Source: Myxococcales bacterium (GTDB lineage Bacteria > Myxococcota_A > Polyangia > Polyangiales > DASUME01). Taken from it: a stretch of DNA of 64,000 nucleotides. Shown here piece after piece: positions 1 to 64,000 of the stretch. Every line of letters starts with the position of its first letter. Within the stretch, counting starts at the first letter, position 1. Below the pieces are notes generated by a model. That model was not told the DNA's origin and made no database searches. It saw nothing but the letters and a program-made list of their open reading frames with translations. The position numbers and the translations under genes were made by a program. The stretch covers positions 2,368,001 to 2,432,000 of the forward strand of contig JASGJH010000001.1 in the NCBI GenBank assembly GCA_047601445.1, in the 5' to 3' direction.

Positions 1-518
1 AGGAGCTCGATGCCGTTCTGGTAGGCCTCCTGGCTGAGCTCCCCGTGGAAGCGCGCGACCACGTCGCGATACATGGCCCGCTCAGCCGGCGATAGCTGCT
101 CCTTGTTGAGCTCGTTCCAGCGCTCGATAGCCTCGGCGCGCTGCTTCTGCTTCACCAACTCGTAGAACTGCACGGCCTTGGCTTCGGCCTGGGTGCGCTT
201 CTCGGCCCGCCGCATCTCCTCGTCGACCGCCCCGCGCAGGCGCTTGACCTCCTGGGCCAGGTTCTCCTTCTCGACCTCCATCTCGCGGATGCTCACGTCG
301 AGCAGGAGTCGGAAGCCGAATAGGCAGGCCGCCCCGAGCAGGGCGTAGGCGAGCACCGAGTTCCACCATGTGCGCCGCTCGTGAGAGGCCTGACGCTTGG
401 CGATCGCCTTGATGTCCGCGCCGAGGGCATTGGTGAGGTTGTTGGTCTTGATGATCAGACCGCGCGACTCGATGATCTCCTTTTTGATCTCGCGGATCTC
501 TTCGTCAACCTCACGCAT
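1..518 (-). CDS. Partial membrane-anchored coiled-coil/helical protein (runs off window start)
   Basis: Not in ORF track. Manual translation from ATG 518: MREVDEEIREIKKEIIESRGLIIKTNNLTNALGADIKAIAKRQ...WWNSVLAYALLGAACLFGF (TM)..., open to position 1, GC3-rich codons. Confidence 0.8.
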   Translation of the reverse strand, partial: MREVDEEIREIKKEIIESRGLIIKTNNLTNALGADIKAIAKRQASHERRTWWNSVLAYALLGAACLFGFRLLLDVSIREMEVEKENLAQEVKRLRGAVDEEMRRAEKRTQAEAKAVQFYELVKQKQRAEAIERWNELNKEQLSPAERAMYRDVVARFHGELSQEAYQNGIEL

Positions 519-599
519 GGCCGGCCGTGCATACCCAAGCAAGCAACGGTGTGCAAGGCCTTGACCCGACTGGGCCCCCGTCCCAACCTCGCGACCCCG

Positions 600-1184
600 A
601 TGCCCCCCTCCCCTGACGACCGCTGCCGCGCCAGCCAAAATCAGGGCCCGCCTGCGTCAGTTCACAGGGGGTTCACGCGACCTCCCCGCCCGTCGTGGCC
701 AAGCCGCGCCGGGACGCACCCCGCCGCGAGGTTCGCTTCGCTCACGCGATGGTGCCCGCTCTATCACCTGTGGGCCCGGGCGCTGTGTGGGGCCGTGCTC
801 CTGGGCGGGTGCGTGCAGGCGAGCCAGATCTACCCCCTCGAAAGCAGGCAGGGTGGCGGGTCAACACCGCGTGGGAGCGTGCAAATCGAGCGGATCGAGG
901 GCGACCAGCGCTTGCTTGCCCTGCGCCTCGAGGGGCTCGCCCCTCCCGAATCCTGGGGGCCGGACTGTGCCGTCTTCGTGGCCTGGGCCGAAGATTCGCG
1001 AGGGCGTACGGTCAAAGTGGGCGCCCTGAGCTACGATCGCGCGCAACGGGCGGCTACCCTACTCGGTGCCGTCCAGGGCATAGATTTCCAAGCGTTCACC
1101 GTGAAGGTCACGGCGGAGCGTGAGGCCGGGGCAAGATTGCCTGGCCAAGTGCTGCTGAGCGAACGCCGTGTGATGAACCAGTGA
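600..1184 (+). CDS. Putative lipoprotein with RskA C-terminal-like beta domain (start uncertain, may be later)
   Basis: Lipobox VLLGGC, then LEGLAPP..FVAW..VKVGAL..FTVKVTAE. Confidence 0.55.
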   Translation: MPPSPDDRCRASQNQGPPASVHRGFTRPPRPSWPSRAGTHPAARFASLTRWCPLYHLWARALCGAVLLGGCVQASQIYPLESRQGGGSTPRGSVQIERIEGDQRLLALRLEGLAPPESWGPDCAVFVAWAEDSRGRTVKVGALSYDRAQRAATLLGAVQGIDFQAFTVKVTAEREAGARLPGQVLLSERRVMNQ

Positions 1185-1251
1185 ACGGCGACAGAATAAC
1201 GGGACTGCCGAGCGCGCGACGGCGCGTGAGCAAAGATAAGGATCGAGTGCG

Positions 1252-1821
1252 ATGTTAGAAACCTCGGATATCCGCAAGGGCACCAAAGTTCAGTTCGATG
1301 GCGTGCCGTTCGAAGTCGTCTACTTCCAGTTCGTGAAGCCCGGCAAGGGCCAGGCCTTCACGCGCACCAAGCTGCGCAACATGATGACGGGTGCGGTGAT
1401 CGAGCGCACCTTCAAGAGCGGTGAAAAGCTGGAGAAGGCGGACCTCGAGGAGCGGCAGATGCAGTACCTCTACCCCGAGGACAGCTTCTACGTGTTCATG
1501 GATACGGCCAGCTACGAACAGCTGCGCCTCACCGAAGAACAGCTCGGCGACAACAAGTACTACCTCTCCGACGGCCTGATGTGCGACGTGCTCATCTACA
1601 ATGAGCGCCCCATCGGCCTCACGCCCCCGAACTTCGTCGAATTTGAAATCACCGAGACCGAGCCTGGCTTCAAGGGCGACACCTCCGGCGGCACCACGAA
1701 GTTCGCCAAGATCATCACGGGCCTGGAGATCCAGGTGCCGCTCTTCATCGAACAGGGTGAGCGCGTGCGCATCGACACCCGCACCGGCGACTACGTCGAG
1801 CGCGCCTCCGTCAAGCGCTGA
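1252..1821 (+). CDS. efp: Elongation factor P
   Basis: VKPGKGQAFTRTKL loop (Lys type), EPGFKGDT, VPLFIEQGERVRIDTRTGDYVER. Confidence 0.98.
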   Translation: MLETSDIRKGTKVQFDGVPFEVVYFQFVKPGKGQAFTRTKLRNMMTGAVIERTFKSGEKLEKADLEERQMQYLYPEDSFYVFMDTASYEQLRLTEEQLGDNKYYLSDGLMCDVLIYNERPIGLTPPNFVEFEITETEPGFKGDTSGGTTKFAKIITGLEIQVPLFIEQGERVRIDTRTGDYVERASVKR

Positions 1822-1822
1822 T

Positions 1823-3041
1823 ATGAGGGTCCGGATCGGTGAGCTCGCCCAGCACGCGCTGAGCTCCCTGGTCCGCGTGGCCGGCCGCATCGTTTCCAGC
1901 AACGGTAGCGAAGCAGTCTTGGCGGACGAGAGCGGCAGCGTGCCTTTGACCGGCAACGAGCTGCCCCCCGAGCTTTCCCTGGTAGAACTGACCGGCATCT
2001 GGACCGGCAGCGAAGTCCGCGTGGGCACGCTCGATCTCCGCCTCCACGCCGCAGGCTTTTGGCCACCTCGGGGAGTCCGAGTGGTGGGCGCTAGCGCGCG
2101 ACCGGAATCAAAAGCGCGAGCGCCTGCGGGCGCGTTCCCGCGTGCTCCGGTGGACCCGCGAGTTCTTCGAGGCCCGAGGTTTTCTGGAGGTGGAGACCCC
2201 GCTGGTCGTGCCGAGTCCTGGGCTCGACGTGCACCTGGATGCCATGTCGGTGACGACGCGGGTCGGCGAGCGCTTCCTCATCACGAGCCCCGAGTACCAG
2301 ATGAAGCGCCTGTTGAGCGGGGGCCTGGAGCGCATCTTCCAGCTCTGCAAGTGCTTCCGCAACGACGAGCTCGGAGAGCGTCATCAACCCGAGTTCAGCA
2401 TGCTCGAGTGGTACCGGGCCTACGCCAGCGTGGACGACGTGATGGGCGACACCGAGCAGTTGGTAGCCACGGTGGCGAGGAAGCTGGCGGGCACGGGAGC
2501 CCACGAGCGCGCAGAGCTGCGCACCGCCTGGGGCCCGGTCGACGTGACACCCCCGTGGCCTCGCCTCACGGTGCGGGAGGCCCTGGCGCGCTACGCGGGC
2601 GCGCGCATGGAGGACGTGGTCACCGACGAAGAGCGTTTCTACAGCTTGCTGCTGGAGCGGGTGGAGCCGGCGCTGACCGAGCTGGGGGCCGTGTTTCTCA
2701 CCGAGTATCCCGCGAGCATGGCCTCCCTGGCGCGCAAGAAGCCGGAAGACCCCAGCGTGGCCGAACGCTTCGAGGCCTACGTGGCCGGCATCGAGCTGTG
2801 CAATGGATTCGGGGAGCTCACGGACGCCCGGGAACAACGAACGCGCCTGGAGCTCGACCAGGCAGAGCGCGTACGCCGCGGGCTGCCCGTGTATCCAATC
2901 GACGAACGCTTTCTTTCGGCTCTCGAACAGGGCATGCCGCCGAGCGGTGGAAACGCCCTGGGCCTCGATCGACTGGTGATGTTGGCGCTCGGAGCCGCGC
3001 ACATCGAGGACGTGCTCGCGGTCCCTGGTAGCCGCCTGTAG
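1823..3041 (+). CDS. epmA: EF-P lysine aminoacylase EpmA/GenX with N-terminal extension; +1 frameshift at T-run 2057-2060
   Basis: FLEVETP, LITSPEYQMKRLL, FRNDE..HQPEFSMLEWY, ELCNGFGEL, GNALGLDRL; adjacent to efp. Removing one T joins ATG 1823 to the catalytic frame. Confidence 0.9.
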
Positions 3042-5408
<2,367 letters not shown>

Positions 5409-5430
5409 ACCTCTGAACGAGCTCGCGTCC

Positions 5431-6510
5431 CTAGGGCGTCGTCGCTTCAGGCGGCGCGCCGGGCGCGGGCTCGTTGGACTTCGTCTCCGGCGCGTCTACT
5501 CCAGGCTCGCTTGGTGCGGTTGGTTGCGCGGCGGGCGCGGGCTCGGCCTTCGCTCTGGCGGAGAGCCCGAAGTTGTGTGCCGCAGCCTGCCTCTGCGCTT
5601 CGAGTGTCTCGAAGGCCTGGCGGGACTTGTCGAGCTCGAGCAGCGCACTCGCATGATGGGGCTGGGGATTCAACCGCTGCGCCCACGCCAGCGCGCGATG
5701 GGCCGCGGCGTAGGCCTCCGCCGTGAGCCCTTGCGGTCCCGGGGCCGCCCAGCGCGCGAGTCCGAGGTTGTACCAAACGCGCGCCTGGACGTCGGACCTC
5801 TGCCCCCCGAGCTGCTTGGCGGCCAGCTCGAGATGCTCCCGTCCTTGCACCCAGTCGCCCTTCGCGATCAGCGCGAGAGCCCGCTCGACCTCGGACATGC
5901 TGCGCTCATGGTAGAGCTCGAAACGCGGGCGCACCCGCAACACGTCCACCGCCCGCTCGAGCTCCACGGCCAGCTGCTCCACCGCAGCCTGGCGCAGTGG
6001 CTCCAGGTGGTCGCCGAGCACGCTCTGCTCGAAGCGCTCCTGCTGCAGCACGCGCGCCGTGGGACCTTCGTACACGGTCAAGTCGGCGTGCGCGTTGACC
6101 TGGATGGCCGTGACCATGTAGCTCTGAAAGTTGGTGGTGCAGCCGTAGTAGCCGCAGTACTGCGTCGGCATGCTGTCCCAATAGCGCTGCACGTTGTCCT
6201 CCGCTGACGCGCGCAAGAACAACACCGCCGTGGTGCCCGCAATGTGCCCTGCTTCGCGGGCCGGCTCGAGCTCGGCGGTCTGCACGCGACGCACCTCCCT
6301 GCGACCGTCCTGCGCCAGATGGGCCGCCAGCCGATCGAGCAGATAGTTCTCGAGCTGGTTCTCGCCGCCCGCCACCCAGATGCTCGGAAATACGCGCACG
6401 GGCACCTTGGCGGGCAGCATCAGTGCGGCACGTGCGGTCATGGTGCTCGGGCAACCGCCGAGCAAGAGCAAGCACGCGAGCGCCCACAGGCAGCCCGACG
6501 CCGCGCGCAC
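5431..6510 (-). CDS. Lipoprotein with C-terminal TPR-like helices
   Basis: Lipobox LLLLGGC; ARVWYNLGLA TPR-like motif; Pro/Ala tail; start uncertain. Confidence 0.65.
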   Translation of the reverse strand: MRAASGCLWALACLLLLGGCPSTMTARAALMLPAKVPVRVFPSIWVAGGENQLENYLLDRLAAHLAQDGRREVRRVQTAELEPAREAGHIAGTTAVLFLRASAEDNVQRYWDSMPTQYCGYYGCTTNFQSYMVTAIQVNAHADLTVYEGPTARVLQQERFEQSVLGDHLEPLRQAAVEQLAVELERAVDVLRVRPRFELYHERSMSEVERALALIAKGDWVQGREHLELAAKQLGGQRSDVQARVWYNLGLARWAAPGPQGLTAEAYAAAHRALAWAQRLNPQPHHASALLELDKSRQAFETLEAQRQAAAHNFGLSARAKAEPAPAAQPTAPSEPGVDAPETKSNEPAPGAPPEATTP

Positions 6511-6574
6511 GCCTCTCGCGTAGGAACCAACGTCCTTCGCTAGGACTCCGCTGCGTGAGGAATTGAGCGGCGCT

Positions 6575-7375
6575 CTAACGACTGCTTTCCGCCCCACGCA
6601 GGGCCTCCTTCGCTTCTTTCCAGAGTGCGTCCAGTTCGTCGAACGGCAACTCAGCAGGGTTCACACCGCGCGCCCGGGTCGCCTGCTCCACGAAACGCAC
6701 GCGCTGCCCGAAGCGCTCCAGCGTGCGGCGCAGGGCGGCCTCCGGGTCCACCGACAGCTTGCGCGCGAGGCTCACCACGGCGAACAGCACATCGCCCAGC
6801 TCGGACTCGATCTCGGCGGCCTGACCTGCTTGCACGGCTTGATCGAACTCGGCGAGCTCTTCATCGAGCTTTTCCCGCGGGCCCGCCAGATCGTTCCAGT
6901 CGAGGCCCAGGTGCGCCGCCTTCTCGCCCATGCGCTGGGCACGCAGCAGGGCCGGCATCGCCACCGGCACGCCGTCGAGGACGCCGCGGTCCTTCTTCTC
7001 CTTGGCCTTCAGCTGCTCCCAGCGAGAGAGCACGGCCGCGCTGTCCGCTGCGCGCTCGTCGCCGAACACGTGGGGATGCCGCCGCACCATCTTGTCGCAG
7101 ATGGCGCCCACTACGTCGTCGATGCCGAAGTGCTCCCCGGCCAGCTCACTCTGGAACACGATCTGGAGCAGCAAATCGCCCAGCTCCTCGCGCAGATTGG
7201 GCATGTCCTTGCGATCGATGGCGTCGACCACCTCGTGGGCCTCCTCGATCACGTAGGGACGCAGGGTCTCGAGCGTCTGCTCGCGATCCCAGGGGCAACC
7301 GTCCGGGCTCAACAGGCGGCGCATGATTCGGACGAGTTCGGGCAGACGTTCGCCGGTTTGGCGGGGCTCGCTCAT
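6575..7375 (-). CDS. mazG: Nucleoside triphosphate pyrophosphohydrolase MazG
   Basis: GCPWDREQT, EEAHEV, EELGDLLLQIVF, KMVRRHPHVFG, second ELGDVLF domain. Confidence 0.95.
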   Translation of the reverse strand: MSEPRQTGERLPELVRIMRRLLSPDGCPWDREQTLETLRPYVIEEAHEVVDAIDRKDMPNLREELGDLLLQIVFQSELAGEHFGIDDVVGAICDKMVRRHPHVFGDERAADSAAVLSRWEQLKAKEKKDRGVLDGVPVAMPALLRAQRMGEKAAHLGLDWNDLAGPREKLDEELAEFDQAVQAGQAAEIESELGDVLFAVVSLARKLSVDPEAALRRTLERFGQRVRFVEQATRARGVNPAELPFDELDALWKEAKEALRGAESSR

Positions 7376-7451
7376 GCCTGCATCTTGGCCAAGCCCGACC
7401 CGATGTCGAGGGCTGCTTGTCCCCCAGCCTGGGGCGTGATACCGCGCGCTG

Positions 7452-8453
7452 GTGCTGCTTTCGGAAATTCGTGGGCAGAATCCCGTAATTCGCGCACTCA
7501 CGCGGGCGCTTTCGGGCGACCGCCTGCCCAACGCCTACCTTTTTCAGGGACCGAGCGGGGTCGGCAAGGAGCGCACCGCGATCGCCCTGGCCAAGGCGCG
7601 CTTGTGCCCGGCAACCCCGGGTCGCGGCTGCGGCCGCTGCTCGACCTGCACACGCATCGACGCTGGCAACCACCCCGACGTGCGCGTGTTCCGCCCGCGC
7701 GCCGAGGGAGCGCGCAACCTCCAGGTCGAGACCGTGCGCCAGGACATCCTGCCGGTCGCGCTGTACGCACCCTTCGAGGGCTCGAGCACCTTCTTGATCT
7801 TCCCCGAGGCCGACGTGTCGTTCCCGGACCAGCATCCGGAGGCCGCCAACGCCCTGCTGAAGACCCTGGAGGAGCCGCGGCCGAACGTGTGCTTCGTGCT
7901 GCTCTCGGAGCGCCCGGACCGCCTGCTCATCACCATCCGGTCGCGTTGCCAGCGCATGCGCTTCGCGCGCCTACCGCCGCTGGTGCTGGAGCACGTGCTC
8001 GAGACCGAGGGGGTGCCCAAGGAGCACTGGGAAGCAGCGCTCGCCATGGCCGATGGGCGCGCCGACCGTGCCCTGACCTTCGCCAAGGACGGCTTCGCCA
8101 ACCACCTGCTCGAGCACGCCATTCGCATCGACCAGCGCGTCGAACGCGGGGAACCCGGGCGCCTGGTGGAGCTGTCGGAGGAGCTCACCAAAAACGAGGA
8201 CATGCTGTTGATCCTCGAGACCTTGGCCCTGTTCTATCGTGACGTGGCCGCCAGCGCGCTCGAGGTGGAGCCGCACCAGCTGTGCTTTCGCGCGCACAAG
8301 GAGCAGATCGACGCCTGCGCCAAGCGCATTGGGGCGGGTCGAGCGGCCGCCCGCGCGCGCCGCCTGGCCGAGTTGCCCGAGCTGCTTGCGCGCAACGCCA
8401 ACCCGCAGATTACCCTGGACCACTTGCTTCTCGAGCTGCAGCGCGCCTCGTGA
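7452..8453 (+). CDS. holB: DNA polymerase III delta' subunit
   Basis: AYLFQGPSGVGK, CGRCSTC Zn motif, HPD, AANALLKTLEEP, TIRSRC. Confidence 0.92.
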   Translation: MLLSEIRGQNPVIRALTRALSGDRLPNAYLFQGPSGVGKERTAIALAKARLCPATPGRGCGRCSTCTRIDAGNHPDVRVFRPRAEGARNLQVETVRQDILPVALYAPFEGSSTFLIFPEADVSFPDQHPEAANALLKTLEEPRPNVCFVLLSERPDRLLITIRSRCQRMRFARLPPLVLEHVLETEGVPKEHWEAALAMADGRADRALTFAKDGFANHLLEHAIRIDQRVERGEPGRLVELSEELTKNEDMLLILETLALFYRDVAASALEVEPHQLCFRAHKEQIDACAKRIGAGRAAARARRLAELPELLARNANPQITLDHLLLELQRAS

Positions 8454-8470
8454 GCTAACCTGGTCACCTC

Positions 8471-10498
8471 ATGTCTGCGTTCTACGTCACCACGCCCATC
8501 TACTACGTGAATGATCGGCCCCACATCGGGACCGCCTATTCCACCATCGCCGCCGACGTGCTGGCTCGCTATCACCGCTTGCGCGGGGAGCCGACGCGCT
8601 TCTTGACCGGCGTCGACGAGCACGGACAGAAGCTCGAGCGGCGCGCGAAAGAAATGGGCATGGCGCCCCAGGCCTACGTGGACAGCATGACCCCGCCCTT
8701 CATCGAGGCCTGGCGGGCCCTGTCCTGCAACTATGACGACTTCATCCGCACCACCGACGCGCGCCACAAGGAGCGCGCCCAGGAGTTGTGGCGTCGCTGC
8801 GTGGCGTCGGGTGACATCTACGAGGACGACTACGAGGGCCTCTACTGCGTGGGCTGCGAGGCCTATTACACGGACAAAGACCTGCTCGAGGGCAACCTGT
8901 GCCCCATCCACAAACGCCCGGTGGAGGTGCTCAAGGAGCGCACCTACTTCTTCCGGCTCAGCGCCTATACCGACAAGCTGCTCGCGTTCTACGAGAAGCA
9001 CCCGAAGTTCGTACAGCCGGAGGGGCGCTTCAACGAAGTGAAGAGCTTCGTGAAGGAGGGCCTCAAGGACCTGTCGCTCTCGCGCGGTAGCTTCAGCTGG
9101 GGCATCCCGGTGCCGAACAAGCCGGAGCACGTGATCTACGTCTGGTTCGACGCGCTCACCAACTACATGAGCGCGCTCGGCGGGCCGGAAAAGAGCGGGG
9201 AAACCAGCGAGCTCTACCGGCAGTTCTGGGCGCCCCAGGCGCGCGTGGTGCACATCGTGGGCAAGGACATCTTGCGCTTCCACGCGGTGTATTGGCCCGC
9301 CTTCTTGATGAGCGCGGGCATCGAGCCACCGACCCAGGTGTGGGCCCATGGCTGGCTCACCGTGGACGGTCAGAAGATGTCCAAGAGCCTCGGCAATTTC
9401 ATCCCTCCGGGGCCGCTCGTCGAGGCCGTCGGCGCCGACGTGCTGCGTTACTACCTGATGCGCGACGTGGCGTTCGGGCAGGACGGCGACTTCAGTCACA
9501 CCAACCTGTTCGCTCGCTATCACGGCGAGCTCGGCAACGGGCTGGGCAATCTGCTCAACCGCATCGTCGCGAGCATCGTCAAGAATAGCTTCCAGGGCGT
9601 GGTCCCGAGCGTCGACTCGAGCCAACTCCAGGAGCTGGATCGCGCGCTCATCGCCAAAGCGGAAGAGTGCATGCGCCTGGCAGCGCGCGAGCTCGACGAG
9701 GTGCGGCCCAACCGTGCCCTCGACGCCGTCTGGGAGCTGGTGTCGCTCACCAACAAGTACGTGGACCAGACGGAGCCGTGGAAGCTGGCCAAGCAAGCGG
9801 ACCTGAGCCGGCTCGGGCAGGTGGTTTACACCGTGCTCGAGAGCCTGCGCGCGCTGGCCATCGCGCTGTGGCCGTTCATGCCGGGCAAGTGTGACGAGCT
9901 GTTGGTTCAGCTGGGCCTCGCGCCCATCGAGACCAAGCTCGGTCAGGACCTGTGGCCGCTACGCTGGGGACAGCTCCCGGCCGGCACGCAGACGCGTCCT
10001 GGCAAGGCCCTGTTCCCGCGTTTCGAGCAGGATCAGCAGACCGCGCTGATGGAGCGCCTGCTGCCGAAGGTCGAGAAGATGGAAGAAGCAAAGACCGAGA
10101 AAACCCCCGCCCAAGCCAGCGCCAAGCCCGCAGCCGCCAAGCCCGGGGCTGGCCGTGATCTCGGCGCGAAGCCCGATGCCAACATCGACGACTTCGGTAA
10201 GCTCGACCTGCGCGTCGGCGAGGTGAAGCTGGCGGAGCGCGTGCCCAAGAGCGACAAGCTGCTGCGTCTCGAAGTGGACCTCGGTCCGCTCGGAGTACGC
10301 CAGATTCTCGCCGGCATCGGCAAGCACTACGCGCCGGAAGACCTCGTCGGCAAGCGCATCGCGGTGCTGGCCAACCTGCCACCACGCAAAATGATGGGGC
10401 TCGAGTCCCAGGGCATGGTGCTGGCAGCGGGTGATGGCGAGGTGCTCTCCGTCATGCACCCGCACAAAGACGTGCCGCTCGGCAGCACCATCGCCTGA
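8471..10498 (+). CDS. metG: Methionyl-tRNA synthetase with C-terminal tRNA-binding domain
   Basis: YVTTPIYYVNDRPHIG, GKDILRFH, KMSKS, C-terminal DLRVG..SDKLL..ESQGM. Confidence 0.98.
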   Translation: MSAFYVTTPIYYVNDRPHIGTAYSTIAADVLARYHRLRGEPTRFLTGVDEHGQKLERRAKEMGMAPQAYVDSMTPPFIEAWRALSCNYDDFIRTTDARHKERAQELWRRCVASGDIYEDDYEGLYCVGCEAYYTDKDLLEGNLCPIHKRPVEVLKERTYFFRLSAYTDKLLAFYEKHPKFVQPEGRFNEVKSFVKEGLKDLSLSRGSFSWGIPVPNKPEHVIYVWFDALTNYMSALGGPEKSGETSELYRQFWAPQARVVHIVGKDILRFHAVYWPAFLMSAGIEPPTQVWAHGWLTVDGQKMSKSLGNFIPPGPLVEAVGADVLRYYLMRDVAFGQDGDFSHTNLFARYHGELGNGLGNLLNRIVASIVKNSFQGVVPSVDSSQLQELDRALIAKAEECMRLAARELDEVRPNRALDAVWELVSLTNKYVDQTEPWKLAKQADLSRLGQVVYTVLESLRALAIALWPFMPGKCDELLVQLGLAPIETKLGQDLWPLRWGQLPAGTQTRPGKALFPRFEQDQQTALMERLLPKVEKMEEAKTEKTPAQASAKPAAAKPGAGRDLGAKPDANIDDFGKLDLRVGEVKLAERVPKSDKLLRLEVDLGPLGVRQILAGIGKHYAPEDLVGKRIAVLANLPPRKMMGLESQGMVLAAGDGEVLSVMHPHKDVPLGSTIA

Positions 10499-10507
10499 GC
10501 AAAGCCG

Positions 10508-11581
10508 ATGTTTGGCCTGCCGCCATTGCCACCCCACTTCCACGCCGCCGTGCGTGACGTGGAGGCCAAGCGTCCGGAGTCGCGCATGGCGGCCGCCGAG
10601 CGACTCGGTCGCGCGGAGGGCGAGAACGAGCGCACTGCAGCGCTCGCGGGCCTGGCGCGGTTGGCCAAGGATCCCCACGCGGGCGTGCGCGCCACGGCGC
10701 TGGCGGCGCTCGGCTTGTTGGCTGATGAAGGCCAACTCGAGATCGTGTCGGCAGGGCTGTCGGACCCATTCCCGGAGGTGCGCGAGTTCGCTGCGCTGGC
10801 CCTGGGACAAATCGGCGGCGCGGGCGCCCTCTCCAGCCTGAAGACCGCGCTCCGACACACCAGCCCCGAGGTACGCTTTCACGCCGCCGCTGGCGTGGCG
10901 GAGCTCGATCCGGATCACGCTGCCGCTGCCCTCGTCCCCTTGCTCGATGATCCGGATCCAGACGTGCGCGCGCAGGTGGTGAGCGCGCTGTCGAGCCTCG
11001 ACGAGCCGCATCTCACGGGGCAGCTCGCGCGCGGACTCTCCGACGCGGTGTGGAGCGTTCGACTCGAAGCCGCGTTGGCATTGGCCAGCCACGCAGACTC
11101 GCGGGGCGAGCAGGCGTTGCTCACGGCGCTCGCACGACGCGAGCGCGTCACCGAGGTCATCGCGGCGTTGGTGGAGCTGAAGACAGAGAGCGCCCGCGAA
11201 CCTCTGGCGCAGCTCGCGTCCGCCTGGCTCACGCCGCCTGCCACCCGTGCGAGCGCGGGCGCGGCCCTCGCGCGACTCGGTGATCCCCGGGGCCTATCGG
11301 CCCTGCGTCGCGTGCTTCACGGCCTGCGCTCGGAGGCCCGCAGCTACGCCGTGGAGCTCACGCGCGAGCTGGCCGCGAACGCGGAGCTAGGCGCCGACTT
11401 GGCACGCCTGGCCGACCGCCCGCGCGGTGCCGACCTGCTGGCCCTGGTCGACGCCCTCGCCCACCACGCGGTCCACTCGCCCCCCGCGCGCTCGGCCCTC
11501 GAAAGATTGGCTGCACGAAGCGACGCGGTAGGTCATGCTGCGCGCGAGCTGGTCCAACGGACCGCTTTCGAGCGCGGGTAA
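10508..11581 (+). CDS. HEAT/PBS-lyase-like repeat protein
   Basis: Repeated D.d..VR..A..ALG units. Confidence 0.8.
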   Translation: MFGLPPLPPHFHAAVRDVEAKRPESRMAAAERLGRAEGENERTAALAGLARLAKDPHAGVRATALAALGLLADEGQLEIVSAGLSDPFPEVREFAALALGQIGGAGALSSLKTALRHTSPEVRFHAAAGVAELDPDHAAAALVPLLDDPDPDVRAQVVSALSSLDEPHLTGQLARGLSDAVWSVRLEAALALASHADSRGEQALLTALARRERVTEVIAALVELKTESAREPLAQLASAWLTPPATRASAGAALARLGDPRGLSALRRVLHGLRSEARSYAVELTRELAANAELGADLARLADRPRGADLLALVDALAHHAVHSPPARSALERLAARSDAVGHAARELVQRTAFERG

Positions 11582-11699
11582 GCATCTTTCGCCAGCCCGT
11601 GCGCCGAGAGCGACTCCGAATCACTAGTGAGACGCCAGCTTCTCGCTCTCGAGGCGCCCTGAGTTGCGCTCCGACGGGCACAAACCCAAGCCACCGCCC

Positions 11700-11727
11700 T
11701 TGACGAACTGGCAATTGCCAGTAGATT
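11700..11727 (+). promoter_or_regulatory. sigma70-type promoter of rplC containing a perfect 16-bp palindrome
   Basis: TTGACG(11700-05)-N16-TAGATT(11722-27); ACTGGCAATTGCCAGT at 11707-11722. Confidence 0.6.
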
Positions 11728-11761
11728 TTGCGCCCTCGCGCTGCCTGAGGAACGCCTTTTT

Positions 11762-12424
11762 ATGAATACCAATCTCGGCCTGATCGGCAAAAAGCTCGGA
11801 AATACTCAAATCTTTGACGCCGAAGGCATGGTTCACCGTGTGACCGCCATCGAGTGCGGCCCCTGTGTGGTCCTCGGCAAGCGCACCGCGGAGAAGGACG
11901 GCTACACCGCCGTCATCCTCGGCTTCGGCGAGAAGCGCGAGAAGAGCGTCACCAAGCCGGAAGCCGGCTTCTTCAAGAAGCTCGAGCAGAAGCCCACGCA
12001 GGAAATCCTCGAGTTCCGCATGAGCGCCGAGAACATGGAGAAGTACTCCATCGGTCAGGCACTCAAGCCCTCCGAGTTCTTCGCGGAAGGTCAGCTCGTG
12101 GACGTCTGCGGCACCAGCAAGGGTCGCGGCTTCACCGGCGTCATGCGCCGCCACAACTTCAAGGGTTCGCGCACGTCGACCCACGGTACCCACGAATACC
12201 AGCGTCACGGTGGTGCCATCGGTACCAACATGACCCCCGGTCGCGTGTTCCCCGGTCTGCGCATGCCTGGTCAGCACGGCAATTCCCGCAGCACGGTGCT
12301 CAACCTGCGCGTCGCCAAGGTGCTCGACGAGAGCAACATCGTGCTGGTCGAGGGCGGCGTTCCCGGCTCGCGCAACGGCATCGTGACCGTGCGCGGCGCA
12401 GTGAAGGCCAAGATCAAGGCCTGA
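11762..12424 (+). CDS. rplC: 50S ribosomal protein L3 (stand-alone)
   Basis: GLIGKKLG.TQIF, KDGY, VDVCGTSKGRGF.GV.RRH, TPGRV, LVEGGVPG. Confidence 0.96.
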   Translation: MNTNLGLIGKKLGNTQIFDAEGMVHRVTAIECGPCVVLGKRTAEKDGYTAVILGFGEKREKSVTKPEAGFFKKLEQKPTQEILEFRMSAENMEKYSIGQALKPSEFFAEGQLVDVCGTSKGRGFTGVMRRHNFKGSRTSTHGTHEYQRHGGAIGTNMTPGRVFPGLRMPGQHGNSRSTVLNLRVAKVLDESNIVLVEGGVPGSRNGIVTVRGAVKAKIKA

Positions 12425-12461
12425 GGCCACGGGCTTCGCGCGAGCGGAGCACGAGAGCGCG

Positions 12462-12488
12462 AGGCAGGCTGAGCAGCCTGCCTTTTTT
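12462..12488 (+). terminator. Intrinsic terminator after rplC
   Basis: AGGCAGGCT-GAGC-AGCCTGCCT hairpin followed by a T run. Confidence 0.8.
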
Positions 12489-12505
12489 CGTTTCGGGGAA
12501 GACAG

Positions 12506-13099
12506 ATGGCGAAGAGCGGCCGACCCCAGGACAGCTTCGGTGACAAGGCCAAGAAAGAGGGCTTTGCCGCGCGCTCTGTCTACAAGCTCGAGGAGATCGA
12601 TCGGCGCGCCCAGCTGTTCAAGCGCGGCATGCGCGTGCTGGACATGGGTGCCTTCCCGGGCTCCTGGACGCAGTACGCTGCGCTCAAGGTGGGGCGCGAG
12701 GGATACGTGCTCGCCGTGGACCAGCAAGAGTGGCGCGGCGGCTTCCCGCCTCAGGTGGAGACCCGGCGCTGCGACGTGCTCACGCTGACTCCGCTCGATC
12801 TGGGCGGCCCCGCCAGCTTCGACATCGTGATGAGCGACATGGCGCCTTGGACCACGGGCACGCGCTTCGTCGATCAATGTCGCAGCTTCGATCTCTTCAT
12901 CCACGCCCTGACGATCGCCGAGGGAACCCTGCGCGGCCAGGGCGTCTTCATCGGCAAGATCTTCCAGGGCCCCGACTTTCACGAGGCCAAGAAGCGCGTC
13001 GAGGCGTTGTTCAGCAAAACGCGCGTGATGAAGCCCGATGCCTCCCGCAAAGAGAGCTACGAGGTCTTCGTGGTCGCCACCGGCTTCAGGCCCGAGTAG
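12506..13099 (+). CDS. rlmE: 23S rRNA 2'-O-methyltransferase RlmE/FtsJ
   Basis: ARSVYKLEEID, LDMGAFPGSWTQ, SDMAP, KIFQG, SRKESYE. Confidence 0.93.
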   Translation: MAKSGRPQDSFGDKAKKEGFAARSVYKLEEIDRRAQLFKRGMRVLDMGAFPGSWTQYAALKVGREGYVLAVDQQEWRGGFPPQVETRRCDVLTLTPLDLGGPASFDIVMSDMAPWTTGTRFVDQCRSFDLFIHALTIAEGTLRGQGVFIGKIFQGPDFHEAKKRVEALFSKTRVMKPDASRKESYEVFVVATGFRPE

Positions 13100-14267
13100 C
13101 CGGGCTCTCGGCGGCGCGACCGGCGGCCGCGAACGCCCGTTCATGCTCGAGCGCCCCCGCCGCCATCGCACGCTGCCGGGCGATCTGGGCGTGCTCCTCG
13201 AGCAGGGCCAGCTCACGCCGCAACCCGACCGGCCGCGACACGCCCACGAGATCCAACATGTCGCGCAGGCGCAAACGCCAATCGTGCAGCGTGAGGGCGT
13301 AGTAGCGGTTGCGAAGGCGGATGCGCGCGAGCTCCGCCTCGTCGTCGAGGAAGGCCCGCAGGAACTCCACGGCCATGCGGGGCGTGGGCGGCAACTGCAC
13401 GTGGGCATCGGGCCAGCACAGCAGGCGATCGGCCTCGCTGGTCGTGGGACGCGTGCCCACGGCGGCGCAACCGGCGGCGAAGGCCTCGTACCAGCGCAGG
13501 GTCACGACCGAGTGAGGGAACTTGCGCATCCCCGGGCTCAGCGTGTCGAAGCACAAGCTCGCCTTGGCCTGACGTAAGAGTCGCTGCAGGGAGGCGTAGT
13601 AGTGCAGGTCCAGGCGTTCCTCCACGGGCTGCGCGGGATGCAGCTCCGAGTGGCGTCCCTCGATGCGCACGAACAGGTGCCTCGATTCGGGACGCGCGAA
13701 GCTCTCGAGGAACGTGGACAGAAACGCGGTCGGCAAGCGCCCGTAGCTAACCAGATCCACTCTGCGTGGATCGTCGGCCATCGCTTGCCCGAGCGCGTCA
13801 GCTGCGAATGGAATCACCGAGGGCACGATCCCGAGGTGGTGCTGCCAGAGCGCGAGCTCCTCGGGCAAGGAGATGAACACGCGATTGAAATTCTGGAAGA
13901 AGCTCGGGTAGTCCCCCCAGGCATCGAAGACGTAGCCGGCGATCAGATCGAAGCGCTTGCGGTAGTCCCCGAGCGCCTCGAACACCTGCAAATCCCAGGC
14001 GGCCATCCCGATGGCGAGCGCGAGCTCGGGCCCCTCCTTCTTCGGCAAACGCTCCGGCTCGTATTTGCCGATGGAGCGCCGCACGAGCGCGCGTGCCACG
14101 TAGCCAGAAGAGCCGGGTACGTTCTCGAGGACCTTGGAGAGCTCGCGCGTCCGGGGCGCGATGATGGTGGCATCGCACGCATGGGCGATGAGGTTTTCGA
14201 GCTCGTAGATCGGGTCCTGAAAGACCGCGCTGAGCCCGCCGCGATTCGAGACGAGATAGATCTTCAT
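13086..14267 (-). CDS. Putative GT-B glycosyltransferase (CgeB/Glyco_trans_1_2-like)
   Basis: C-terminal RWYEAFAAG...GT.P, and N...AL..HDW..R pattern. Confidence 0.6.
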   Translation of the reverse strand: MKIYLVSNRGGLSAVFQDPIYELENLIAHACDATIIAPRTRELSKVLENVPGSSGYVARALVRRSIGKYEPERLPKKEGPELALAIGMAAWDLQVFEALGDYRKRFDLIAGYVFDAWGDYPSFFQNFNRVFISLPEELALWQHHLGIVPSVIPFAADALGQAMADDPRRVDLVSYGRLPTAFLSTFLESFARPESRHLFVRIEGRHSELHPAQPVEERLDLHYYASLQRLLRQAKASLCFDTLSPGMRKFPHSVVTLRWYEAFAAGCAAVGTRPTTSEADRLLCWPDAHVQLPPTPRMAVEFLRAFLDDEAELARIRLRNRYYALTLHDWRLRLRDMLDLVGVSRPVGLRRELALLEEHAQIARQRAMAAGALEHERAFAAAGRAAESPATRA

Positions 14268-14560
14268 CGACACAGCTTCCTGCCTCGACTTACGCCGGCG
14301 TTGGCGGACCTTCTCCCACCTGAACGTCGCGCGACGTCAGATCGATTGTTCTGCGCTGCACAGAGCCGAGCAACGCGTGAATTCGCGCAATTTCTCGGAC
14401 GTCCGCGGACGGGAGTGCATGGGAGCACGCGCTTCTTGGACCGCTGCACAGCTGGACGCGGGCACTCGGTGCCGCCAGGCATGCCCCAGCGTGGGGTGAA
14501 TGCCGAACATCACGCGAGCACAGCGTGCTTCAATGCGTGCTTTCCGATGGGGGCCTTTAC

Positions 14561-14914
14561 ATGCGTGTTCACTCGCTGATTTTGTGCTGCGTGGCGTCGA
14601 TGGGATGGGGCCTGCTCGGAGGCTGCGGCGACGACGACAACGACAACGACGTGCCCAGCGCGGTGCGCGAAGTCTGCGCAACCCAGGCGGACAAGGGACA
14701 GGCGTGCGGCTACTTCGACTCCGGCAGCGGCGTCACCCGCGGGGACTACATCAAGCTCTGCGAAGCGACGGCCGCCGACGAATTCAAGTCGTGCACGCCC
14801 AAGGACAGCGCCGTGGACGCCTGTCGCAAGGCCTACGAGGCCCAGGACTGCGATCAGGTCGGCGCAGGTGAGATGCCCGATGAGTGCGTGTTCATGTGCC
14901 AGAAGGCGGATTGA
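14561..14914 (+). CDS. Small Cys-rich acidic lipoprotein
   Basis: Lipobox LLGGC+GDDDND; eight further Cys in the mature part. Confidence 0.7.
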   Translation: MRVHSLILCCVASMGWGLLGGCGDDDNDNDVPSAVREVCATQADKGQACGYFDSGSGVTRGDYIKLCEATAADEFKSCTPKDSAVDACRKAYEAQDCDQVGAGEMPDECVFMCQKAD

Positions 14915-14923
14915 AGACGCGGC

Positions 14924-15247
14924 TCACGGCCCGCTGAGCGCGCGCACGGGCGTGGGACGTATGGGACCCATGCCCAGCAGTGCTTCCAAACGCCGATCGA
15001 GCGCCACCGACACCGGCTCGCCCGAGTCCTCGCGAAACCAGCTCACGCTCCGGTTCGGGACGAGCTTGCGCACGTAGTACTCGTCGAAGACGTCGACCAC
15101 GCGTGCGCGCGGCGCGCTCGCCGGCGATCCCGCCAGCAAGCTGATTTCCAGGCCCCCCAACCTTTGCCAGGCGCGGCGCAGCCACGTCCCGAAGCGAACT
15201 GCGAGCACGCCGCACAGAAGTCCGCTCACGAAGCCGATGAAGCCCAT
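14924..15247 (-). CDS. Small hypothetical membrane protein
   Basis: MGFIGFVSGLLCGVLAVRFG N-terminal TM; fills the gap between neighbours. Confidence 0.45.
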   Translation of the reverse strand: MGFIGFVSGLLCGVLAVRFGTWLRRAWQRLGGLEISLLAGSPASAPRARVVDVFDEYYVRKLVPNRSVSWFREDSGEPVSVALDRRLEALLGMGPIRPTPVRALSGP

Positions 15248-15360
15248 GGCAAGCACCTCGTGTGAGTCCTCTGATCCCTTGCCATGGAGCTCGCGTACCC
15301 ACCACTGCTGAGCTGTCGAGCACGGGCGGAGGAGAAGGCGTGCGCTTGCGTGCGGAGCGC

Positions 15361-18150
15361 TCAGGGCGTGGGCGCGAAGGGCAAACAAGCGCTCGACAGG
15401 TACTGGAAGTCTTGGGTCCCGAGCGCGCCACTCGGCGTGGCCGTGGGCTCGTCGCCGTTGAAGTCGACCACTTGGGCGCCGAGACCGCCGGTGCCGATCA
15501 CCAACCACTTGCCGGGAGTCAGCAGCGGGTACACGCCGCGTGGCGCGCCAGTCGCGAAGTCGATCTGCACCTTGCCCGCGTCCGAGAACTGCGTGAGCCG
15601 CTTGGCGCCCGCCTCGACCACACCGAGCACGCTGCCCATGGGTGTCGCGGCGAAGGACAGCTGCTCGGGCTGCGAGAGTCCCAACGGAAGCTCGGACGGC
15701 TTGGCAGGGTCGTCGGGCTGAATCGCGAGCAAGGTTTGCTGCCCGTCGTCCGCCGCCTGGTTCGAGACGACCACTAGTCCCGTGTGCTCCTCCACCGCCA
15801 GCCCGAACCCGCGCGTACTCGTATCGGCGGTGTAGAGGCCGAGATCGTCGCCGATCTGCACCACTGGGCCCAAGCCGTTCGCGACCAGCACGCTGCCGTC
15901 CGGGAACAGGCCGAGGCCGTTGGCGAGGAAGGGGAAGTTCTGATCGGCCAGCTCGGCGCTGGTCACCATGGCCACTGGCTCATCGAGTCCGTCGGCCGTG
16001 GAGGGGTAGAGATAGAGACCTTCCTCACCGGTCTTTTGCTGACTAGCGAGCAGACATCCCTCCAACTGGACCACCTGCTTGAAGCTCGAGCCCGCTTCGC
16101 TGAGCACGCTCCCGAGACGCTCACCGCTGCTCGGGTCGAAGGCTTCGATGCCATTCTTCGTGGCGGCCAAGAGCACGTGGTGGGGCCCCATGGAGCAACC
16201 CGAGGAGAGTTTCACCACCTGGGATGGGCACGGTTCGATCGCCGATCCGGGCAGTGTGACCGCATAGCCAGCGAGCACGGGCAGCACCCGCTCACCTGGC
16301 CACAGCGTGCGTTCCTCGTCCCAGCGCACGTTGAAGAACTCGAGCGTGACCTCTGCGACCGGCCCGAGGAATGCTGCGGCCTTGGCCGCGGCTGCTTGGG
16401 CGTCGTCGAAGCCCGCGGCGAACTCGGCGCTGGAGAAGATCTGGGCTTGCCGGCGTTTCTCGACCAGGGGCAGCAGCGCGGGACGCAGCCACCGCTCGAA
16501 CACCAGATGACGCCCACCCGACTGATCGACCGAGAGTCCGCGCACCACGACCAAATCGGCCGCGCCGTCTGCGAAGGAGAAGGTGGTCTCGGCGCCGTTG
16601 GGCACGCCAAACGCCAGCTCGAGCTCCGTGAAGTTGGGCGCCACCACCTCGCGCTGCAGGTCGCCCGCAAAGCTGGCAGTGAGCAGACCGGTGGGGGTGC
16701 TGCCGAGGTCGTAGAACCCTTGATCCTGACTGACGGGCGCACTGGCTTCGTAGTGATCGGTATCGAAGCTCAATGAGATCGCGTTGGCTGACAGCCCCGA
16801 ACTCGCCAGCTCGACTTCGCTGAAGGGACCTTGCGATGCCAGAGGACCGTCGTCCTCTCGGTAGGTCCCCGACCCCACCGGCGTGAACTCTGCGAGCGCA
16901 GCATCCGTCGACACGAAAGCTTCGGCGCGCATGCCATCGGCGCTCACCGCGAAGTCCAATATGCCAAGCGGTCCGCGGCCGTTGCTGCCACCCTCCAGCG
17001 TGTCGACGGCCGAAACGCGATCGAGAGAGAGCGCGCAGCCCACCAGCCGCGTGGCATCGACGAGGAGCTCGGTGGTGTCGCCGTTCTTGAAGAGCAGATT
17101 GACGGTCGCCTGTGCGCTGCCCGGAAAGTCACAGAAAAACCGCGACGGCAGGTGGGTCGCCGCGGCCTGGGCCGTGGTCAGATCGAACACGCGACCTTCG
17201 CTGAGCACGCTGTCCGCGTAGTCGCTGTCGAGCTCGGCCCCCGTGCGCATCACCGAGCGCGTTTCACATTCGTCGGCAACCTCGACGGGCAGCGCATCAC
17301 CGACTGGCTGGATCGGCTCGAGGTTGCAGCCCTGCGAGACGAGCGCCAGGGTGCGCTGCGTGCTGGGCTGCCCGTTCACCGTGATCTTGCTCCCGAAGTC
17401 GAAGACCTCGCCCGTGTAGTAGCGGTCCTGGGCGGGAAACTCGAAGCTCACTTCGTAGCGCGGCTCGGCGCCGTCGAGGTGGCGCAGATAGAGGTAGGCC
17501 CCGGCGGCGTCGAGCTGGCTGAGCGCCAGCCACTGGCCTACCTGCGGAGAAAACTCGAACCGCGCCCCGAGCGCATTGGCGGGCAGCTCACCCGGGACGA
17601 ACACGCGGATTAGCGCGGGCGCGACCACGGCGCCGTCAGCCCCCTGCGGTGTGAAGGCGGCGTCGGGCGCGGCCGCGAACAAGCCACTACCCAGCGGCGC
17701 ACCGAGCGACTCGAGGAAGTACACCTTGCCCCGATGGTGGTCGGCGGCGACCTCCGCAGGGACCTGATCGGCAGGCACCTGACACAAACGAAGCGCGGCG
17801 CCCGCGCTCGGGTTCGGGAACATCACCCCGGCAAAGCCGTCGTCGCTCGGGATGGTCTGGCCCGGCTGCACATTCACATCGGGCGTTTCGCAGTGGAAGG
17901 CCACTGGGCCCGCCGCGTCGCCTGCGTCACTCTGGCCTCCAGCGTCCTGGCCGGCGTCGCCGTCGCCTCCCTGCAGATCGCCGTCTCCGTCTCCGTCGCC
18001 GTCGCCCCAGCCCCCATCGGCGTGGGTCATGGGGTGGCCGTCGTCGCCCGCGTCGTCATCGACGCCCCCGGAATGATGATGATCGTCGTTACAGGCGGAG
18101 ATCGGGACGAGCAACCACAGGCCCAGGAGGGCGCGACGCAAGATAAGCAT
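15361..18150 (-). CDS. Large multidomain lipoprotein with probable C-terminal beta-propeller
   Basis: Lipobox ISAC; His/Asp/Gly low-complexity linker (GDGDGDGDG); C-terminal repeats ANGLGL, GFGLAV, PEQLSF, PRGVY. Confidence 0.75.
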   Translation of the reverse strand: MLILRRALLGLWLLVPISACNDDHHHSGGVDDDAGDDGHPMTHADGGWGDGDGDGDGDLQGGDGDAGQDAGGQSDAGDAAGPVAFHCETPDVNVQPGQTIPSDDGFAGVMFPNPSAGAALRLCQVPADQVPAEVAADHHRGKVYFLESLGAPLGSGLFAAAPDAAFTPQGADGAVVAPALIRVFVPGELPANALGARFEFSPQVGQWLALSQLDAAGAYLYLRHLDGAEPRYEVSFEFPAQDRYYTGEVFDFGSKITVNGQPSTQRTLALVSQGCNLEPIQPVGDALPVEVADECETRSVMRTGAELDSDYADSVLSEGRVFDLTTAQAAATHLPSRFFCDFPGSAQATVNLLFKNGDTTELLVDATRLVGCALSLDRVSAVDTLEGGSNGRGPLGILDFAVSADGMRAEAFVSTDAALAEFTPVGSGTYREDDGPLASQGPFSEVELASSGLSANAISLSFDTDHYEASAPVSQDQGFYDLGSTPTGLLTASFAGDLQREVVAPNFTELELAFGVPNGAETTFSFADGAADLVVVRGLSVDQSGGRHLVFERWLRPALLPLVEKRRQAQIFSSAEFAAGFDDAQAAAAKAAAFLGPVAEVTLEFFNVRWDEERTLWPGERVLPVLAGYAVTLPGSAIEPCPSQVVKLSSGCSMGPHHVLLAATKNGIEAFDPSSGERLGSVLSEAGSSFKQVVQLEGCLLASQQKTGEEGLYLYPSTADGLDEPVAMVTSAELADQNFPFLANGLGLFPDGSVLVANGLGPVVQIGDDLGLYTADTSTRGFGLAVEEHTGLVVVSNQAADDGQQTLLAIQPDDPAKPSELPLGLSQPEQLSFAATPMGSVLGVVEAGAKRLTQFSDAGKVQIDFATGAPRGVYPLLTPGKWLVIGTGGLGAQVVDFNGDEPTATPSGALGTQDFQYLSSACLPFAPTP

Positions 18151-18165
18151 GGAGAGACTCCTGTC

Positions 18166-19233
18166 TCACTTCTTCTTCTGCGATTGCTTGATGTGCTCGA
18201 GCTTCTCTTTGGCCCGGGCAGCGAGCTCACCCTTGGGCTCCAAGGCAATGCAGCGCTGATAGTGTTCGGTGGCGCCACGCAGGTCGCCGTCGGCGGCCAA
18301 CATGGATCCAAGCAAGTAGTGCGCGGAAACGGCCTTCTCGTCGAGTGACAAGGCTTGCTGCAGCGATGACTTAGCGGCTGCGCCATCACCCGCAGCGTTC
18401 TGAGCGAGTGCCAACTCCGAGAGCAGCGCGGCCGTGGGCTTACCATCGTCGGCGGCAATCGCCCCCTGCAGCGCGCGTACGGCCTCGTCGGGCTTTCCGG
18501 CTCGACGCATTCCGTTGCCGATGGCCAGGAGCGCCGCGCGATCCCCCGTGGCCGCCTGCAAGCCGGCCCGCAGCGAGCGGACCGCACCCTCCTGGTCACC
18601 GCGGGCGAGCAGGAAGAGCCCGTAGTTCGCCTGCAACATGGCGTCCTTGGGGGCGAGGCCGATGGCTTTGCGATAGGCCTTGTCGGCCTCCTCGGCGTTG
18701 CCCGCGTCCTCGTAGGCCAGCGCCAGATTGGCCGGGGCCGAGGCCAACTTGGGATCGAGCTCCTGAGCTCGCTGGAATTCGGTGATGGCGTCCGCGTCCT
18801 TGCCCTGGTCGCGCAGCACCAAGCCGAGATTGTTGTGGGCTTCTGCCAGGTTGGCATCGCTCTCGATGGCCTGGCGATAGGCCTTCTCGGCAGCAGGGAT
18901 ATTGCCGAGCGCTTCGAAGCTCAGGCCCAGACCGAGCGCGGCGCGCGCATCCCCCGGGTTCTCCGCCAGGGCTGCCTCGAACTTGCTGCGAGCCCCCTCG
19001 GCATCACCCTTGGCCAGCAGGGCCTCGGCGGCCTTCACGGTGCTCGAGGCGGCGGGTGGGGCCCGGCGGGGCGAGGCGGCTGCACCAGCCGAGTCCTCTA
19101 CCAGGAGGTCATCCGGCGAGGCGGCGGGCGGGGACGAACCGGCGCTCTTACACGCGGCGGTCGATAGCAAGAGGACGATGGCGGAAAGGAGGGTCGGGCT
19201 AGTTCTCGCGCTCACGACTGACTTCAATCGCAT
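18166..19233 (-). CDS. TPR-repeat lipoprotein
   Basis: Lipobox TAAC; AHNNLGLVL, AHYLLG TPR repeats; start uncertain. Confidence 0.85.
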   Translation of the reverse strand: MRLKSVVSARTSPTLLSAIVLLLSTAACKSAGSSPPAASPDDLLVEDSAGAAASPRRAPPAASSTVKAAEALLAKGDAEGARSKFEAALAENPGDARAALGLGLSFEALGNIPAAEKAYRQAIESDANLAEAHNNLGLVLRDQGKDADAITEFQRAQELDPKLASAPANLALAYEDAGNAEEADKAYRKAIGLAPKDAMLQANYGLFLLARGDQEGAVRSLRAGLQAATGDRAALLAIGNGMRRAGKPDEAVRALQGAIAADDGKPTAALLSELALAQNAAGDGAAAKSSLQQALSLDEKAVSAHYLLGSMLAADGDLRGATEHYQRCIALEPKGELAARAKEKLEHIKQSQKKK

Positions 19234-21889
19234 CCACGAGCTTTTGCCGCAAGGCTTCACATTGGTCCGGCTCGAGCTTTCGCCCGCCGGCACGCTCCAC
19301 GTAGAACACGTCGGCGGCCTTGAGCCCCTCGGTGTTGACCTTGGAGAGCGCGATCGAGAGCCCCTCGAGGTGAAGGGTATGGGAGATCGCGTACAGCAGA
19401 CCCACGTGGTCTCGGGCGTAGACGTCGACCACCGTGTAGCGCGGGGAAACGCTGTTATCGATCACGACCCTGGTGCGTACGTCCGGGCCCTTGCGCTTGG
19501 CCCAGCTCGGCACGCGCGTGCGCTTCTTGAGCAAGTCCTGGGCGCTCACCCGGCCCGTCAGCACGGAGTCGATGTCCTGGGCGACCTTGGCGAGCTCTTC
19601 CTCGCTCAGAGGCTCGCCCGTGTGCGTCGAGGGACGCACGTGGATCAAGTCCACGGCCTCGGCGCCACGGCCGCGGCGCTCGCGCGAGTAGATCTGGGCG
19701 GCGGTGATCTCCACGCGGTTGGCCGACAGGGCGGCCGTGATGTTGGAGAGCAAGCCGGGCACGTCGTCGGTCAGCACCAACATCTCGGTAACGTCGTTGG
19801 TGGGTCCAGGGAAGGCTGCCACGTGGACGGCCTGCTGCTGACGGCCGCGGGCGGCGCGCGCATGGGCCCGGATGACGTCCACCGGGTGAGCCAGCAGATA
19901 GCGCTCGGGCATCTCGTCGACGAACGCCTCGAGCAGCTCCTGACCCGCGTCTCCCACGAAGCCGATGCGCGCGCTGCGTCGGATCTCCTCGGCGCGCTGC
20001 ATCAGGTTGGGGGCGCGGCCCTCCAGCACGCGCAGGACCGCTACGTAGAGGTCCTCGAGCATGCGCGCCTTCCACTCGGTCATCGCCTGCGGGTTGGTAG
20101 TGGACACGTCCGCCACCGTGAGCAGGTAGAGATCGCGCAGGCGATCGATGGAGCCCACCTTGCGCGCCACTTCTTCGATGGTGGTGGGATCCGAGGTGTC
20201 GCGGCGGGTGGCCCAGTGATAGAGGCTCAGGTGCTCCTGCACGAGCCAAACCACGTGATCCACGTCGAGCGGCGCGAGCCCGAGGCGCTCCGCGATGCCG
20301 CGAGCCATGATGGCGCCCTGGCGCGCGTGGTCCTTGCCGTAGGCCTTGCCGATGTCGTGCAAGAGCAGCCCGAGATAGAGCGGCAGCGGACGCGGGGTCT
20401 CGGCCGCCAGCTGGCTGGCGAGGGGCTGCTCGAGCGCGAGGTCGCCGCGCATCAGCGCGCGCAGGCGATCGATGGCTGCGATGGAGTGAACGTCCACCGT
20501 GTACACATGGTAGACGTCGTGCTGAACGCGACCGGTGACCGGCTCGAACTCCGGGATCATCGCCAGGAGCAGGCCGAGTTCGTGGAGCTCACCGAGGATG
20601 GAGTTCCGACGCAGCGGCACTTCGCCAGCGTGGCAGAGCAGCTTGCAGAACAGGGTGGACGCCTGACGCGAGCGGCGCAGGGCCTGGCACCAGCTCGGAT
20701 CGGCCGCCCAGTGCGAGATGTCATCGCGCGCGCCCTCGTGGGTCGGGCGCAGGTGACGCGTGACCTCGGCGTAGAGCTCGAGCGCCAGCTCGGGACGCGC
20801 GTCGAGCACCCACGATCGCTGAAATCCCAGCTCGTTCTCCGTGGCGACGATGCCCTTCGGTAGGTCCGTGAGCGGCTCGAGCTTGACCGGTCGATAGGGT
20901 CGCGCGCGCTTGAGCAGACGCTCCGCCACGCTCGCCACGTTGCGCGCGTGGCGATAGTAGGTCTGCATGAACTGTTCGACGCCCAGGGTGGCGCCGTCCT
21001 GGAAGCCGAGGCGCGTGGCGATCTCTTCCTGGTCCTCGAAGGTCAAGCGGTCCTGAATTCGCTTGGCCCGCAGGTGAAGCAGGTTGCGCACGCGCCAGAG
21101 CATGTCTTGCGCGGCCTTGAGATCGGAGAGCTCCTTCTCCTGCAGGGCCCCCACGCGCACCAGGGAGTGCCAGTTGGGCACCGGCCAGCGCGCCCGTGCG
21201 GCCCACAGCCCCACGTCGATGTCGCGCAGGCCTCCGCGGCCCAGCTTGGCCTCGGGTTCGAGCAGGTAGAGGGAACCGCCGAAGCGCTCGTGGCGCTCCA
21301 GGGTGTCCTTCTCCATGGCATCCAGGAACGAGTCGAGATCGGCGCCGAACAGCTCCTGGCGTCCGCGCTCGACGAGCTCGCGCACGATGCTCTCATTGCC
21401 GCCGATGCGGCGCAGATCGAGCAGGGTGGTGGCGGTGCTGATGTCCGTGCGCGCCAGGGCCAACGTCTCGTTCAAGCCGCGCACCGCGTGGCCGACCTTG
21501 AGCCCGATGTCCCATAGCGGATAGAGGAACGCTTCGGCGAGCCCCACCAGGTGCGGATCCTCCGGATCGTCGCACAGGAAGATCACGTCGACGTCGCTCT
21601 TGAGACTCAGGGTACCGCGCCCGTAGCTGCCGACCGCCACCAGGGCCAAGCGTCCCTTGGGGCCGTGCCCCTGAGCACGCGAAGCGGCGTCGGAGGCGCA
21701 GAACAGGGAGTTCAGGAGTCCGTCGAGCACCTGCGCGCGTCGCTGGGCGACCACGAGCCCGCCGTCGCCGCGACGAACGGCGGCTTCGAGCTCATCGACA
21801 TAGACTCGGAGATAATCCCGACAGCTCGGTCCGAGCTCAGGGGCGATCACACCGAGGTCGAAAGCGGCCTCAAGAGCGGGTGCGCTCAT
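19199..21889 (-). CDS. glnD: [Protein-PII] uridylyltransferase
   Basis: AVGSYGRG..SDVD, GGLRDI, YHVYTVDVH, LLHDIGK (HD), two C-terminal ACT domains. Confidence 0.95.
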   Translation of the reverse strand: MSAPALEAAFDLGVIAPELGPSCRDYLRVYVDELEAAVRRGDGGLVVAQRRAQVLDGLLNSLFCASDAASRAQGHGPKGRLALVAVGSYGRGTLSLKSDVDVIFLCDDPEDPHLVGLAEAFLYPLWDIGLKVGHAVRGLNETLALARTDISTATTLLDLRRIGGNESIVRELVERGRQELFGADLDSFLDAMEKDTLERHERFGGSLYLLEPEAKLGRGGLRDIDVGLWAARARWPVPNWHSLVRVGALQEKELSDLKAAQDMLWRVRNLLHLRAKRIQDRLTFEDQEEIATRLGFQDGATLGVEQFMQTYYRHARNVASVAERLLKRARPYRPVKLEPLTDLPKGIVATENELGFQRSWVLDARPELALELYAEVTRHLRPTHEGARDDISHWAADPSWCQALRRSRQASTLFCKLLCHAGEVPLRRNSILGELHELGLLLAMIPEFEPVTGRVQHDVYHVYTVDVHSIAAIDRLRALMRGDLALEQPLASQLAAETPRPLPLYLGLLLHDIGKAYGKDHARQGAIMARGIAERLGLAPLDVDHVVWLVQEHLSLYHWATRRDTSDPTTIEEVARKVGSIDRLRDLYLLTVADVSTTNPQAMTEWKARMLEDLYVAVLRVLEGRAPNLMQRAEEIRRSARIGFVGDAGQELLEAFVDEMPERYLLAHPVDVIRAHARAARGRQQQAVHVAAFPGPTNDVTEMLVLTDDVPGLLSNITAALSANRVEITAAQIYSRERRGRGAEAVDLIHVRPSTHTGEPLSEEELAKVAQDIDSVLTGRVSAQDLLKKRTRVPSWAKRKGPDVRTRVVIDNSVSPRYTVVDVYARDHVGLLYAISHTLHLEGLSIALSKVNTEGLKAADVFYVERAGGRKLEPDQCEALRQKLVDAIEVSREREN

Positions 21890-21936
21890 CCGTTTCAGTA
21901 TGGGTGGTCGGAATGTTTCGAGCAACTTGCGGGAGC

Positions 21937-22857
21937 TCAATTCTCCGCGAGATATTTTGCAATTCCCCTGGCCATTCCAAGGGCGAGCGCGTCCCGGTAT
22001 GCGGGTGTCGTCAGCGCTCGGGCCTCGTCAGGCTGAGTGATGAAACTGGCCTCGACCAGCACGGACGGCATCTGTGCGCCAACGAGCACATAGAACATGG
22101 CGCTCTTGATGCCGCGGTCGGCGAGCTCCGGGAGCAGACGGCGGCCCTGGGCGAGGGTTTTCTCCTGCACCGCGTGGGCTAGCCGCTCCGAACGTTCGCG
22201 CTGCTCGCGACGCACCAGGGTCCCCACCAGAAACTGCATCGGCGCCACGTCCGTGGTGCGCGTCCCGTTCTCCCGCGCCGCCAGGCGCAGCACGTTGCGA
22301 TCGTTGTTGGTGTCGAGGACGTAGGTCGCGACCCCGCCGCGCTCCACCTCGGTGTTGGCCGCATTCAGATGCACCGACACGAACAGGTCAGCGGCCAGTG
22401 CGTTGGCCATGCCCGCACGCTCTTCCAGGCTCAAGTAGACGTCCGCGTCGCGGGTCAGACGCGTGCGAACGTCGGGCGCGATCTCGTGCAGACTGCGCTG
22501 GAGACGACGCGCCAGATCGAGGGTCAACGGCCCCTCCCAGAGTCCTTCGAGCCCCGGAGACCCCCGGTCATCGCCACCATGGCCCGGGTCGATCAGCACG
22601 AGCGGGCCGCGGGGCTCGGGCATGGCAGCTGGGTCCGCAGCGCCTTGCGCCTCGATCGCGTGGATCAGATTCGTGAGATCGTCGGGCTGGGCGGTCTCGG
22701 TGGGGAGCGCCGGGGATGGGTGTGCCAACGCACGCAAAGTGTCCTGTGCGGCCTGCTGGCGCGAGGTCACGCCGATCCCGTCGTCGTGTGAGCAGGAACT
22801 CAAGGCGCTGCTCACCACACACAGGATTACCAGCTTCGAGAACAGTCTGGGTCTCAC
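21937..22857 (-). CDS. N-acetylmuramoyl-L-alanine amidase (Amidase_3), likely lipoprotein
   Basis: IDPGHGG, LTRDAD..SLEER..AN, FVSVHLNA, PSVLVE; lipobox LSSC. Confidence 0.9.
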   Translation of the reverse strand: MRPRLFSKLVILCVVSSALSSCSHDDGIGVTSRQQAAQDTLRALAHPSPALPTETAQPDDLTNLIHAIEAQGAADPAAMPEPRGPLVLIDPGHGGDDRGSPGLEGLWEGPLTLDLARRLQRSLHEIAPDVRTRLTRDADVYLSLEERAGMANALAADLFVSVHLNAANTEVERGGVATYVLDTNNDRNVLRLAARENGTRTTDVAPMQFLVGTLVRREQRERSERLAHAVQEKTLAQGRRLLPELADRGIKSAMFYVLVGAQMPSVLVEASFITQPDEARALTTPAYRDALALGMARGIAKYLAEN

Positions 22858-23008
22858 AATTCGCGTGTCTTGGCTTTTGCAACGACCGCGCGAAAGAGTC
22901 CACAAACCGAGGGCCGACGAGTCTGTGGCTAGGGCGTTCCGGCGATGTTAGTTTCAGAGTTGACGCGCGTGCCCCACACGCGTGAGAAGGCCGCTGGAGC
23001 CGCCCCCG

Positions 23009-24025
23009 ATGAACGAACTCGACAACGACGCATGGCCCCAGGACCAGGTGCCTCCGCAGGCCGATGGCTCGGCGCTCGACGATCAAGCCGCGCTGGCCTT
23101 CGAGATCGCCGCCATGCGCGTGCGTGCCAGCTGGGACGATCTCGACGCGCCGGGTGAGGCTTCCCCCGCCCCCGCGCCGAGCCCAGCGCCTGGCCCTGCA
23201 AACCTCGACCCCTTCGCGCCCATGGCGCCCCCTGCCGCGGCCATCGATCCTTTCGCGCCGCTTCCGGTCGCCTCCGCCACGCCCAGTCAGGCGCCGGCGG
23301 CCCCGGCACCCGTCCAGCCCCCCGCTGCGCATCCGGCGTCCAGCGGCGCCCTGGGTCCGAGCGAGAACGCGGCCATCGACACCGCGCCCATGGTGTTCCT
23401 GCAGGCCACGCCCGCCGCTCGGTCCCAGAGCTTCGACGATCCCGCCCCCACCTTCTTGCCCAAGAACCGCCTCAACGGCACCACCCTGGCGGGCGTCGCA
23501 GTCGCGGTGGCCCTGGTGGGTGCCCTCTGGCTGTTCGGCGGGAGCGACTCCAAGGAGACCGCCGAAGAGCCCGCGCCGAGCACGCCCGCGGCCCTCAACG
23601 CGCCGGCGCGGGTCGAAGCCCCTGCCTCGCCCTCGGGTGCAGTCGCTTCGGTGCGACCAACCGAAGCTCTGGCGGCCAAGACCGAGCCCGCGCAGCCCAG
23701 CACCCCGTCAGCCCTGCCGGCCGAGGTAGCGGCCAGCGTGGAGCGGCCGCTCGCCGCGTCGCCCACGCCCAGCGCCCTGCCCCGTCCCGTAGTGGAGCCG
23801 ATCGCGCCCAAGGTGGAACCCGAGCACGCGAAGGTCGCCGAGTCGCGGCGATCCAAGCGCACGCCGGCGCCAGCCGCACAGCCGCGCCCGCAACGCCACG
23901 AAAGCACGGCCAGCGCGCGGCCTTCCAAGCGCAAGGCCAGCGAGCCCACGCGCGCAGCGTCGCCGCGTGAAGCCGAGGCGGCAAAGCGCAAGGGCACGGG
24001 CTTCGTGAGCGCCAATCCGTACTGA
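23009..24025 (+). CDS. Pro/Ala-rich single-pass membrane protein
   Basis: Central TM (AGVAVAVALVGALWLF); low-complexity flanks; ends GFVSANPY. Confidence 0.65.
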   Translation: MNELDNDAWPQDQVPPQADGSALDDQAALAFEIAAMRVRASWDDLDAPGEASPAPAPSPAPGPANLDPFAPMAPPAAAIDPFAPLPVASATPSQAPAAPAPVQPPAAHPASSGALGPSENAAIDTAPMVFLQATPAARSQSFDDPAPTFLPKNRLNGTTLAGVAVAVALVGALWLFGGSDSKETAEEPAPSTPAALNAPARVEAPASPSGAVASVRPTEALAAKTEPAQPSTPSALPAEVAASVERPLAASPTPSALPRPVVEPIAPKVEPEHAKVAESRRSKRTPAPAAQPRPQRHESTASARPSKRKASEPTRAASPREAEAAKRKGTGFVSANPY

Positions 24026-24089
24026 CGCTCACGCCAGTTTGATAGAAGCGCCTACTGGGCGACGCGCACCAAGAACGACCCGTGCGCGT

Positions 24090-24118
24090 TTGACGGGTTC
24101 GAGACCGCGGCATACGGT
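24090..24118 (+). promoter_or_regulatory. sigma70-type promoter, probably giving a leaderless purM mRNA
   Basis: TTGACG-N17-TACGGT; ATG follows after 7 nt. Confidence 0.55.
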
Positions 24119-24125
24119 GCGCGCG

Positions 24126-25163
24126 ATGAGCAGTGGCCTTTCCTACCGTGATGCGGGCGTAGACATCGACGCGGGCGACGAACTCGTACGTCGCATCAAA
24201 CCTTTGGCCGAGCGGACGCGGATCCCCGAGCAGCTCGGGGGCATCGGCGGCTTCGCCGGTCTGTGCGGTCTGCCACTCGGCATGAAGGAGCCCGTCTTGG
24301 TCTCCGGCACCGACGGAGTGGGCACCAAGCTCAAGGTCGCGTTCCTGACCAATCGCCACCACACGGTCGGCATCGATTTGGTCGCCATGTGCGTCAACGA
24401 CGTCGCCACCACGGGCGCCCGTCCCCTGTTCTTTTTGGACTACTTCGCCACGGGCAAGCTCGAGGTCGATCAGGCGGCCAAGGTCATCGAAGGCATCGCC
24501 GAGGGCTGCAGCCAGGCCGGCTGCTCGCTGCTAGGCGGAGAGACCGCCGAGCTGCCGGGCTTCTACGGCGGCGGCGAATACGACCTGGCCGGCTTCGCCG
24601 TGGGAGTGGTGGAGAAGAGTGCCATCATCGACGGCAAGAAGGTGGCGCCCGGCGACGTGGTGCTCGGCGTGTCCTCCTCGGGTCTGCACTCGAACGGCTA
24701 CTCGCTCGCGCGCAAGGCACTACTCGAGCGCGCCAATCTGTCTCTCGAGGCCGTGCACCCGGCGCTCGGCGAGCCGCTGGTCGACGCGCTGATGCGCCCT
24801 ACGCGCATCTACGTGAAGTCCATCCTGGCTGCCATCGCAGCCGGTGAGATCCACTCGCTCTGTCACGTCACCGGCGGTGGATTGCCCGAGAACCTGCCCC
24901 GCGTGCTGCCTGCGAACGTGGCCCTGGAGCTCGACACTTCGAGCTGGAAGCGTCCGCCCATCTTCGATCTCATCCAGCGCTCCGCCAACGTCGAGGAGAG
25001 CGAGATGTACCGCACCTTCAACATGGGCCTCGGCCTGGTGATGTGCGTGGCCGAGCGCGATGCCGACGCCGTGCAGCGCAGCCTCGAAGCCTCGGGCGAG
25101 GTGGTGCAGCGGGTCGGTCGCGCGATCAACTACACGGGTGGCCCCCGTGTGATCTTGAAGTGA
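24126..25163 (+). CDS. purM: Phosphoribosylformylglycinamidine cyclo-ligase
   Basis: YRDAGVDI, GTDGVGTKL, GIDLVAMCVND, GGETAE, SSGLHSNGYSL, TFNMG. Confidence 0.97.
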   Translation: MSSGLSYRDAGVDIDAGDELVRRIKPLAERTRIPEQLGGIGGFAGLCGLPLGMKEPVLVSGTDGVGTKLKVAFLTNRHHTVGIDLVAMCVNDVATTGARPLFFLDYFATGKLEVDQAAKVIEGIAEGCSQAGCSLLGGETAELPGFYGGGEYDLAGFAVGVVEKSAIIDGKKVAPGDVVLGVSSSGLHSNGYSLARKALLERANLSLEAVHPALGEPLVDALMRPTRIYVKSILAAIAAGEIHSLCHVTGGGLPENLPRVLPANVALELDTSSWKRPPIFDLIQRSANVEESEMYRTFNMGLGLVMCVAERDADAVQRSLEASGEVVQRVGRAINYTGGPRVILK

Positions 25164-25828
25164 TGACCGCGCGCCTCTCGCTCGTCGTGCTGGTCTCGGG
25201 GCGTGGATCGAACCTGCGGGCACTGCAGTCCGCCATCGAGCAAGGCAGCTGCGCGGCCGAGATCCGCTGCGTCCTCTCCGATCGAGCGAGCGCGCCGGCC
25301 CTCGAGTACGCCGCCGAGCGCGGCATCGCCACGAAAGTCGTGTCGCCTCAGGCCTTCACCGACCGCGCGGCCTGGGACGCAGCGCTCGCCGAGAGCACCA
25401 GCGAGTGCACGCCGGGTCTCGTCGTCTTGGCGGGCTTCATGCGCCTGCTGGGCCCGAGCATGTTGGCGCATTTCCCGGGGCGCATCGTCAACGTCCACCC
25501 TGCCCTGTTGCCCGCTTTCCCGGGCAAAGACGGGCCAGCTCAGGCGGTCGCCGCCAAGGTGGCGCTGAGCGGCTGCACCGTGCACGTGGTCGACGCCGGG
25601 GTCGACACGGGCCCCATCCTCGCGCAGGCCGCGGTGCCGGTCCTGCGCGGTGACGACGCGGCGAGTCTGCACGCCCGGATTCAAGTCGCCGAACATCAGC
25701 TCCTGCCTCGGGTCGTCCATGCGGTCGCGCGCGGCCACTACGAGCTCGGCCCCGTACCGCGCTACGTGGGTCCCGAGCGCGACGAACCCGGTCTCCCCCT
25801 GTACGCGTGGCCGTCACTCGAGGGATGA
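25163..25828 (+). CDS. purN: Phosphoribosylglycinamide formyltransferase
   Basis: SGRGSNL, LAGFMRLL, NVHPALLP, GCTVHVVD.GVDTGPI. Confidence 0.96.
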   Translation: MTARLSLVVLVSGRGSNLRALQSAIEQGSCAAEIRCVLSDRASAPALEYAAERGIATKVVSPQAFTDRAAWDAALAESTSECTPGLVVLAGFMRLLGPSMLAHFPGRIVNVHPALLPAFPGKDGPAQAVAAKVALSGCTVHVVDAGVDTGPILAQAAVPVLRGDDAASLHARIQVAEHQLLPRVVHAVARGHYELGPVPRYVGPERDEPGLPLYAWPSLEG

Positions 25829-25832
25829 ACGG

Positions 25833-27365
25833 GTGCCGGCCAAGAACTTCTACGACGCGGTGCTGGTCGGCCTGAACCTGCCCATCCTGCTCGCGGGCGG
25901 GTTGCTCGCCAAGCGCGGCTTCCGCGTACTCGTGGTCGGACACGGGCAGCCCTTGCCAAGCTATGAAGTCGCCGGGGTCCGCATGCCGCGCAGCCCCTTC
26001 ACGCTCACCGCTGCCGACTCTCCCGCGGTCGCGCGCGTGCTGTCCGAGTTGGCCCTCAAGCAGCTGGTCCAGCGCAAGATCCGCCCCCTTTCGCCGGCCT
26101 TCCAGGCGGTGTTCCCACGCCATCGACTCGACTTCCATGCCGACCCCGAACGCGTCAGCCGCGAGGTCGAGCGCGAGTTCCCGGCCGTCCGCCGCACCGC
26201 TGACGACTTCATGCGCGGCACGCAGCGCGCCTGGGAAGGCATCAATCAGCTGGTGGCGCGCGATCTCACCTGGCCGCCCAGCGGCTTTTTCGAGCGCCGC
26301 GAGTTCACGCGCGCGTCGGTGAACCACCCGTTCGGTCGCGAGGAGCTCGGCCCCGTCCCGCTCGGCGAGCTCGCTGACGACCATCCCTTTCGCAAGCTCG
26401 CCAACGCGGTGGTGCGCTTTGCCGACGGCAGCGCGCTCGGAGAGCAACACGCCGAGCGCATGCTGCGCTTGTTCGGCGGCTGGCTGCGTGGTGCGGAGCT
26501 CATGGACGGCGGCGACGGCGCACTGTTCGAGCTGCTGATCGACAGCATCCGCGCCCACAACGGCGAGGTGCGCCTGGGCGATCGCGTGGAGCGCATCGTG
26601 GTCAAGCGACGCGCGGTGGAGAGCGTGCGCTTGTCCCCCAGCGACGAGGACGTCGGCTGCCACTTCGTGCTCAGCGGCGTGCCCGTTTCCCGCCTCGGCA
26701 GATTGCTCTCGGATCGCACCGAGCTCGACTCCTTGCTCGACGAACTCGGCCAGCCGCGTCCCCAGTTCTTCCGCTACACGCTGAACCTGCTGGTGGCGGC
26801 CAACGCGCTCCCCGAAGGCATGGCACGCAACGTGTTCCTGCTCGACGGCGAACACACGCTGGCCAAGGAGCACGCCCTGCGCGTGGAGTCCGACCGCCTG
26901 CCCGACGGCAAGCGCGCCCTGATCACGGTGGAGGCCCTGCTCCCTGCGGTGTCTCCCGAGGCCCAAGCCCAGGAGCTCACCGGCCTGCGCGAGCGCCTGC
27001 TCGGCGCCCTCGACATGCTGTCGCCCTTCATTCGCGCGCACCTCGAGCTGGTGGACTCGCCGCACGATGGCCGCGGTATCTTCCACGCCCAACAGGGCAC
27101 CTACGAAACGCCGAGCGACCACTGGACACGGGGCCCGGAGACCATGCCTGTCGTGTACGCCTTTCCGCGCACCCGCATACACGGGACTTGCGCGCTGCCG
27201 GTGCGGACCCCCATCAAACGCCTGCTTTTGTGCAATGAACAGGTGGTCCCCGGGCTCGCGCTCGAGGGATCGTTCCTCGCCGCCTGGTCCGCGGCGCGCA
27301 CCGTGACCCGCTCCTTGAACCGCGACTGGATGAACCGAGGTCGTTGGACGAAGGTGGACCTCTAA
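25833..27365 (+). CDS. Phytoene desaturase/FAD-oxidoreductase-fold protein with a degenerate Rossmann motif
   Basis: YDAVLVG....LLAGGLLAKRGFRVLVV; C-terminal TPIKRLLLC...PGL..EG. Confidence 0.65.
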   Translation: MPAKNFYDAVLVGLNLPILLAGGLLAKRGFRVLVVGHGQPLPSYEVAGVRMPRSPFTLTAADSPAVARVLSELALKQLVQRKIRPLSPAFQAVFPRHRLDFHADPERVSREVEREFPAVRRTADDFMRGTQRAWEGINQLVARDLTWPPSGFFERREFTRASVNHPFGREELGPVPLGELADDHPFRKLANAVVRFADGSALGEQHAERMLRLFGGWLRGAELMDGGDGALFELLIDSIRAHNGEVRLGDRVERIVVKRRAVESVRLSPSDEDVGCHFVLSGVPVSRLGRLLSDRTELDSLLDELGQPRPQFFRYTLNLLVAANALPEGMARNVFLLDGEHTLAKEHALRVESDRLPDGKRALITVEALLPAVSPEAQAQELTGLRERLLGALDMLSPFIRAHLELVDSPHDGRGIFHAQQGTYETPSDHWTRGPETMPVVYAFPRTRIHGTCALPVRTPIKRLLLCNEQVVPGLALEGSFLAAWSAARTVTRSLNRDWMNRGRWTKVDL

Positions 27366-27464
27366 GCTTTCCGGCGTGTGTCGAGCGGGCGCTTACGCAC
27401 GCTTCAAGCGCCCAAATTCAGTGAAATCTTCTGCTCGTGCTCCGGTCGGGTTAGCCTCGAGATC

Positions 27465-28628
27465 ATGCAACCCACCGGCGAAGCGCCACGCATCGGCCTC
27501 CACCAGCTACTCCGTGTGATGGCAGACAAGGGCGCCTCCGACCTGCACATCACCGCCAACTCGCCCCCTCAGCTACGCATCGACGGCTTCTTGGTGCCGC
27601 TCAAGGTGCCCCCACTCACGCCGGTAGAGACCAAGCAGCTCTGCTACTCGGTCCTCACCGAAGAGCAAAAAGTCGCCTTCGAGAAGCGCAACGAGCTCGA
27701 CCTCTCGTTCGGCGTGAAGAACCTCGCGCGCTTCCGCGCCAACATCTTCATGCAGCGCGGCGCGGTCGCCGGGTCCTTCCGCGCCATTCCCTTCCGCGTG
27801 CTCACCTTCGACGAGCTCGGATTGCCGCCCGTGATCGCCGACATCACGAACCTGGAGCGCGGCTTGGTACTCGTCACCGGCCCCACCGGGTCAGGCAAGT
27901 CCACCACCCTGGCGGCCATGATCGACAAGCTGAACACCGAGACGCGTCAGCACATCATGACCATCGAGGATCCCATCGAGTTCCTGCACCCGCACAAGCA
28001 GTGCCTCGTCAATCAGCGCGAGGTCCACGCCGACACGCACTCGTTCAAGGACGCGCTCAAGTCCGTGCTGCGCCAGGATCCCGACATCGTGCTCATCGGC
28101 GAGATGCGCGACCTCGAGACCATCGAGGCCGCCATGACCATCGCAGAGACGGGACACTTGGTGTTCGCGACTCTGCACACCAACACCGCTGTCGGCTCCA
28201 TCAACCGCATCATCGATGTGTTCCCACCGCACCAGCAGTCGCAGATCCGCGCCCAGCTCTCGTTCACGCTGCAGGCGGTCGTCACGCAGACACTGGTGCC
28301 CCGGGCCGACGGCCCTGGACGCGTGATGGTGCAGGAGGTCATGGTGCCCAACTCGGCCATCCGAAACCTCATCCGCGAGGACAAGGTGCACCAGATTTAC
28401 TCGATCATGCAGACCGGCCAGGGCGTCACCGGGATGCAGACCATGAACCAGGCGCTGGCCGCTGCCTACATGAAACGACAGATCAGCCGCGAGGATGCCA
28501 CGGCGCGTTCGCCCGATCCCAACGAGTTGAACAGCATGCTGGATGGGCGCTCCGGTGCGGGCGGGACACGGATGAGTACCATGGGAGGCTTGCCGAAAGT
28601 CGGACCGCGTGGGGACGGATCGCCATGA
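27465..28628 (+). CDS. pilT: Type IV pilus retraction ATPase
   Basis: ASDLHI, GPTGSGKSTT, TIEDPIE, RQDPD..IGEMRD, AETGHLV, AIRNLIRE. Confidence 0.96.
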   Translation: MQPTGEAPRIGLHQLLRVMADKGASDLHITANSPPQLRIDGFLVPLKVPPLTPVETKQLCYSVLTEEQKVAFEKRNELDLSFGVKNLARFRANIFMQRGAVAGSFRAIPFRVLTFDELGLPPVIADITNLERGLVLVTGPTGSGKSTTLAAMIDKLNTETRQHIMTIEDPIEFLHPHKQCLVNQREVHADTHSFKDALKSVLRQDPDIVLIGEMRDLETIEAAMTIAETGHLVFATLHTNTAVGSINRIIDVFPPHQQSQIRAQLSFTLQAVVTQTLVPRADGPGRVMVQEVMVPNSAIRNLIREDKVHQIYSIMQTGQGVTGMQTMNQALAAAYMKRQISREDATARSPDPNELNSMLDGRSGAGGTRMSTMGGLPKVGPRGDGSP

Positions 28629-28728
28629 ATTGCGGGAACGCTTGCCCCTCTGGTAGCATCGATTTTCATACGGGGTGAGCAGTCCCAGCGCGCGCTGACG
28701 CGTGCGCGAACACAGCAGGGCGGGCGAC

Positions 28729-29949
28729 ATGGCGGAGTGGGTCTGGGAAGCGCGCGCCCGGACGGGTGAGACCAAAAAGGGCGTGATGGAGGCCGAGTCC
28801 GCCGAGAGCGTTCAGGGCCGTCTGCGCGCCCAGAACCTCAACCCCGTCAAGGTCAAGAAGAAGCCCAAAGAGATCAACATCAAGCTCCCCGACTTCCTTC
28901 AGCCCAAGGTGAAGGAAAAGGAGCTGGTGATCTTCATCCGCCAGTTCGCCACGATGATCGACGCCGGTCTCCCGCTCGTGCAGTGTCTCGAGATCCTGTC
29001 GGCGCAGGGCGAGAACCCTCAGTTCAACAACGTGCTCAAGGACGTGAAGGGACACGTCGAGCAGGGCGCCACGTTCTCGGACGCGCTGTCCAAGCACCCC
29101 AAGGTCTTCGACGAGCTCTTCTGCAGCCTGATTCGCGCCGGTGAGATGGGCGGTATCCTCGATACCATCCTCAACCGCCTCGCGGTCTACATCGAGAAGA
29201 ACGTCAAGCTCAAGCGCCAGGTCAAGGGCGCCCTCACGTACCCCCTCTCCACTTTCGCCATCGCTCTCGGCGTGTGCGCGCTGCTGCTCGGCTACGTGGT
29301 GCCCACCTTCGAGGCGATGTTCAAGGACTTCGGCGGCGAGCTGCCAGCCATGACGGCCTTCGTGATCTCCATCTCGAACGGCTTCCTGTCGGCGGCGCCG
29401 ATGATTGCGGCGGTACTCGGCGGCTTCCTCTACCTGTGCAGCTACACCTACAAGGATCCGCGCACCAAGCCGTACTGGCACAAGTTCATGCTCAGCGTGC
29501 CGATCCTGGGCCCCGTCATGCGCAAGATCGCCGTCGCGCGCTTCACGCGCACGCTGGGCACGTTGCTCGCGTCGGGCGTGCCCATCCTGGACGCCCTCGA
29601 GGTGGTTGCGACCTCGGCCGGCAACGTCATCGTCGAGCGCGCCATTCGCTTCTCCGCCGACAAGATCCGCGAGGGTCGCACGATGGCCGAGCCGCTGGCG
29701 GAAACAGGCGTCTTCCCGCCCATGGTGGTGCAGATGATCGCGGTCGGTGAGCAGACCGGTGCACTCGACCAGATGCTCAACAAGATCGCTGATTTCTACG
29801 AAGAGGAAGTCGACGTCGCGGTGGCCGCCATGACCTCGCTGCTCGAGCCGCTGATGATGGTGGTGGTGGGCGGCATGGTCGGCTTCCTGCTGATCGCCAT
29901 GTACATGCCCATCTTCGACATCGCCGGCAAAGTCTCGGAGCAACACTAA
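28729..29949 (+). CDS. pilC: Type IV pilus platform protein (T2SSF family)
   Basis: RQFATMIDAGLPL, AGEMGG.LD..L, ARFTRTLGTLLASGVP, VGEQTG.LD. Confidence 0.95.
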   Translation: MAEWVWEARARTGETKKGVMEAESAESVQGRLRAQNLNPVKVKKKPKEINIKLPDFLQPKVKEKELVIFIRQFATMIDAGLPLVQCLEILSAQGENPQFNNVLKDVKGHVEQGATFSDALSKHPKVFDELFCSLIRAGEMGGILDTILNRLAVYIEKNVKLKRQVKGALTYPLSTFAIALGVCALLLGYVVPTFEAMFKDFGGELPAMTAFVISISNGFLSAAPMIAAVLGGFLYLCSYTYKDPRTKPYWHKFMLSVPILGPVMRKIAVARFTRTLGTLLASGVPILDALEVVATSAGNVIVERAIRFSADKIREGRTMAEPLAETGVFPPMVVQMIAVGEQTGALDQMLNKIADFYEEEVDVAVAAMTSLLEPLMMVVVGGMVGFLLIAMYMPIFDIAGKVSEQH

Positions 29950-29960
29950 GCCACGCCGTC

Positions 29961-31635
29961 GTGATCACCAGCCTCTCGCCCACCGCAGAGACCCAAACCG
30001 CGAGCGACGAGCGCGAGCTCAAGCGGCGCCTCTCGTGGCTGATGGGGGGGCGTCTGGTCGTCGCGACGTTGCTCCTGGGCGGCACCATGTTGCTCGCCAT
30101 CGGCGAGGAGCGCGGGGCATCGGCGTTCACGCCACGTTTCCTGCTCGCGCTGATCTTGGCCACCTACTGGGCCTCGCTCGGTTTTGCCCTGTGGCTCAAG
30201 CGCGCTCGTAACCTGGCGCGCTTCGCGGCCGTGCAAATCGCCTGGGATCTCGGCCTCGCCACGGGCCTGGTCTACGTGGCAGGCGGCGCCGCCAGCGGCT
30301 TCACGTTCCTTTACGGCGCCACCGTGCTCGCGGCGGCCCTGGTGGTAGGCCAGCGCAGCGCGCAGATGGCCACCGTGGCCGCGCTCTGCCTCTATCTCTC
30401 GGTGGGGTTCGGCCTGAGCAATGGCCTGCTGCCCTTCCCCGCAGACCAACCGGCAGCCCGCTACTTGCTCAAGCCCGCCGACGTCACCTTCACCATGGTG
30501 GTCAACATCCTCGGCCTATTGTTGGTGGCGTTCCTGGCCACCAACCTGGCCGGCCGCCTCCATCAAGCTGGCGGTCGCCTGCGCGAGACGGCCGCACATG
30601 CGGCCTCCTTGGCCCGCTTGAACGAGGACATCATCCGCTCCATGGCGAGTGGCCTGTTGACCACCGACGCCGCGCAGCGCGTGCGCACGATCAACCCCGC
30701 CGGACTCGAAATCTTTCGCGGCGAACGGGAGCAGATGCTCGGGCTGCCGGTATCCAGGTTCTTCCGCCAGTACGGGGCCGACGAGGCCGAAGCGCTCCGC
30801 GTGGAGTGCCTCGGCGAACGCCCTGACGGCTCGAGCTTCCCGATGGGCTTCTCCCGCACGCAGCTGCTCAGCGCCACCGGCGAGTCGACAGGCGAACTCT
30901 TCCTGTTTCAAGACCTCACCGAGCTCAAGGAGCTCAAGCGTGCCGCCGAGCGAGCCGAGCGTCTGGCGGCCCTGGGTCGCCTGGCGGCCGCCCTCGCCCA
31001 CGAGATCAGGAACCCGCTCGGTTCCATCTCGGGCTCCGTGCAGCTCGTGCGCGAGGCCGATGGACTCGACCAGGAGGACAAGCGCTTGCTCGGCATCGTG
31101 CTGCGCGAGGTCGATCGCTTGAACGGCCTGGTGAACACGATGCTCCAGGTGGGACGCCCCGCCTCCCCCACCCGCATGCGAACCGATCTCGTGGCCCTCA
31201 CGCGCGAGGTCACCGAGGTCGCTCGACGCGACCAGAAGAGCGCCGACACCCGCATCGAGGTGCAGCACGGAAGCCAGGACGTACAAGCGTGGATCGACGG
31301 CGATCAGATTCGTCAGGTGATCTGGAACCTGCTGAGCAACGCGCTCGCCCACGCCCCCCGCGGCAGCACCGTCAAAATCGAGATCTCCGCCCACGATGGC
31401 AGCGCCTATTGGAGCGTCGAGGATGAAGGGCCAGGCGTGCCCGAAGAGGCGCGCGGCCACCTGTTCGACATGTTCTACTCGAAGCGCCCCCACGGCGTGG
31501 GCTTGGGCCTGGCCCTGGTGGATCGAGATCGTACGCGCCCATGACGGCGAGGTCAGCGTGGTGAGCCCGCCCGGACGCGGCGCCAAGTTTCGCGTGCGCT
31601 TGCCCGACGCGAGCGCCGTGACCGTCAGCGCCTAG
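29961..31635 (+). CDS. pilS: PilS-like PAS sensor histidine kinase; frameshift near 31521-31528
   Basis: Multi-TM N-terminus, PAS, AHEIRNPL, NLLSNA, DEGPG, GLGLAL; C-terminal IVRAHDGEVSV..GRGAKF continues in another frame. Confidence 0.8.
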
Positions 31636-31662
31636 GGGGTGGACGCCCCGTAGCGCGGGCGC

Positions 31663-32727
31663 TCAATAGCGGGGCACCCAATTCTCGGCCTGATACCAGC
31701 GCAACACGCCGTCCCATCCCTCGGCAAAGCGTGCATGGCGCGGCGCAAATCCCAGCGCTCGCAGGCGCGACGTGTCGATGACCAGGTCGTCCCCCAGCAG
31801 GGTCACGGCTTCCCGATCGAGGCGTGGACGCAAGGCGGGCTTGAGCTGATGTCGCACCGTGACGGCGCGCCACAAGGCGAGCACCGAGGTGTCGAACGCC
31901 CGCAGCACGCCCGGCGTGCCCACGATGGTCTGCGCCAGAGGCAGCACTGCTCCGGGGATCTTGCCCCCAGGCAGACTGCGCAATCCGTAAGCGTCGAAGG
32001 TATGCGAAATGCGGTCGCCGAGAGGCATGGGGTCTTCGTCGGCGACGTTGTACGTCCCGTAGTGCGTGCGGCTATCGAGCAGCGCGAAGATCAGCGCACG
32101 CGCCACATCCTCGGCGTGCACGAAGGTATGGCGCGGCCCACCCGAAAGCCGCGGCAAGAACGGCGTGAAGAGACGCAACAGCGGCCCCACCACCAACAGA
32201 CTCGCCGCGAAATGACGCCCCCGTCGCCCGTACACGGGCGCCGCGCGCAAGATGGTCCAGGCGGGTCCGTCGCCCCGTCCGCGCCCGCGCAAGAATGCTT
32301 CTGCGCCCAGCTTCGAGAGCCCATGCGGACCGCGCGGCGCCATCGCGGCATCCTCGGTGAGGGCGCCCGCCTGGCCAGGCGCGTAGAGCATGCAGGTGGA
32401 CATGTGCACGAAGCGCTGCACCTTGCGCTGAGCCGCGTCTTCGAAGAGTTTCACCACGAGCTCGGTGTTCACATTCCCGAGCTCGGCCGTATCGGCGCTG
32501 GCGTCGATCAAGGCCGCCGTGTGGATCACATGGTGGACCCCCTCGAGCGCCTGGGCGCGCACGCGCGCGTCCGTGAGATCACCGGGGCACACGCGACCAC
32601 GCGTGGGTTGCCGCAGCCCCCGCGCGTTGGTGTCGCTCGCGACCACGTTGAAGCCCGCCGCCTCGCAAAGCCCGACGACGTAATTGCCCACAGTGCCTGC
32701 TGCACCCGTAACGAGGACCGTCTCCAC
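31663..32727 (-). CDS. NAD-dependent epimerase/dehydratase (extended SDR)
   Basis: VLVTGAAGTVG, HTAA; HGLSK in place of YxxxK; FVHAEDVA. Confidence 0.85.
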   Translation of the reverse strand: METVLVTGAAGTVGNYVVGLCEAAGFNVVASDTNARGLRQPTRGRVCPGDLTDARVRAQALEGVHHVIHTAALIDASADTAELGNVNTELVVKLFEDAAQRKVQRFVHMSTCMLYAPGQAGALTEDAAMAPRGPHGLSKLGAEAFLRGRGRGDGPAWTILRAAPVYGRRGRHFAASLLVVGPLLRLFTPFLPRLSGGPRHTFVHAEDVARALIFALLDSRTHYGTYNVADEDPMPLGDRISHTFDAYGLRSLPGGKIPGAVLPLAQTIVGTPGVLRAFDTSVLALWRAVTVRHQLKPALRPRLDREAVTLLGDDLVIDTSRLRALGFAPRHARFAEGWDGVLRWYQAENWVPRY

Positions 32728-32789
32728 GCAACGACTGTAACCCGTGCTTCCGCGAGGAGCACGCGTGGCGATCGCTCAGCCGCGACGGG

Positions 32790-33593
32790 CTAGACCGCCC
32801 GCAGCATGTCCTGCAAGGCTTGCCCGGGGTCGCTGGCGCGCATCAGGCCCTCGCCGATCAGAACGGCGTCCGCACGCGTGGTGGCCACCCGTGCGAAGTC
32901 GGCCGCGGAGCGCACACCCGACATGAACACCGCGACGCGATCCGCCGGGATCCGCGCCACCAAATCCGAGGCGCTCCCCGAGTCCACGGAGAACGTCCGC
33001 AGATCCCGCGCATTGATCCCGATGATGGTGGCCTCCGTGGCCAACGCCCGCTTTAGCTCTTCCGCGTCCGCGGCCTCCACCACGGGCTCGAGCCCCCGCA
33101 CTCGCACCTCGCGGATCAGCGACACTAGCTCCTGATCCGACAACACGCGCACCAACAGCAGCACCAACGACGCGCCGGCCGCGCGAGCCGCATCCACCTG
33201 CAAGGGTGAGAGCACGAACTCCTTGAACAACACGGGCAGCTCGGACTGCCGCGCCACCCTGCGCGCATCGAGCACCGACCCCCCGAAACCGGGCCCGTCG
33301 CACAGCACGCTGATCGCGGACGCCCCGCCTCGCTGATAGCTGCGAGCGATGCGCAGATGCTCCCCCGGCGCGCGTGCGCGGATTTGCCCGGCACTCGGAC
33401 TGCGCAGCTTGATCTCCGCGATCACCCGGGGCGGTTCCCCCGCGGGCCTGCGCAGCCCCTCGGCGTGCCGATTGGGCGCTGGAACCTGCGCGGCGGACAA
33501 GCGCGCAAACAGTGCAGCGCGCCGCGCACGGCGGTTCACCTCCACACGTTTGCGTTCCACGATGCGCGCCAGATGATCGATGGGCTCAGCCAT
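32790..33593 (-). CDS. trpC: Indole-3-glycerol phosphate synthase
   Basis: VIAEIKLRSPSAG, AISVLCD..FGGS, PVLFKEF, IGINARDL. Confidence 0.92.
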   Translation of the reverse strand: MAEPIDHLARIVERKRVEVNRRARRAALFARLSAAQVPAPNRHAEGLRRPAGEPPRVIAEIKLRSPSAGQIRARAPGEHLRIARSYQRGGASAISVLCDGPGFGGSVLDARRVARQSELPVLFKEFVLSPLQVDAARAAGASLVLLLVRVLSDQELVSLIREVRVRGLEPVVEAADAEELKRALATEATIIGINARDLRTFSVDSGSASDLVARIPADRVAVFMSGVRSAADFARVATTRADAVLIGEGLMRASDPGQALQDMLRAV

Positions 33594-34203
33594 GGACCTC
33601 GAAGCTAGCCGGTGTGAAGACGCTCGGCGACTCGGGAGCGAGCCGCTCCACGAAACGACGCAACATGCCCTCGCCGTGCTCGGTCAGAAAGGACTCCGGG
33701 TGAAACTGCACCGACTCGAGCGGATACTCTCGGTGGCGCACGCCCATCAACTCACCCTGCTCGGTCCAACAAGTGGCCAGCAAGCACGCGGGCAAGCTGC
33801 TGCGTTCGACCACCAGAGAATGATAGCGAGCGACCTGCAGCGGGTTGGGCAGTCCACTGAAGAGACCGCCTCCATCATGATGGAGGCGCCAGGCCACCCC
33901 ATGCACCGGACGCGATGCGCGTTCTACGCGCGCGCCGAACGCTTCGCACAACACCTGATGTCCCAGACACACCCCCAACAGCGGCACGCGTGCGGCAAAC
34001 TGCTTCACGAGCTCCAAGCTGACGCCGGCATCGACTGGCCGACCAGGTCCCGGTGACAGCACGACCCCACGAGGACGCATCGCGTGAACCTGAGCGACGC
34101 TCACCTGGTCGCTCTGAACGACCTCTACATCGGAGGCCCAGCGCATGAGCCCATGCACGAGGTTCCACGTAAAGGAGTCATGATTGTCGACCACCAACAG
34201 CAT
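33586..34203 (-). CDS. trpG: Anthranilate/ADC synthase glutamine amidotransferase subunit
   Basis: DNHDSFTWNL, LSPGPG, GVCLGHQ, RYHSL, VQFHPES; overlaps trpC. Confidence 0.9.
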   Translation of the reverse strand: MLLVVDNHDSFTWNLVHGLMRWASDVEVVQSDQVSVAQVHAMRPRGVVLSPGPGRPVDAGVSLELVKQFAARVPLLGVCLGHQVLCEAFGARVERASRPVHGVAWRLHHDGGGLFSGLPNPLQVARYHSLVVERSSLPACLLATCWTEQGELMGVRHREYPLESVQFHPESFLTEHGEGMLRRFVERLAPESPSVFTPASFEVHG

Positions 34204-34383
34204 CTAGGGCTGTGATAGCGTTAACTCCTCGCATCCGAGGGTGCGAAGCGCCGTGAGCAGGGTCCGGCGTTCAGTGGAGCCAAAATCCCAGGGCTTGACA
34301 CGGCGGAGCTGCCGCGGATACCTTCGCGCGGCTCCCCGGCCAACAAGCCGGACCTTGTTTTGCTGCCTACGAAGCCCCCTCCT

Positions 34384-35631
34384 ATGACCATGTCCGAGCA
34401 GCCCAAAAAAGCTAGAGATATCAAAGACCTCAAGGCCCGACTCGGCCGAGGTCCGCAGCCTGGTAGCCCCAGCGCGCCGCCACCCGCGGCCGGTGGGATT
34501 CCAGCTCCCATGCCGGGGCCGGCGGGCATCCCGGGGCCGGGAATTCCACGCGGGGCGGATGTACCCGCTCCGTTTGGACCTCCTCCGGGAATGGCAGGCG
34601 GTATGCCGGGTGCAATGCCTGGTCGTGCTCCGGCCGACCCGTTCGCAGCTCCCCGACCAGCTCCCATGCCTGGTGCCCCGCGCAGCGTTCCTCCGGGATC
34701 GATGCCTGCCCCTGCCATGGCGGATCCTTTCGCCGCTGCAGCTCCAGTGGCCGCAGCCCAGGAAGTCCGTCTCATTATCGACGACAAGGCCGTCGACGAT
34801 GCCGACGTGGGTCGCAAGGGCTTCGGCAAGCTGGCCACGGGCCTGGCTATCACCGCCATCGTCGGCGTGTTGATTGGCTGGGTGGTCGGCAGCACGGTGC
34901 GTGAGCGCCAGCTGTTCGACCTGGCTCTGCAGGACGCCAAGGATGTGTACGGCTCGGTGAACACCGCGTCGACCACGGTCACCCAGGCCTCCAAGCTCAT
35001 CGACCAGGCGCTCAAGGCGGCGGCCCCCGGCCCCGGCAAGACCGTCGAGGTGGACTTCAAGGCCATCGAGGACCTTCGCGCCCTCGCCAAGCCCTTCCCC
35101 GCCGACGTGTTCTCGAGGAAGCGCTACGGCGCCTTCGCGGAGCCCGGAACCGTGGACTCGTTGTTCCTCTACTACAACAACACCAACATCCTCTGGGCCA
35201 AGATCGCGACCATCGCGGCCAAGTCCCTGTCCCCCACCTCGCGTGAGGCGCTCACCAAGGCCGCCAAGGCCGCTGGTGATCTCGCAGCCACCGAGTACGG
35301 CTGCGTGCCCTTCAAGGACGGCGATGCCTTCCGTTGCGGCCTCATGCCCGTCAAGAGCGGCGAAGAGGGCAAGGTCAACGTCATCACCCGCTCTGGCACC
35401 CTTGAAAAGAGCGTGTTCGCCGGACAGGCGATCGCGGACAAGCCGAGCGACTTCGTCATCATGGTCGACAAGGGTCGCAGCAACGACATCCTCGGCGCCA
35501 CGACCGACAAGTTCCAGACCTACGCTCGCGACCTCATGGAAGCCAAGCAGCTCGCCGACCAGACCACGCAGGTCCAGGGTCAGCTGATCCAGCAGCTGGG
35601 CAACATCGCCAAGCTCTCCACCCTCAACTGA
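34384..35631 (+). CDS. Hypothetical membrane protein: Pro/Gly-rich N-terminus, one TM, helical periplasmic domain
   Basis: KDLKARLG start, Pro-rich region, TM GLAITAIVGVLIGWVVG; strong GC3 bias; upstream TTGACA. Confidence 0.75.
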   Translation: MTMSEQPKKARDIKDLKARLGRGPQPGSPSAPPPAAGGIPAPMPGPAGIPGPGIPRGADVPAPFGPPPGMAGGMPGAMPGRAPADPFAAPRPAPMPGAPRSVPPGSMPAPAMADPFAAAAPVAAAQEVRLIIDDKAVDDADVGRKGFGKLATGLAITAIVGVLIGWVVGSTVRERQLFDLALQDAKDVYGSVNTASTTVTQASKLIDQALKAAAPGPGKTVEVDFKAIEDLRALAKPFPADVFSRKRYGAFAEPGTVDSLFLYYNNTNILWAKIATIAAKSLSPTSREALTKAAKAAGDLAATEYGCVPFKDGDAFRCGLMPVKSGEEGKVNVITRSGTLEKSVFAGQAIADKPSDFVIMVDKGRSNDILGATTDKFQTYARDLMEAKQLADQTTQVQGQLIQQLGNIAKLSTLN

Positions 35632-35664
35632 GAGAGCGCGCGGGCCCAAGCTCGCGCATCACCC

Positions 35665-35696
35665 AAAGGCCTCTGCGCGGCGCGCAGGGGCCTTTT
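35665..35696. terminator. Probable bidirectional intrinsic terminator between convergent genes
   Basis: AAAGGCCTCTGCGC-GGC-GCGCAGGGGCCTTTT. Confidence 0.7.
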
Positions 35697-35791
35697 GCAT
35701 TGGTGACCGGCACCACCTACGTACCAAACGTCGAAAAGGCCGCCGCGCACAGCGCAGCAGCCCTCTGGAGTGGCGTCCAAGACGCTCTTGC

Positions 35792-36664
35792 TCAGGAACC
35801 GACTAGCGCAGCGACGCGACTGCTCAGACGCCTCTGCTGGTCGTCCGACGACGAAGCCACCACCGTGCTGCCGCTCAGGAACCCACCCAGGAGCGGCTTG
35901 AGCGCAGCCACCATGGGCTCGCCGAGCGCCTCGAGCTGATCGAGCACTTCGCCCGCTGGCATCGCGTCGTGATCCCGATGGAGCGTGAGCGCCCACTCGG
36001 CCCACTCGGGCTGTCCCTTGGCGCGCGCCAAGCGCAGCGCGAACACCGAGATCTTGGTGAGATGCTTGGTCTCGAGCTTCATGCCCAGACGGGTACGCTC
36101 TTCGACCTCGCGGGCTGCACGCTGCATCATGCGCTCGGCCTCGGACTTACGGCCCGTGTTGAGCGCACGCTCGATCACCTCGCCGAGCAACTGAAATGTC
36201 CAGGCTGCCTGGCCCTGCGCGGACGGCATGCCGGTGATGGTCTCGTAGGTGTTGGAGTCCGTGTCCTGCGTCGAAGGCTCACCACAATGCGGGCAAGCCT
36301 GGGATTCCCCCGGGAAGGGACGGCTGCAGCCGCGACAGTGCGCCATGAAGCCCGTGGAGCGCGTGAGCCGCGCCGAGCCCTCGTCGATCACCAGGAACAC
36401 CAGATCCTGTGTGCCGAGACGCAGTCGATCGTTGTGACGCAGCGGTGCTTCACCGCGGATCAAGCTCCCGTTGATGCGCACTCCGTTGCGGCTTCCGAGA
36501 TCGACCACGCGTGCGCCCAGCGCATCGATGAAGATGCGCGCATGCTGCCGAGAGACCAGTGGGTCCTCGATCGTGATCTGGCATTCGGGGCTGCGGCCGA
36601 TCACGACCTGTGGCCCCTGCAGATCCAACTCCTGCAGCAAGAATCTAAGGCGATAGCGAGACAC
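35792..36664 (-). CDS. FHA-domain protein with a CxxC...CxxC zinc ribbon
   Basis: IGRSPEC, VSRQHA, DLGSRNG; CRGC..CPHC. Confidence 0.85.
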   Translation of the reverse strand: MSRYRLRFLLQELDLQGPQVVIGRSPECQITIEDPLVSRQHARIFIDALGARVVDLGSRNGVRINGSLIRGEAPLRHNDRLRLGTQDLVFLVIDEGSARLTRSTGFMAHCRGCSRPFPGESQACPHCGEPSTQDTDSNTYETITGMPSAQGQAAWTFQLLGEVIERALNTGRKSEAERMMQRAAREVEERTRLGMKLETKHLTKISVFALRLARAKGQPEWAEWALTLHRDHDAMPAGEVLDQLEALGEPMVAALKPLLGGFLSGSTVVASSSDDQQRRLSSRVAALVGS

Positions 36665-36875
36665 GAGCCTCCGGAGCTCCTCAACGAGCGAGTCTCCAAG
36701 ATACTGCCAGCGTGGACGGGCCGTATCTAGGGGCAAATACGCCCAATATAGTGCTGCCAATCGTGAGCATGCCTCCTTGGAAGCACTGCGTCACAAAGGT
36801 GCTTGTTTGCCTCACTTAGGGTGACGCGAGCTTGAGCACTTCCCGGGCGATGGTTCGTGTTACGATCGTTCGACC

Positions 36876-37100
36876 GTGAGGAACCGAATCGAGACACTTT
36901 TCCGTGAGGTACTGGGTCCCCTCTTCGAGGCCGATGGCGCCAGCGTGGAGGTCGTGAACGTGCGAGGCCACCTCGTACAGATTCGGCTCGGTGGCGCCTA
37001 CCGCGGATGTCCGAGCACGCCCTACACCGTCGACGGCGTCATTATCCCCGCTCTGCGCAAAGCCACCGGCGAAGATTTTCAGGTCGAAGTGTTGGTCTGA
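36876..37100 (+). CDS. Small NifU C-terminal (Nfu)-like protein
   Basis: P....DG..VEVV.V....VQIRL.GAYRGCPS. Confidence 0.7.
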   Translation: MRNRIETLFREVLGPLFEADGASVEVVNVRGHLVQIRLGGAYRGCPSTPYTVDGVIIPALRKATGEDFQVEVLV

Positions 37101-37174
37101 AAACAGTTGGAGCGCGCTGGGCGAACCCCGCGCGCTCCCTGGTTTCATGTCGGCGCAGGCCGGGCTAGGTCCGC

Positions 37175-38134
37175 TCAGATGCCGAGGCCCTTGAGGGGAT
37201 CGTCATCCTCCGACACACCACCGCTCGACACGGGCGGCGGAGCCGCCGCCGCGGAGGGAGCCTTCTTGCCATTCGTGCTGGGCGCCTGAGCGGATTGCTC
37301 GGGAGCGTTCTGACGTACGCGCATCTTGCCGGTGATGCGGTCGATGATGTCGGGGTTGTTGTCGTTCTCTTCGGCGGCGTCCGTGGTCGCAGACTCCACC
37401 AACGCATGCGCGCGGTTGCTGTCGCTCGCCTTGTTGGGCCGCAGGTCGCTGAGGCGCGCCAGGGTGTCCTTGCTCTCGAACACGAGGCAGTAGAAGCCGT
37501 AGAACTGGTTGTTGTCCACGGCGCGCAGGCTGGAGCTCTGATCCTGCCAGGCCAGGTACTTCGCCTTGCCCTCGCCCTTCACCACGGCCTTGCCGTAGCG
37601 GCCCTGCACTGCGCTGGCGAACGCGTCGAACGACTTGCCCTGGAACGCCGTGCTGTTGAAGGCCTTGTACCACTTCCACAGCTTGTTATTGATGAAGAAG
37701 TAGTAGTTCTGCGAGCTGTCGTCGTTCACCACGAACATCGACTCGTTGTTGCCCTGGGAGAACTCGCCCTTGAGGAACGAGACATCCCAGCCCGTCTTCT
37801 TGCCGTTGAAGTCGACGATGCTGCTCTTGATCTTGGAGAGCTCTTCGCGCGCCTTGTTGCGCAGCTTGTCCTCTTCGAGGGCGCCGCTCGCCTTGGCGAT
37901 CAGGGGACGATACTTGTCCTTGATCTGCTGCACGAAGGTGTTGAGCACCTCGTCGCGCGTCATGCCCCAGTGGAGGTCGCCCATGGCGTCGCTGATGCCA
38001 GCGCTCTGCGGTGCCTCTTGCTGCGCGGCCGGCTTGGCAGCCTTCTTCTTGGGTGCCGCATGGGCCACGTCGAGCGACAGGGTCGCGGAGCAACAGAGCG
38101 CACCGACGAGCGCTCCGATCATCTTGCGCTTCAT
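37175..38134 (-). CDS. Secreted hypothetical protein
   Basis: GGAGG RBS; signal peptide ending AHA; ends DDDPLKGLGI. Confidence 0.8.
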   Translation of the reverse strand: MKRKMIGALVGALCCSATLSLDVAHAAPKKKAAKPAAQQEAPQSAGISDAMGDLHWGMTRDEVLNTFVQQIKDKYRPLIAKASGALEEDKLRNKAREELSKIKSSIVDFNGKKTGWDVSFLKGEFSQGNNESMFVVNDDSSQNYYFFINNKLWKWYKAFNSTAFQGKSFDAFASAVQGRYGKAVVKGEGKAKYLAWQDQSSSLRAVDNNQFYGFYCLVFESKDTLARLSDLRPNKASDSNRAHALVESATTDAAEENDNNPDIIDRITGKMRVRQNAPEQSAQAPSTNGKKAPSAAAAPPPVSSGGVSEDDDPLKGLGI

Positions 38135-38264
38135 GAGAATCCTCCTCCAACCGACACGCGCGTTGCAGCGCGCTTTCCACTTCCAGACCGCTGAGAGCAT
38201 ACACGTGCACCCGTGTACGTTGCTAGCGGGATCGGGCTTCCTGGAGCCCACCATACAGAGGTTT

Positions 38265-39062
38265 TTAGCTGTGTAGCTCTGCTTCCAAATCCAAGAAAAG
38301 CCGTGTTCCGCCGGCAACTGCGATGGGCATGAACGCGAGATTCAGTATGGGTACAAACAAGCACCCCCACACAGCCAAGCCGAAGCCCACCATGAGCCAG
38401 GGTCGCTTCGAAAACAACGAAAGGCGTGCTCGGAGCTCGATTCCACGACGAGACGCCGGCCAGTCCGTGTAATCGATTGCGAAGTAACTAGCGGTGAAAA
38501 GGCCGCCGACGACGGCCACCACGACGTGTCCCACACCGGGCACGAGCCACGAGAAAATCGTAAGCGGCATCATGATCGTCGCGAAGAGCGTGAGCTTGAA
38601 CAGCTCGATGCGCAGCGTGCGCGCGACATCCCTGGCCAGGCGCGAGAGCGAAAACGCCGGGCTCCGGCGCTGGAGCTCGCGCTCTTCGATGGCCTCGCTG
38701 AGGGCGTCGTTGAAAGGCGCGGCCACCAGCATCGAGAGCATCACGCAGGCCAGCACGAGCACGGAAAGGCTCAACAAGAACGCGACCGCGTCGGCAAGCC
38801 AGTAGAGCCCGCGCGCCAGTGTGGCGAGCCAGTCATGTCCTTGCGGGGCGCGCCACAAGAGCGCCAGCAGATCGTCGTGGTAGCGCAGGGCGAGCAGAAA
38901 GCTGGCCAGGAGAGACAGCGCCGTGAGCACGATGGGCACGCTCCAATAGCGAACGAGATCGGGGTACTTGCGGAGCAGCGCGACGCCCTTGAAGGCATAG
39001 CCGAGTCCACGAAACAGGTCGCTGGGCGCGTAGCGCGGGGACAAACCGGCGGGGTTCGCCAT
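38265..39062 (-). CDS. CysZ/EI24-family membrane protein
   Basis: AAPFNDALSEAIE; PILNL..MP.AVAGGT. Confidence 0.8.
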   Translation of the reverse strand: MANPAGLSPRYAPSDLFRGLGYAFKGVALLRKYPDLVRYWSVPIVLTALSLLASFLLALRYHDDLLALLWRAPQGHDWLATLARGLYWLADAVAFLLSLSVLVLACVMLSMLVAAPFNDALSEAIEERELQRRSPAFSLSRLARDVARTLRIELFKLTLFATIMMPLTIFSWLVPGVGHVVVAVVGGLFTASYFAIDYTDWPASRRGIELRARLSLFSKRPWLMVGFGLAVWGCLFVPILNLAFMPIAVAGGTRLFLDLEAELHS

Positions 39063-39070
39063 GGCGCGCC

Positions 39071-40546
39071 TCACAAGGTGGTGGCTGGGATGAACGGCAA
39101 GATCGACTTGAGGTCGTCGTCGTTGAAGCGCAGCTGGGCGCCGAGGAAGAAGTCGCGGCTTTCGTTGAGGGTGTCGTCCATACCGCCCACGAGCCACAGG
39201 CGCTTCACGACCTCGTACGAGAGCCTTTCGCGGATGCGCGCGTACTGCTGCTCGCCGATGGCGAAGATGTCCGTGGTGAGCTCGAAGGAGTCGTGCAGCA
39301 AGTGGATGTCCATGCCGAGGCCGCCCGTCGACTCCAGAATGCCGAAGCGGAAGGTCGCAAAGTGCACGCGCTTGGCGAACATCAGCGAGAAACGGAACGC
39401 GTCCTTCGTCTCGGAGATGGTCTCCTCGTAGAACTCGGGCTCCCCATCTGGCGGTGGGCTGACCCGGACCTGGCGCTGCGTGAAGGTCGTGCGCCCGCGC
39501 GGGTCGGCGATCAACTGGAACATGTAGTAGCGGTCTTCGCGGGGCTGAAGGCGCAGTTCCACGTAGTTTTTGAAGGTGTTCGCGAGGAAGTAGTACTCGC
39601 TGCGCAGCTGGATGATGGTCTGCAGGCGCGTGATGGGCTCCACGAAGTTGCCCACGCCCTGGACCACGCCCTCGACCTCGTTGATGAGCTTTTCGTCGCT
39701 CGTGAGGCGACCGATGGTGCCCTCGCCGCGGGCCGTGCGGTCGGTGACCTGCTTGACGTCCTTCATGACGGACTCGAGGTCCTTCGACGCGCGCTCGATG
39801 GAAGCGATGGTGCCATCCACGCGACCGAGGCCCGACTCGAGGCCCTTGGCGTTGTTCCCGATCACCGTGTGGATGTCGCGCGTGACCTGCTCGATGTGCG
39901 TCAGGATGCGCTCGATCTTGGGCGCCGCGTCCGTGGTGATGCTCTCGATGTTGTTGACGGTATGGTCCACCGCGGCCTCGTTGGCCTGGATGGTCCGGTT
40001 GACGTGCTCGAGCGCTTCCGTGAGGTTCCGGAGGGCGCTCGACATCTTGTCGCCGGCTTCATCGTTGCCGAAGGAGCGCTCGAGCTGGGTGGTGACCTTT
40101 TTGACCGACTCCGCAATCTCCCCGACGGTCTGGATGACGTCGTCGGTCTTGGTGGCCGGGGCGGCGGTGGCGATCTGAGCACCGTCCTCAATTTCCGGTT
40201 TGGGTGGACCGCCGGGCAAGATCACCAGCAGGGTCTCACCCAGTAGGGAAGCACTGCGCTGGGCGACCTGCGCGTTCTTGTAGAGCTTCACGGAGCGGTC
40301 GATGCGGAGATCGACGCGTGCGCGGTCCCCTTCCAGGCGGATGGAGTCGATGGTGCCGACTGGGATACCTGCAATCAGGACGCGAGACTTGGGGACCAAG
40401 CCCTGCACGTCGTCGAAGATCGCGTAGACCCGGTAGCCCTCGTCCCCCTGCGCCCCCTCATCGACGAAGCGGTAGATGGCGATGCTCGCGGCGACGATTA
40501 GCAGCACGAGAAGGCCAACCTTGGCCGCGTTGTACGTCTCCCTCAT
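39071..40546 (-). CDS. mlaD: MlaD/MCE protein with long helical region and C-terminal beta-rich domain
   Basis: TM, then F.DVQGL..KS.V.IAGIPVG.I.SI, SLLGE; GEGTIGRL. Confidence 0.85.
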   Translation of the reverse strand: MRETYNAAKVGLLVLLIVAASIAIYRFVDEGAQGDEGYRVYAIFDDVQGLVPKSRVLIAGIPVGTIDSIRLEGDRARVDLRIDRSVKLYKNAQVAQRSASLLGETLLVILPGGPPKPEIEDGAQIATAAPATKTDDVIQTVGEIAESVKKVTTQLERSFGNDEAGDKMSSALRNLTEALEHVNRTIQANEAAVDHTVNNIESITTDAAPKIERILTHIEQVTRDIHTVIGNNAKGLESGLGRVDGTIASIERASKDLESVMKDVKQVTDRTARGEGTIGRLTSDEKLINEVEGVVQGVGNFVEPITRLQTIIQLRSEYYFLANTFKNYVELRLQPREDRYYMFQLIADPRGRTTFTQRQVRVSPPPDGEPEFYEETISETKDAFRFSLMFAKRVHFATFRFGILESTGGLGMDIHLLHDSFELTTDIFAIGEQQYARIRERLSYEVVKRLWLVGGMDDTLNESRDFFLGAQLRFNDDDLKSILPFIPATTL

Positions 40547-40630
40547 CGCCTCCCGGGCGGCATCCTATGGCTACCCGAGAAGGGGGGCAAGGTCAGACCG
40601 GGTGCGAGAAAGAGGAAACCCTGGGAAGTC

Positions 40631-41197
40631 GTGTACGTTGACCACTGTCCCTACGCTTTGGCAAAGTTTTCGCGGTGCTCAAAAGGCGATCTTCAGAACC
40701 GTCCCCAAGCCGAGAATCGGCGCCCCGGAATTGCGCGTCGTCTGCGCCTCGAGCACTTGCGCCCCTGGGGCTGTGCGCTTTGGCTTACCTGTCAGGGGTG
40801 CGCCACGGTGGACCTGGGCGACAACCCCGAGGCCGTGGACTTCGACGTGGACGAGAACTTCTTCCACTGCGAAATCCAACCCAACGTGCTGACGCAGTAC
40901 CACTGCTCGAGCGGCATGGGGGGTGAGGAGGGGGGCTGTCACTCGGCGCGCAGCGCCCTGCGATTGGTGGAAGTCGACGCCCCGGCGCGCTGCAAGGACG
41001 GCCGCGTCATCGGCGCTCCGCCGGAAGCCTCACAGACCAACCTCGAGCGCGTGCGTACGGAGCTCGGCATCGACGCCGACTCGAGCCCGTTCTACCGCCG
41101 CCCGTTGGGCCTCGACTCGCACCCTCGGCAAATCTTCCCGAGCAACTCGGACGCGGCGGCCCTGATCCGCACCTGGCTCAATCAAGGAACCCCATGA
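40631..41197 (+). CDS. Lipoprotein resembling a monoheme cytochrome c with a CX10CH motif (start uncertain, perhaps TTG 40757)
   Basis: Lipobox-like CQGC; FFHCEIQPNVL..CSSGMGGEEGGCH; C-terminal HP..F....IRTWLNQG. Confidence 0.55.
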   Translation: MYVDHCPYALAKFSRCSKGDLQNRPQAENRRPGIARRLRLEHLRPWGCALWLTCQGCATVDLGDNPEAVDFDVDENFFHCEIQPNVLTQYHCSSGMGGEEGGCHSARSALRLVEVDAPARCKDGRVIGAPPEASQTNLERVRTELGIDADSSPFYRRPLGLDSHPRQIFPSNSDAAALIRTWLNQGTP

Positions 41198-42028
41198 GTG
41201 CCCCTCGACCGGTGAAGGGTCGTCGCGGTCGCACGACACACCATGCATGGCTTCTCGCGGCGTGGTTCGCCGTGAGCTGCCTGCTGGTGCATGGCGTCTC
41301 GCAGCCCACGGCGCGCGCCGAAGACGCGGACGACGCGCCGGCCTCCGAGGTGTTTGCGCGGGTGATCGTCGAAACGGCCCCACTCAGGACGGGCCCCGGC
41401 CCCGGCTTCCGGATCGCGAAGCTCGCGGCCCGGGGCGAGACATTCCGGGTCCATGAACGCGCCACGCGCGGCTATTGGTTGCGGGTGGAGCTTTCGGACG
41501 GCTCACTGGCCTACGTGCAGGGCGACATGGTGTACGCCCACGAGGTCGGTCCACCCTCGCGGCGCGCGCGTGTCATGGCCAAGGTCTTCGCGCCCCCGCC
41601 ACTGCTGCAGGCGCACGGTGAGATCGCGGTTTCGCTCGGCGCGCTGAGCCAGAGCGGCTTCATGGCCATCCGCCCGAGCTGGTTGCTCGGTCCCGTGTTC
41701 GGCATCGAAGGCAACCTGGCGGCCAGTGTGGGCGCCTCCGGCCGGCTGTTCTTGGGCGGAGCCGGCGGCATCGTGAACCTGTTTCCGAGCTGGCCCATCG
41801 TGCCGTTCTTCACGGGCGGCGGCGGCATCGCGTACGCGCGCCCCAACGCGGACAGCTTCGTGCTCGAAGAAGGGACGCGCTCGATGCTCTACGCGGGTGG
41901 CGGCCTGCGCTTTGGCTTTCGGCATCGGATCATCGTGCGCATCGAGGGCCGTGGCTACGCGCTCTTCAACGCGGACAACTTGAAGGCTCAACAGGAGAAT
42001 CAGCGGTGGACTTGCAGCTTTCTTCTGA
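41194..42028 (+). CDS. SH3-like domain plus outer-membrane beta-barrel; +1 frameshift at about 41998
   Basis: LRTGPG..F....RGE....WLRV...DG..YV; amphipathic strands; corrected end QEISGGLAAFF* (terminal Phe). Confidence 0.7.
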
Positions 42029-42296
42029 GTGCCGCGCGCAGGCGCCGGCGGGCCGACGTGAACTCGCGGCTCGGCGGGCGAAGGCCGGGCCTTGGGCCCT
42101 CCTGCTGTCTCTGGTCGCATTCGCCGCGGGCGGGTGCGTGACCGTGAAGCCCCACGAAAAAGAGCTATTGGCGGACCCCGCAATGGTCTATGGCAGCGGC
42201 GGCGAGGCGGACGCTCAAGAGGGGCATGTGTTGGTGAATCGCGAGGGCTCCGCGGGCGCGGCCGAAGGCAGCGGTGGTGGGTGCGGATGCAACTGA
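42006..42296 (+). CDS. DUF4266-family lipoprotein
   Basis: C..VKP.E...LADP.M...REG..G..GGGCGCN*; start uncertain. Confidence 0.85.
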   Translation: MDLQLSSECRAQAPAGRRELAARRAKAGPWALLLSLVAFAAGGCVTVKPHEKELLADPAMVYGSGGEADAQEGHVLVNREGSAGAAEGSGGGCGCN

Positions 42297-43548
42297 TCCG
42301 ACGCAACGTTCTTGGCTCGCGTGCCCGAGGGCGGCGCGCTTCCGCGCTGGTCCACTGGGCTTTGCTCGGGTGGTGGCTCCTTTCGAGCCCTGCCGCAGGC
42401 CAGAGCTCGTTCGACGCGACGACCACCATCTTCCGCGAGTCCGGCGGCCCCCTGAACATGACGGTCATCAACCCGTCCGTGGCCGCCAACGCCCAGGTCG
42501 TCGACGCGTTCTCGGTCCAGGCGGGCTGGGAAGCGGACGTGGTCTCGGGCGCCAGCGTGGCCGTGGTGGACGCTCCGGGCGGCGGCAACGAGGTCGACGC
42601 CATCACCAGCGCCACCACGCTCAGCGACTTCCGCCAGGTGGCCCGGGGCGGCATGGGGCTGCGGGGCGACACCACCCGGCTCGACGCTTTCTACAGCTAC
42701 GGCTGGGAAAACGACTACCGCTCCCAGACGCTCGGGGTGCGGGCGGCCGCGGAGCTGTTCGAGCGCAACACCATCCTGGACCTCACCTACAACCGCGGTT
42801 GGGACCAGGTCTGCGACCTCCTCCAGCCCGAGGCCGAAAAGGCCGTCGAGCGCCAGCGCATGGCGAACTCCGAGGGCTGCTTTGAGCGCGGCAAGGGGCG
42901 CACCACCCGGGATCTGGATACCTATGGCCTGCAGGGCGGCTGGACCCAGAACTGGACGCCGATCTTCAACACCCAGGTCCTGCTGTCCGCCCAGCTGCTC
43001 CACGGCTTCCAGTCGAACCCGTACCGCGCCGTGTGGCTCGGGCGCCGGGCGGCCCAGGAACATCACCCCGACGATCGCGCCCGCTATGCGGTGGGCCTCG
43101 GCTCACGCCTTTGGTTGAGGCCGATCGGCGGCGCTCTACAGTTGATGGCCCGCGCCTACCGCGACACCTGGGACGTCAAGTCGGTGAGTGCCGAGCTCGC
43201 CTATGAGCGCAACATCGGCGTTTATTTCCGGCTGCGGGCGCGGGGACGCTACTACCGCCAGACCGCCGCCGCGTTCTACTCGGACGACTACGCGCTCGAT
43301 CCGGCGGGGCAGTACTTCACGGGCGATCGCGAACTCTCGGCCATGTCGAGCTGGCTCGTGGGCGGGCGCTTCGAATTCCTCCCAGGCGGCGACCGGGCCG
43401 AGCCGATGCTCGGGTTCATCGACAGCCTGCGCATCGTCTTGAAGGCTGACTTCCTGCGCTACGAATTCCCAATTTCCACTACGGTCTCGCTCAAGTCCCC
43501 AACAACACGGCCATCTTTGGAACGGTCGGCATCGAGAGCGTTTTCTAG
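42287..43548 (+). CDS. DUF3570-family outer-membrane protein; -1 frameshift at C-run 43468-43470
   Basis: MQL start overlapping the DUF4266 end; DVVSGAS, ENDYRS, GFQSNPYR, YFTGDRELS; corrected end GIESVF*. Confidence 0.8.
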
Positions 43549-43632
43549 GCGCAAGAGACCTGGCTCCGAAACCCGGACGACTTGTCCACTTCTGCTATGA
43601 TCGTTCCCCAGTCGGTGGGCTCGGAGGAGCGA

Positions 43633-44703
43633 ATGGTGGCGACGTATGGTGTGATCATGGCCGGCGGATCGGGAACCCGCTTTTGGCCCCTCTCGCGCGC
43701 AGCTCGCCCCAAGCAGTTGCTCCCACTTGGCGGAGGCGAGCTCTCCTTGTTGCGCGCCACCCAGGAGCGCATGGCCCCGGTGATTCCGGCCGAACGCACC
43801 TATGTAGTGACGTCCGAGGCCCTGGCTGCGCAGACGCGCGCTGAACTACCGCACCTGCCGCCCGAAAACGTGCTGGCAGAGCCCGTGGGTCGCAACACCG
43901 CCCCTTGCGTGGGCTGGGCGACCTCGGTCATCGCCCGCAAGGACCCACAGGCTGTCATCGCGGTGCTGCCCGCTGATCATCACATCGCCAACGAGCGAGC
44001 CTTCCAGGCCACCCTGGAGCGCGCCCTCGAGGCGGCCGCAGGCGGCGACATGGTGACCGTCGGCATCAAGCCCACGCGGCCCGAAACGGGCTACGGCTAC
44101 ATCGAAATGGGCGAGGAACTCTCGCCCGGCGCGTATCGCGCTCGCCGCTTCGTCGAGAAGCCGGACGAGCTGCGGGCGCGACAGTTCCTGGCGGCCGGTC
44201 GGTTCTTCTGGAACAGCGGCATGTTCTTCTTCCGCTCCGACACCCTACTCGCGGCCGTGCGCCAGCACCTGCCCGGCTTGGGCGATGCCCTGGCGTCCTA
44301 CGACGAGGCCGCCAAGCGCGGCGAGGAGCTGGCGCTGGTGAGCGCCACCTACGCGTCGCTTCCGGACGTCTCCGTCGACCACGGTGTGATGGAGAAGACC
44401 TCGCGCATGGCGCTCATTCCGGGTGACTTCGGCTGGTCCGACGTGGGCAGCTGGACCACGGCTTGGGAGCTCGCCGAGCGAGACGGCGAAGACAATGCGC
44501 TGTTCGGAGAGGCCGTCATGGTCGACACCCGGCGCTCCTACGTGCGCGCCCCGGAAGGCAAGGTGGTCGCGGTGGTCGGGCTCGAAGACGTCGTGGTGGT
44601 CGACACCGAAGACGCCCTCCTGGTGATGCCCCGCAGCCGCGCCCAAGACGTGCGTGCCGTCGTCAATGCACTGAAGAGTCAGAAGAAAACGAAGCACCTC
44701 TGA
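43633..44703 (+). CDS. manC: Mannose-1-phosphate guanylyltransferase
   Basis: MAGGSGTRFWPLSR..PKQ, EPVGRNTAP, PADH, FVEKP, WNSGMF, WSDVGSW. Confidence 0.95.
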   Translation: MVATYGVIMAGGSGTRFWPLSRAARPKQLLPLGGGELSLLRATQERMAPVIPAERTYVVTSEALAAQTRAELPHLPPENVLAEPVGRNTAPCVGWATSVIARKDPQAVIAVLPADHHIANERAFQATLERALEAAAGGDMVTVGIKPTRPETGYGYIEMGEELSPGAYRARRFVEKPDELRARQFLAAGRFFWNSGMFFFRSDTLLAAVRQHLPGLGDALASYDEAAKRGEELALVSATYASLPDVSVDHGVMEKTSRMALIPGDFGWSDVGSWTTAWELAERDGEDNALFGEAVMVDTRRSYVRAPEGKVVAVVGLEDVVVVDTEDALLVMPRSRAQDVRAVVNALKSQKKTKHL

Positions 44704-44722
44704 GGTCGAGGCTCAACCCACC

Positions 44723-46078
44723 ATGTTGCCCAACCACATTTTCCGTGAGTACGACATTCGAGGCGTCGCCGACCGCGACATGCTCGAGACCGACGTCGAA
44801 GATCTCGGCCGCGCGCTCGGCACTTTCCTCGCTCGCCAGGGGGCCAAGCGCATTGGGTTGGGACGGGATTGCCGCCTGAGCTCGCCGCGACTGCACCGCG
44901 CCCTGCGGAAGGGTTTGCTCGAGACCGGCCTGGCCGTGATCGACATCGGCGTGGGCCCGACCCCGATGCTGTACTTCGTGGTCTTCGATCTCGACCTCGA
45001 TGGTGGTGTGCAGATCACGGGCAGCCACAATCCGCCCGAAGACAACGGCTTCAAGATGATGAAGGGCAAGGCGTCGCTGTTCGGCCCGGACATCCAGACC
45101 TTGCGCGGGATGATCGAGCAACGCGACTTCGATCTGCCCGGCGGCGGCGTGGTGGAAGAGCACGATCCGCTCCCGGCCTACACGGGCTTCATGCGCGGCA
45201 ACATCGCGCTGACGCGCACCGATCTGCGCATCGCCATCGATGCTGGCAACGGCGCGGGCGGGCCGGCTGCGAGCGCGGCCTTGCGCAGCGTGGGCCTCAA
45301 GCCGATCGAGCTTCTGTGCGAGATGGATGGCGCCTTCCCGGTGCACCATCCGGATCCGTCTCAGCCCGAGAACCTCGAGTTGTTGAGGCGCACCGTGCTC
45401 GAGAACGGGCTCGACCTCGGCATCGCGTTCGATGGTGACGCCGACCGTATCGGTGTCATCGATGGTCGCGGCGACACGATCTGGGGCGACAAGCTCATGA
45501 TCCTGTTCTCGCGCGCAATCCTCGAGCGCCATCCAGGCGCGCCCATCATCAGCGAAGTGAAGTGCTCGCAGACGCTCTATGCGGACATCGCAGCCCACGG
45601 CGGTCGCCCGATCATGTGGCGCACGGGACATTCGCTGATCAAGAAGAAGATGAAAGAGGAACACGCGCTCCTGGCCGGAGAGATGAGCGGCCACATGTTC
45701 TTCGCCGACCGCTTCTTCGGCTTCGATGACGCCATCTACGCGAGCCTGCGGCTACTCGAGATCGTGGCGTCCGCCAAGGCACCGCTACACGAGCTCCTGG
45801 CCGATGTGCCGCTCACCTACGCGACGCCGGAGCTGCGCGTGGATTGCCCGGACCAGACCAAGTTCGGGTTGGTGGAGCGCGTGCTCGCCCACTACCGCGC
45901 AACGCACGAGGTCATCGATGTCGACGGCGCGCGCATCCAGTTCGAAGGCGGCTGGGGGCTCGTGCGAGCGTCCAACACCCAGCCCGTCTTGGTGCTGCGC
46001 TTCGAGGCCGATAGCCAGAGCCGACTGGCCGAGATCCGCCAGGAAGTGGAAGCCACGGTGGAGCAGCTCAAGCTCTGA
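44723..46078 (+). CDS. Phosphomannomutase/phosphoglucomutase (AlgC/ManB type)
   Basis: IFREYDIRG, TGSHNP, DGDADR, GEMSGH, RASNTQP. Confidence 0.95.
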   Translation: MLPNHIFREYDIRGVADRDMLETDVEDLGRALGTFLARQGAKRIGLGRDCRLSSPRLHRALRKGLLETGLAVIDIGVGPTPMLYFVVFDLDLDGGVQITGSHNPPEDNGFKMMKGKASLFGPDIQTLRGMIEQRDFDLPGGGVVEEHDPLPAYTGFMRGNIALTRTDLRIAIDAGNGAGGPAASAALRSVGLKPIELLCEMDGAFPVHHPDPSQPENLELLRRTVLENGLDLGIAFDGDADRIGVIDGRGDTIWGDKLMILFSRAILERHPGAPIISEVKCSQTLYADIAAHGGRPIMWRTGHSLIKKKMKEEHALLAGEMSGHMFFADRFFGFDDAIYASLRLLEIVASAKAPLHELLADVPLTYATPELRVDCPDQTKFGLVERVLAHYRATHEVIDVDGARIQFEGGWGLVRASNTQPVLVLRFEADSQSRLAEIRQEVEATVEQLKL

Positions 46079-46198
46079 AGCTCTGGCTCCGAACACAGAG
46101 GCTCGGAGCTCGTTTTCTAGTGCAGATCGGCTTTTCCAGGGGGCCGGCGCGACAGCGCGCGGGTTTCGTGGTGAAGTACGGCGTTGGAGGATTCCAGG

Positions 46199-46666
46199 AT
46201 GAGTACGACCGAAATCACCACCGAGAACTTCGAGAACATCATCGAGACGAGCGACATCGTGGTGCTCGATGCTTGGGCAGCCTGGTGTGGTCCCTGCAAA
46301 TCCTTCGCGCCCATCTTCGAGGCGGCGTCCGAGCGTCATCCGGGCGTGGTGTGGGGCAAGCTGGACACCGAGAATCAGCGCGAGCTGGCCGCCATGTTCG
46401 GGATTCGCTCCATCCCCACGGTGATGGTGTTCCGGCAGGGCGTGCTGCTCTTCCAGCAGGCGGGCCTCTTACCCGCCGGTGCGCTCGACGAGCTGATCGG
46501 CAAGGTGCAGGAGCTCGACATGGAGGCCGTGCACAAGGAGATCGAGGAGCACGAGAAGCTCCACGCAGCGGGCCAGTGCGGCCATGATCACGGGCACGGC
46601 CACGGTCATGCTCACGGCCATGGCGAGCACGGTCATCAGCACGGGCCCGACTGCGACCACGATTGA
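46199..46666 (+). CDS. Thioredoxin with His/Cys-rich C-terminal tail
   Basis: WCGPC, IRSIPT; tail CGHDHGHGHGHAHGHGEHGHQHGPDCDHD. Confidence 0.9.
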   Translation: MSTTEITTENFENIIETSDIVVLDAWAAWCGPCKSFAPIFEAASERHPGVVWGKLDTENQRELAAMFGIRSIPTVMVFRQGVLLFQQAGLLPAGALDELIGKVQELDMEAVHKEIEEHEKLHAAGQCGHDHGHGHGHAHGHGEHGHQHGPDCDHD

Positions 46667-46733
46667 GTCGCACCAGGCGCGCACGCGTGCCTGAATCCCG
46701 GCGCGTCAGCGCGCAGCTGAAGAACCGAGCGGG

Positions 46734-48305
46734 TCAGCGCGCAGACTTGGGCGCCGGCTGGAGCGTGATGCTCAGCTCCGCCACCGCACGACCAGTAGGG
46801 TTGGCCACGAAGTCGCTCGGCGCCACGACCTTGACCTGCGGTACATGCCCCTTGAGGTAGACCAGGATCTCCTGCGTGCTCTCGAGGGGTAGGTTCTCGA
46901 TGCGGGCCTCCGGCGCGAAGCCCACCAGCTGATAGATTTTGGCGCCCTTGGGCGTGGTCACGATGCGCACCGTGCCGAGCCCCCCTTGCGGGCTCCCCAC
47001 CTGCATCGGCATCTGACTGGGGCCGAGCTCCAGCGCGGCTTCGGGCGGCGCCTTCGGACCAAGTTGCATGGCAATCTCGAGCCGCGCGCCCTCCGGTGTG
47101 CGCTCCCACTCGGCTTCGGGTGCCACCACCAAGCGGCTCGGCGCGAAGCCTTCCATGGTGGCCACGAACTCTTGCGCTACCCCGATGGGCACGTGCGGAA
47201 CGTTGACTGGACCGCGGCCCAAGAAACGCAGCACCTGCGTACGCTCCGGTTCGAGGTGGATCACCAGGTCGCCCGCCTTGGGAGCCGCGGGCGCGGGTTT
47301 GGGCTCGGGCGTCGGTGCCGCGACCTCGGGCGCCTTGCCGAGTAGGCGATCGATGGCTTCCGGGCGCATCACGAAGGTGGCGGCTCCGAGGCCGACTGCG
47401 AGCCCCAAGAAACCCAGACCGAGCCACAGGCCCTTGCCCTGGCTCGGACGGATGGAGGCGCCCGGAGGCAGCGACCCGAAGCGCGGCTGCGATGAGCTCG
47501 GGGCGCGCAGCTGGGCGGGGACGTGCTTGCGCGGCGGAGGCGCGGCGCTCATCGGCGTCATGCGCGGAGCCGCCGGCGGCATCGGGTCCATGCGCGTTTC
47601 GATGTGAATGTTCGCCAGTGGCCTGCCCTCGCGGTCCTCGAAGGAAAGGTCGCCACTCCGATCGCCGATCTCCTCCACGGGTTCGCGAATCGTCGCGTCG
47701 CGGGCGCGACCGGTGGGATTGCTGCTCTCGCGGAGCTGATGCGGCGACGTGGGCTCGTCCTCGCGCTGCGGAACGGGATCCGGGCTCGCGTCACCGCCGA
47801 GCAAGGCGCTCAGCTCCGAGTCGAGATCTTGAAACGTCGGCGCCGCACCTGCCCGTGGCGACAAGCGTTGATCGGCCTGCACTTCGCGCACCATGCGCGC
47901 GAGCACCCTCCGGGACGCGTTGCGGTTGAGCGGTACCAGCGAGGCCTCGAGATCATCGCGCAGCTGGTTCAACGACCAGATGCCGCCGCGCGGACCTTCC
48001 TCGACCAGCCGCATCAAGGCTGGCGCGGGCGCGGGACCGGCGGCCACCAGCAGCGAGGTCAGGTCGCGGTGCAGCGCGCGCGCGCTGGTCCGCTCGTCGC
48101 AATCTGACGCCTCCGCCAGAGCGACTGCCCCGTCCTCCGAAATCTCGATGGTGGACAGGGAGAGCAGACAGGGACCGCTGGAGAGCAGCTGCTCGCAGGC
48201 CTCGAGGATCACGAAGGTGCCGATCTCCGCGGGCAAGCGCGTCTTGAAGCGCGTCAAGCTGCGCAGCAGTTCTTCGGCTGTGACGCGGCCCGGCCCCGTG
48301 CTCAT
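46734..48305 (-). CDS. Membrane protein: degenerate kinase C-lobe-like N-terminus, TM, periplasmic PEGA-like beta domains
   Basis: ATG overlaps the hisF stop; LPAEIG.FV..E....[40 protein letters not shown]. Confidence 0.55.
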
Positions 48306-49118
48306 GCCTTGGGCCCCTGGGCCTTGATGGCGCGCTGCGCCTCGCTGGGGGGGCGCACGCGTACGCCCTGGGACAGCAAGTAGTCCTTCACCTGCGCCAC
48401 GGTGTAGGTCCCGTCGTGAAAGATCGAGGCGGCCAGAGCCGCATCGGCCAGCGCATCGCGGAACCCGTGAGCGATGTGCTCGAGGTTGCCCACGCCGCCC
48501 GAGGCGATCACCGGGATGCTCACACGCTCGGCCACGGCCCGCGTGAGAGCCACGTCGTAGCCGTCCTTGGTGCCATCGCGATCCATGCTCGTCAGCAGGA
48601 TCTCCACCGGCCCCGAGCTGCTCGATGCGGTAAGCCCACTCCACCGCGTCGAGCCCCTCGTTGGTGCGTCCGCCGTGAGTGAAGACTTGCCAACGCGGAG
48701 CCTCGCCCGGGCCACTCACGCGCTTGGCATCGACCGCGACCACGATGGCCTGCGATCCGTACGCTGCAGCCACATCAGCCACGAAGTCGGGGTTCCGCAC
48801 GGCCGCGGTGTTGATCGAGACCTTGTCGGCACCCGCCATCAACAGGTCGCGCACGTCTTCTCTCGCGCGCACGCCGCCGCCCACCGTCAACGGCGCCGCG
48901 ATGTTCTCCGCAGTGCGCTCCACCACGTCGAGCAGAATGCGACGCTGATCGCTGGAGGCCGTGATGTCCAGGAACGTGATCTCATCAGCGCCCATGGCGT
49001 CGTAGCGCAGCGCGCACTCCACCGGATCGCCCGCGTCGCGCAGGCCGACGAAGTTGATGCCCTTGACGACACGACCCGCCTTCACATCGAGGCACGGGAT
49101 AATGCGCTTGGCGAGCAC
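48302..49118 (-). CDS. hisF: Imidazole glycerol phosphate synthase cyclase subunit; +1 frameshift at about 48605
   Basis: [25 protein letters not shown]; second frame [29 protein letters not shown]. Confidence 0.93.
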
Positions 49119-49119
49119 G

Positions 49120-49845
49120 TCAGCCCTCCCCTGCGCAGACTCGGAACGCCTGGGCCAATGTGAACGCACCGCTGTACAGCGCGCGTCCGCACACCGCCGA
49201 GCGCACGCCCGCCTCGCGCAACGCCGCGAGATGCTCCAGCGCTCCGATGCCCCCGGAGGCGATCACAGTGGCCTTCACCTGGGCCTGAAGCTTGGCCGTT
49301 GCCTCGACGGCGGGCCCCTCGCGGGTGCCGTCGCGATCGATGTCGGTGAACAGGATGGCGCTGGTGCCCCAAGCATCGGCCTGAGCGGCCACCTCGTGCA
49401 CGGGCTTGCCGGTGGCTTCGAGCCAACCCTCCACGGCGATCATTCCGCCCTTGGCATCGAGCGCCATCACGACGCCGTCCGGATGCTCCGCGCACAGCGA
49501 ACGCGCCAGCTCGGGATTCTTGATGGCCACGGTGCCGAGCACCACGCGCGTGGCGCCCGCTTGGTACCAGGCCTCGGCCGCCTCGCGGCTGCGGATGCCG
49601 CCACCGACCTGCACCAGGAGCTCGGGTGCGGCCTTGAGGATTTGCTCGATCACGTGCCGGTTGCCGGGCTTTCCATCGCGTGCGCCGTCCAAATCCACCA
49701 CGTGCAGTCGACGCGCCCCGGCGTCGCGGAAGAGCTTGGCTTGGCCCGCAGGGTCATCGGAATACACCGTGACCTGGGCGTAGTCTCCCTTGTGCAAGCG
49801 CACGACTTTGCCCGCCAAAAGATCGATCGCCGGAATGAACTCCAT
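49120..49845 (-). CDS. hisA: ProFAR isomerase
   Basis: [37 protein letters not shown]. Confidence 0.95.
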
Positions 49846-50474
49846 CACGCACCTCCTACGAAGCGCTGAAGCAGGCGATGTCCCTCTTCTTGGCTCTTCT
49901 CTGGATGAAACTGACAAGCGAACACGTTGTCTCGCCCCACCGCGACGCAAAATGGGCCGCCGTACTCGGCCGTGCCCACGACCACGTCAGGATCCTCGGG
50001 CTGACAATAGAACGAGTGCACGAAGTAGAACCAGGCGTCCTGCTGCGGCAATAGCGCGTGGTTTCCACGCACCGTGTTCCAGCCCATGTGCGGGACCTTC
50101 AGGCGCTCTCCCGAGGTGGCGTCGCGCATGTCCGACGAAAAGCGCCGCACGCGTCCCTTGAAGTGCGCGATCCCCGGCCGACCGGGAGCCTCCTCGCTCT
50201 CTTCGAAGAGAAGCTGCATACCGAGGCACAGACCCAGGTACGGATTGCCGCGCGCGATCACGGTGCGCAGCGCCTCGCCGAAGCCGCGCTCGAGCGCCAC
50301 GACGCAATCGCGGAACGCCCCTTGACCCGGCACGATGACCCGATCGGCACGCACGAGCGCGTCCGGATCGGCGGTGATGGTGGCCTGGCCTCCCGCGCGC
50401 TCCACGGCGCGCGCCACACTGCGGAGGTTGCCGACACCCAGGTCGGCAATCACGACTGACTTTGCGCTGATCAT
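49845..50474 (-). CDS. hisH: Imidazole glycerol phosphate synthase glutaminase subunit
   Basis: GNLRSV, PGQGAF, GLCLGMQ, VPHMGWN, YFVHSF, QFHPEKS. Confidence 0.95.
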   Translation of the reverse strand: MISAKSVVIADLGVGNLRSVARAVERAGGQATITADPDALVRADRVIVPGQGAFRDCVVALERGFGEALRTVIARGNPYLGLCLGMQLLFEESEEAPGRPGIAHFKGRVRRFSSDMRDATSGERLKVPHMGWNTVRGNHALLPQQDAWFYFVHSFYCQPEDPDVVVGTAEYGGPFCVAVGRDNVFACQFHPEKSQEEGHRLLQRFVGGA

Positions 50475-50481
50475 CGGAGCC

Positions 50482-51075
50482 TCATTCGGAGAGCGTGCCC
50501 TTGGTGGAGGGCACACCAGTCACGCGTGGGTCGATCTCGGTGGCCTCGCGCAGCGCGCGCGCCAAAGCCTTGAACGAGATTTCGATGATGTGGTGGAGGT
50601 TCTCTCCCGCGTGCAACAGCATGTGCAGGTTGCACTGGGCGCCCCTCACGAAGCCCTCGAAGAACACCTCGGCGAGCTCGGTGTCGAACTCGCCCAGCTT
50701 CGCCTTCGGGAGCGGCACCTTCCAGACGAAGAAGGTGCGCCCGGAGAGGTCGAGCGCGCAGGTGACCATGGCCTCGTCCATCGGCAATGTCGCCGAGCCG
50801 TAGCGCCGGATGCCGCGCTTGTCGCCGAGCGCGTCCGCGAAGGCGCGGCCCAGCGTGATGCCGAGGTCCTCGGTGGTGTGGTGGCCGTCGATGTGAACGT
50901 CACCCTTGGCAACGACCGTGAGATTGAAGAGCCCATGTCGTGAGAGCTGCTCGACCATGTGGGTCAGAAACGGCAGGGGCGTCTCAATCTGGTGCTTGCC
51001 GGTGCCATCCAGGTTGAGTTCGACGCGGATTTGAGTCTCGCTCGTCTTGCGCTCGAGGGTCGCCTTACGGGTCAT
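50482..51075 (-). CDS. hisB: Imidazoleglycerol-phosphate dehydratase
   Basis: DGHHTTED, PMDEA, NLHHIIE, PSTKG. Confidence 0.96.
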   Translation of the reverse strand: MTRKATLERKTSETQIRVELNLDGTGKHQIETPLPFLTHMVEQLSRHGLFNLTVVAKGDVHIDGHHTTEDLGITLGRAFADALGDKRGIRRYGSATLPMDEAMVTCALDLSGRTFFVWKVPLPKAKLGEFDTELAEVFFEGFVRGAQCNLHMLLHAGENLHHIIEISFKALARALREATEIDPRVTGVPSTKGTLSE

Positions 51076-51144
51076 GATGCGGCCCGAACGATAGCACGCA
51101 GGGTGCACTCACTCTCATTTGGCGTACCCTCGCCGGGGCTCGAC

Positions 51145-52362
51145 GTGAAACCCGCTGGCATCTTCGTTTTCGCCCTCACTTACCTACTGATCTCCGCGCG
51201 CAAGCTGCCTTGGCTGGGCTTCGATCGGCCCGCCGCGACGCTGCTTGGGGCCGTGTTGGCGGTGGGCCTGGGGGTGCTGAGCCCGCGGGGGGCCCTCGAA
51301 GCCATCGACGGCCCAACCATCGTCCTGCTGTTCGGCGTCATGGGAATGGGGGCGTTCCTTGGTTTCGACGGGGTGCTGGAAGACCTGGAGGCCAGCCTGG
51401 CCCGGGCCGCGGGCACCCCAGCGAGGCTGCTCGGCTACTTGATGTGGGCCGCCGGCGGGCTGAGCGCCTTGGTGACCAACGACGCCGTCTGCGTGCTCGC
51501 CACGCCCCTCGTGGTGCAGCTGGTGCGACGCCATCGACTGCCCCCGCTGCCCTTTCTGTTGGGACTCGCCACGGCCGCCAACACCGGCAGCGTGGCCACC
51601 CTGGTGGGCAATCCGCAGAACATGCTGTGCGCGAACCTGGCCCAGCTCTCCTATCGCGAGCACCTCTCGCTGCTGGGTCCCGTCGCCGTGGTGGGCCTGG
51701 CCATGAACCACGGGCTCGTCCACCTGCTGTTCCGACGTGAACTGCGGGCCAGCTCCCTCGTGAGCACCACGCCGCGTGCGTTCTCTCGCCGAGCCTGGCT
51801 GCCCATTGCCGTCAACCTGGGCGTCGCGGCCGCGTGCCTGATGGGAGCCAACCTGGCCTGGGCCGCCGTGGGCGGCTTCGTGACCCTCATGCTGATTTAT
51901 CGGCGCGACACGAGTGCGCTGTGGGGGCGCATCGATTGGTCGCTGCTGCTGTTCTTCGCGGGCTTGTTCGTGGTGGTCGCGGCGTTGGTTCAGAGCGGCC
52001 TGCCCGCCACCTTCTTTGCCCGTTTTCCCCTGGTCCAGGAGCAGGGCGGCCTGGCGGCGAACCTGCGCCTCTCGGCCATTTTCCTGTTCGGCTCGAACGT
52101 GGTCTCGAACGTGCCGTTCATCGTCCTCATCAGCAGTGAGATGAACAAGCTCTCCGAGCCCCGCCTGGCCTGGGAGATGCTGGCCATGGCGTCCACCTTT
52201 GCGGGCAACCTCACGCTGGTGGGCTCGGTTGCCAATTTAATCGTGGCCGAGGGCGCCCGCGAGCTGGGCGGTATCGGCTTTTGGGCCTACTTGCGGGTCG
52301 GCCTACCGGTCGCCCTGGGCACCACGTTGCTCGGCACGCTCTGGCTCAGTTGGCGTTTCTGA
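51145..52362 (+). CDS. ArsB/NhaD/CitMHS-superfamily anion permease (YbiR/Lsi2-like)
   Basis: SALVTND, ANTGSVATLVGNPQN, SNVP, STFAGNLTLVGSVANLI. Confidence 0.85.
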   Translation: MKPAGIFVFALTYLLISARKLPWLGFDRPAATLLGAVLAVGLGVLSPRGALEAIDGPTIVLLFGVMGMGAFLGFDGVLEDLEASLARAAGTPARLLGYLMWAAGGLSALVTNDAVCVLATPLVVQLVRRHRLPPLPFLLGLATAANTGSVATLVGNPQNMLCANLAQLSYREHLSLLGPVAVVGLAMNHGLVHLLFRRELRASSLVSTTPRAFSRRAWLPIAVNLGVAAACLMGANLAWAAVGGFVTLMLIYRRDTSALWGRIDWSLLLFFAGLFVVVAALVQSGLPATFFARFPLVQEQGGLAANLRLSAIFLFGSNVVSNVPFIVLISSEMNKLSEPRLAWEMLAMASTFAGNLTLVGSVANLIVAEGARELGGIGFWAYLRVGLPVALGTTLLGTLWLSWRF

Positions 52363-52551
52363 CAAGCAACGGGCGGCGGGACCACGACGGCCGTTCTGTC
52401 AGGGTTACAACGCTACAGCGGAACGGTGGCTCCAGAACCGCTCGGAGTCCCTCTTTTGCAGCGTTGCTCACATCGTATCGAGCGCGCTCAATCAGCTGAT
52501 CCAAGCGTGCCGGGTGATGCTAGCGTTGTCGTGCTTCTCGCCTGCTTTCCT

Positions 52552-53574
52552 ATGCTGTACTGCCGCCCTCGCCTCCCCAGCTTCGCCGATCGCACGAGCT
52601 TCGCGCTGAGCCTCGGTCTGCTCTTCGCGAGCGCCGGCTGCGGCGACTCCGCGGGACCTGGTCCTAGCCACGCGAACCCAACCGTGGGCAGCCCCTGTCA
52701 GGCCAAGAGCGACGAATGCGGGCCCGATCGGGTGTGCGCCGAGGAGCTTACGGGCGGGGCCGCCTACTCCATCCTGTCCGATCCCCTGCCTGCCCCCGAG
52801 GGCTACTGCTCGGCCACCTGCTCCTCAAACGCCGATTGCGGCGAGCGCGGGGTGTGCTTTGGGCGTGGGCTACTGGGCAGCGGCGGCGAGTGTCGTCGGG
52901 CCTGCAAGAGCGCGGCGGATTGCGGACAAGGGCTGGAGTGCGCCACGGCAGCCGAGCTCGCCAGTCCCCTGCTCCCCGACACCTGTCAGCCCCTGCCAAC
53001 CCCCGACACCCTGGGTCCCAACCAGACTGGCGCGCGCTGCGGCGAGGACGCCGATTGCGGCGATGGCTACTGCAAGCAAGCCAGCGACAAGCGCGGCGGC
53101 TACTGCAGCGGTCTGTGCATCGCCGACGCAAACTGCGGCCAGGGCGGCGTGTGTATCCGCGGCATCTACGGCGCCCGTGGCAGCTGTGAAGAGGCATGCC
53201 AGACCGACGCCGATTGCCAAAACGATCAAATGGGCTGGGGCTGCGGCCCTGACAAGCTCTGCGTCCGCAAGGCCGAGCCGTTGCCCTCCGTCGGAGAGCC
53301 GTGCAGTTCGGCCAGCGAGGAAGACGACTGCGGAAGCGGCTCCTGCCGTACCCAGGGCCTGTCAGGCGAGACCTATCCCGGCGGTTACTGCATCGGCAGT
53401 TGCAACGACGACAACGACTGTGGCGCGCTCGGGGTGTGCATCAATGAGCTCACCTGCCTGCGTTCCTGCCAGGACGACACCGACTGCCGCCCGGAATACA
53501 AGTGCCAGGTGCATCCGCAGGCCACCGGAGACAGCCGCGACGACCTCATCTGCTTCCCGCGGCCCAAGCACTGA
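52552..53574 (+). CDS. Cys-rich tandem-repeat lipoprotein
   Basis: Lipobox SAGC; three units G..C...C....C...G.YC...C....DCG..GVC....C...C....DC. Confidence 0.8.
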   Translation: MLYCRPRLPSFADRTSFALSLGLLFASAGCGDSAGPGPSHANPTVGSPCQAKSDECGPDRVCAEELTGGAAYSILSDPLPAPEGYCSATCSSNADCGERGVCFGRGLLGSGGECRRACKSAADCGQGLECATAAELASPLLPDTCQPLPTPDTLGPNQTGARCGEDADCGDGYCKQASDKRGGYCSGLCIADANCGQGGVCIRGIYGARGSCEEACQTDADCQNDQMGWGCGPDKLCVRKAEPLPSVGEPCSSASEEDDCGSGSCRTQGLSGETYPGGYCIGSCNDDNDCGALGVCINELTCLRSCQDDTDCRPEYKCQVHPQATGDSRDDLICFPRPKH

Positions 53575-53584
53575 CCCACGCGGT

Positions 53585-54970
53585 TCAGGGCCCAGGCCCG
53601 CGCGTGATCCAGGGCTTGTCCGCGAACCCATCTTCGGCTTGGGTGAGATCGAAGGCGGGATCGATCAGACGTGCCGGGGCGCGTCCGTTGAGCACCGCGA
53701 GAGCGTCGGCGAACACGGCTACATCGTGCCCCTCAGCGCGCTCGCGAGCGGCCAAGTAGTGCGCGAACGCCAGGATCAGATCGGGCTGGGTCGCCATGGC
53801 CTTGGTCTGCGATTGACTCAGGTAACGGCGCGGAAAGACCACGCGCCGCTTGCCCGTATCGCGATCCACGAGCACGAACTCGGTGCTGCCCGTCTTCTCG
53901 ATCACCATCACGTGCCAGGCGAAGCGATAGCCCTGCTCGGTCCACAGCAGGTTTCCTGAGTACGCGAAGTGCCGCAGCGGAAGCACGAGTTGGAGCGCCA
54001 TGTAGCAGCCCATGACGAGCCGCTCGATGGCGCTGAGGGAGCGTCCTGACGATCTGACTTCGAGCGCACCGAACCAGCGCGCCGGCAAGAACCTCCGGGG
54101 CCAATCGGGCGGGAAGAACAGCAGCGCGTTGACCACCATCAAATAGGGGAAGATGCCGATCTCGAACAAGCGCGCAGTGAGCCCGTGAAAGAACGTCAGC
54201 ACCAAGAAGGCCGGGACGCGCGCGCGACGCCACGAAAGCCAGAAGGGGATGCTCAGATCGAACAGGGCCCCGAGCCAGCTCATCAGCACCGCGAACCAGG
54301 GCTGCACGAACAAAGCGCCGAGCAGCGGAAGGTCCGCATTGGCCGCGAGCCAGGTGCGGAGCGGCTGACCCAGGACGAGCCAGTCGGACTGCAGCTTGGC
54401 TACGCCGGCGAAGAAGTAGACGAGGCCGACCTGAAAGCGCAGTAGGTGCAGCCACCAGGCCGGGATGCACGCGGGGCGCGGCTTGCGCCAGGCATCGATG
54501 GAGAGCGCATTCGCAGCGGGCGCGAAAGCGAGCAGCAGGGTCAGCAGACTGACCAGATAGTAGTGATTGAGATAGTAAGTGGCGTCGAGGAGATGGACGT
54601 AGCTGAAGAGCGCGCAGAACAACGCGCATGCGAGTCGCGTGAAGCAGCCGAAGCAAATCGCCAGAGCCAGTACACCGAGTGCCGCGAAGATCGCGTAGGC
54701 CCAGGGGCCGGGCGCAGGCAACCAGGTGAACCCGAAGTACGGCAAGAACAACCGGGGCTCGACGTAGTGGGCCCCCACGAGGCCCTTGCTCGCGAAGCGC
54801 ACGATGCCCCCGAACAACAGCACCCCGAACAGGATGCGATAGACGGCCAGGCTCGCCGCGTCGACGGGGGATGGCGAAACGAAGCGAGCGACCAAGCGCG
54901 AGACCCAGCCCGCGCTCTCCGAGCCAGCGCCGCCAGCATTGCGAGCGGTTCCGAGCTCCCCTTCGCCCAT
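53585..54970 (-). CDS. HTTM-domain / vitamin K-dependent gamma-carboxylase-like membrane protein
   Basis: ASLAVYRILFG, YLNHYYL, YFFAGVAKLQSDW, WTEQGYRFAWHVM, QPDLILAFAHYL. Confidence 0.88.
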   Translation of the reverse strand: MGEGELGTARNAGGAGSESAGWVSRLVARFVSPSPVDAASLAVYRILFGVLLFGGIVRFASKGLVGAHYVEPRLFLPYFGFTWLPAPGPWAYAIFAALGVLALAICFGCFTRLACALFCALFSYVHLLDATYYLNHYYLVSLLTLLLAFAPAANALSIDAWRKPRPACIPAWWLHLLRFQVGLVYFFAGVAKLQSDWLVLGQPLRTWLAANADLPLLGALFVQPWFAVLMSWLGALFDLSIPFWLSWRRARVPAFLVLTFFHGLTARLFEIGIFPYLMVVNALLFFPPDWPRRFLPARWFGALEVRSSGRSLSAIERLVMGCYMALQLVLPLRHFAYSGNLLWTEQGYRFAWHVMVIEKTGSTEFVLVDRDTGKRRVVFPRRYLSQSQTKAMATQPDLILAFAHYLAARERAEGHDVAVFADALAVLNGRAPARLIDPAFDLTQAEDGFADKPWITRGPGP

Positions 54971-56115
54971 CAGTCCGAGTCGCTGTAGCCGAAGCCGATG
55001 CTGGCCCCGAGCGCGCCAGCGACCTCCATCACCAGCGTGCTCTTGACGTCGCGCGTCTTCTGATAGGCGTTTTGGATCGGCGTGACATCACCCACCAGGG
55101 TGGTGCGGAACGGCGGCGGGATCGTGTCGACCGCGGCGATGGCAGCATCGAGTGCGGCCAAGAAGCGCGTGTCGGCGTCGGGATTGCTGGCGCGCACGGC
55201 CTCCGAAAGAGAGTGCCCACTGCCCTGCCCGTACTGGCAGGTGTAGATCGCCTTGAGCCCGACGAGGTTGTCGTGGAGCGCGGCGTTGGTGCCGTCGCTA
55301 CGCGGAGCCTCTTCGAACTCGGGGTGGATGGCGCCATTGCTGTCGATGCCGAGCGGCTTGGCGAACTTGTTCATCACCATCAGCTCGGCCAGATACAGCA
55401 TGCCCGTGAGGATCTCGTCGATGCCGTCGCGCTGACGCTCGAACGCGCCATTGCCGAGGCCGGCCTCGCCGAGATCGTGGGCATAGCCCGCGTCCGGCGA
55501 GCCCCAGGCCGCGCGCAGCTTGCCGCACTTGTCCGCGAGATCCTGGGCTTGGCTGTGGAGCAGCGCCAAGCGCCGCACACCGAGCGTCTCCTCGGTCAGG
55601 CGCGCGAGCACGGCGTCGTTGCCCTGGGCGCTGTCGAACAGCGAGTACTCGATGCCCGGGAAGCCGCGCATGTTGGCGCCCACCTTGGTGACCGCATCCA
55701 AGTCCACGGCTCCGCTACCGGTCACCAGCATCTCGATGCGGTCGTTGGCTGCGGGCCAGCTGTCGATGGTCTCGCCCGTGACCGAGATGTCCTGGCTCGG
55801 GCCGATGTAGAAGGCTTGGCTCTGATGCCAGGTCCCGCGCGCCGTGCGGAAAGCCGCCTGCGCCGCGCCCAGTGTATCGAGCGAGGGCGTGGCCTCCAAG
55901 GCAGTCACGGCCGCGACCAGCACGCTGGTTTGCGCCTGCAGGTCGTCGAGCACCTTGAGCATCACCACCGAAACCGTTTCGCGCAGGACCTCCTGACGCA
56001 CGGTGTCGGGCTTGTCCGGCTCGACCGCACACGCCTGGAACAGCGCAGCGGCGCCGCCGCCTACCACCGGGAACAGGCCAACCACCAACAACAAGTCGCG
56101 ACGTGACAGCTTCAT
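54970..56115 (-). CDS. Imelysin-family (Peptidase_M75-like) Tat lipoprotein
   Basis: SRRDLL twin-Arg motif plus LFQAC lipobox; IDSWP; RGFPGIEY; C-terminal GF..SD.D. Confidence 0.8.
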   Translation of the reverse strand: MKLSRRDLLLVVGLFPVVGGGAAALFQACAVEPDKPDTVRQEVLRETVSVVMLKVLDDLQAQTSVLVAAVTALEATPSLDTLGAAQAAFRTARGTWHQSQAFYIGPSQDISVTGETIDSWPAANDRIEMLVTGSGAVDLDAVTKVGANMRGFPGIEYSLFDSAQGNDAVLARLTEETLGVRRLALLHSQAQDLADKCGKLRAAWGSPDAGYAHDLGEAGLGNGAFERQRDGIDEILTGMLYLAELMVMNKFAKPLGIDSNGAIHPEFEEAPRSDGTNAALHDNLVGLKAIYTCQYGQGSGHSLSEAVRASNPDADTRFLAALDAAIAAVDTIPPPFRTTLVGDVTPIQNAYQKTRDVKSTLVMEVAGALGASIGFGYSDSD

Positions 56116-56161
56116 GATTCCCAGATCCGTCGAAGCGGGCGGGGCCGCCTGCGAGCAAAAT

Positions 56162-57559
56162 TCACAGCGAGCCCAGGAATGCGAGCAGCGCTGCGCGCTC
56201 TTCCTTGGACAGTTTCAAGACCTCATCGCGCGCCGCCTGGGCTTCGCCACCATGCCAGAGCACGGCCTCCATGAGCCCGCGTGCGCGCCCGTCGTGCAGG
56301 AAGTATTCGTGGTGGTTGACCACCTTGACCAGTCCGATGCCCCACAGTGGCGAGGTGCGCCACTCGCTGCCAGTGGCCTCGAAGTCCGGACGGTGATCCG
56401 CCAAGCCCTCGCCCATGTCGTGCAGCAGGAGATCCGTGTAGGGGCGAATCGTGTGATTCTCGAGTTCGGGGAAACCCGCCAAGGGCCCGGTCTTCATCAT
56501 GCTCACGTGGCAGCCGGCGCAGCCTAGGTCGTTGAAGATCTGCTTGCCGTGCAACACCTCGGGCTTCTGCCAGTCGCGCCGCGCAGGCACCGCCAGCGTG
56601 TGCATGTAGTGAACCACGCTGGACAGCGCGGAATCCGAGACCTCCGGTTGTCCATCCTCTTCGCCGGTCGGCTGCTCCAGACAGAGGGTCTCTGCGGGCG
56701 TGCACTCCTGGCCATGAAACATGCTCGAGCTGATCCCCATGTCGCCGTTGAAGGCTCCCGCGGACTGCTGTTCCAGCGAGGGCTGATTGGCCTTCCAACC
56801 GAAGCGCCCGACGGTCGGCATGCTCGCGCGCACGTTCCACACGTGGTTGATGCGGCCCGAGATTCCGTCGCCATCCTGATCGTCGGGATCCGCGAAGCCC
56901 TCGAGCGTGCTGTCGGGCACCGCCGCGAGCAGGCCCAGTCCGAACACCGCCTGAGCCACGCGCGGCGAGAGCATGACGTCGCCCGCCATGGGGCCATAGG
57001 CCAGCTGCTCCACGGTGTACGTAGGCTTGCGCAGGCTGAAGGGTTCGCCGTCGGCGAAGCTGCCAGGAACCTCTTCGTATTGAATGGTGACCTGGGCCTC
57101 GGGCATCACCTTGAGCACGCCACGATCCTGGATCTGCCCACCGTACGTGGGCTCGGGCATGGGTCCGCCGTGCGCGTCCATGCCAGGCACGCTGATGCGC
57201 ACGAGCATGGAGAGCATCTGCTCGCCGGGCATCTCGGGCGGCCGTCCGCGGCCGTCCTTGAGGTGACAAGCCGAGCAGTTGGTGGCGTTGAAGAAGGGCC
57301 CGAGGCCGTCGAACTGCTTCACCGACGCGGGCGCCGTCACCCAACCGCGGTTGAAGATCGCGTTGCCCAGGAAGAACTCGTCCGCGCTGTCGCCAGTCAA
57401 AAGCGGGAGGTCCTGGCCAAACGCCATGCGCGTGGCATCGAACACCGTGGCGGCACCGCCCGAGTATTGCTCCTCGGGCTCGGCACCTGGCGCACCCTTG
57501 TCATCCCCACACGCCGACAGCAACAACGCGGCGATGATCACGGGCGCGCTACGAATCAC
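56162..57559 (-). CDS. Di-heme oxidoreductase (DHOR/DUF1111-like) lipoprotein
   Basis: Lipobox LSAC; GLGP.FN..CSACH, GRFGWKA, CAGCH, YTDLLLHDMG, WRTSPLWG, LHDGRAR. Confidence 0.9.
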   Translation of the reverse strand: MIRSAPVIIAALLLSACGDDKGAPGAEPEEQYSGGAATVFDATRMAFGQDLPLLTGDSADEFFLGNAIFNRGWVTAPASVKQFDGLGPFFNATNCSACHLKDGRGRPPEMPGEQMLSMLVRISVPGMDAHGGPMPEPTYGGQIQDRGVLKVMPEAQVTIQYEEVPGSFADGEPFSLRKPTYTVEQLAYGPMAGDVMLSPRVAQAVFGLGLLAAVPDSTLEGFADPDDQDGDGISGRINHVWNVRASMPTVGRFGWKANQPSLEQQSAGAFNGDMGISSSMFHGQECTPAETLCLEQPTGEEDGQPEVSDSALSSVVHYMHTLAVPARRDWQKPEVLHGKQIFNDLGCAGCHVSMMKTGPLAGFPELENHTIRPYTDLLLHDMGEGLADHRPDFEATGSEWRTSPLWGIGLVKVVNHHEYFLHDGRARGLMEAVLWHGGEAQAARDEVLKLSKEERAALLAFLGSL

Positions 57560-58777
57560 AGTTCCTCCGACGGCTTCTCGAGCATCACGGAGAGGCCCAG
57601 GGCCACGGCCGCCTTCTCGACATCACTACCCACGACTTTGAGCGCCTTTATGGCATCCAACATCGCGGTGCGCTCGGGTCCACCCTCCGGAGAGGTGATT
57701 ACAACGTCGATGGGCTTGCCCGTGTTTTGTAGGTCCACCAACGCCTGGAGCTTTTCGACGGAGGTTTCAATGTCGGCAGTCATCTGTGCGGCCAGGCTCG
57801 GATCGACGGCTTTCACCACCTCATCGAGACCCACGCCATCCATGCTCCCGTAGCGGCCGAGCCAGAGGTTCTGAATGCCCACGCCGTCCCCATGCAAATC
57901 CGACGCGGTGGTGTCGGAGAAACAAGAGTGCTCGTCCTCCTGGCTGCGGTTCTTGTAAGCGACGGTCATGCGCTCGCCCGAGAGTTCCGCGTTGGCCATG
58001 GATCCGAGCGACACCAGGAAGTCGGAGATGGCGGTCTTCCGGGCCTCCGGGCTGCCCACGCCGAAGCTCGCCTGGTAGTTGTCGCTCTTGCTGGGATCCC
58101 ACTGGGCGGCGACCTCCTGCAAGTCGGAGAGCAGCAAGTCCGTGACGATGCTCAGGTATTGCTTGCGACGCGCCTGGTTTTCGGCCGTGCCACCCACCTC
58201 GAGATAGTCGGTGTAGGGGCGCTTGCCCGCGCCCAGCCCGGGCATTTCATCGTCCTGGCCCCAGAGCAGGAACTCGATCGCGTGGTAGCCGGTGGAAATG
58301 GCTTCCTCACCCGCAGCCGTGTTGGCGGCCTTGAGCACTTCGGTGGTCAGCTGAGGCGTGTTGGTGGTGTCGTTGATCAGGCCGGCGGTGGCGTCGTCGC
58401 GCACGTAGTCGATGTAGTTCTCATCGAGCGGCCACGCGTTGATCTCGCCTTCGGGTCCCGTCTCGGAGTTGTCGATGGGGCCCTCGTAAAAGCGAAAGAT
58501 TCTCGCTCGGGCCGTAGGGCAAGCGTGCGGCGATCCAGGCGTCCTTGGCGGCCTGCTGCGTCTCGGCCGACGGCGCAGCCAAGAAGGCGTCGATTGCGAC
58601 TTTCAATTTCTGAGCAGTGGTGACGACGTCGGTGTAGTTCGCGTTGACCAGCTGCTTGTAGTTGGCGATGGCCTGCTCGGCCTGGACTGCGGGAAACTTC
58701 GAGGAATCTTCGCCGTCGCCGCAGGCGGCGAGCAGCGCGAGGGAGGCACAGGAGAGCGTCAGGGTACGAAAATGCAT
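57556..58777 (-). CDS. Imelysin/IrpA-like iron-regulated lipoprotein; +1 frameshift at about 58500
   Basis: Lipobox LAAC; corrected SEIFRFYEGPID..INAWPLDE.YIDY; TGYHAIEFLLWGQD; EDEHSCFSD. Confidence 0.88.
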
Positions 58778-58789
58778 GGCGGTCATTAC

Positions 58790-58811
58790 TGATATCGACA
58801 TTCAGCGTCAA
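58790..58811 (-). promoter_or_regulatory. Imelysin operon promoter with a weak Fur-like box
   Basis: TTGACG (minus strand, 58806-11); TGATATCGACATTCA (58790-804) matches 9 of 14 positions of TGATAATnATTATCA. Confidence 0.3.
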
Positions 58812-58841
58812 GACGATCTGGCGCTCACACTGGTTCCTTGC

Positions 58842-58883
58842 TTGCTCTCATATGAAGACCTTCATATGATGCCCTTCATCTGA
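58842..58883 (+). promoter_or_regulatory. TetR promoter overlapped by two tandem palindromic operators
   Basis: TTGCTC-N17-TATGAT; perfect TCATATGAAG-AC-CTTCATATGA (58848-69) and imperfect copy (58862-83). Confidence 0.75.
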
Positions 58884-59493
58884 TGGCTCCCCCCTCCCAG
58901 CGCACCCTGCACAAGGCTCAGACCCACGCCCGAATCGTGGCGTCGGCCGTGCAACTGGTGCGTCGAGCAGGCTTGGCCGCCGCCAGTGTGCCGCAGGTGA
59001 TGGGCGGAGCCGGCATGACGGTGGGCGGCTTTTATGCGCATTTCCGCTCCAAGCAGGCCATGGACGCGGCCGTTCTCGCGCAGGCCATGCGCGAGGTTCG
59101 CGAGGAATGGCTGCTGGGGCTGGACCGCACGCCAGGCCTCGATTTCCTGGCGCGCGCGGTGAAGCGCTATCTCTCGCCCCGGCATCGCGACAACATCGAG
59201 ACCGGCTGCGTTTTGCCGTCCACCATGTCGGAGCTCACGCGCGCCGACCGCGTCACACGCTCCGCCATGGCCGAGGGTGTGGAAGAAGTGGTGCGCATGC
59301 TGGCGGAGCACGCGCCGGAGCACGAAAACGCGACTCCCCGCGAGCGCGCCCTGGCAGCCCTCGCCCTGTGCATCGGTGGACTCACCATGGCCCGCGCGCT
59401 GCGCGGCACGCCGTTAAGTGACGAACTGCTGAAGGCCTGCGTGAAGTGGGCCCTGCCCGAACCGAGTGCCCAACCCAGCAGAAAGAGCCCACC

Positions 59494-59497
<4 letters not shown>
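58883..59497 (+). CDS. TetR/AcrR-family regulator
   Basis: HTH ..SV..VM..AGMTVGGFYAHF.SK. Confidence 0.92.
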
Positions 59498-62324
<2,827 letters not shown>

Positions 62325-62392
62325 TCGGCAGAGGTCCCTGTTCGTCGCACGGGCTCGCGCTCGTGAACACGCCCACGAACACGAACATGGCC

Positions 62393-63184
62393 TCACGTTC
62401 TACGATACTTCTCGTAGAGCTCGTCTCGCCACGCGATCAGGTCGGCGTAGCGCGGGCCAAACACGGGATCGCGGAAGGTCTCGCGGGTTTCGGTGCCGAT
62501 GCGCAAGCCCAGCTTGGGTGGCTCGATAAAGGCCAATATCTGCGCCATGGTGATGTCTGCGTAGCTGAAGTGCTCCAAGAGGGTCTTTGGCTCCGCCTGC
62601 GCCGTGCTGCGCTTCAGGTCTGCGCGCAGCGCATCGAGTGCCTCGCCGAGCACACGCTCGTGGGCCGATTCGCTCACGCGGTCGGCCTCGTACTTGCGCA
62701 GGGTGCGCCGGATGGCCATGGCTGCCAAGCGTGGCGCCAGCTTGCCGAGACCCGCGCGCAGCACCGGAGGCACGAGCTCGGCAAGGGCGCTGTCCTTCTC
62801 CAGCAGACGCTGCAGCGCCCGTGCCCGCCCCGCTGACAGACCGGCTTCACTCAGCGCGTCGTAGCGCGCGATGTCGCGCTCCCTGCCCGCCGGAAAGAGC
62901 TCGATGCGGCTGCCCTGGGCCCGCGCGTGCGCCCCGGCGTAACGCGCGATGTCGAGGGACTCCGCGATGGCCCCCGAAGCCGTCCTGAGCACGGGCACGC
63001 TGACCCGCCCGCGGGGACGCTTCACGAGCGCGCGCAGCCCGAGTTCGCCGATGAGCGGCTGATAGATTCGCTTGCGATAGGGAACGCCGAGCACATCGAG
63101 GGCCCAGCGCGCCTTTTCGGACCAGGGCGAGTAAGGCAAGTACCAGAGCTCGGTTTCGGTGCGATCCGCTTGCTGCTTGGACAA
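62393..63184 (-). CDS. Glutathione S-transferase-like protein
   Basis: YSPWSEKARWAL, SVPVL, ESLDIA, FSYADI. Confidence 0.85.
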   Translation of the reverse strand: MSKQQADRTETELWYLPYSPWSEKARWALDVLGVPYRKRIYQPLIGELGLRALVKRPRGRVSVPVLRTASGAIAESLDIARYAGAHARAQGSRIELFPAGRERDIARYDALSEAGLSAGRARALQRLLEKDSALAELVPPVLRAGLGKLAPRLAAMAIRRTLRKYEADRVSESAHERVLGEALDALRADLKRSTAQAEPKTLLEHFSYADITMAQILAFIEPPKLGLRIGTETRETFRDPVFGPRYADLIAWRDELYEKYRRT

Positions 63185-63214
63185 GGTGGATGTCCTTCCG
63201 TCCCCGCCGCTCGA

Positions 63215-63709
63215 CTACCTCGAAGCCAGTCGACGCTCCACGTCTTCGAGCAGGCGTTGGATCTGTTGGTTACCAGCGTCCTTCTGCAGCGCGAGCTTCA
63301 GGTTGACCTTCGCGTTGCCGAAGTCTCCAGCTTTGTACAACTGCTCGGCCTTCACGGCGAACGGTCGCGCCAGGGGACTCTTCACCTTGATCGGCCACTG
63401 CCCAACCTCGGGGGTCTCCTGCGGTGTCGGCGCCGTGGCGTCGAAGCGCAAGCGGCCCTCCGCCAGGCCCGCGTCGTAGAGCTTGCGTCGGGGCAGGTCG
63501 GTCAGGACCTTGTAGGCCTCCGCGCCACGCCGATAGATCTGCGCCGCGCGCTCGACCTTGGCGGGCTCCGCGCCCGCGCCCGCGAAGCGGTCGGGGTGAT
63601 ACTTGGCCGCAAAACGGTGAAACGCCCGCCGGACGTCTTCCGGGCTCGCGTCCTCTGCCACCTGGAGCAGCGTGTAGTAGTCGAGTGCCTGGAGCGGGTC
63701 GTCGCTCAT
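63215..63709 (-). CDS. J-domain protein with short C-terminal TPR-like helix pair
   Basis: DYYTLL, YHPDR, EAYKVL.D..RK.YD. Confidence 0.9.
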   Translation of the reverse strand: MSDDPLQALDYYTLLQVAEDASPEDVRRAFHRFAAKYHPDRFAGAGAEPAKVERAAQIYRRGAEAYKVLTDLPRRKLYDAGLAEGRLRFDATAPTPQETPEVGQWPIKVKSPLARPFAVKAEQLYKAGDFGNAKVNLKLALQKDAGNQQIQRLLEDVERRLASR

Positions 63710-64000
63710 GGCTCGCGCACGCTCGTCACGAGGGCCTGCTGACGCTGGCGCATGCGCTCTACCTCGGCATCGTCGTCGAGCGCGCCCACCAAGTTGACGC
63801 GGATCATCTGCAGCACGCCCGTCTGCATGTCCTTGGCGCGAACCTTGAGTGTTCCGTCCGCGTCCATGATGAACGTGACCTCGATGCGCGTCCTGCCGCG
63901 CGGCTGCGGGTTCAGCCCGCTGAGCTCGACCACGCCGAGCTCCTGGTTTTCGTTCAGTTTGCGCGATTCGCCCTGGCAAACACGCGCTCGCACGCTGTCC
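63706..64000 (-). CDS. Hsp70-family protein, C-terminal part (starts beyond window)
   Basis: VCQGES....N..LG...L.GL.P.PRG...IEVTF..DADG.L.V.AKD..TG. Confidence 0.88.
   Translation of the reverse strand, partial: DSVRARVCQGESRKLNENQELGVVELSGLNPQPRGRTRIEVTFIMDADGTLKVRAKDMQTGVLQMIRVNLVGALDDDAEVERMRQRQQALVTSVREP

Follow-up and report, generated by a model that had tools for sequence, protein, structure and literature searches.

We analysed a window of 64,000 nucleotides from a Myxococcales bacterium (contig JASGJH010000001.1), in which four minus-strand genes at 53585-58777 encode imelysin A, DHOR, imelysin B and a GGCX-like carboxylase homologue (Table 1). The first-pass annotation had described four co-directional genes with overlaps at 57556-59 and 54970, and this holds; DHOR and imelysin B are separated by a 46-nt gap. 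The imelysin-DHOR-imelysin order of the PA4370-73-type operon is present here in one operon. DUF1513, to which we take PA4373 to belong, is absent as a fourth gene, and a profile search of the host genome retrieved no PF07433. The idea that DUF1513 fills the carboxylase slot elsewhere in the host phylum was rejected, since no PF07433 match lies beside an imelysin. When compared to P. aeruginosa PA4370-73, V. cholerae VC1264-66 and Leptospira lruB (PMC3143127, PMC13066512), the first three genes, their order and motifs and, probably, the iron regulation are the same, whereas the fourth gene here is a carboxylase homologue, not DUF1513.

Table 1. Features of the imelysin-carboxylase locus (positions within the window)
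Feature	Position	Strand	Basis or remark
Fur-box-like palindrome	58788..58806	.	11 bp upstream of imelysin A start
Imelysin A, GxHxxE lipoprotein (ICMP/LruB type)	57556..58777	-	PF09375, GYHAIE; 1-nt frameshift near 58500
DHOR di-heme c-type cytochrome lipoprotein	56162..57559	-	PF06537 336 bits; lipobox LSAC
Imelysin B, GxxxxE (GFPGIE) IPPA/PA4372-type lipoprotein, Tat-like signal	54970..56115	-	PF09375 141 bits
Imelysin B C-terminal tail, D-S-D-stop; candidate substrate or docking motif	54973..55008	-	Conservation, predicted disorder
GGCX-like integral membrane protein (HTTM + lumenal domain), 461 aa	53585..54970	-	PF05090 261 bits, PF22777 157 bits

The profiles proposed for checking the HTTM/VKGC, imelysin and DHOR domains all matched (PF05090, PF22777, PF09375, PF06537). 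For imelysin A, the reported GYHAIE motif was confirmed. A point the first-pass annotation did not mention is that one surplus base shifts the reading frame, so that the PF09375 match of 46 + 176 bits is spread over two frames. The same kind of break interrupts a hisF-like gene near 48.6 kb, which makes a long-read error the likely cause. The protein has the GxHxxE motif of the ICMP/LruB family and a lipoprotein signal (LAAC), and it is not a LruB equivalog (NF047655 LruB, 117 bits vs. a cut-off of 850). The lipoprotein with two CxxCH motifs proved to be a DHOR, with the motifs at C95 and C347; C95/C98/H99, C347/C350/H351 and H417 are invariant among 24 homologues. It showed a weak profile match to the di-heme peroxidase 3o5c (E 0.0025), and phmmer retrieved no homologue of solved structure at E <= 0.1.

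The operon is likely an iron-repressed uptake unit, in agreement with the iron-regulated context initially suggested. A PWM built from 29 kin sites scores the Fur-like box at 15.7, a value reached by 29 of 9.5 million genome positions; several other sites with the best scores lie in front of the genes for TonB, a siderophore-interacting protein, a TonB receptor, PepSY-TM and ExbB. The box matches the E. coli consensus at only 9/14 positions, and the operon may be under Fur control. According to Table 4 of PMC5609570, the Riemerella anatipestifer orthologues RAYM_09779-09794, which include the same gene pair of imelysin B and carboxylase, all show induction (2.1-3.1) when iron is low; the pair appears there as a listing. 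Induction persists in a fur mutant, which makes Fur control doubtful in Riemerella.

The fourth gene encodes a full-length GGCX homologue; the homology had first been proposed from an alignment by eye with the catalytic Lys and His regions. Its scores of 261 and 157 bits compare with a Pfam cut-off of 27.7 bits for the HTTM and VKGC lumenal domains, and phmmer aligned it to human GGCX 50-501 (E 3e-38). The AF2 model (pLDDT 92.5) superposed on most human GGCX chains with a Foldseek TM of 0.78-0.82, and all 16 matches at E <= 0.001 were GGCX (TMq 0.65-0.82). AGVAKL..DW aligns with human K218 (K192 here, codon 54395-97) and NHYYL with human N159/H160 (N135 and H136); W197, D238 and F274 correspond to W223, D263 and F299, and H287 is also kept. 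Across 105 imelysin-linked enzymes, N159, H160, F299, W223, K218 and H287 are kept in all and D263 in 104. In GGCX, N159, H160 and F299 bind the carboxylate and CO2 (PMC12647623). The positive-inside pattern suggests that the catalytic loops face the periplasm. Thus, the protein shares with human GGCX/VKGC (PDB 9wfc, 9l21, 9bvk) the fold (TM about 0.8), the HTTM and lumenal domains, the catalytic residues and, as predicted, a non-cytoplasmic catalytic face.

It differs from the animal enzyme in other aspects. The first Lys of the human KK (K217) is A191 here and Ala/Gly/Ser/Thr in 105/105 linked enzymes, and N290 is T265, with Asn in 0/105. The alignment stops at human 501 (residue 454 of 461 here), leaving out the C-terminal third with the propeptide clamp region. 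Hence, three traits of animal-type Glu gamma-carboxylases are absent: K217, N290 and the region beyond residue 501. The substrate-binding Y395 is Y348 here and variable among the 105 (M 42, Y 32, F 27). Linked enzymes have a remodelled substrate channel in which R349 and K359 are almost invariant, and the protein contains the 374-418 segment missing from viral forms that only epoxidise. The bacterial clade also differs in its iron-uptake context and, for most of the hosts checked, in the lack of a VKOR partner.

The conserved unit is the pair of imelysin B and carboxylase, not all four genes. Conservation of the HTTM gene next to imelysins was expected from the first-pass annotation, and the neighbourhood survey bore it out. 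In 151 host-phylum genomes, 39/50 PF22777 genes had an imelysin within 3 kb, directly upstream for 37; the pair was adjacent for 29/37 carboxylase genes in 151 Bacteroidota genomes and in 72/80 named loci. Conversely, the enzyme lies directly downstream of 29/30 Bacteroidota imelysins scoring 60-140 bits. All three full-length carboxylase paralogues of the host genome are paired with an imelysin, and the pairing spans five bacterial phyla. In Spirochaetota, both genes occur in the same 11 of 101 genomes, in trans in 10; in presumed Leptospira genomes the carboxylase is 35-38 kb from the imelysin operon or unlinked. One branch of the enzyme tree (99*) holds all 35 sampled imelysin-linked enzymes together with the presumed Leptospira ones. 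Among 14 control genomes, PF22777 was found in 0, PF09375 in 4 and PF06537 in 3. No viral contigs were found in the search for the system, and no carboxylase fusion proteins among 7,999 longer candidates, which is weak evidence.

Only imelysin B is constant across the 72 named loci; DHOR is present in 14, DUF4856 in 33 and a TonB receptor in 40. Two architectures were observed, the commoner being DUF4856 - imelysin B - carboxylase - TonB receptor and the other the four-gene unit. DUF4856 gave no profile match with imelysin B, and Pfam searches of 46 members did not bear out an ESM Atlas lead to a Fea1-like protein (0.85-0.87).

Imelysin B carries the signal SRRDLL plus FQAC. The Tat signal first described is a Tat-like motif here, and it is not a family trait: a loose pattern finds the motif in 20/124 imelysin B sequences. 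The IPPA/PA4372 family is defined by a GxxxxE motif with the His replaced (Pro in IPPA) in a second imelysin downstream of DHOR (PMC3143127); imelysin B fits with GFPGIE and a near-invariant G151. Its AF2 model (pLDDT 91.8) matched 4ecg, 7xrx and 3pf0 in Foldseek. Among four matches at E <= 0.001, IPPA (3pf0) had the lowest rmsd (3.3) and reached the C-terminus, and the IrpA-type 4ecg/3n8u were better by E-value.

The tail of imelysin B ends in D-x-D-stop in 120/124 sequences, and D381 is the sole invariant column among 95 homologues. In three Dehalococcoidia imelysins the chain runs 1-3 residues beyond D-x-D, which means that not every member has its free terminal carboxylate there. Residues 379-381 have pLDDT < 50 in AF2 and are predicted to be disordered; in the IPPA crystal, residues 384-389 are unmodelled and the primer encodes ...STDGD. 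Covariation over 95 gene pairs placed 17 channel-tail column pairs in the top 50, where within-cluster shuffles gave 8-13 and 11-19. Tail Asn and Met348 match in 39/40, but the enzyme tree explains this by one change, and there are only 3 independent pairs. The covariation is mostly shared ancestry, and we do not count it as support.

We also inspected 19 imelysin B loci chosen for lacking an adjacent carboxylase. In 16, a His-box fatty-acid hydroxylase lies in or beside the carboxylase slot and imelysin B still ends in D-x-D; 11 of these 16 genomes have no full-length carboxylase anywhere. Another locus, L139, lacks both enzymes, and its imelysin B retains the tail. A tail specific to the carboxylase was therefore rejected. 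The fatty-acid hydroxylase occurs in no carboxylase locus (mutual exclusion), the imelysin B tree shows at least 4 exchanges between the two enzymes, and there are in-frame fusions of the hydroxylase with the TonB receptor (8 proteins) or imelysin B (2). In this hydroxylase family the di-iron site is cytoplasmic, and the enzyme could hardly modify the same exported tail.

Our best explanation, to which we give a probability of roughly 0.35, is that this likely iron-repressed uptake operon encodes a carboxylase that adds a carboxyl group to an Asp of the imelysin B D-x-D tail, creating an Fe(III) ligand. The enzyme would take menaquinol, O2 and CO2 at the periplasmic face of the inner membrane, and the carboxylated Asp of the disordered tail would become a malonate-type ligand. 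Upstream capture modules would be interchangeable: imelysin A and DHOR here, DUF4856 and the TonB receptor in most kin. The tail as substrate and iron binding by the product are hypothetical; menaquinol is a probable cofactor, and futalosine-route menaquinone genes are present in the host genome. VKOR was found in only 3/32 carboxylase-bearing Bacteroidota genomes, so a low-turnover modification fits better than a steady quinol flux, and the remodelled channel with R349 and K359 would suit an acidic peptide. The first-pass proposal that the HTTM protein carboxylates the acidic imelysins thus survives in narrower form, for imelysin B with D-x-D as the candidate site; general acidity was dropped. 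Tail carboxylation is weakened by the 16 hydroxylase loci and L139, which keep the tail without an adjacent carboxylase, and the variable Y395, the lost K217 and N290 and the absent C-terminal third count against it.

In a somewhat less probable but serious alternative, the substrate of the carboxylase is not a protein but a carboxylic acid that is small or bound to the membrane, such as an acyl-amino acid, an aminolipid or a short acyl-peptide. The product would be an iron ligand handled by imelysin B, the hydroxylase of kin loci would make its hydroxy-acid version, and D-x-D would be a docking or metal-binding motif. We know of no iron ligand of this type. Mutual exclusion, the repeated swaps and the in-frame fusions would all be explained, and the lack of conservation at Y395 fits as well. 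Giant viruses carry fusions of a GGCX-like domain with a sterol desaturase, MloH works on a non-ribosomal intermediate, and imelysins have a small-molecule pocket and bound no Fe3+, heme or Zn in thermofluor assays (PMC3143127). However, no recurrent biosynthetic or acyl-transfer genes were identified beside the unit among the main annotated clusters of about 140 loci, and the active sites of carboxylase and hydroxylase lie on opposite membrane faces.

Rather improbable, in our view, is an uncoupled menaquinol oxidase/epoxidase giving electrons or activated oxygen for periplasmic iron mobilisation, like the PepSY-type reductases beside other TonB receptors, with nothing carboxylated. The GGCX fold is not known to offer a path by which electrons could reach an external acceptor. 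A generic role of this kind would fit the exchange for a different O2-using redox enzyme of the membrane, and so would Ala/Gly/Ser/Thr in place of K217, the proposed coupler of epoxidation and substrate. Epoxidation uncoupled from substrate, with substrate activation missing, is likewise described for the Leptospira orthologue (10.1101/2025.02.09.637231). Nevertheless, N159, H160 and F299 are invariant, and since VKOR was not found in 29/32 Bacteroidota carriers, continuous epoxidation would use up the quinone pool. This reading includes the proposed menaquinol link to the di-heme protein, which is not supported as a core role with DHOR in 14/72 loci and missing from locus 3 of the host genome. 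It is still less probable that the carboxylase has its target in another unit protein (TonB receptor, DUF4856, imelysin A) or in some unrelated member of the iron regulon, or that it is a co-regulated accessory that the cell can do without. Imelysin and DHOR operons do occur without it (PF22777 in 0/14 controls), presumed Leptospira carboxylases lie apart and L139 lacks the enzyme, but none of those unit proteins is constant across loci and the enzyme directly follows 29/30 of the Bacteroidota imelysins at 60-140 bits.

Among known systems, presumed Leptospira enzymes share the branch of the imelysin-linked ones and lack K217, and their genomes carry imelysin-DHOR-imelysin B ending in DGD; the difference is that the carboxylase is encoded away from the operon. 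The Leptospira orthologue reportedly did not carboxylate Glu peptides (Rishavy et al. 2005), which, like its uncoupled epoxidation, counts against tail carboxylation; we found no proposal for its natural substrate in the literature searched. MbnH/MbnP offer a parallel: the gene next to a TonB receptor encodes an enzyme that alters its partner protein to make a metal site, for copper and through kynurenine; the enzyme there is a di-heme protein and not a carboxylase. MloH (malonomycin), a bacterial VKDC orthologue, alpha-carboxylates Asp according to papers citing Law et al. 2018, which speaks for tail carboxylation; its substrate is a PKS-NRPS intermediate, and we liken it by its described function. 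Chondrinema litorale has the same gene pair (OQ292_RS24855-24835, RefSeq), as annotation only. No paper describing the pairing was found in main texts (supplements of iron transcriptomes may list the operon in further species), nor, in the literature searched, a natural substrate of bacterial GGCX homologues apart from MloH.

Bacterial GGCX homologues are widespread, and imelysin operons are tied to iron uptake without a mechanism. With one enzyme clade and one partner in five phyla, and an invariant Asp in a disordered tail, both questions could be put to a single mass-spectrometry experiment. Should the tail prove not to be the substrate, the recurrent exchange with the di-iron hydroxylase would still say that the uptake system uses an O2-dependent membrane enzyme, of which we found no description in the literature searched. 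Tail carboxylation would give an orphan enzyme a testable natural substrate. On a bolder and slightly more doubtful extension, the main iron-linked clade, including the Leptospira enzyme, would be a protein Asp carboxylase whose product, the carboxylated tail, serves as a malonate-type chelating arm and thereby as a siderophore that is gene-encoded and tethered. If true, bacteria would have a first native protein substrate for vitamin-K-dependent carboxylation, and iron capture a new mode.

The four minus-strand genes of the first-pass annotation are present as described: imelysin A, a di-heme c-type cytochrome lipoprotein (DHOR), imelysin B, and a homologue of the vitamin K carboxylase GGCX, hereafter the carboxylase. 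The nearest named homologues belonged to Polyangiales and other Myxococcota, which makes a myxobacterial host probable. The imelysin A ORF is split across two frames near 58500. We infer a long-read sequencing error, since a hisF-like gene in the window is likewise frameshifted and reads through to the ORF that follows, apparently another single-base error, and the genome is one 9.5-Mb contig. Convergent with the carboxylase gene lies a Cys-rich repeat protein gene (lipoprotein-like signal, weak Myxo_Cys_RPT match, no Pfam), which was not recognised among the conserved neighbours. Genes for a TetR regulator, an enoyl-CoA hydratase, and a probable dienoyl-CoA reductase diverge from the operon, and the TetR gene shares a 105-bp intergenic region with it.

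Features of the window, of the subject genome (G000, contig C1), and of other numbered loci (L)
Feature	Position	Strand	Remark
Imelysin A	58777-57556	-	operon gene 1
DHOR	57559-56162	-	operon gene 2
Imelysin B	56115-54970	-	operon gene 3
HTTM + VKGC-lumenal protein, 461 aa	54970-53585	-	operon gene 4
hisF-like gene	48300-48720	-	frameshifted
Cys-rich repeat protein	52555-53574	+	
TetR and enoyl-CoA genes	58883-62324	+	
Locus 2 (L159)	G000:C1:6660548-6667717		second imelysin A-DHOR-imelysin B operon, carboxylase convergent
Locus 3 (L158)	G000:C1:9177k-9185k		DUF5122 propeller lipoprotein (frameshifted)-imelysin B-carboxylase-TonB receptor
rpsD copy (L154)	G000:C1:5887858		
DUF4856 protein	L121:4488-5723	+	
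Hydroxylase fusion	L129:5914-8166	-	in frame, to imelysin B or TonB receptor
Hydroxylase fusion	L130:1592-3916	+	as L129
Hydroxylase fusion	L134:2458-5664	-	as L129
Hydroxylase fusion	L146:6472-9693	+	as L129

The conserved core is imelysin B plus the carboxylase, because this pairing recurs in the surveyed genomes and loci while the other partners vary; imelysin A with DHOR, or DUF4856 with a receptor, are alternative modules. The subject genome has three full-length carboxylase paralogues, each adjoining an imelysin B. In 151 host-phylum genomes (the subject genome included, one sub-threshold PF22777 match left out), an imelysin lay ≤3 kb from 39/50 PF22777 genes and directly upstream on the same strand of 37/50. 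In 151 Bacteroidota genomes, one lay as close to 29 of the 37 PF22777 genes. Thus, the HTTM-imelysin adjacency, for which a neighbourhood survey had been proposed, is conserved. Among named carboxylase loci (best 80 of 594 matches, two of them duplicates of loci already sampled), 72 had imelysin B, and four of the remaining eight begin at a contig end. As lower bounds, given short contigs, 14 of these 72 carried DHOR, 33 DUF4856, and 40 a TonB receptor; DHOR and DUF4856 occurred together at none of the 80. The four-gene unit proposed initially therefore exists here, with only its imelysin B-carboxylase core conserved. Named hosts were Myxococcota, Bacteroidota, Chloroflexota, Bdellovibrionota, and Spirochaetota, and RefSeq annotates a five-gene form in Chondrinema litorale.

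In 101 Spirochaetota genomes, imelysin B and the enzyme occurred in an identical set of 11. The two genes are apart in ten of these, by 35-38 kb in the three genomes with a short distance on one contig. The ten are presumably Leptospira and, being kin, amount to about one observation. In a FastTree of 52 enzymes, one branch (99*) held 35/35 linked enzymes, five from presumed Leptospira, and four unlinked; eight divergent unlinked enzymes fell outside it.

Several loci showed further features. Locus 2, with a divergent PhoX-like gene, has a carboxylase with the lumenal E345 and R349 equivalents changed. Locus 3 is without DHOR, with tonB divergent and a urease operon next door. Several myxobacterial genomes (L056, L060, L065, L100) have the order imelysin A-DHOR-imelysin B-TonB receptor-carboxylase. 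One DUF4856 protein (L121) resembles algal Fea1/low-iron-inducible proteins (ESM Atlas 0.85-0.87), a likeness not confirmed by Pfam. Five more distant HTTM genes of the subject genome (L004-L008) had no PF22777 match, and none is beside an imelysin.

Imelysin B ends in D-x-D-stop in 120/124 sequences; the exceptions are three from Dehalococcoidia with 1-3 extra residues and one frameshifted. Imelysin A is without this terminus. D381 was the sole invariant column in an alignment of 95 imelysin B sequences, and the AF2 model is confident for the body (91.8) and below 50 for residues 379-381. Termini that are invariant yet unstructured typically serve to bind an enzyme, a metal, or some partner. 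For IPPA, the accessible text of PMC3143127 gives residues 384-389 as disordered and a cloning primer encoding ...STDGD.

The carboxylase homologue belongs to the GGCX homologous family. It aligned with human GGCX 50-501 (E 3e-38), and at Foldseek E ≤ 0.001 its AF2 model (pLDDT 92.5) matched GGCX and nothing else (16 chains, TMq 0.65-0.82). Residue equivalences came from pairwise alignment with human GGCX and residue roles from the accessible part of PMC12647623. K218, N159, H160, W223, H287, and F299 (human numbering) were kept in 105/105 imelysin-linked homologues and D263 in 104/105, in a set biased by drawing its 80 loci as the best of 594 matches to patterns derived from the same clade. 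The alignment of the catalytic Lys, suggested earlier by eye, thus holds. The K217 position was Lys in 0/105, N290 was mostly Thr, and Y395 was Met, Tyr, or Phe; within the stretch matching GGCX 392-406, E345, R349, E358, and K359 hardly vary. The homologue does not qualify as an animal-type GGCX, because it lacks K217, N290, and the C-terminal third. Since Lys+Arg per 10 residues is 0.1-0.65 in the loops bearing N135/H136, K192, and F274 (query numbering) and 1.7-4.0 in loops 2-3, 4-5, 6-7, and 8-9, the catalytic face is predicted from sequence to be periplasmic. In the genome, two genes of the futalosine route to menaquinone were found, MenB had no match above cut-off, and a single VKOR gene lies unlinked.

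A different enzyme can stand beside imelysin B. From 42 imelysins not near a carboxylase, we sampled 20 among the lower-scoring ones; 19 were imelysin B, with the D-x-D terminus in 19/19. At 16/19 loci, imelysin B had as its immediate neighbour a gene of the fatty-acid-hydroxylase family whose His boxes are intact. Of the other three, one carried a carboxylase truncated at the contig end, one itself stopped at a contig end, and one had neither enzyme. This hydroxylase was found at no carboxylase locus, and a full-length carboxylase was absent genome-wide in 11/16 hydroxylase-locus genomes. The imelysin B tree requires at least four partner changes on starred branches. Eight scanned proteins fuse the hydroxylase in frame to a TonB receptor, and two fuse it to imelysin B. 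In the tabulated fusions, an internal signal-like segment connects the inner-membrane di-iron fatty-acid hydroxylase with its partner, either imelysin B or an outer-membrane TonB receptor.

Regarding iron, an upstream Fur-like palindrome scored above mononucleotide shuffles, a lenient control, at 34/75 loci. With a matrix from 29 of the 34 sites, window 58788-58806 ranked within the genome's top 29 positions and the locus 3 site second genome-wide; the same scan found no such site at locus 2. Further high-ranking sites lie upstream of genes for TonB, a siderophore-interacting protein, a TonB receptor, PepSY-TM, and ExbB, but others stand before unrelated genes and a copy of rpsD. The box at this rpsD (S4) copy, third-best in the genome, is possibly a Zur site. 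[quoted passage not shown] The Leptospira imelysin-DHOR-imelysin trio is dipyridyl-induced, according to the available text of PMC13066512.

We suggest, at a probability of about 0.35, that the enzyme carboxylates the imelysin B tail, in which case the tail of this exported lipoprotein would be the substrate. This is preferred because the enzyme keeps the carboxylate- and CO2-binding residues and a segment missing from viral epoxidase-only forms, as the accessible part of bioRxiv 10.64898/2026.03.26.714578 describes them, and because the only partner that stays constant is an exported lipoprotein whose Asp tail is free. MloH, as papers citing it describe it, is a precedent for Asp chemistry and counts in favour. 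VKOR was found in 3/32 Bacteroidota carboxylase carriers vs. 28/151 Bacteroidota genomes overall, a scarcity that suits a low-turnover modification. The hydroxylase swap is better explained by a lipid or small-molecule substrate than by tail carboxylation; overall, we consider such a substrate somewhat less probable than the tail.

Less probable again is a pure redox role. The loss of K217 would fit it (bioRxiv 10.1101/2025.02.09.637231, available text), but the invariant N159 and F299 and the missing VKOR do not. The absence of DHOR from most loci also argues against it, and against the earlier proposal of a link from the menaquinol pool to the di-heme protein as the core role. Covariation analysis did not discriminate between carboxylation, lipid or small-molecule, and redox readings.

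Earlier work had established imelysin-DHOR-imelysin operons and bacterial homologues of GGCX, and had listed the Riemerella genes in a table. Our literature search, which covered largely open-access main texts, found no description of imelysin B paired with the carboxylase, of its tail, or of the hydroxylase swap. The unit of imelysin B and carboxylase is real and widespread, and the enzyme question raised by this iron-uptake operon is directly testable.
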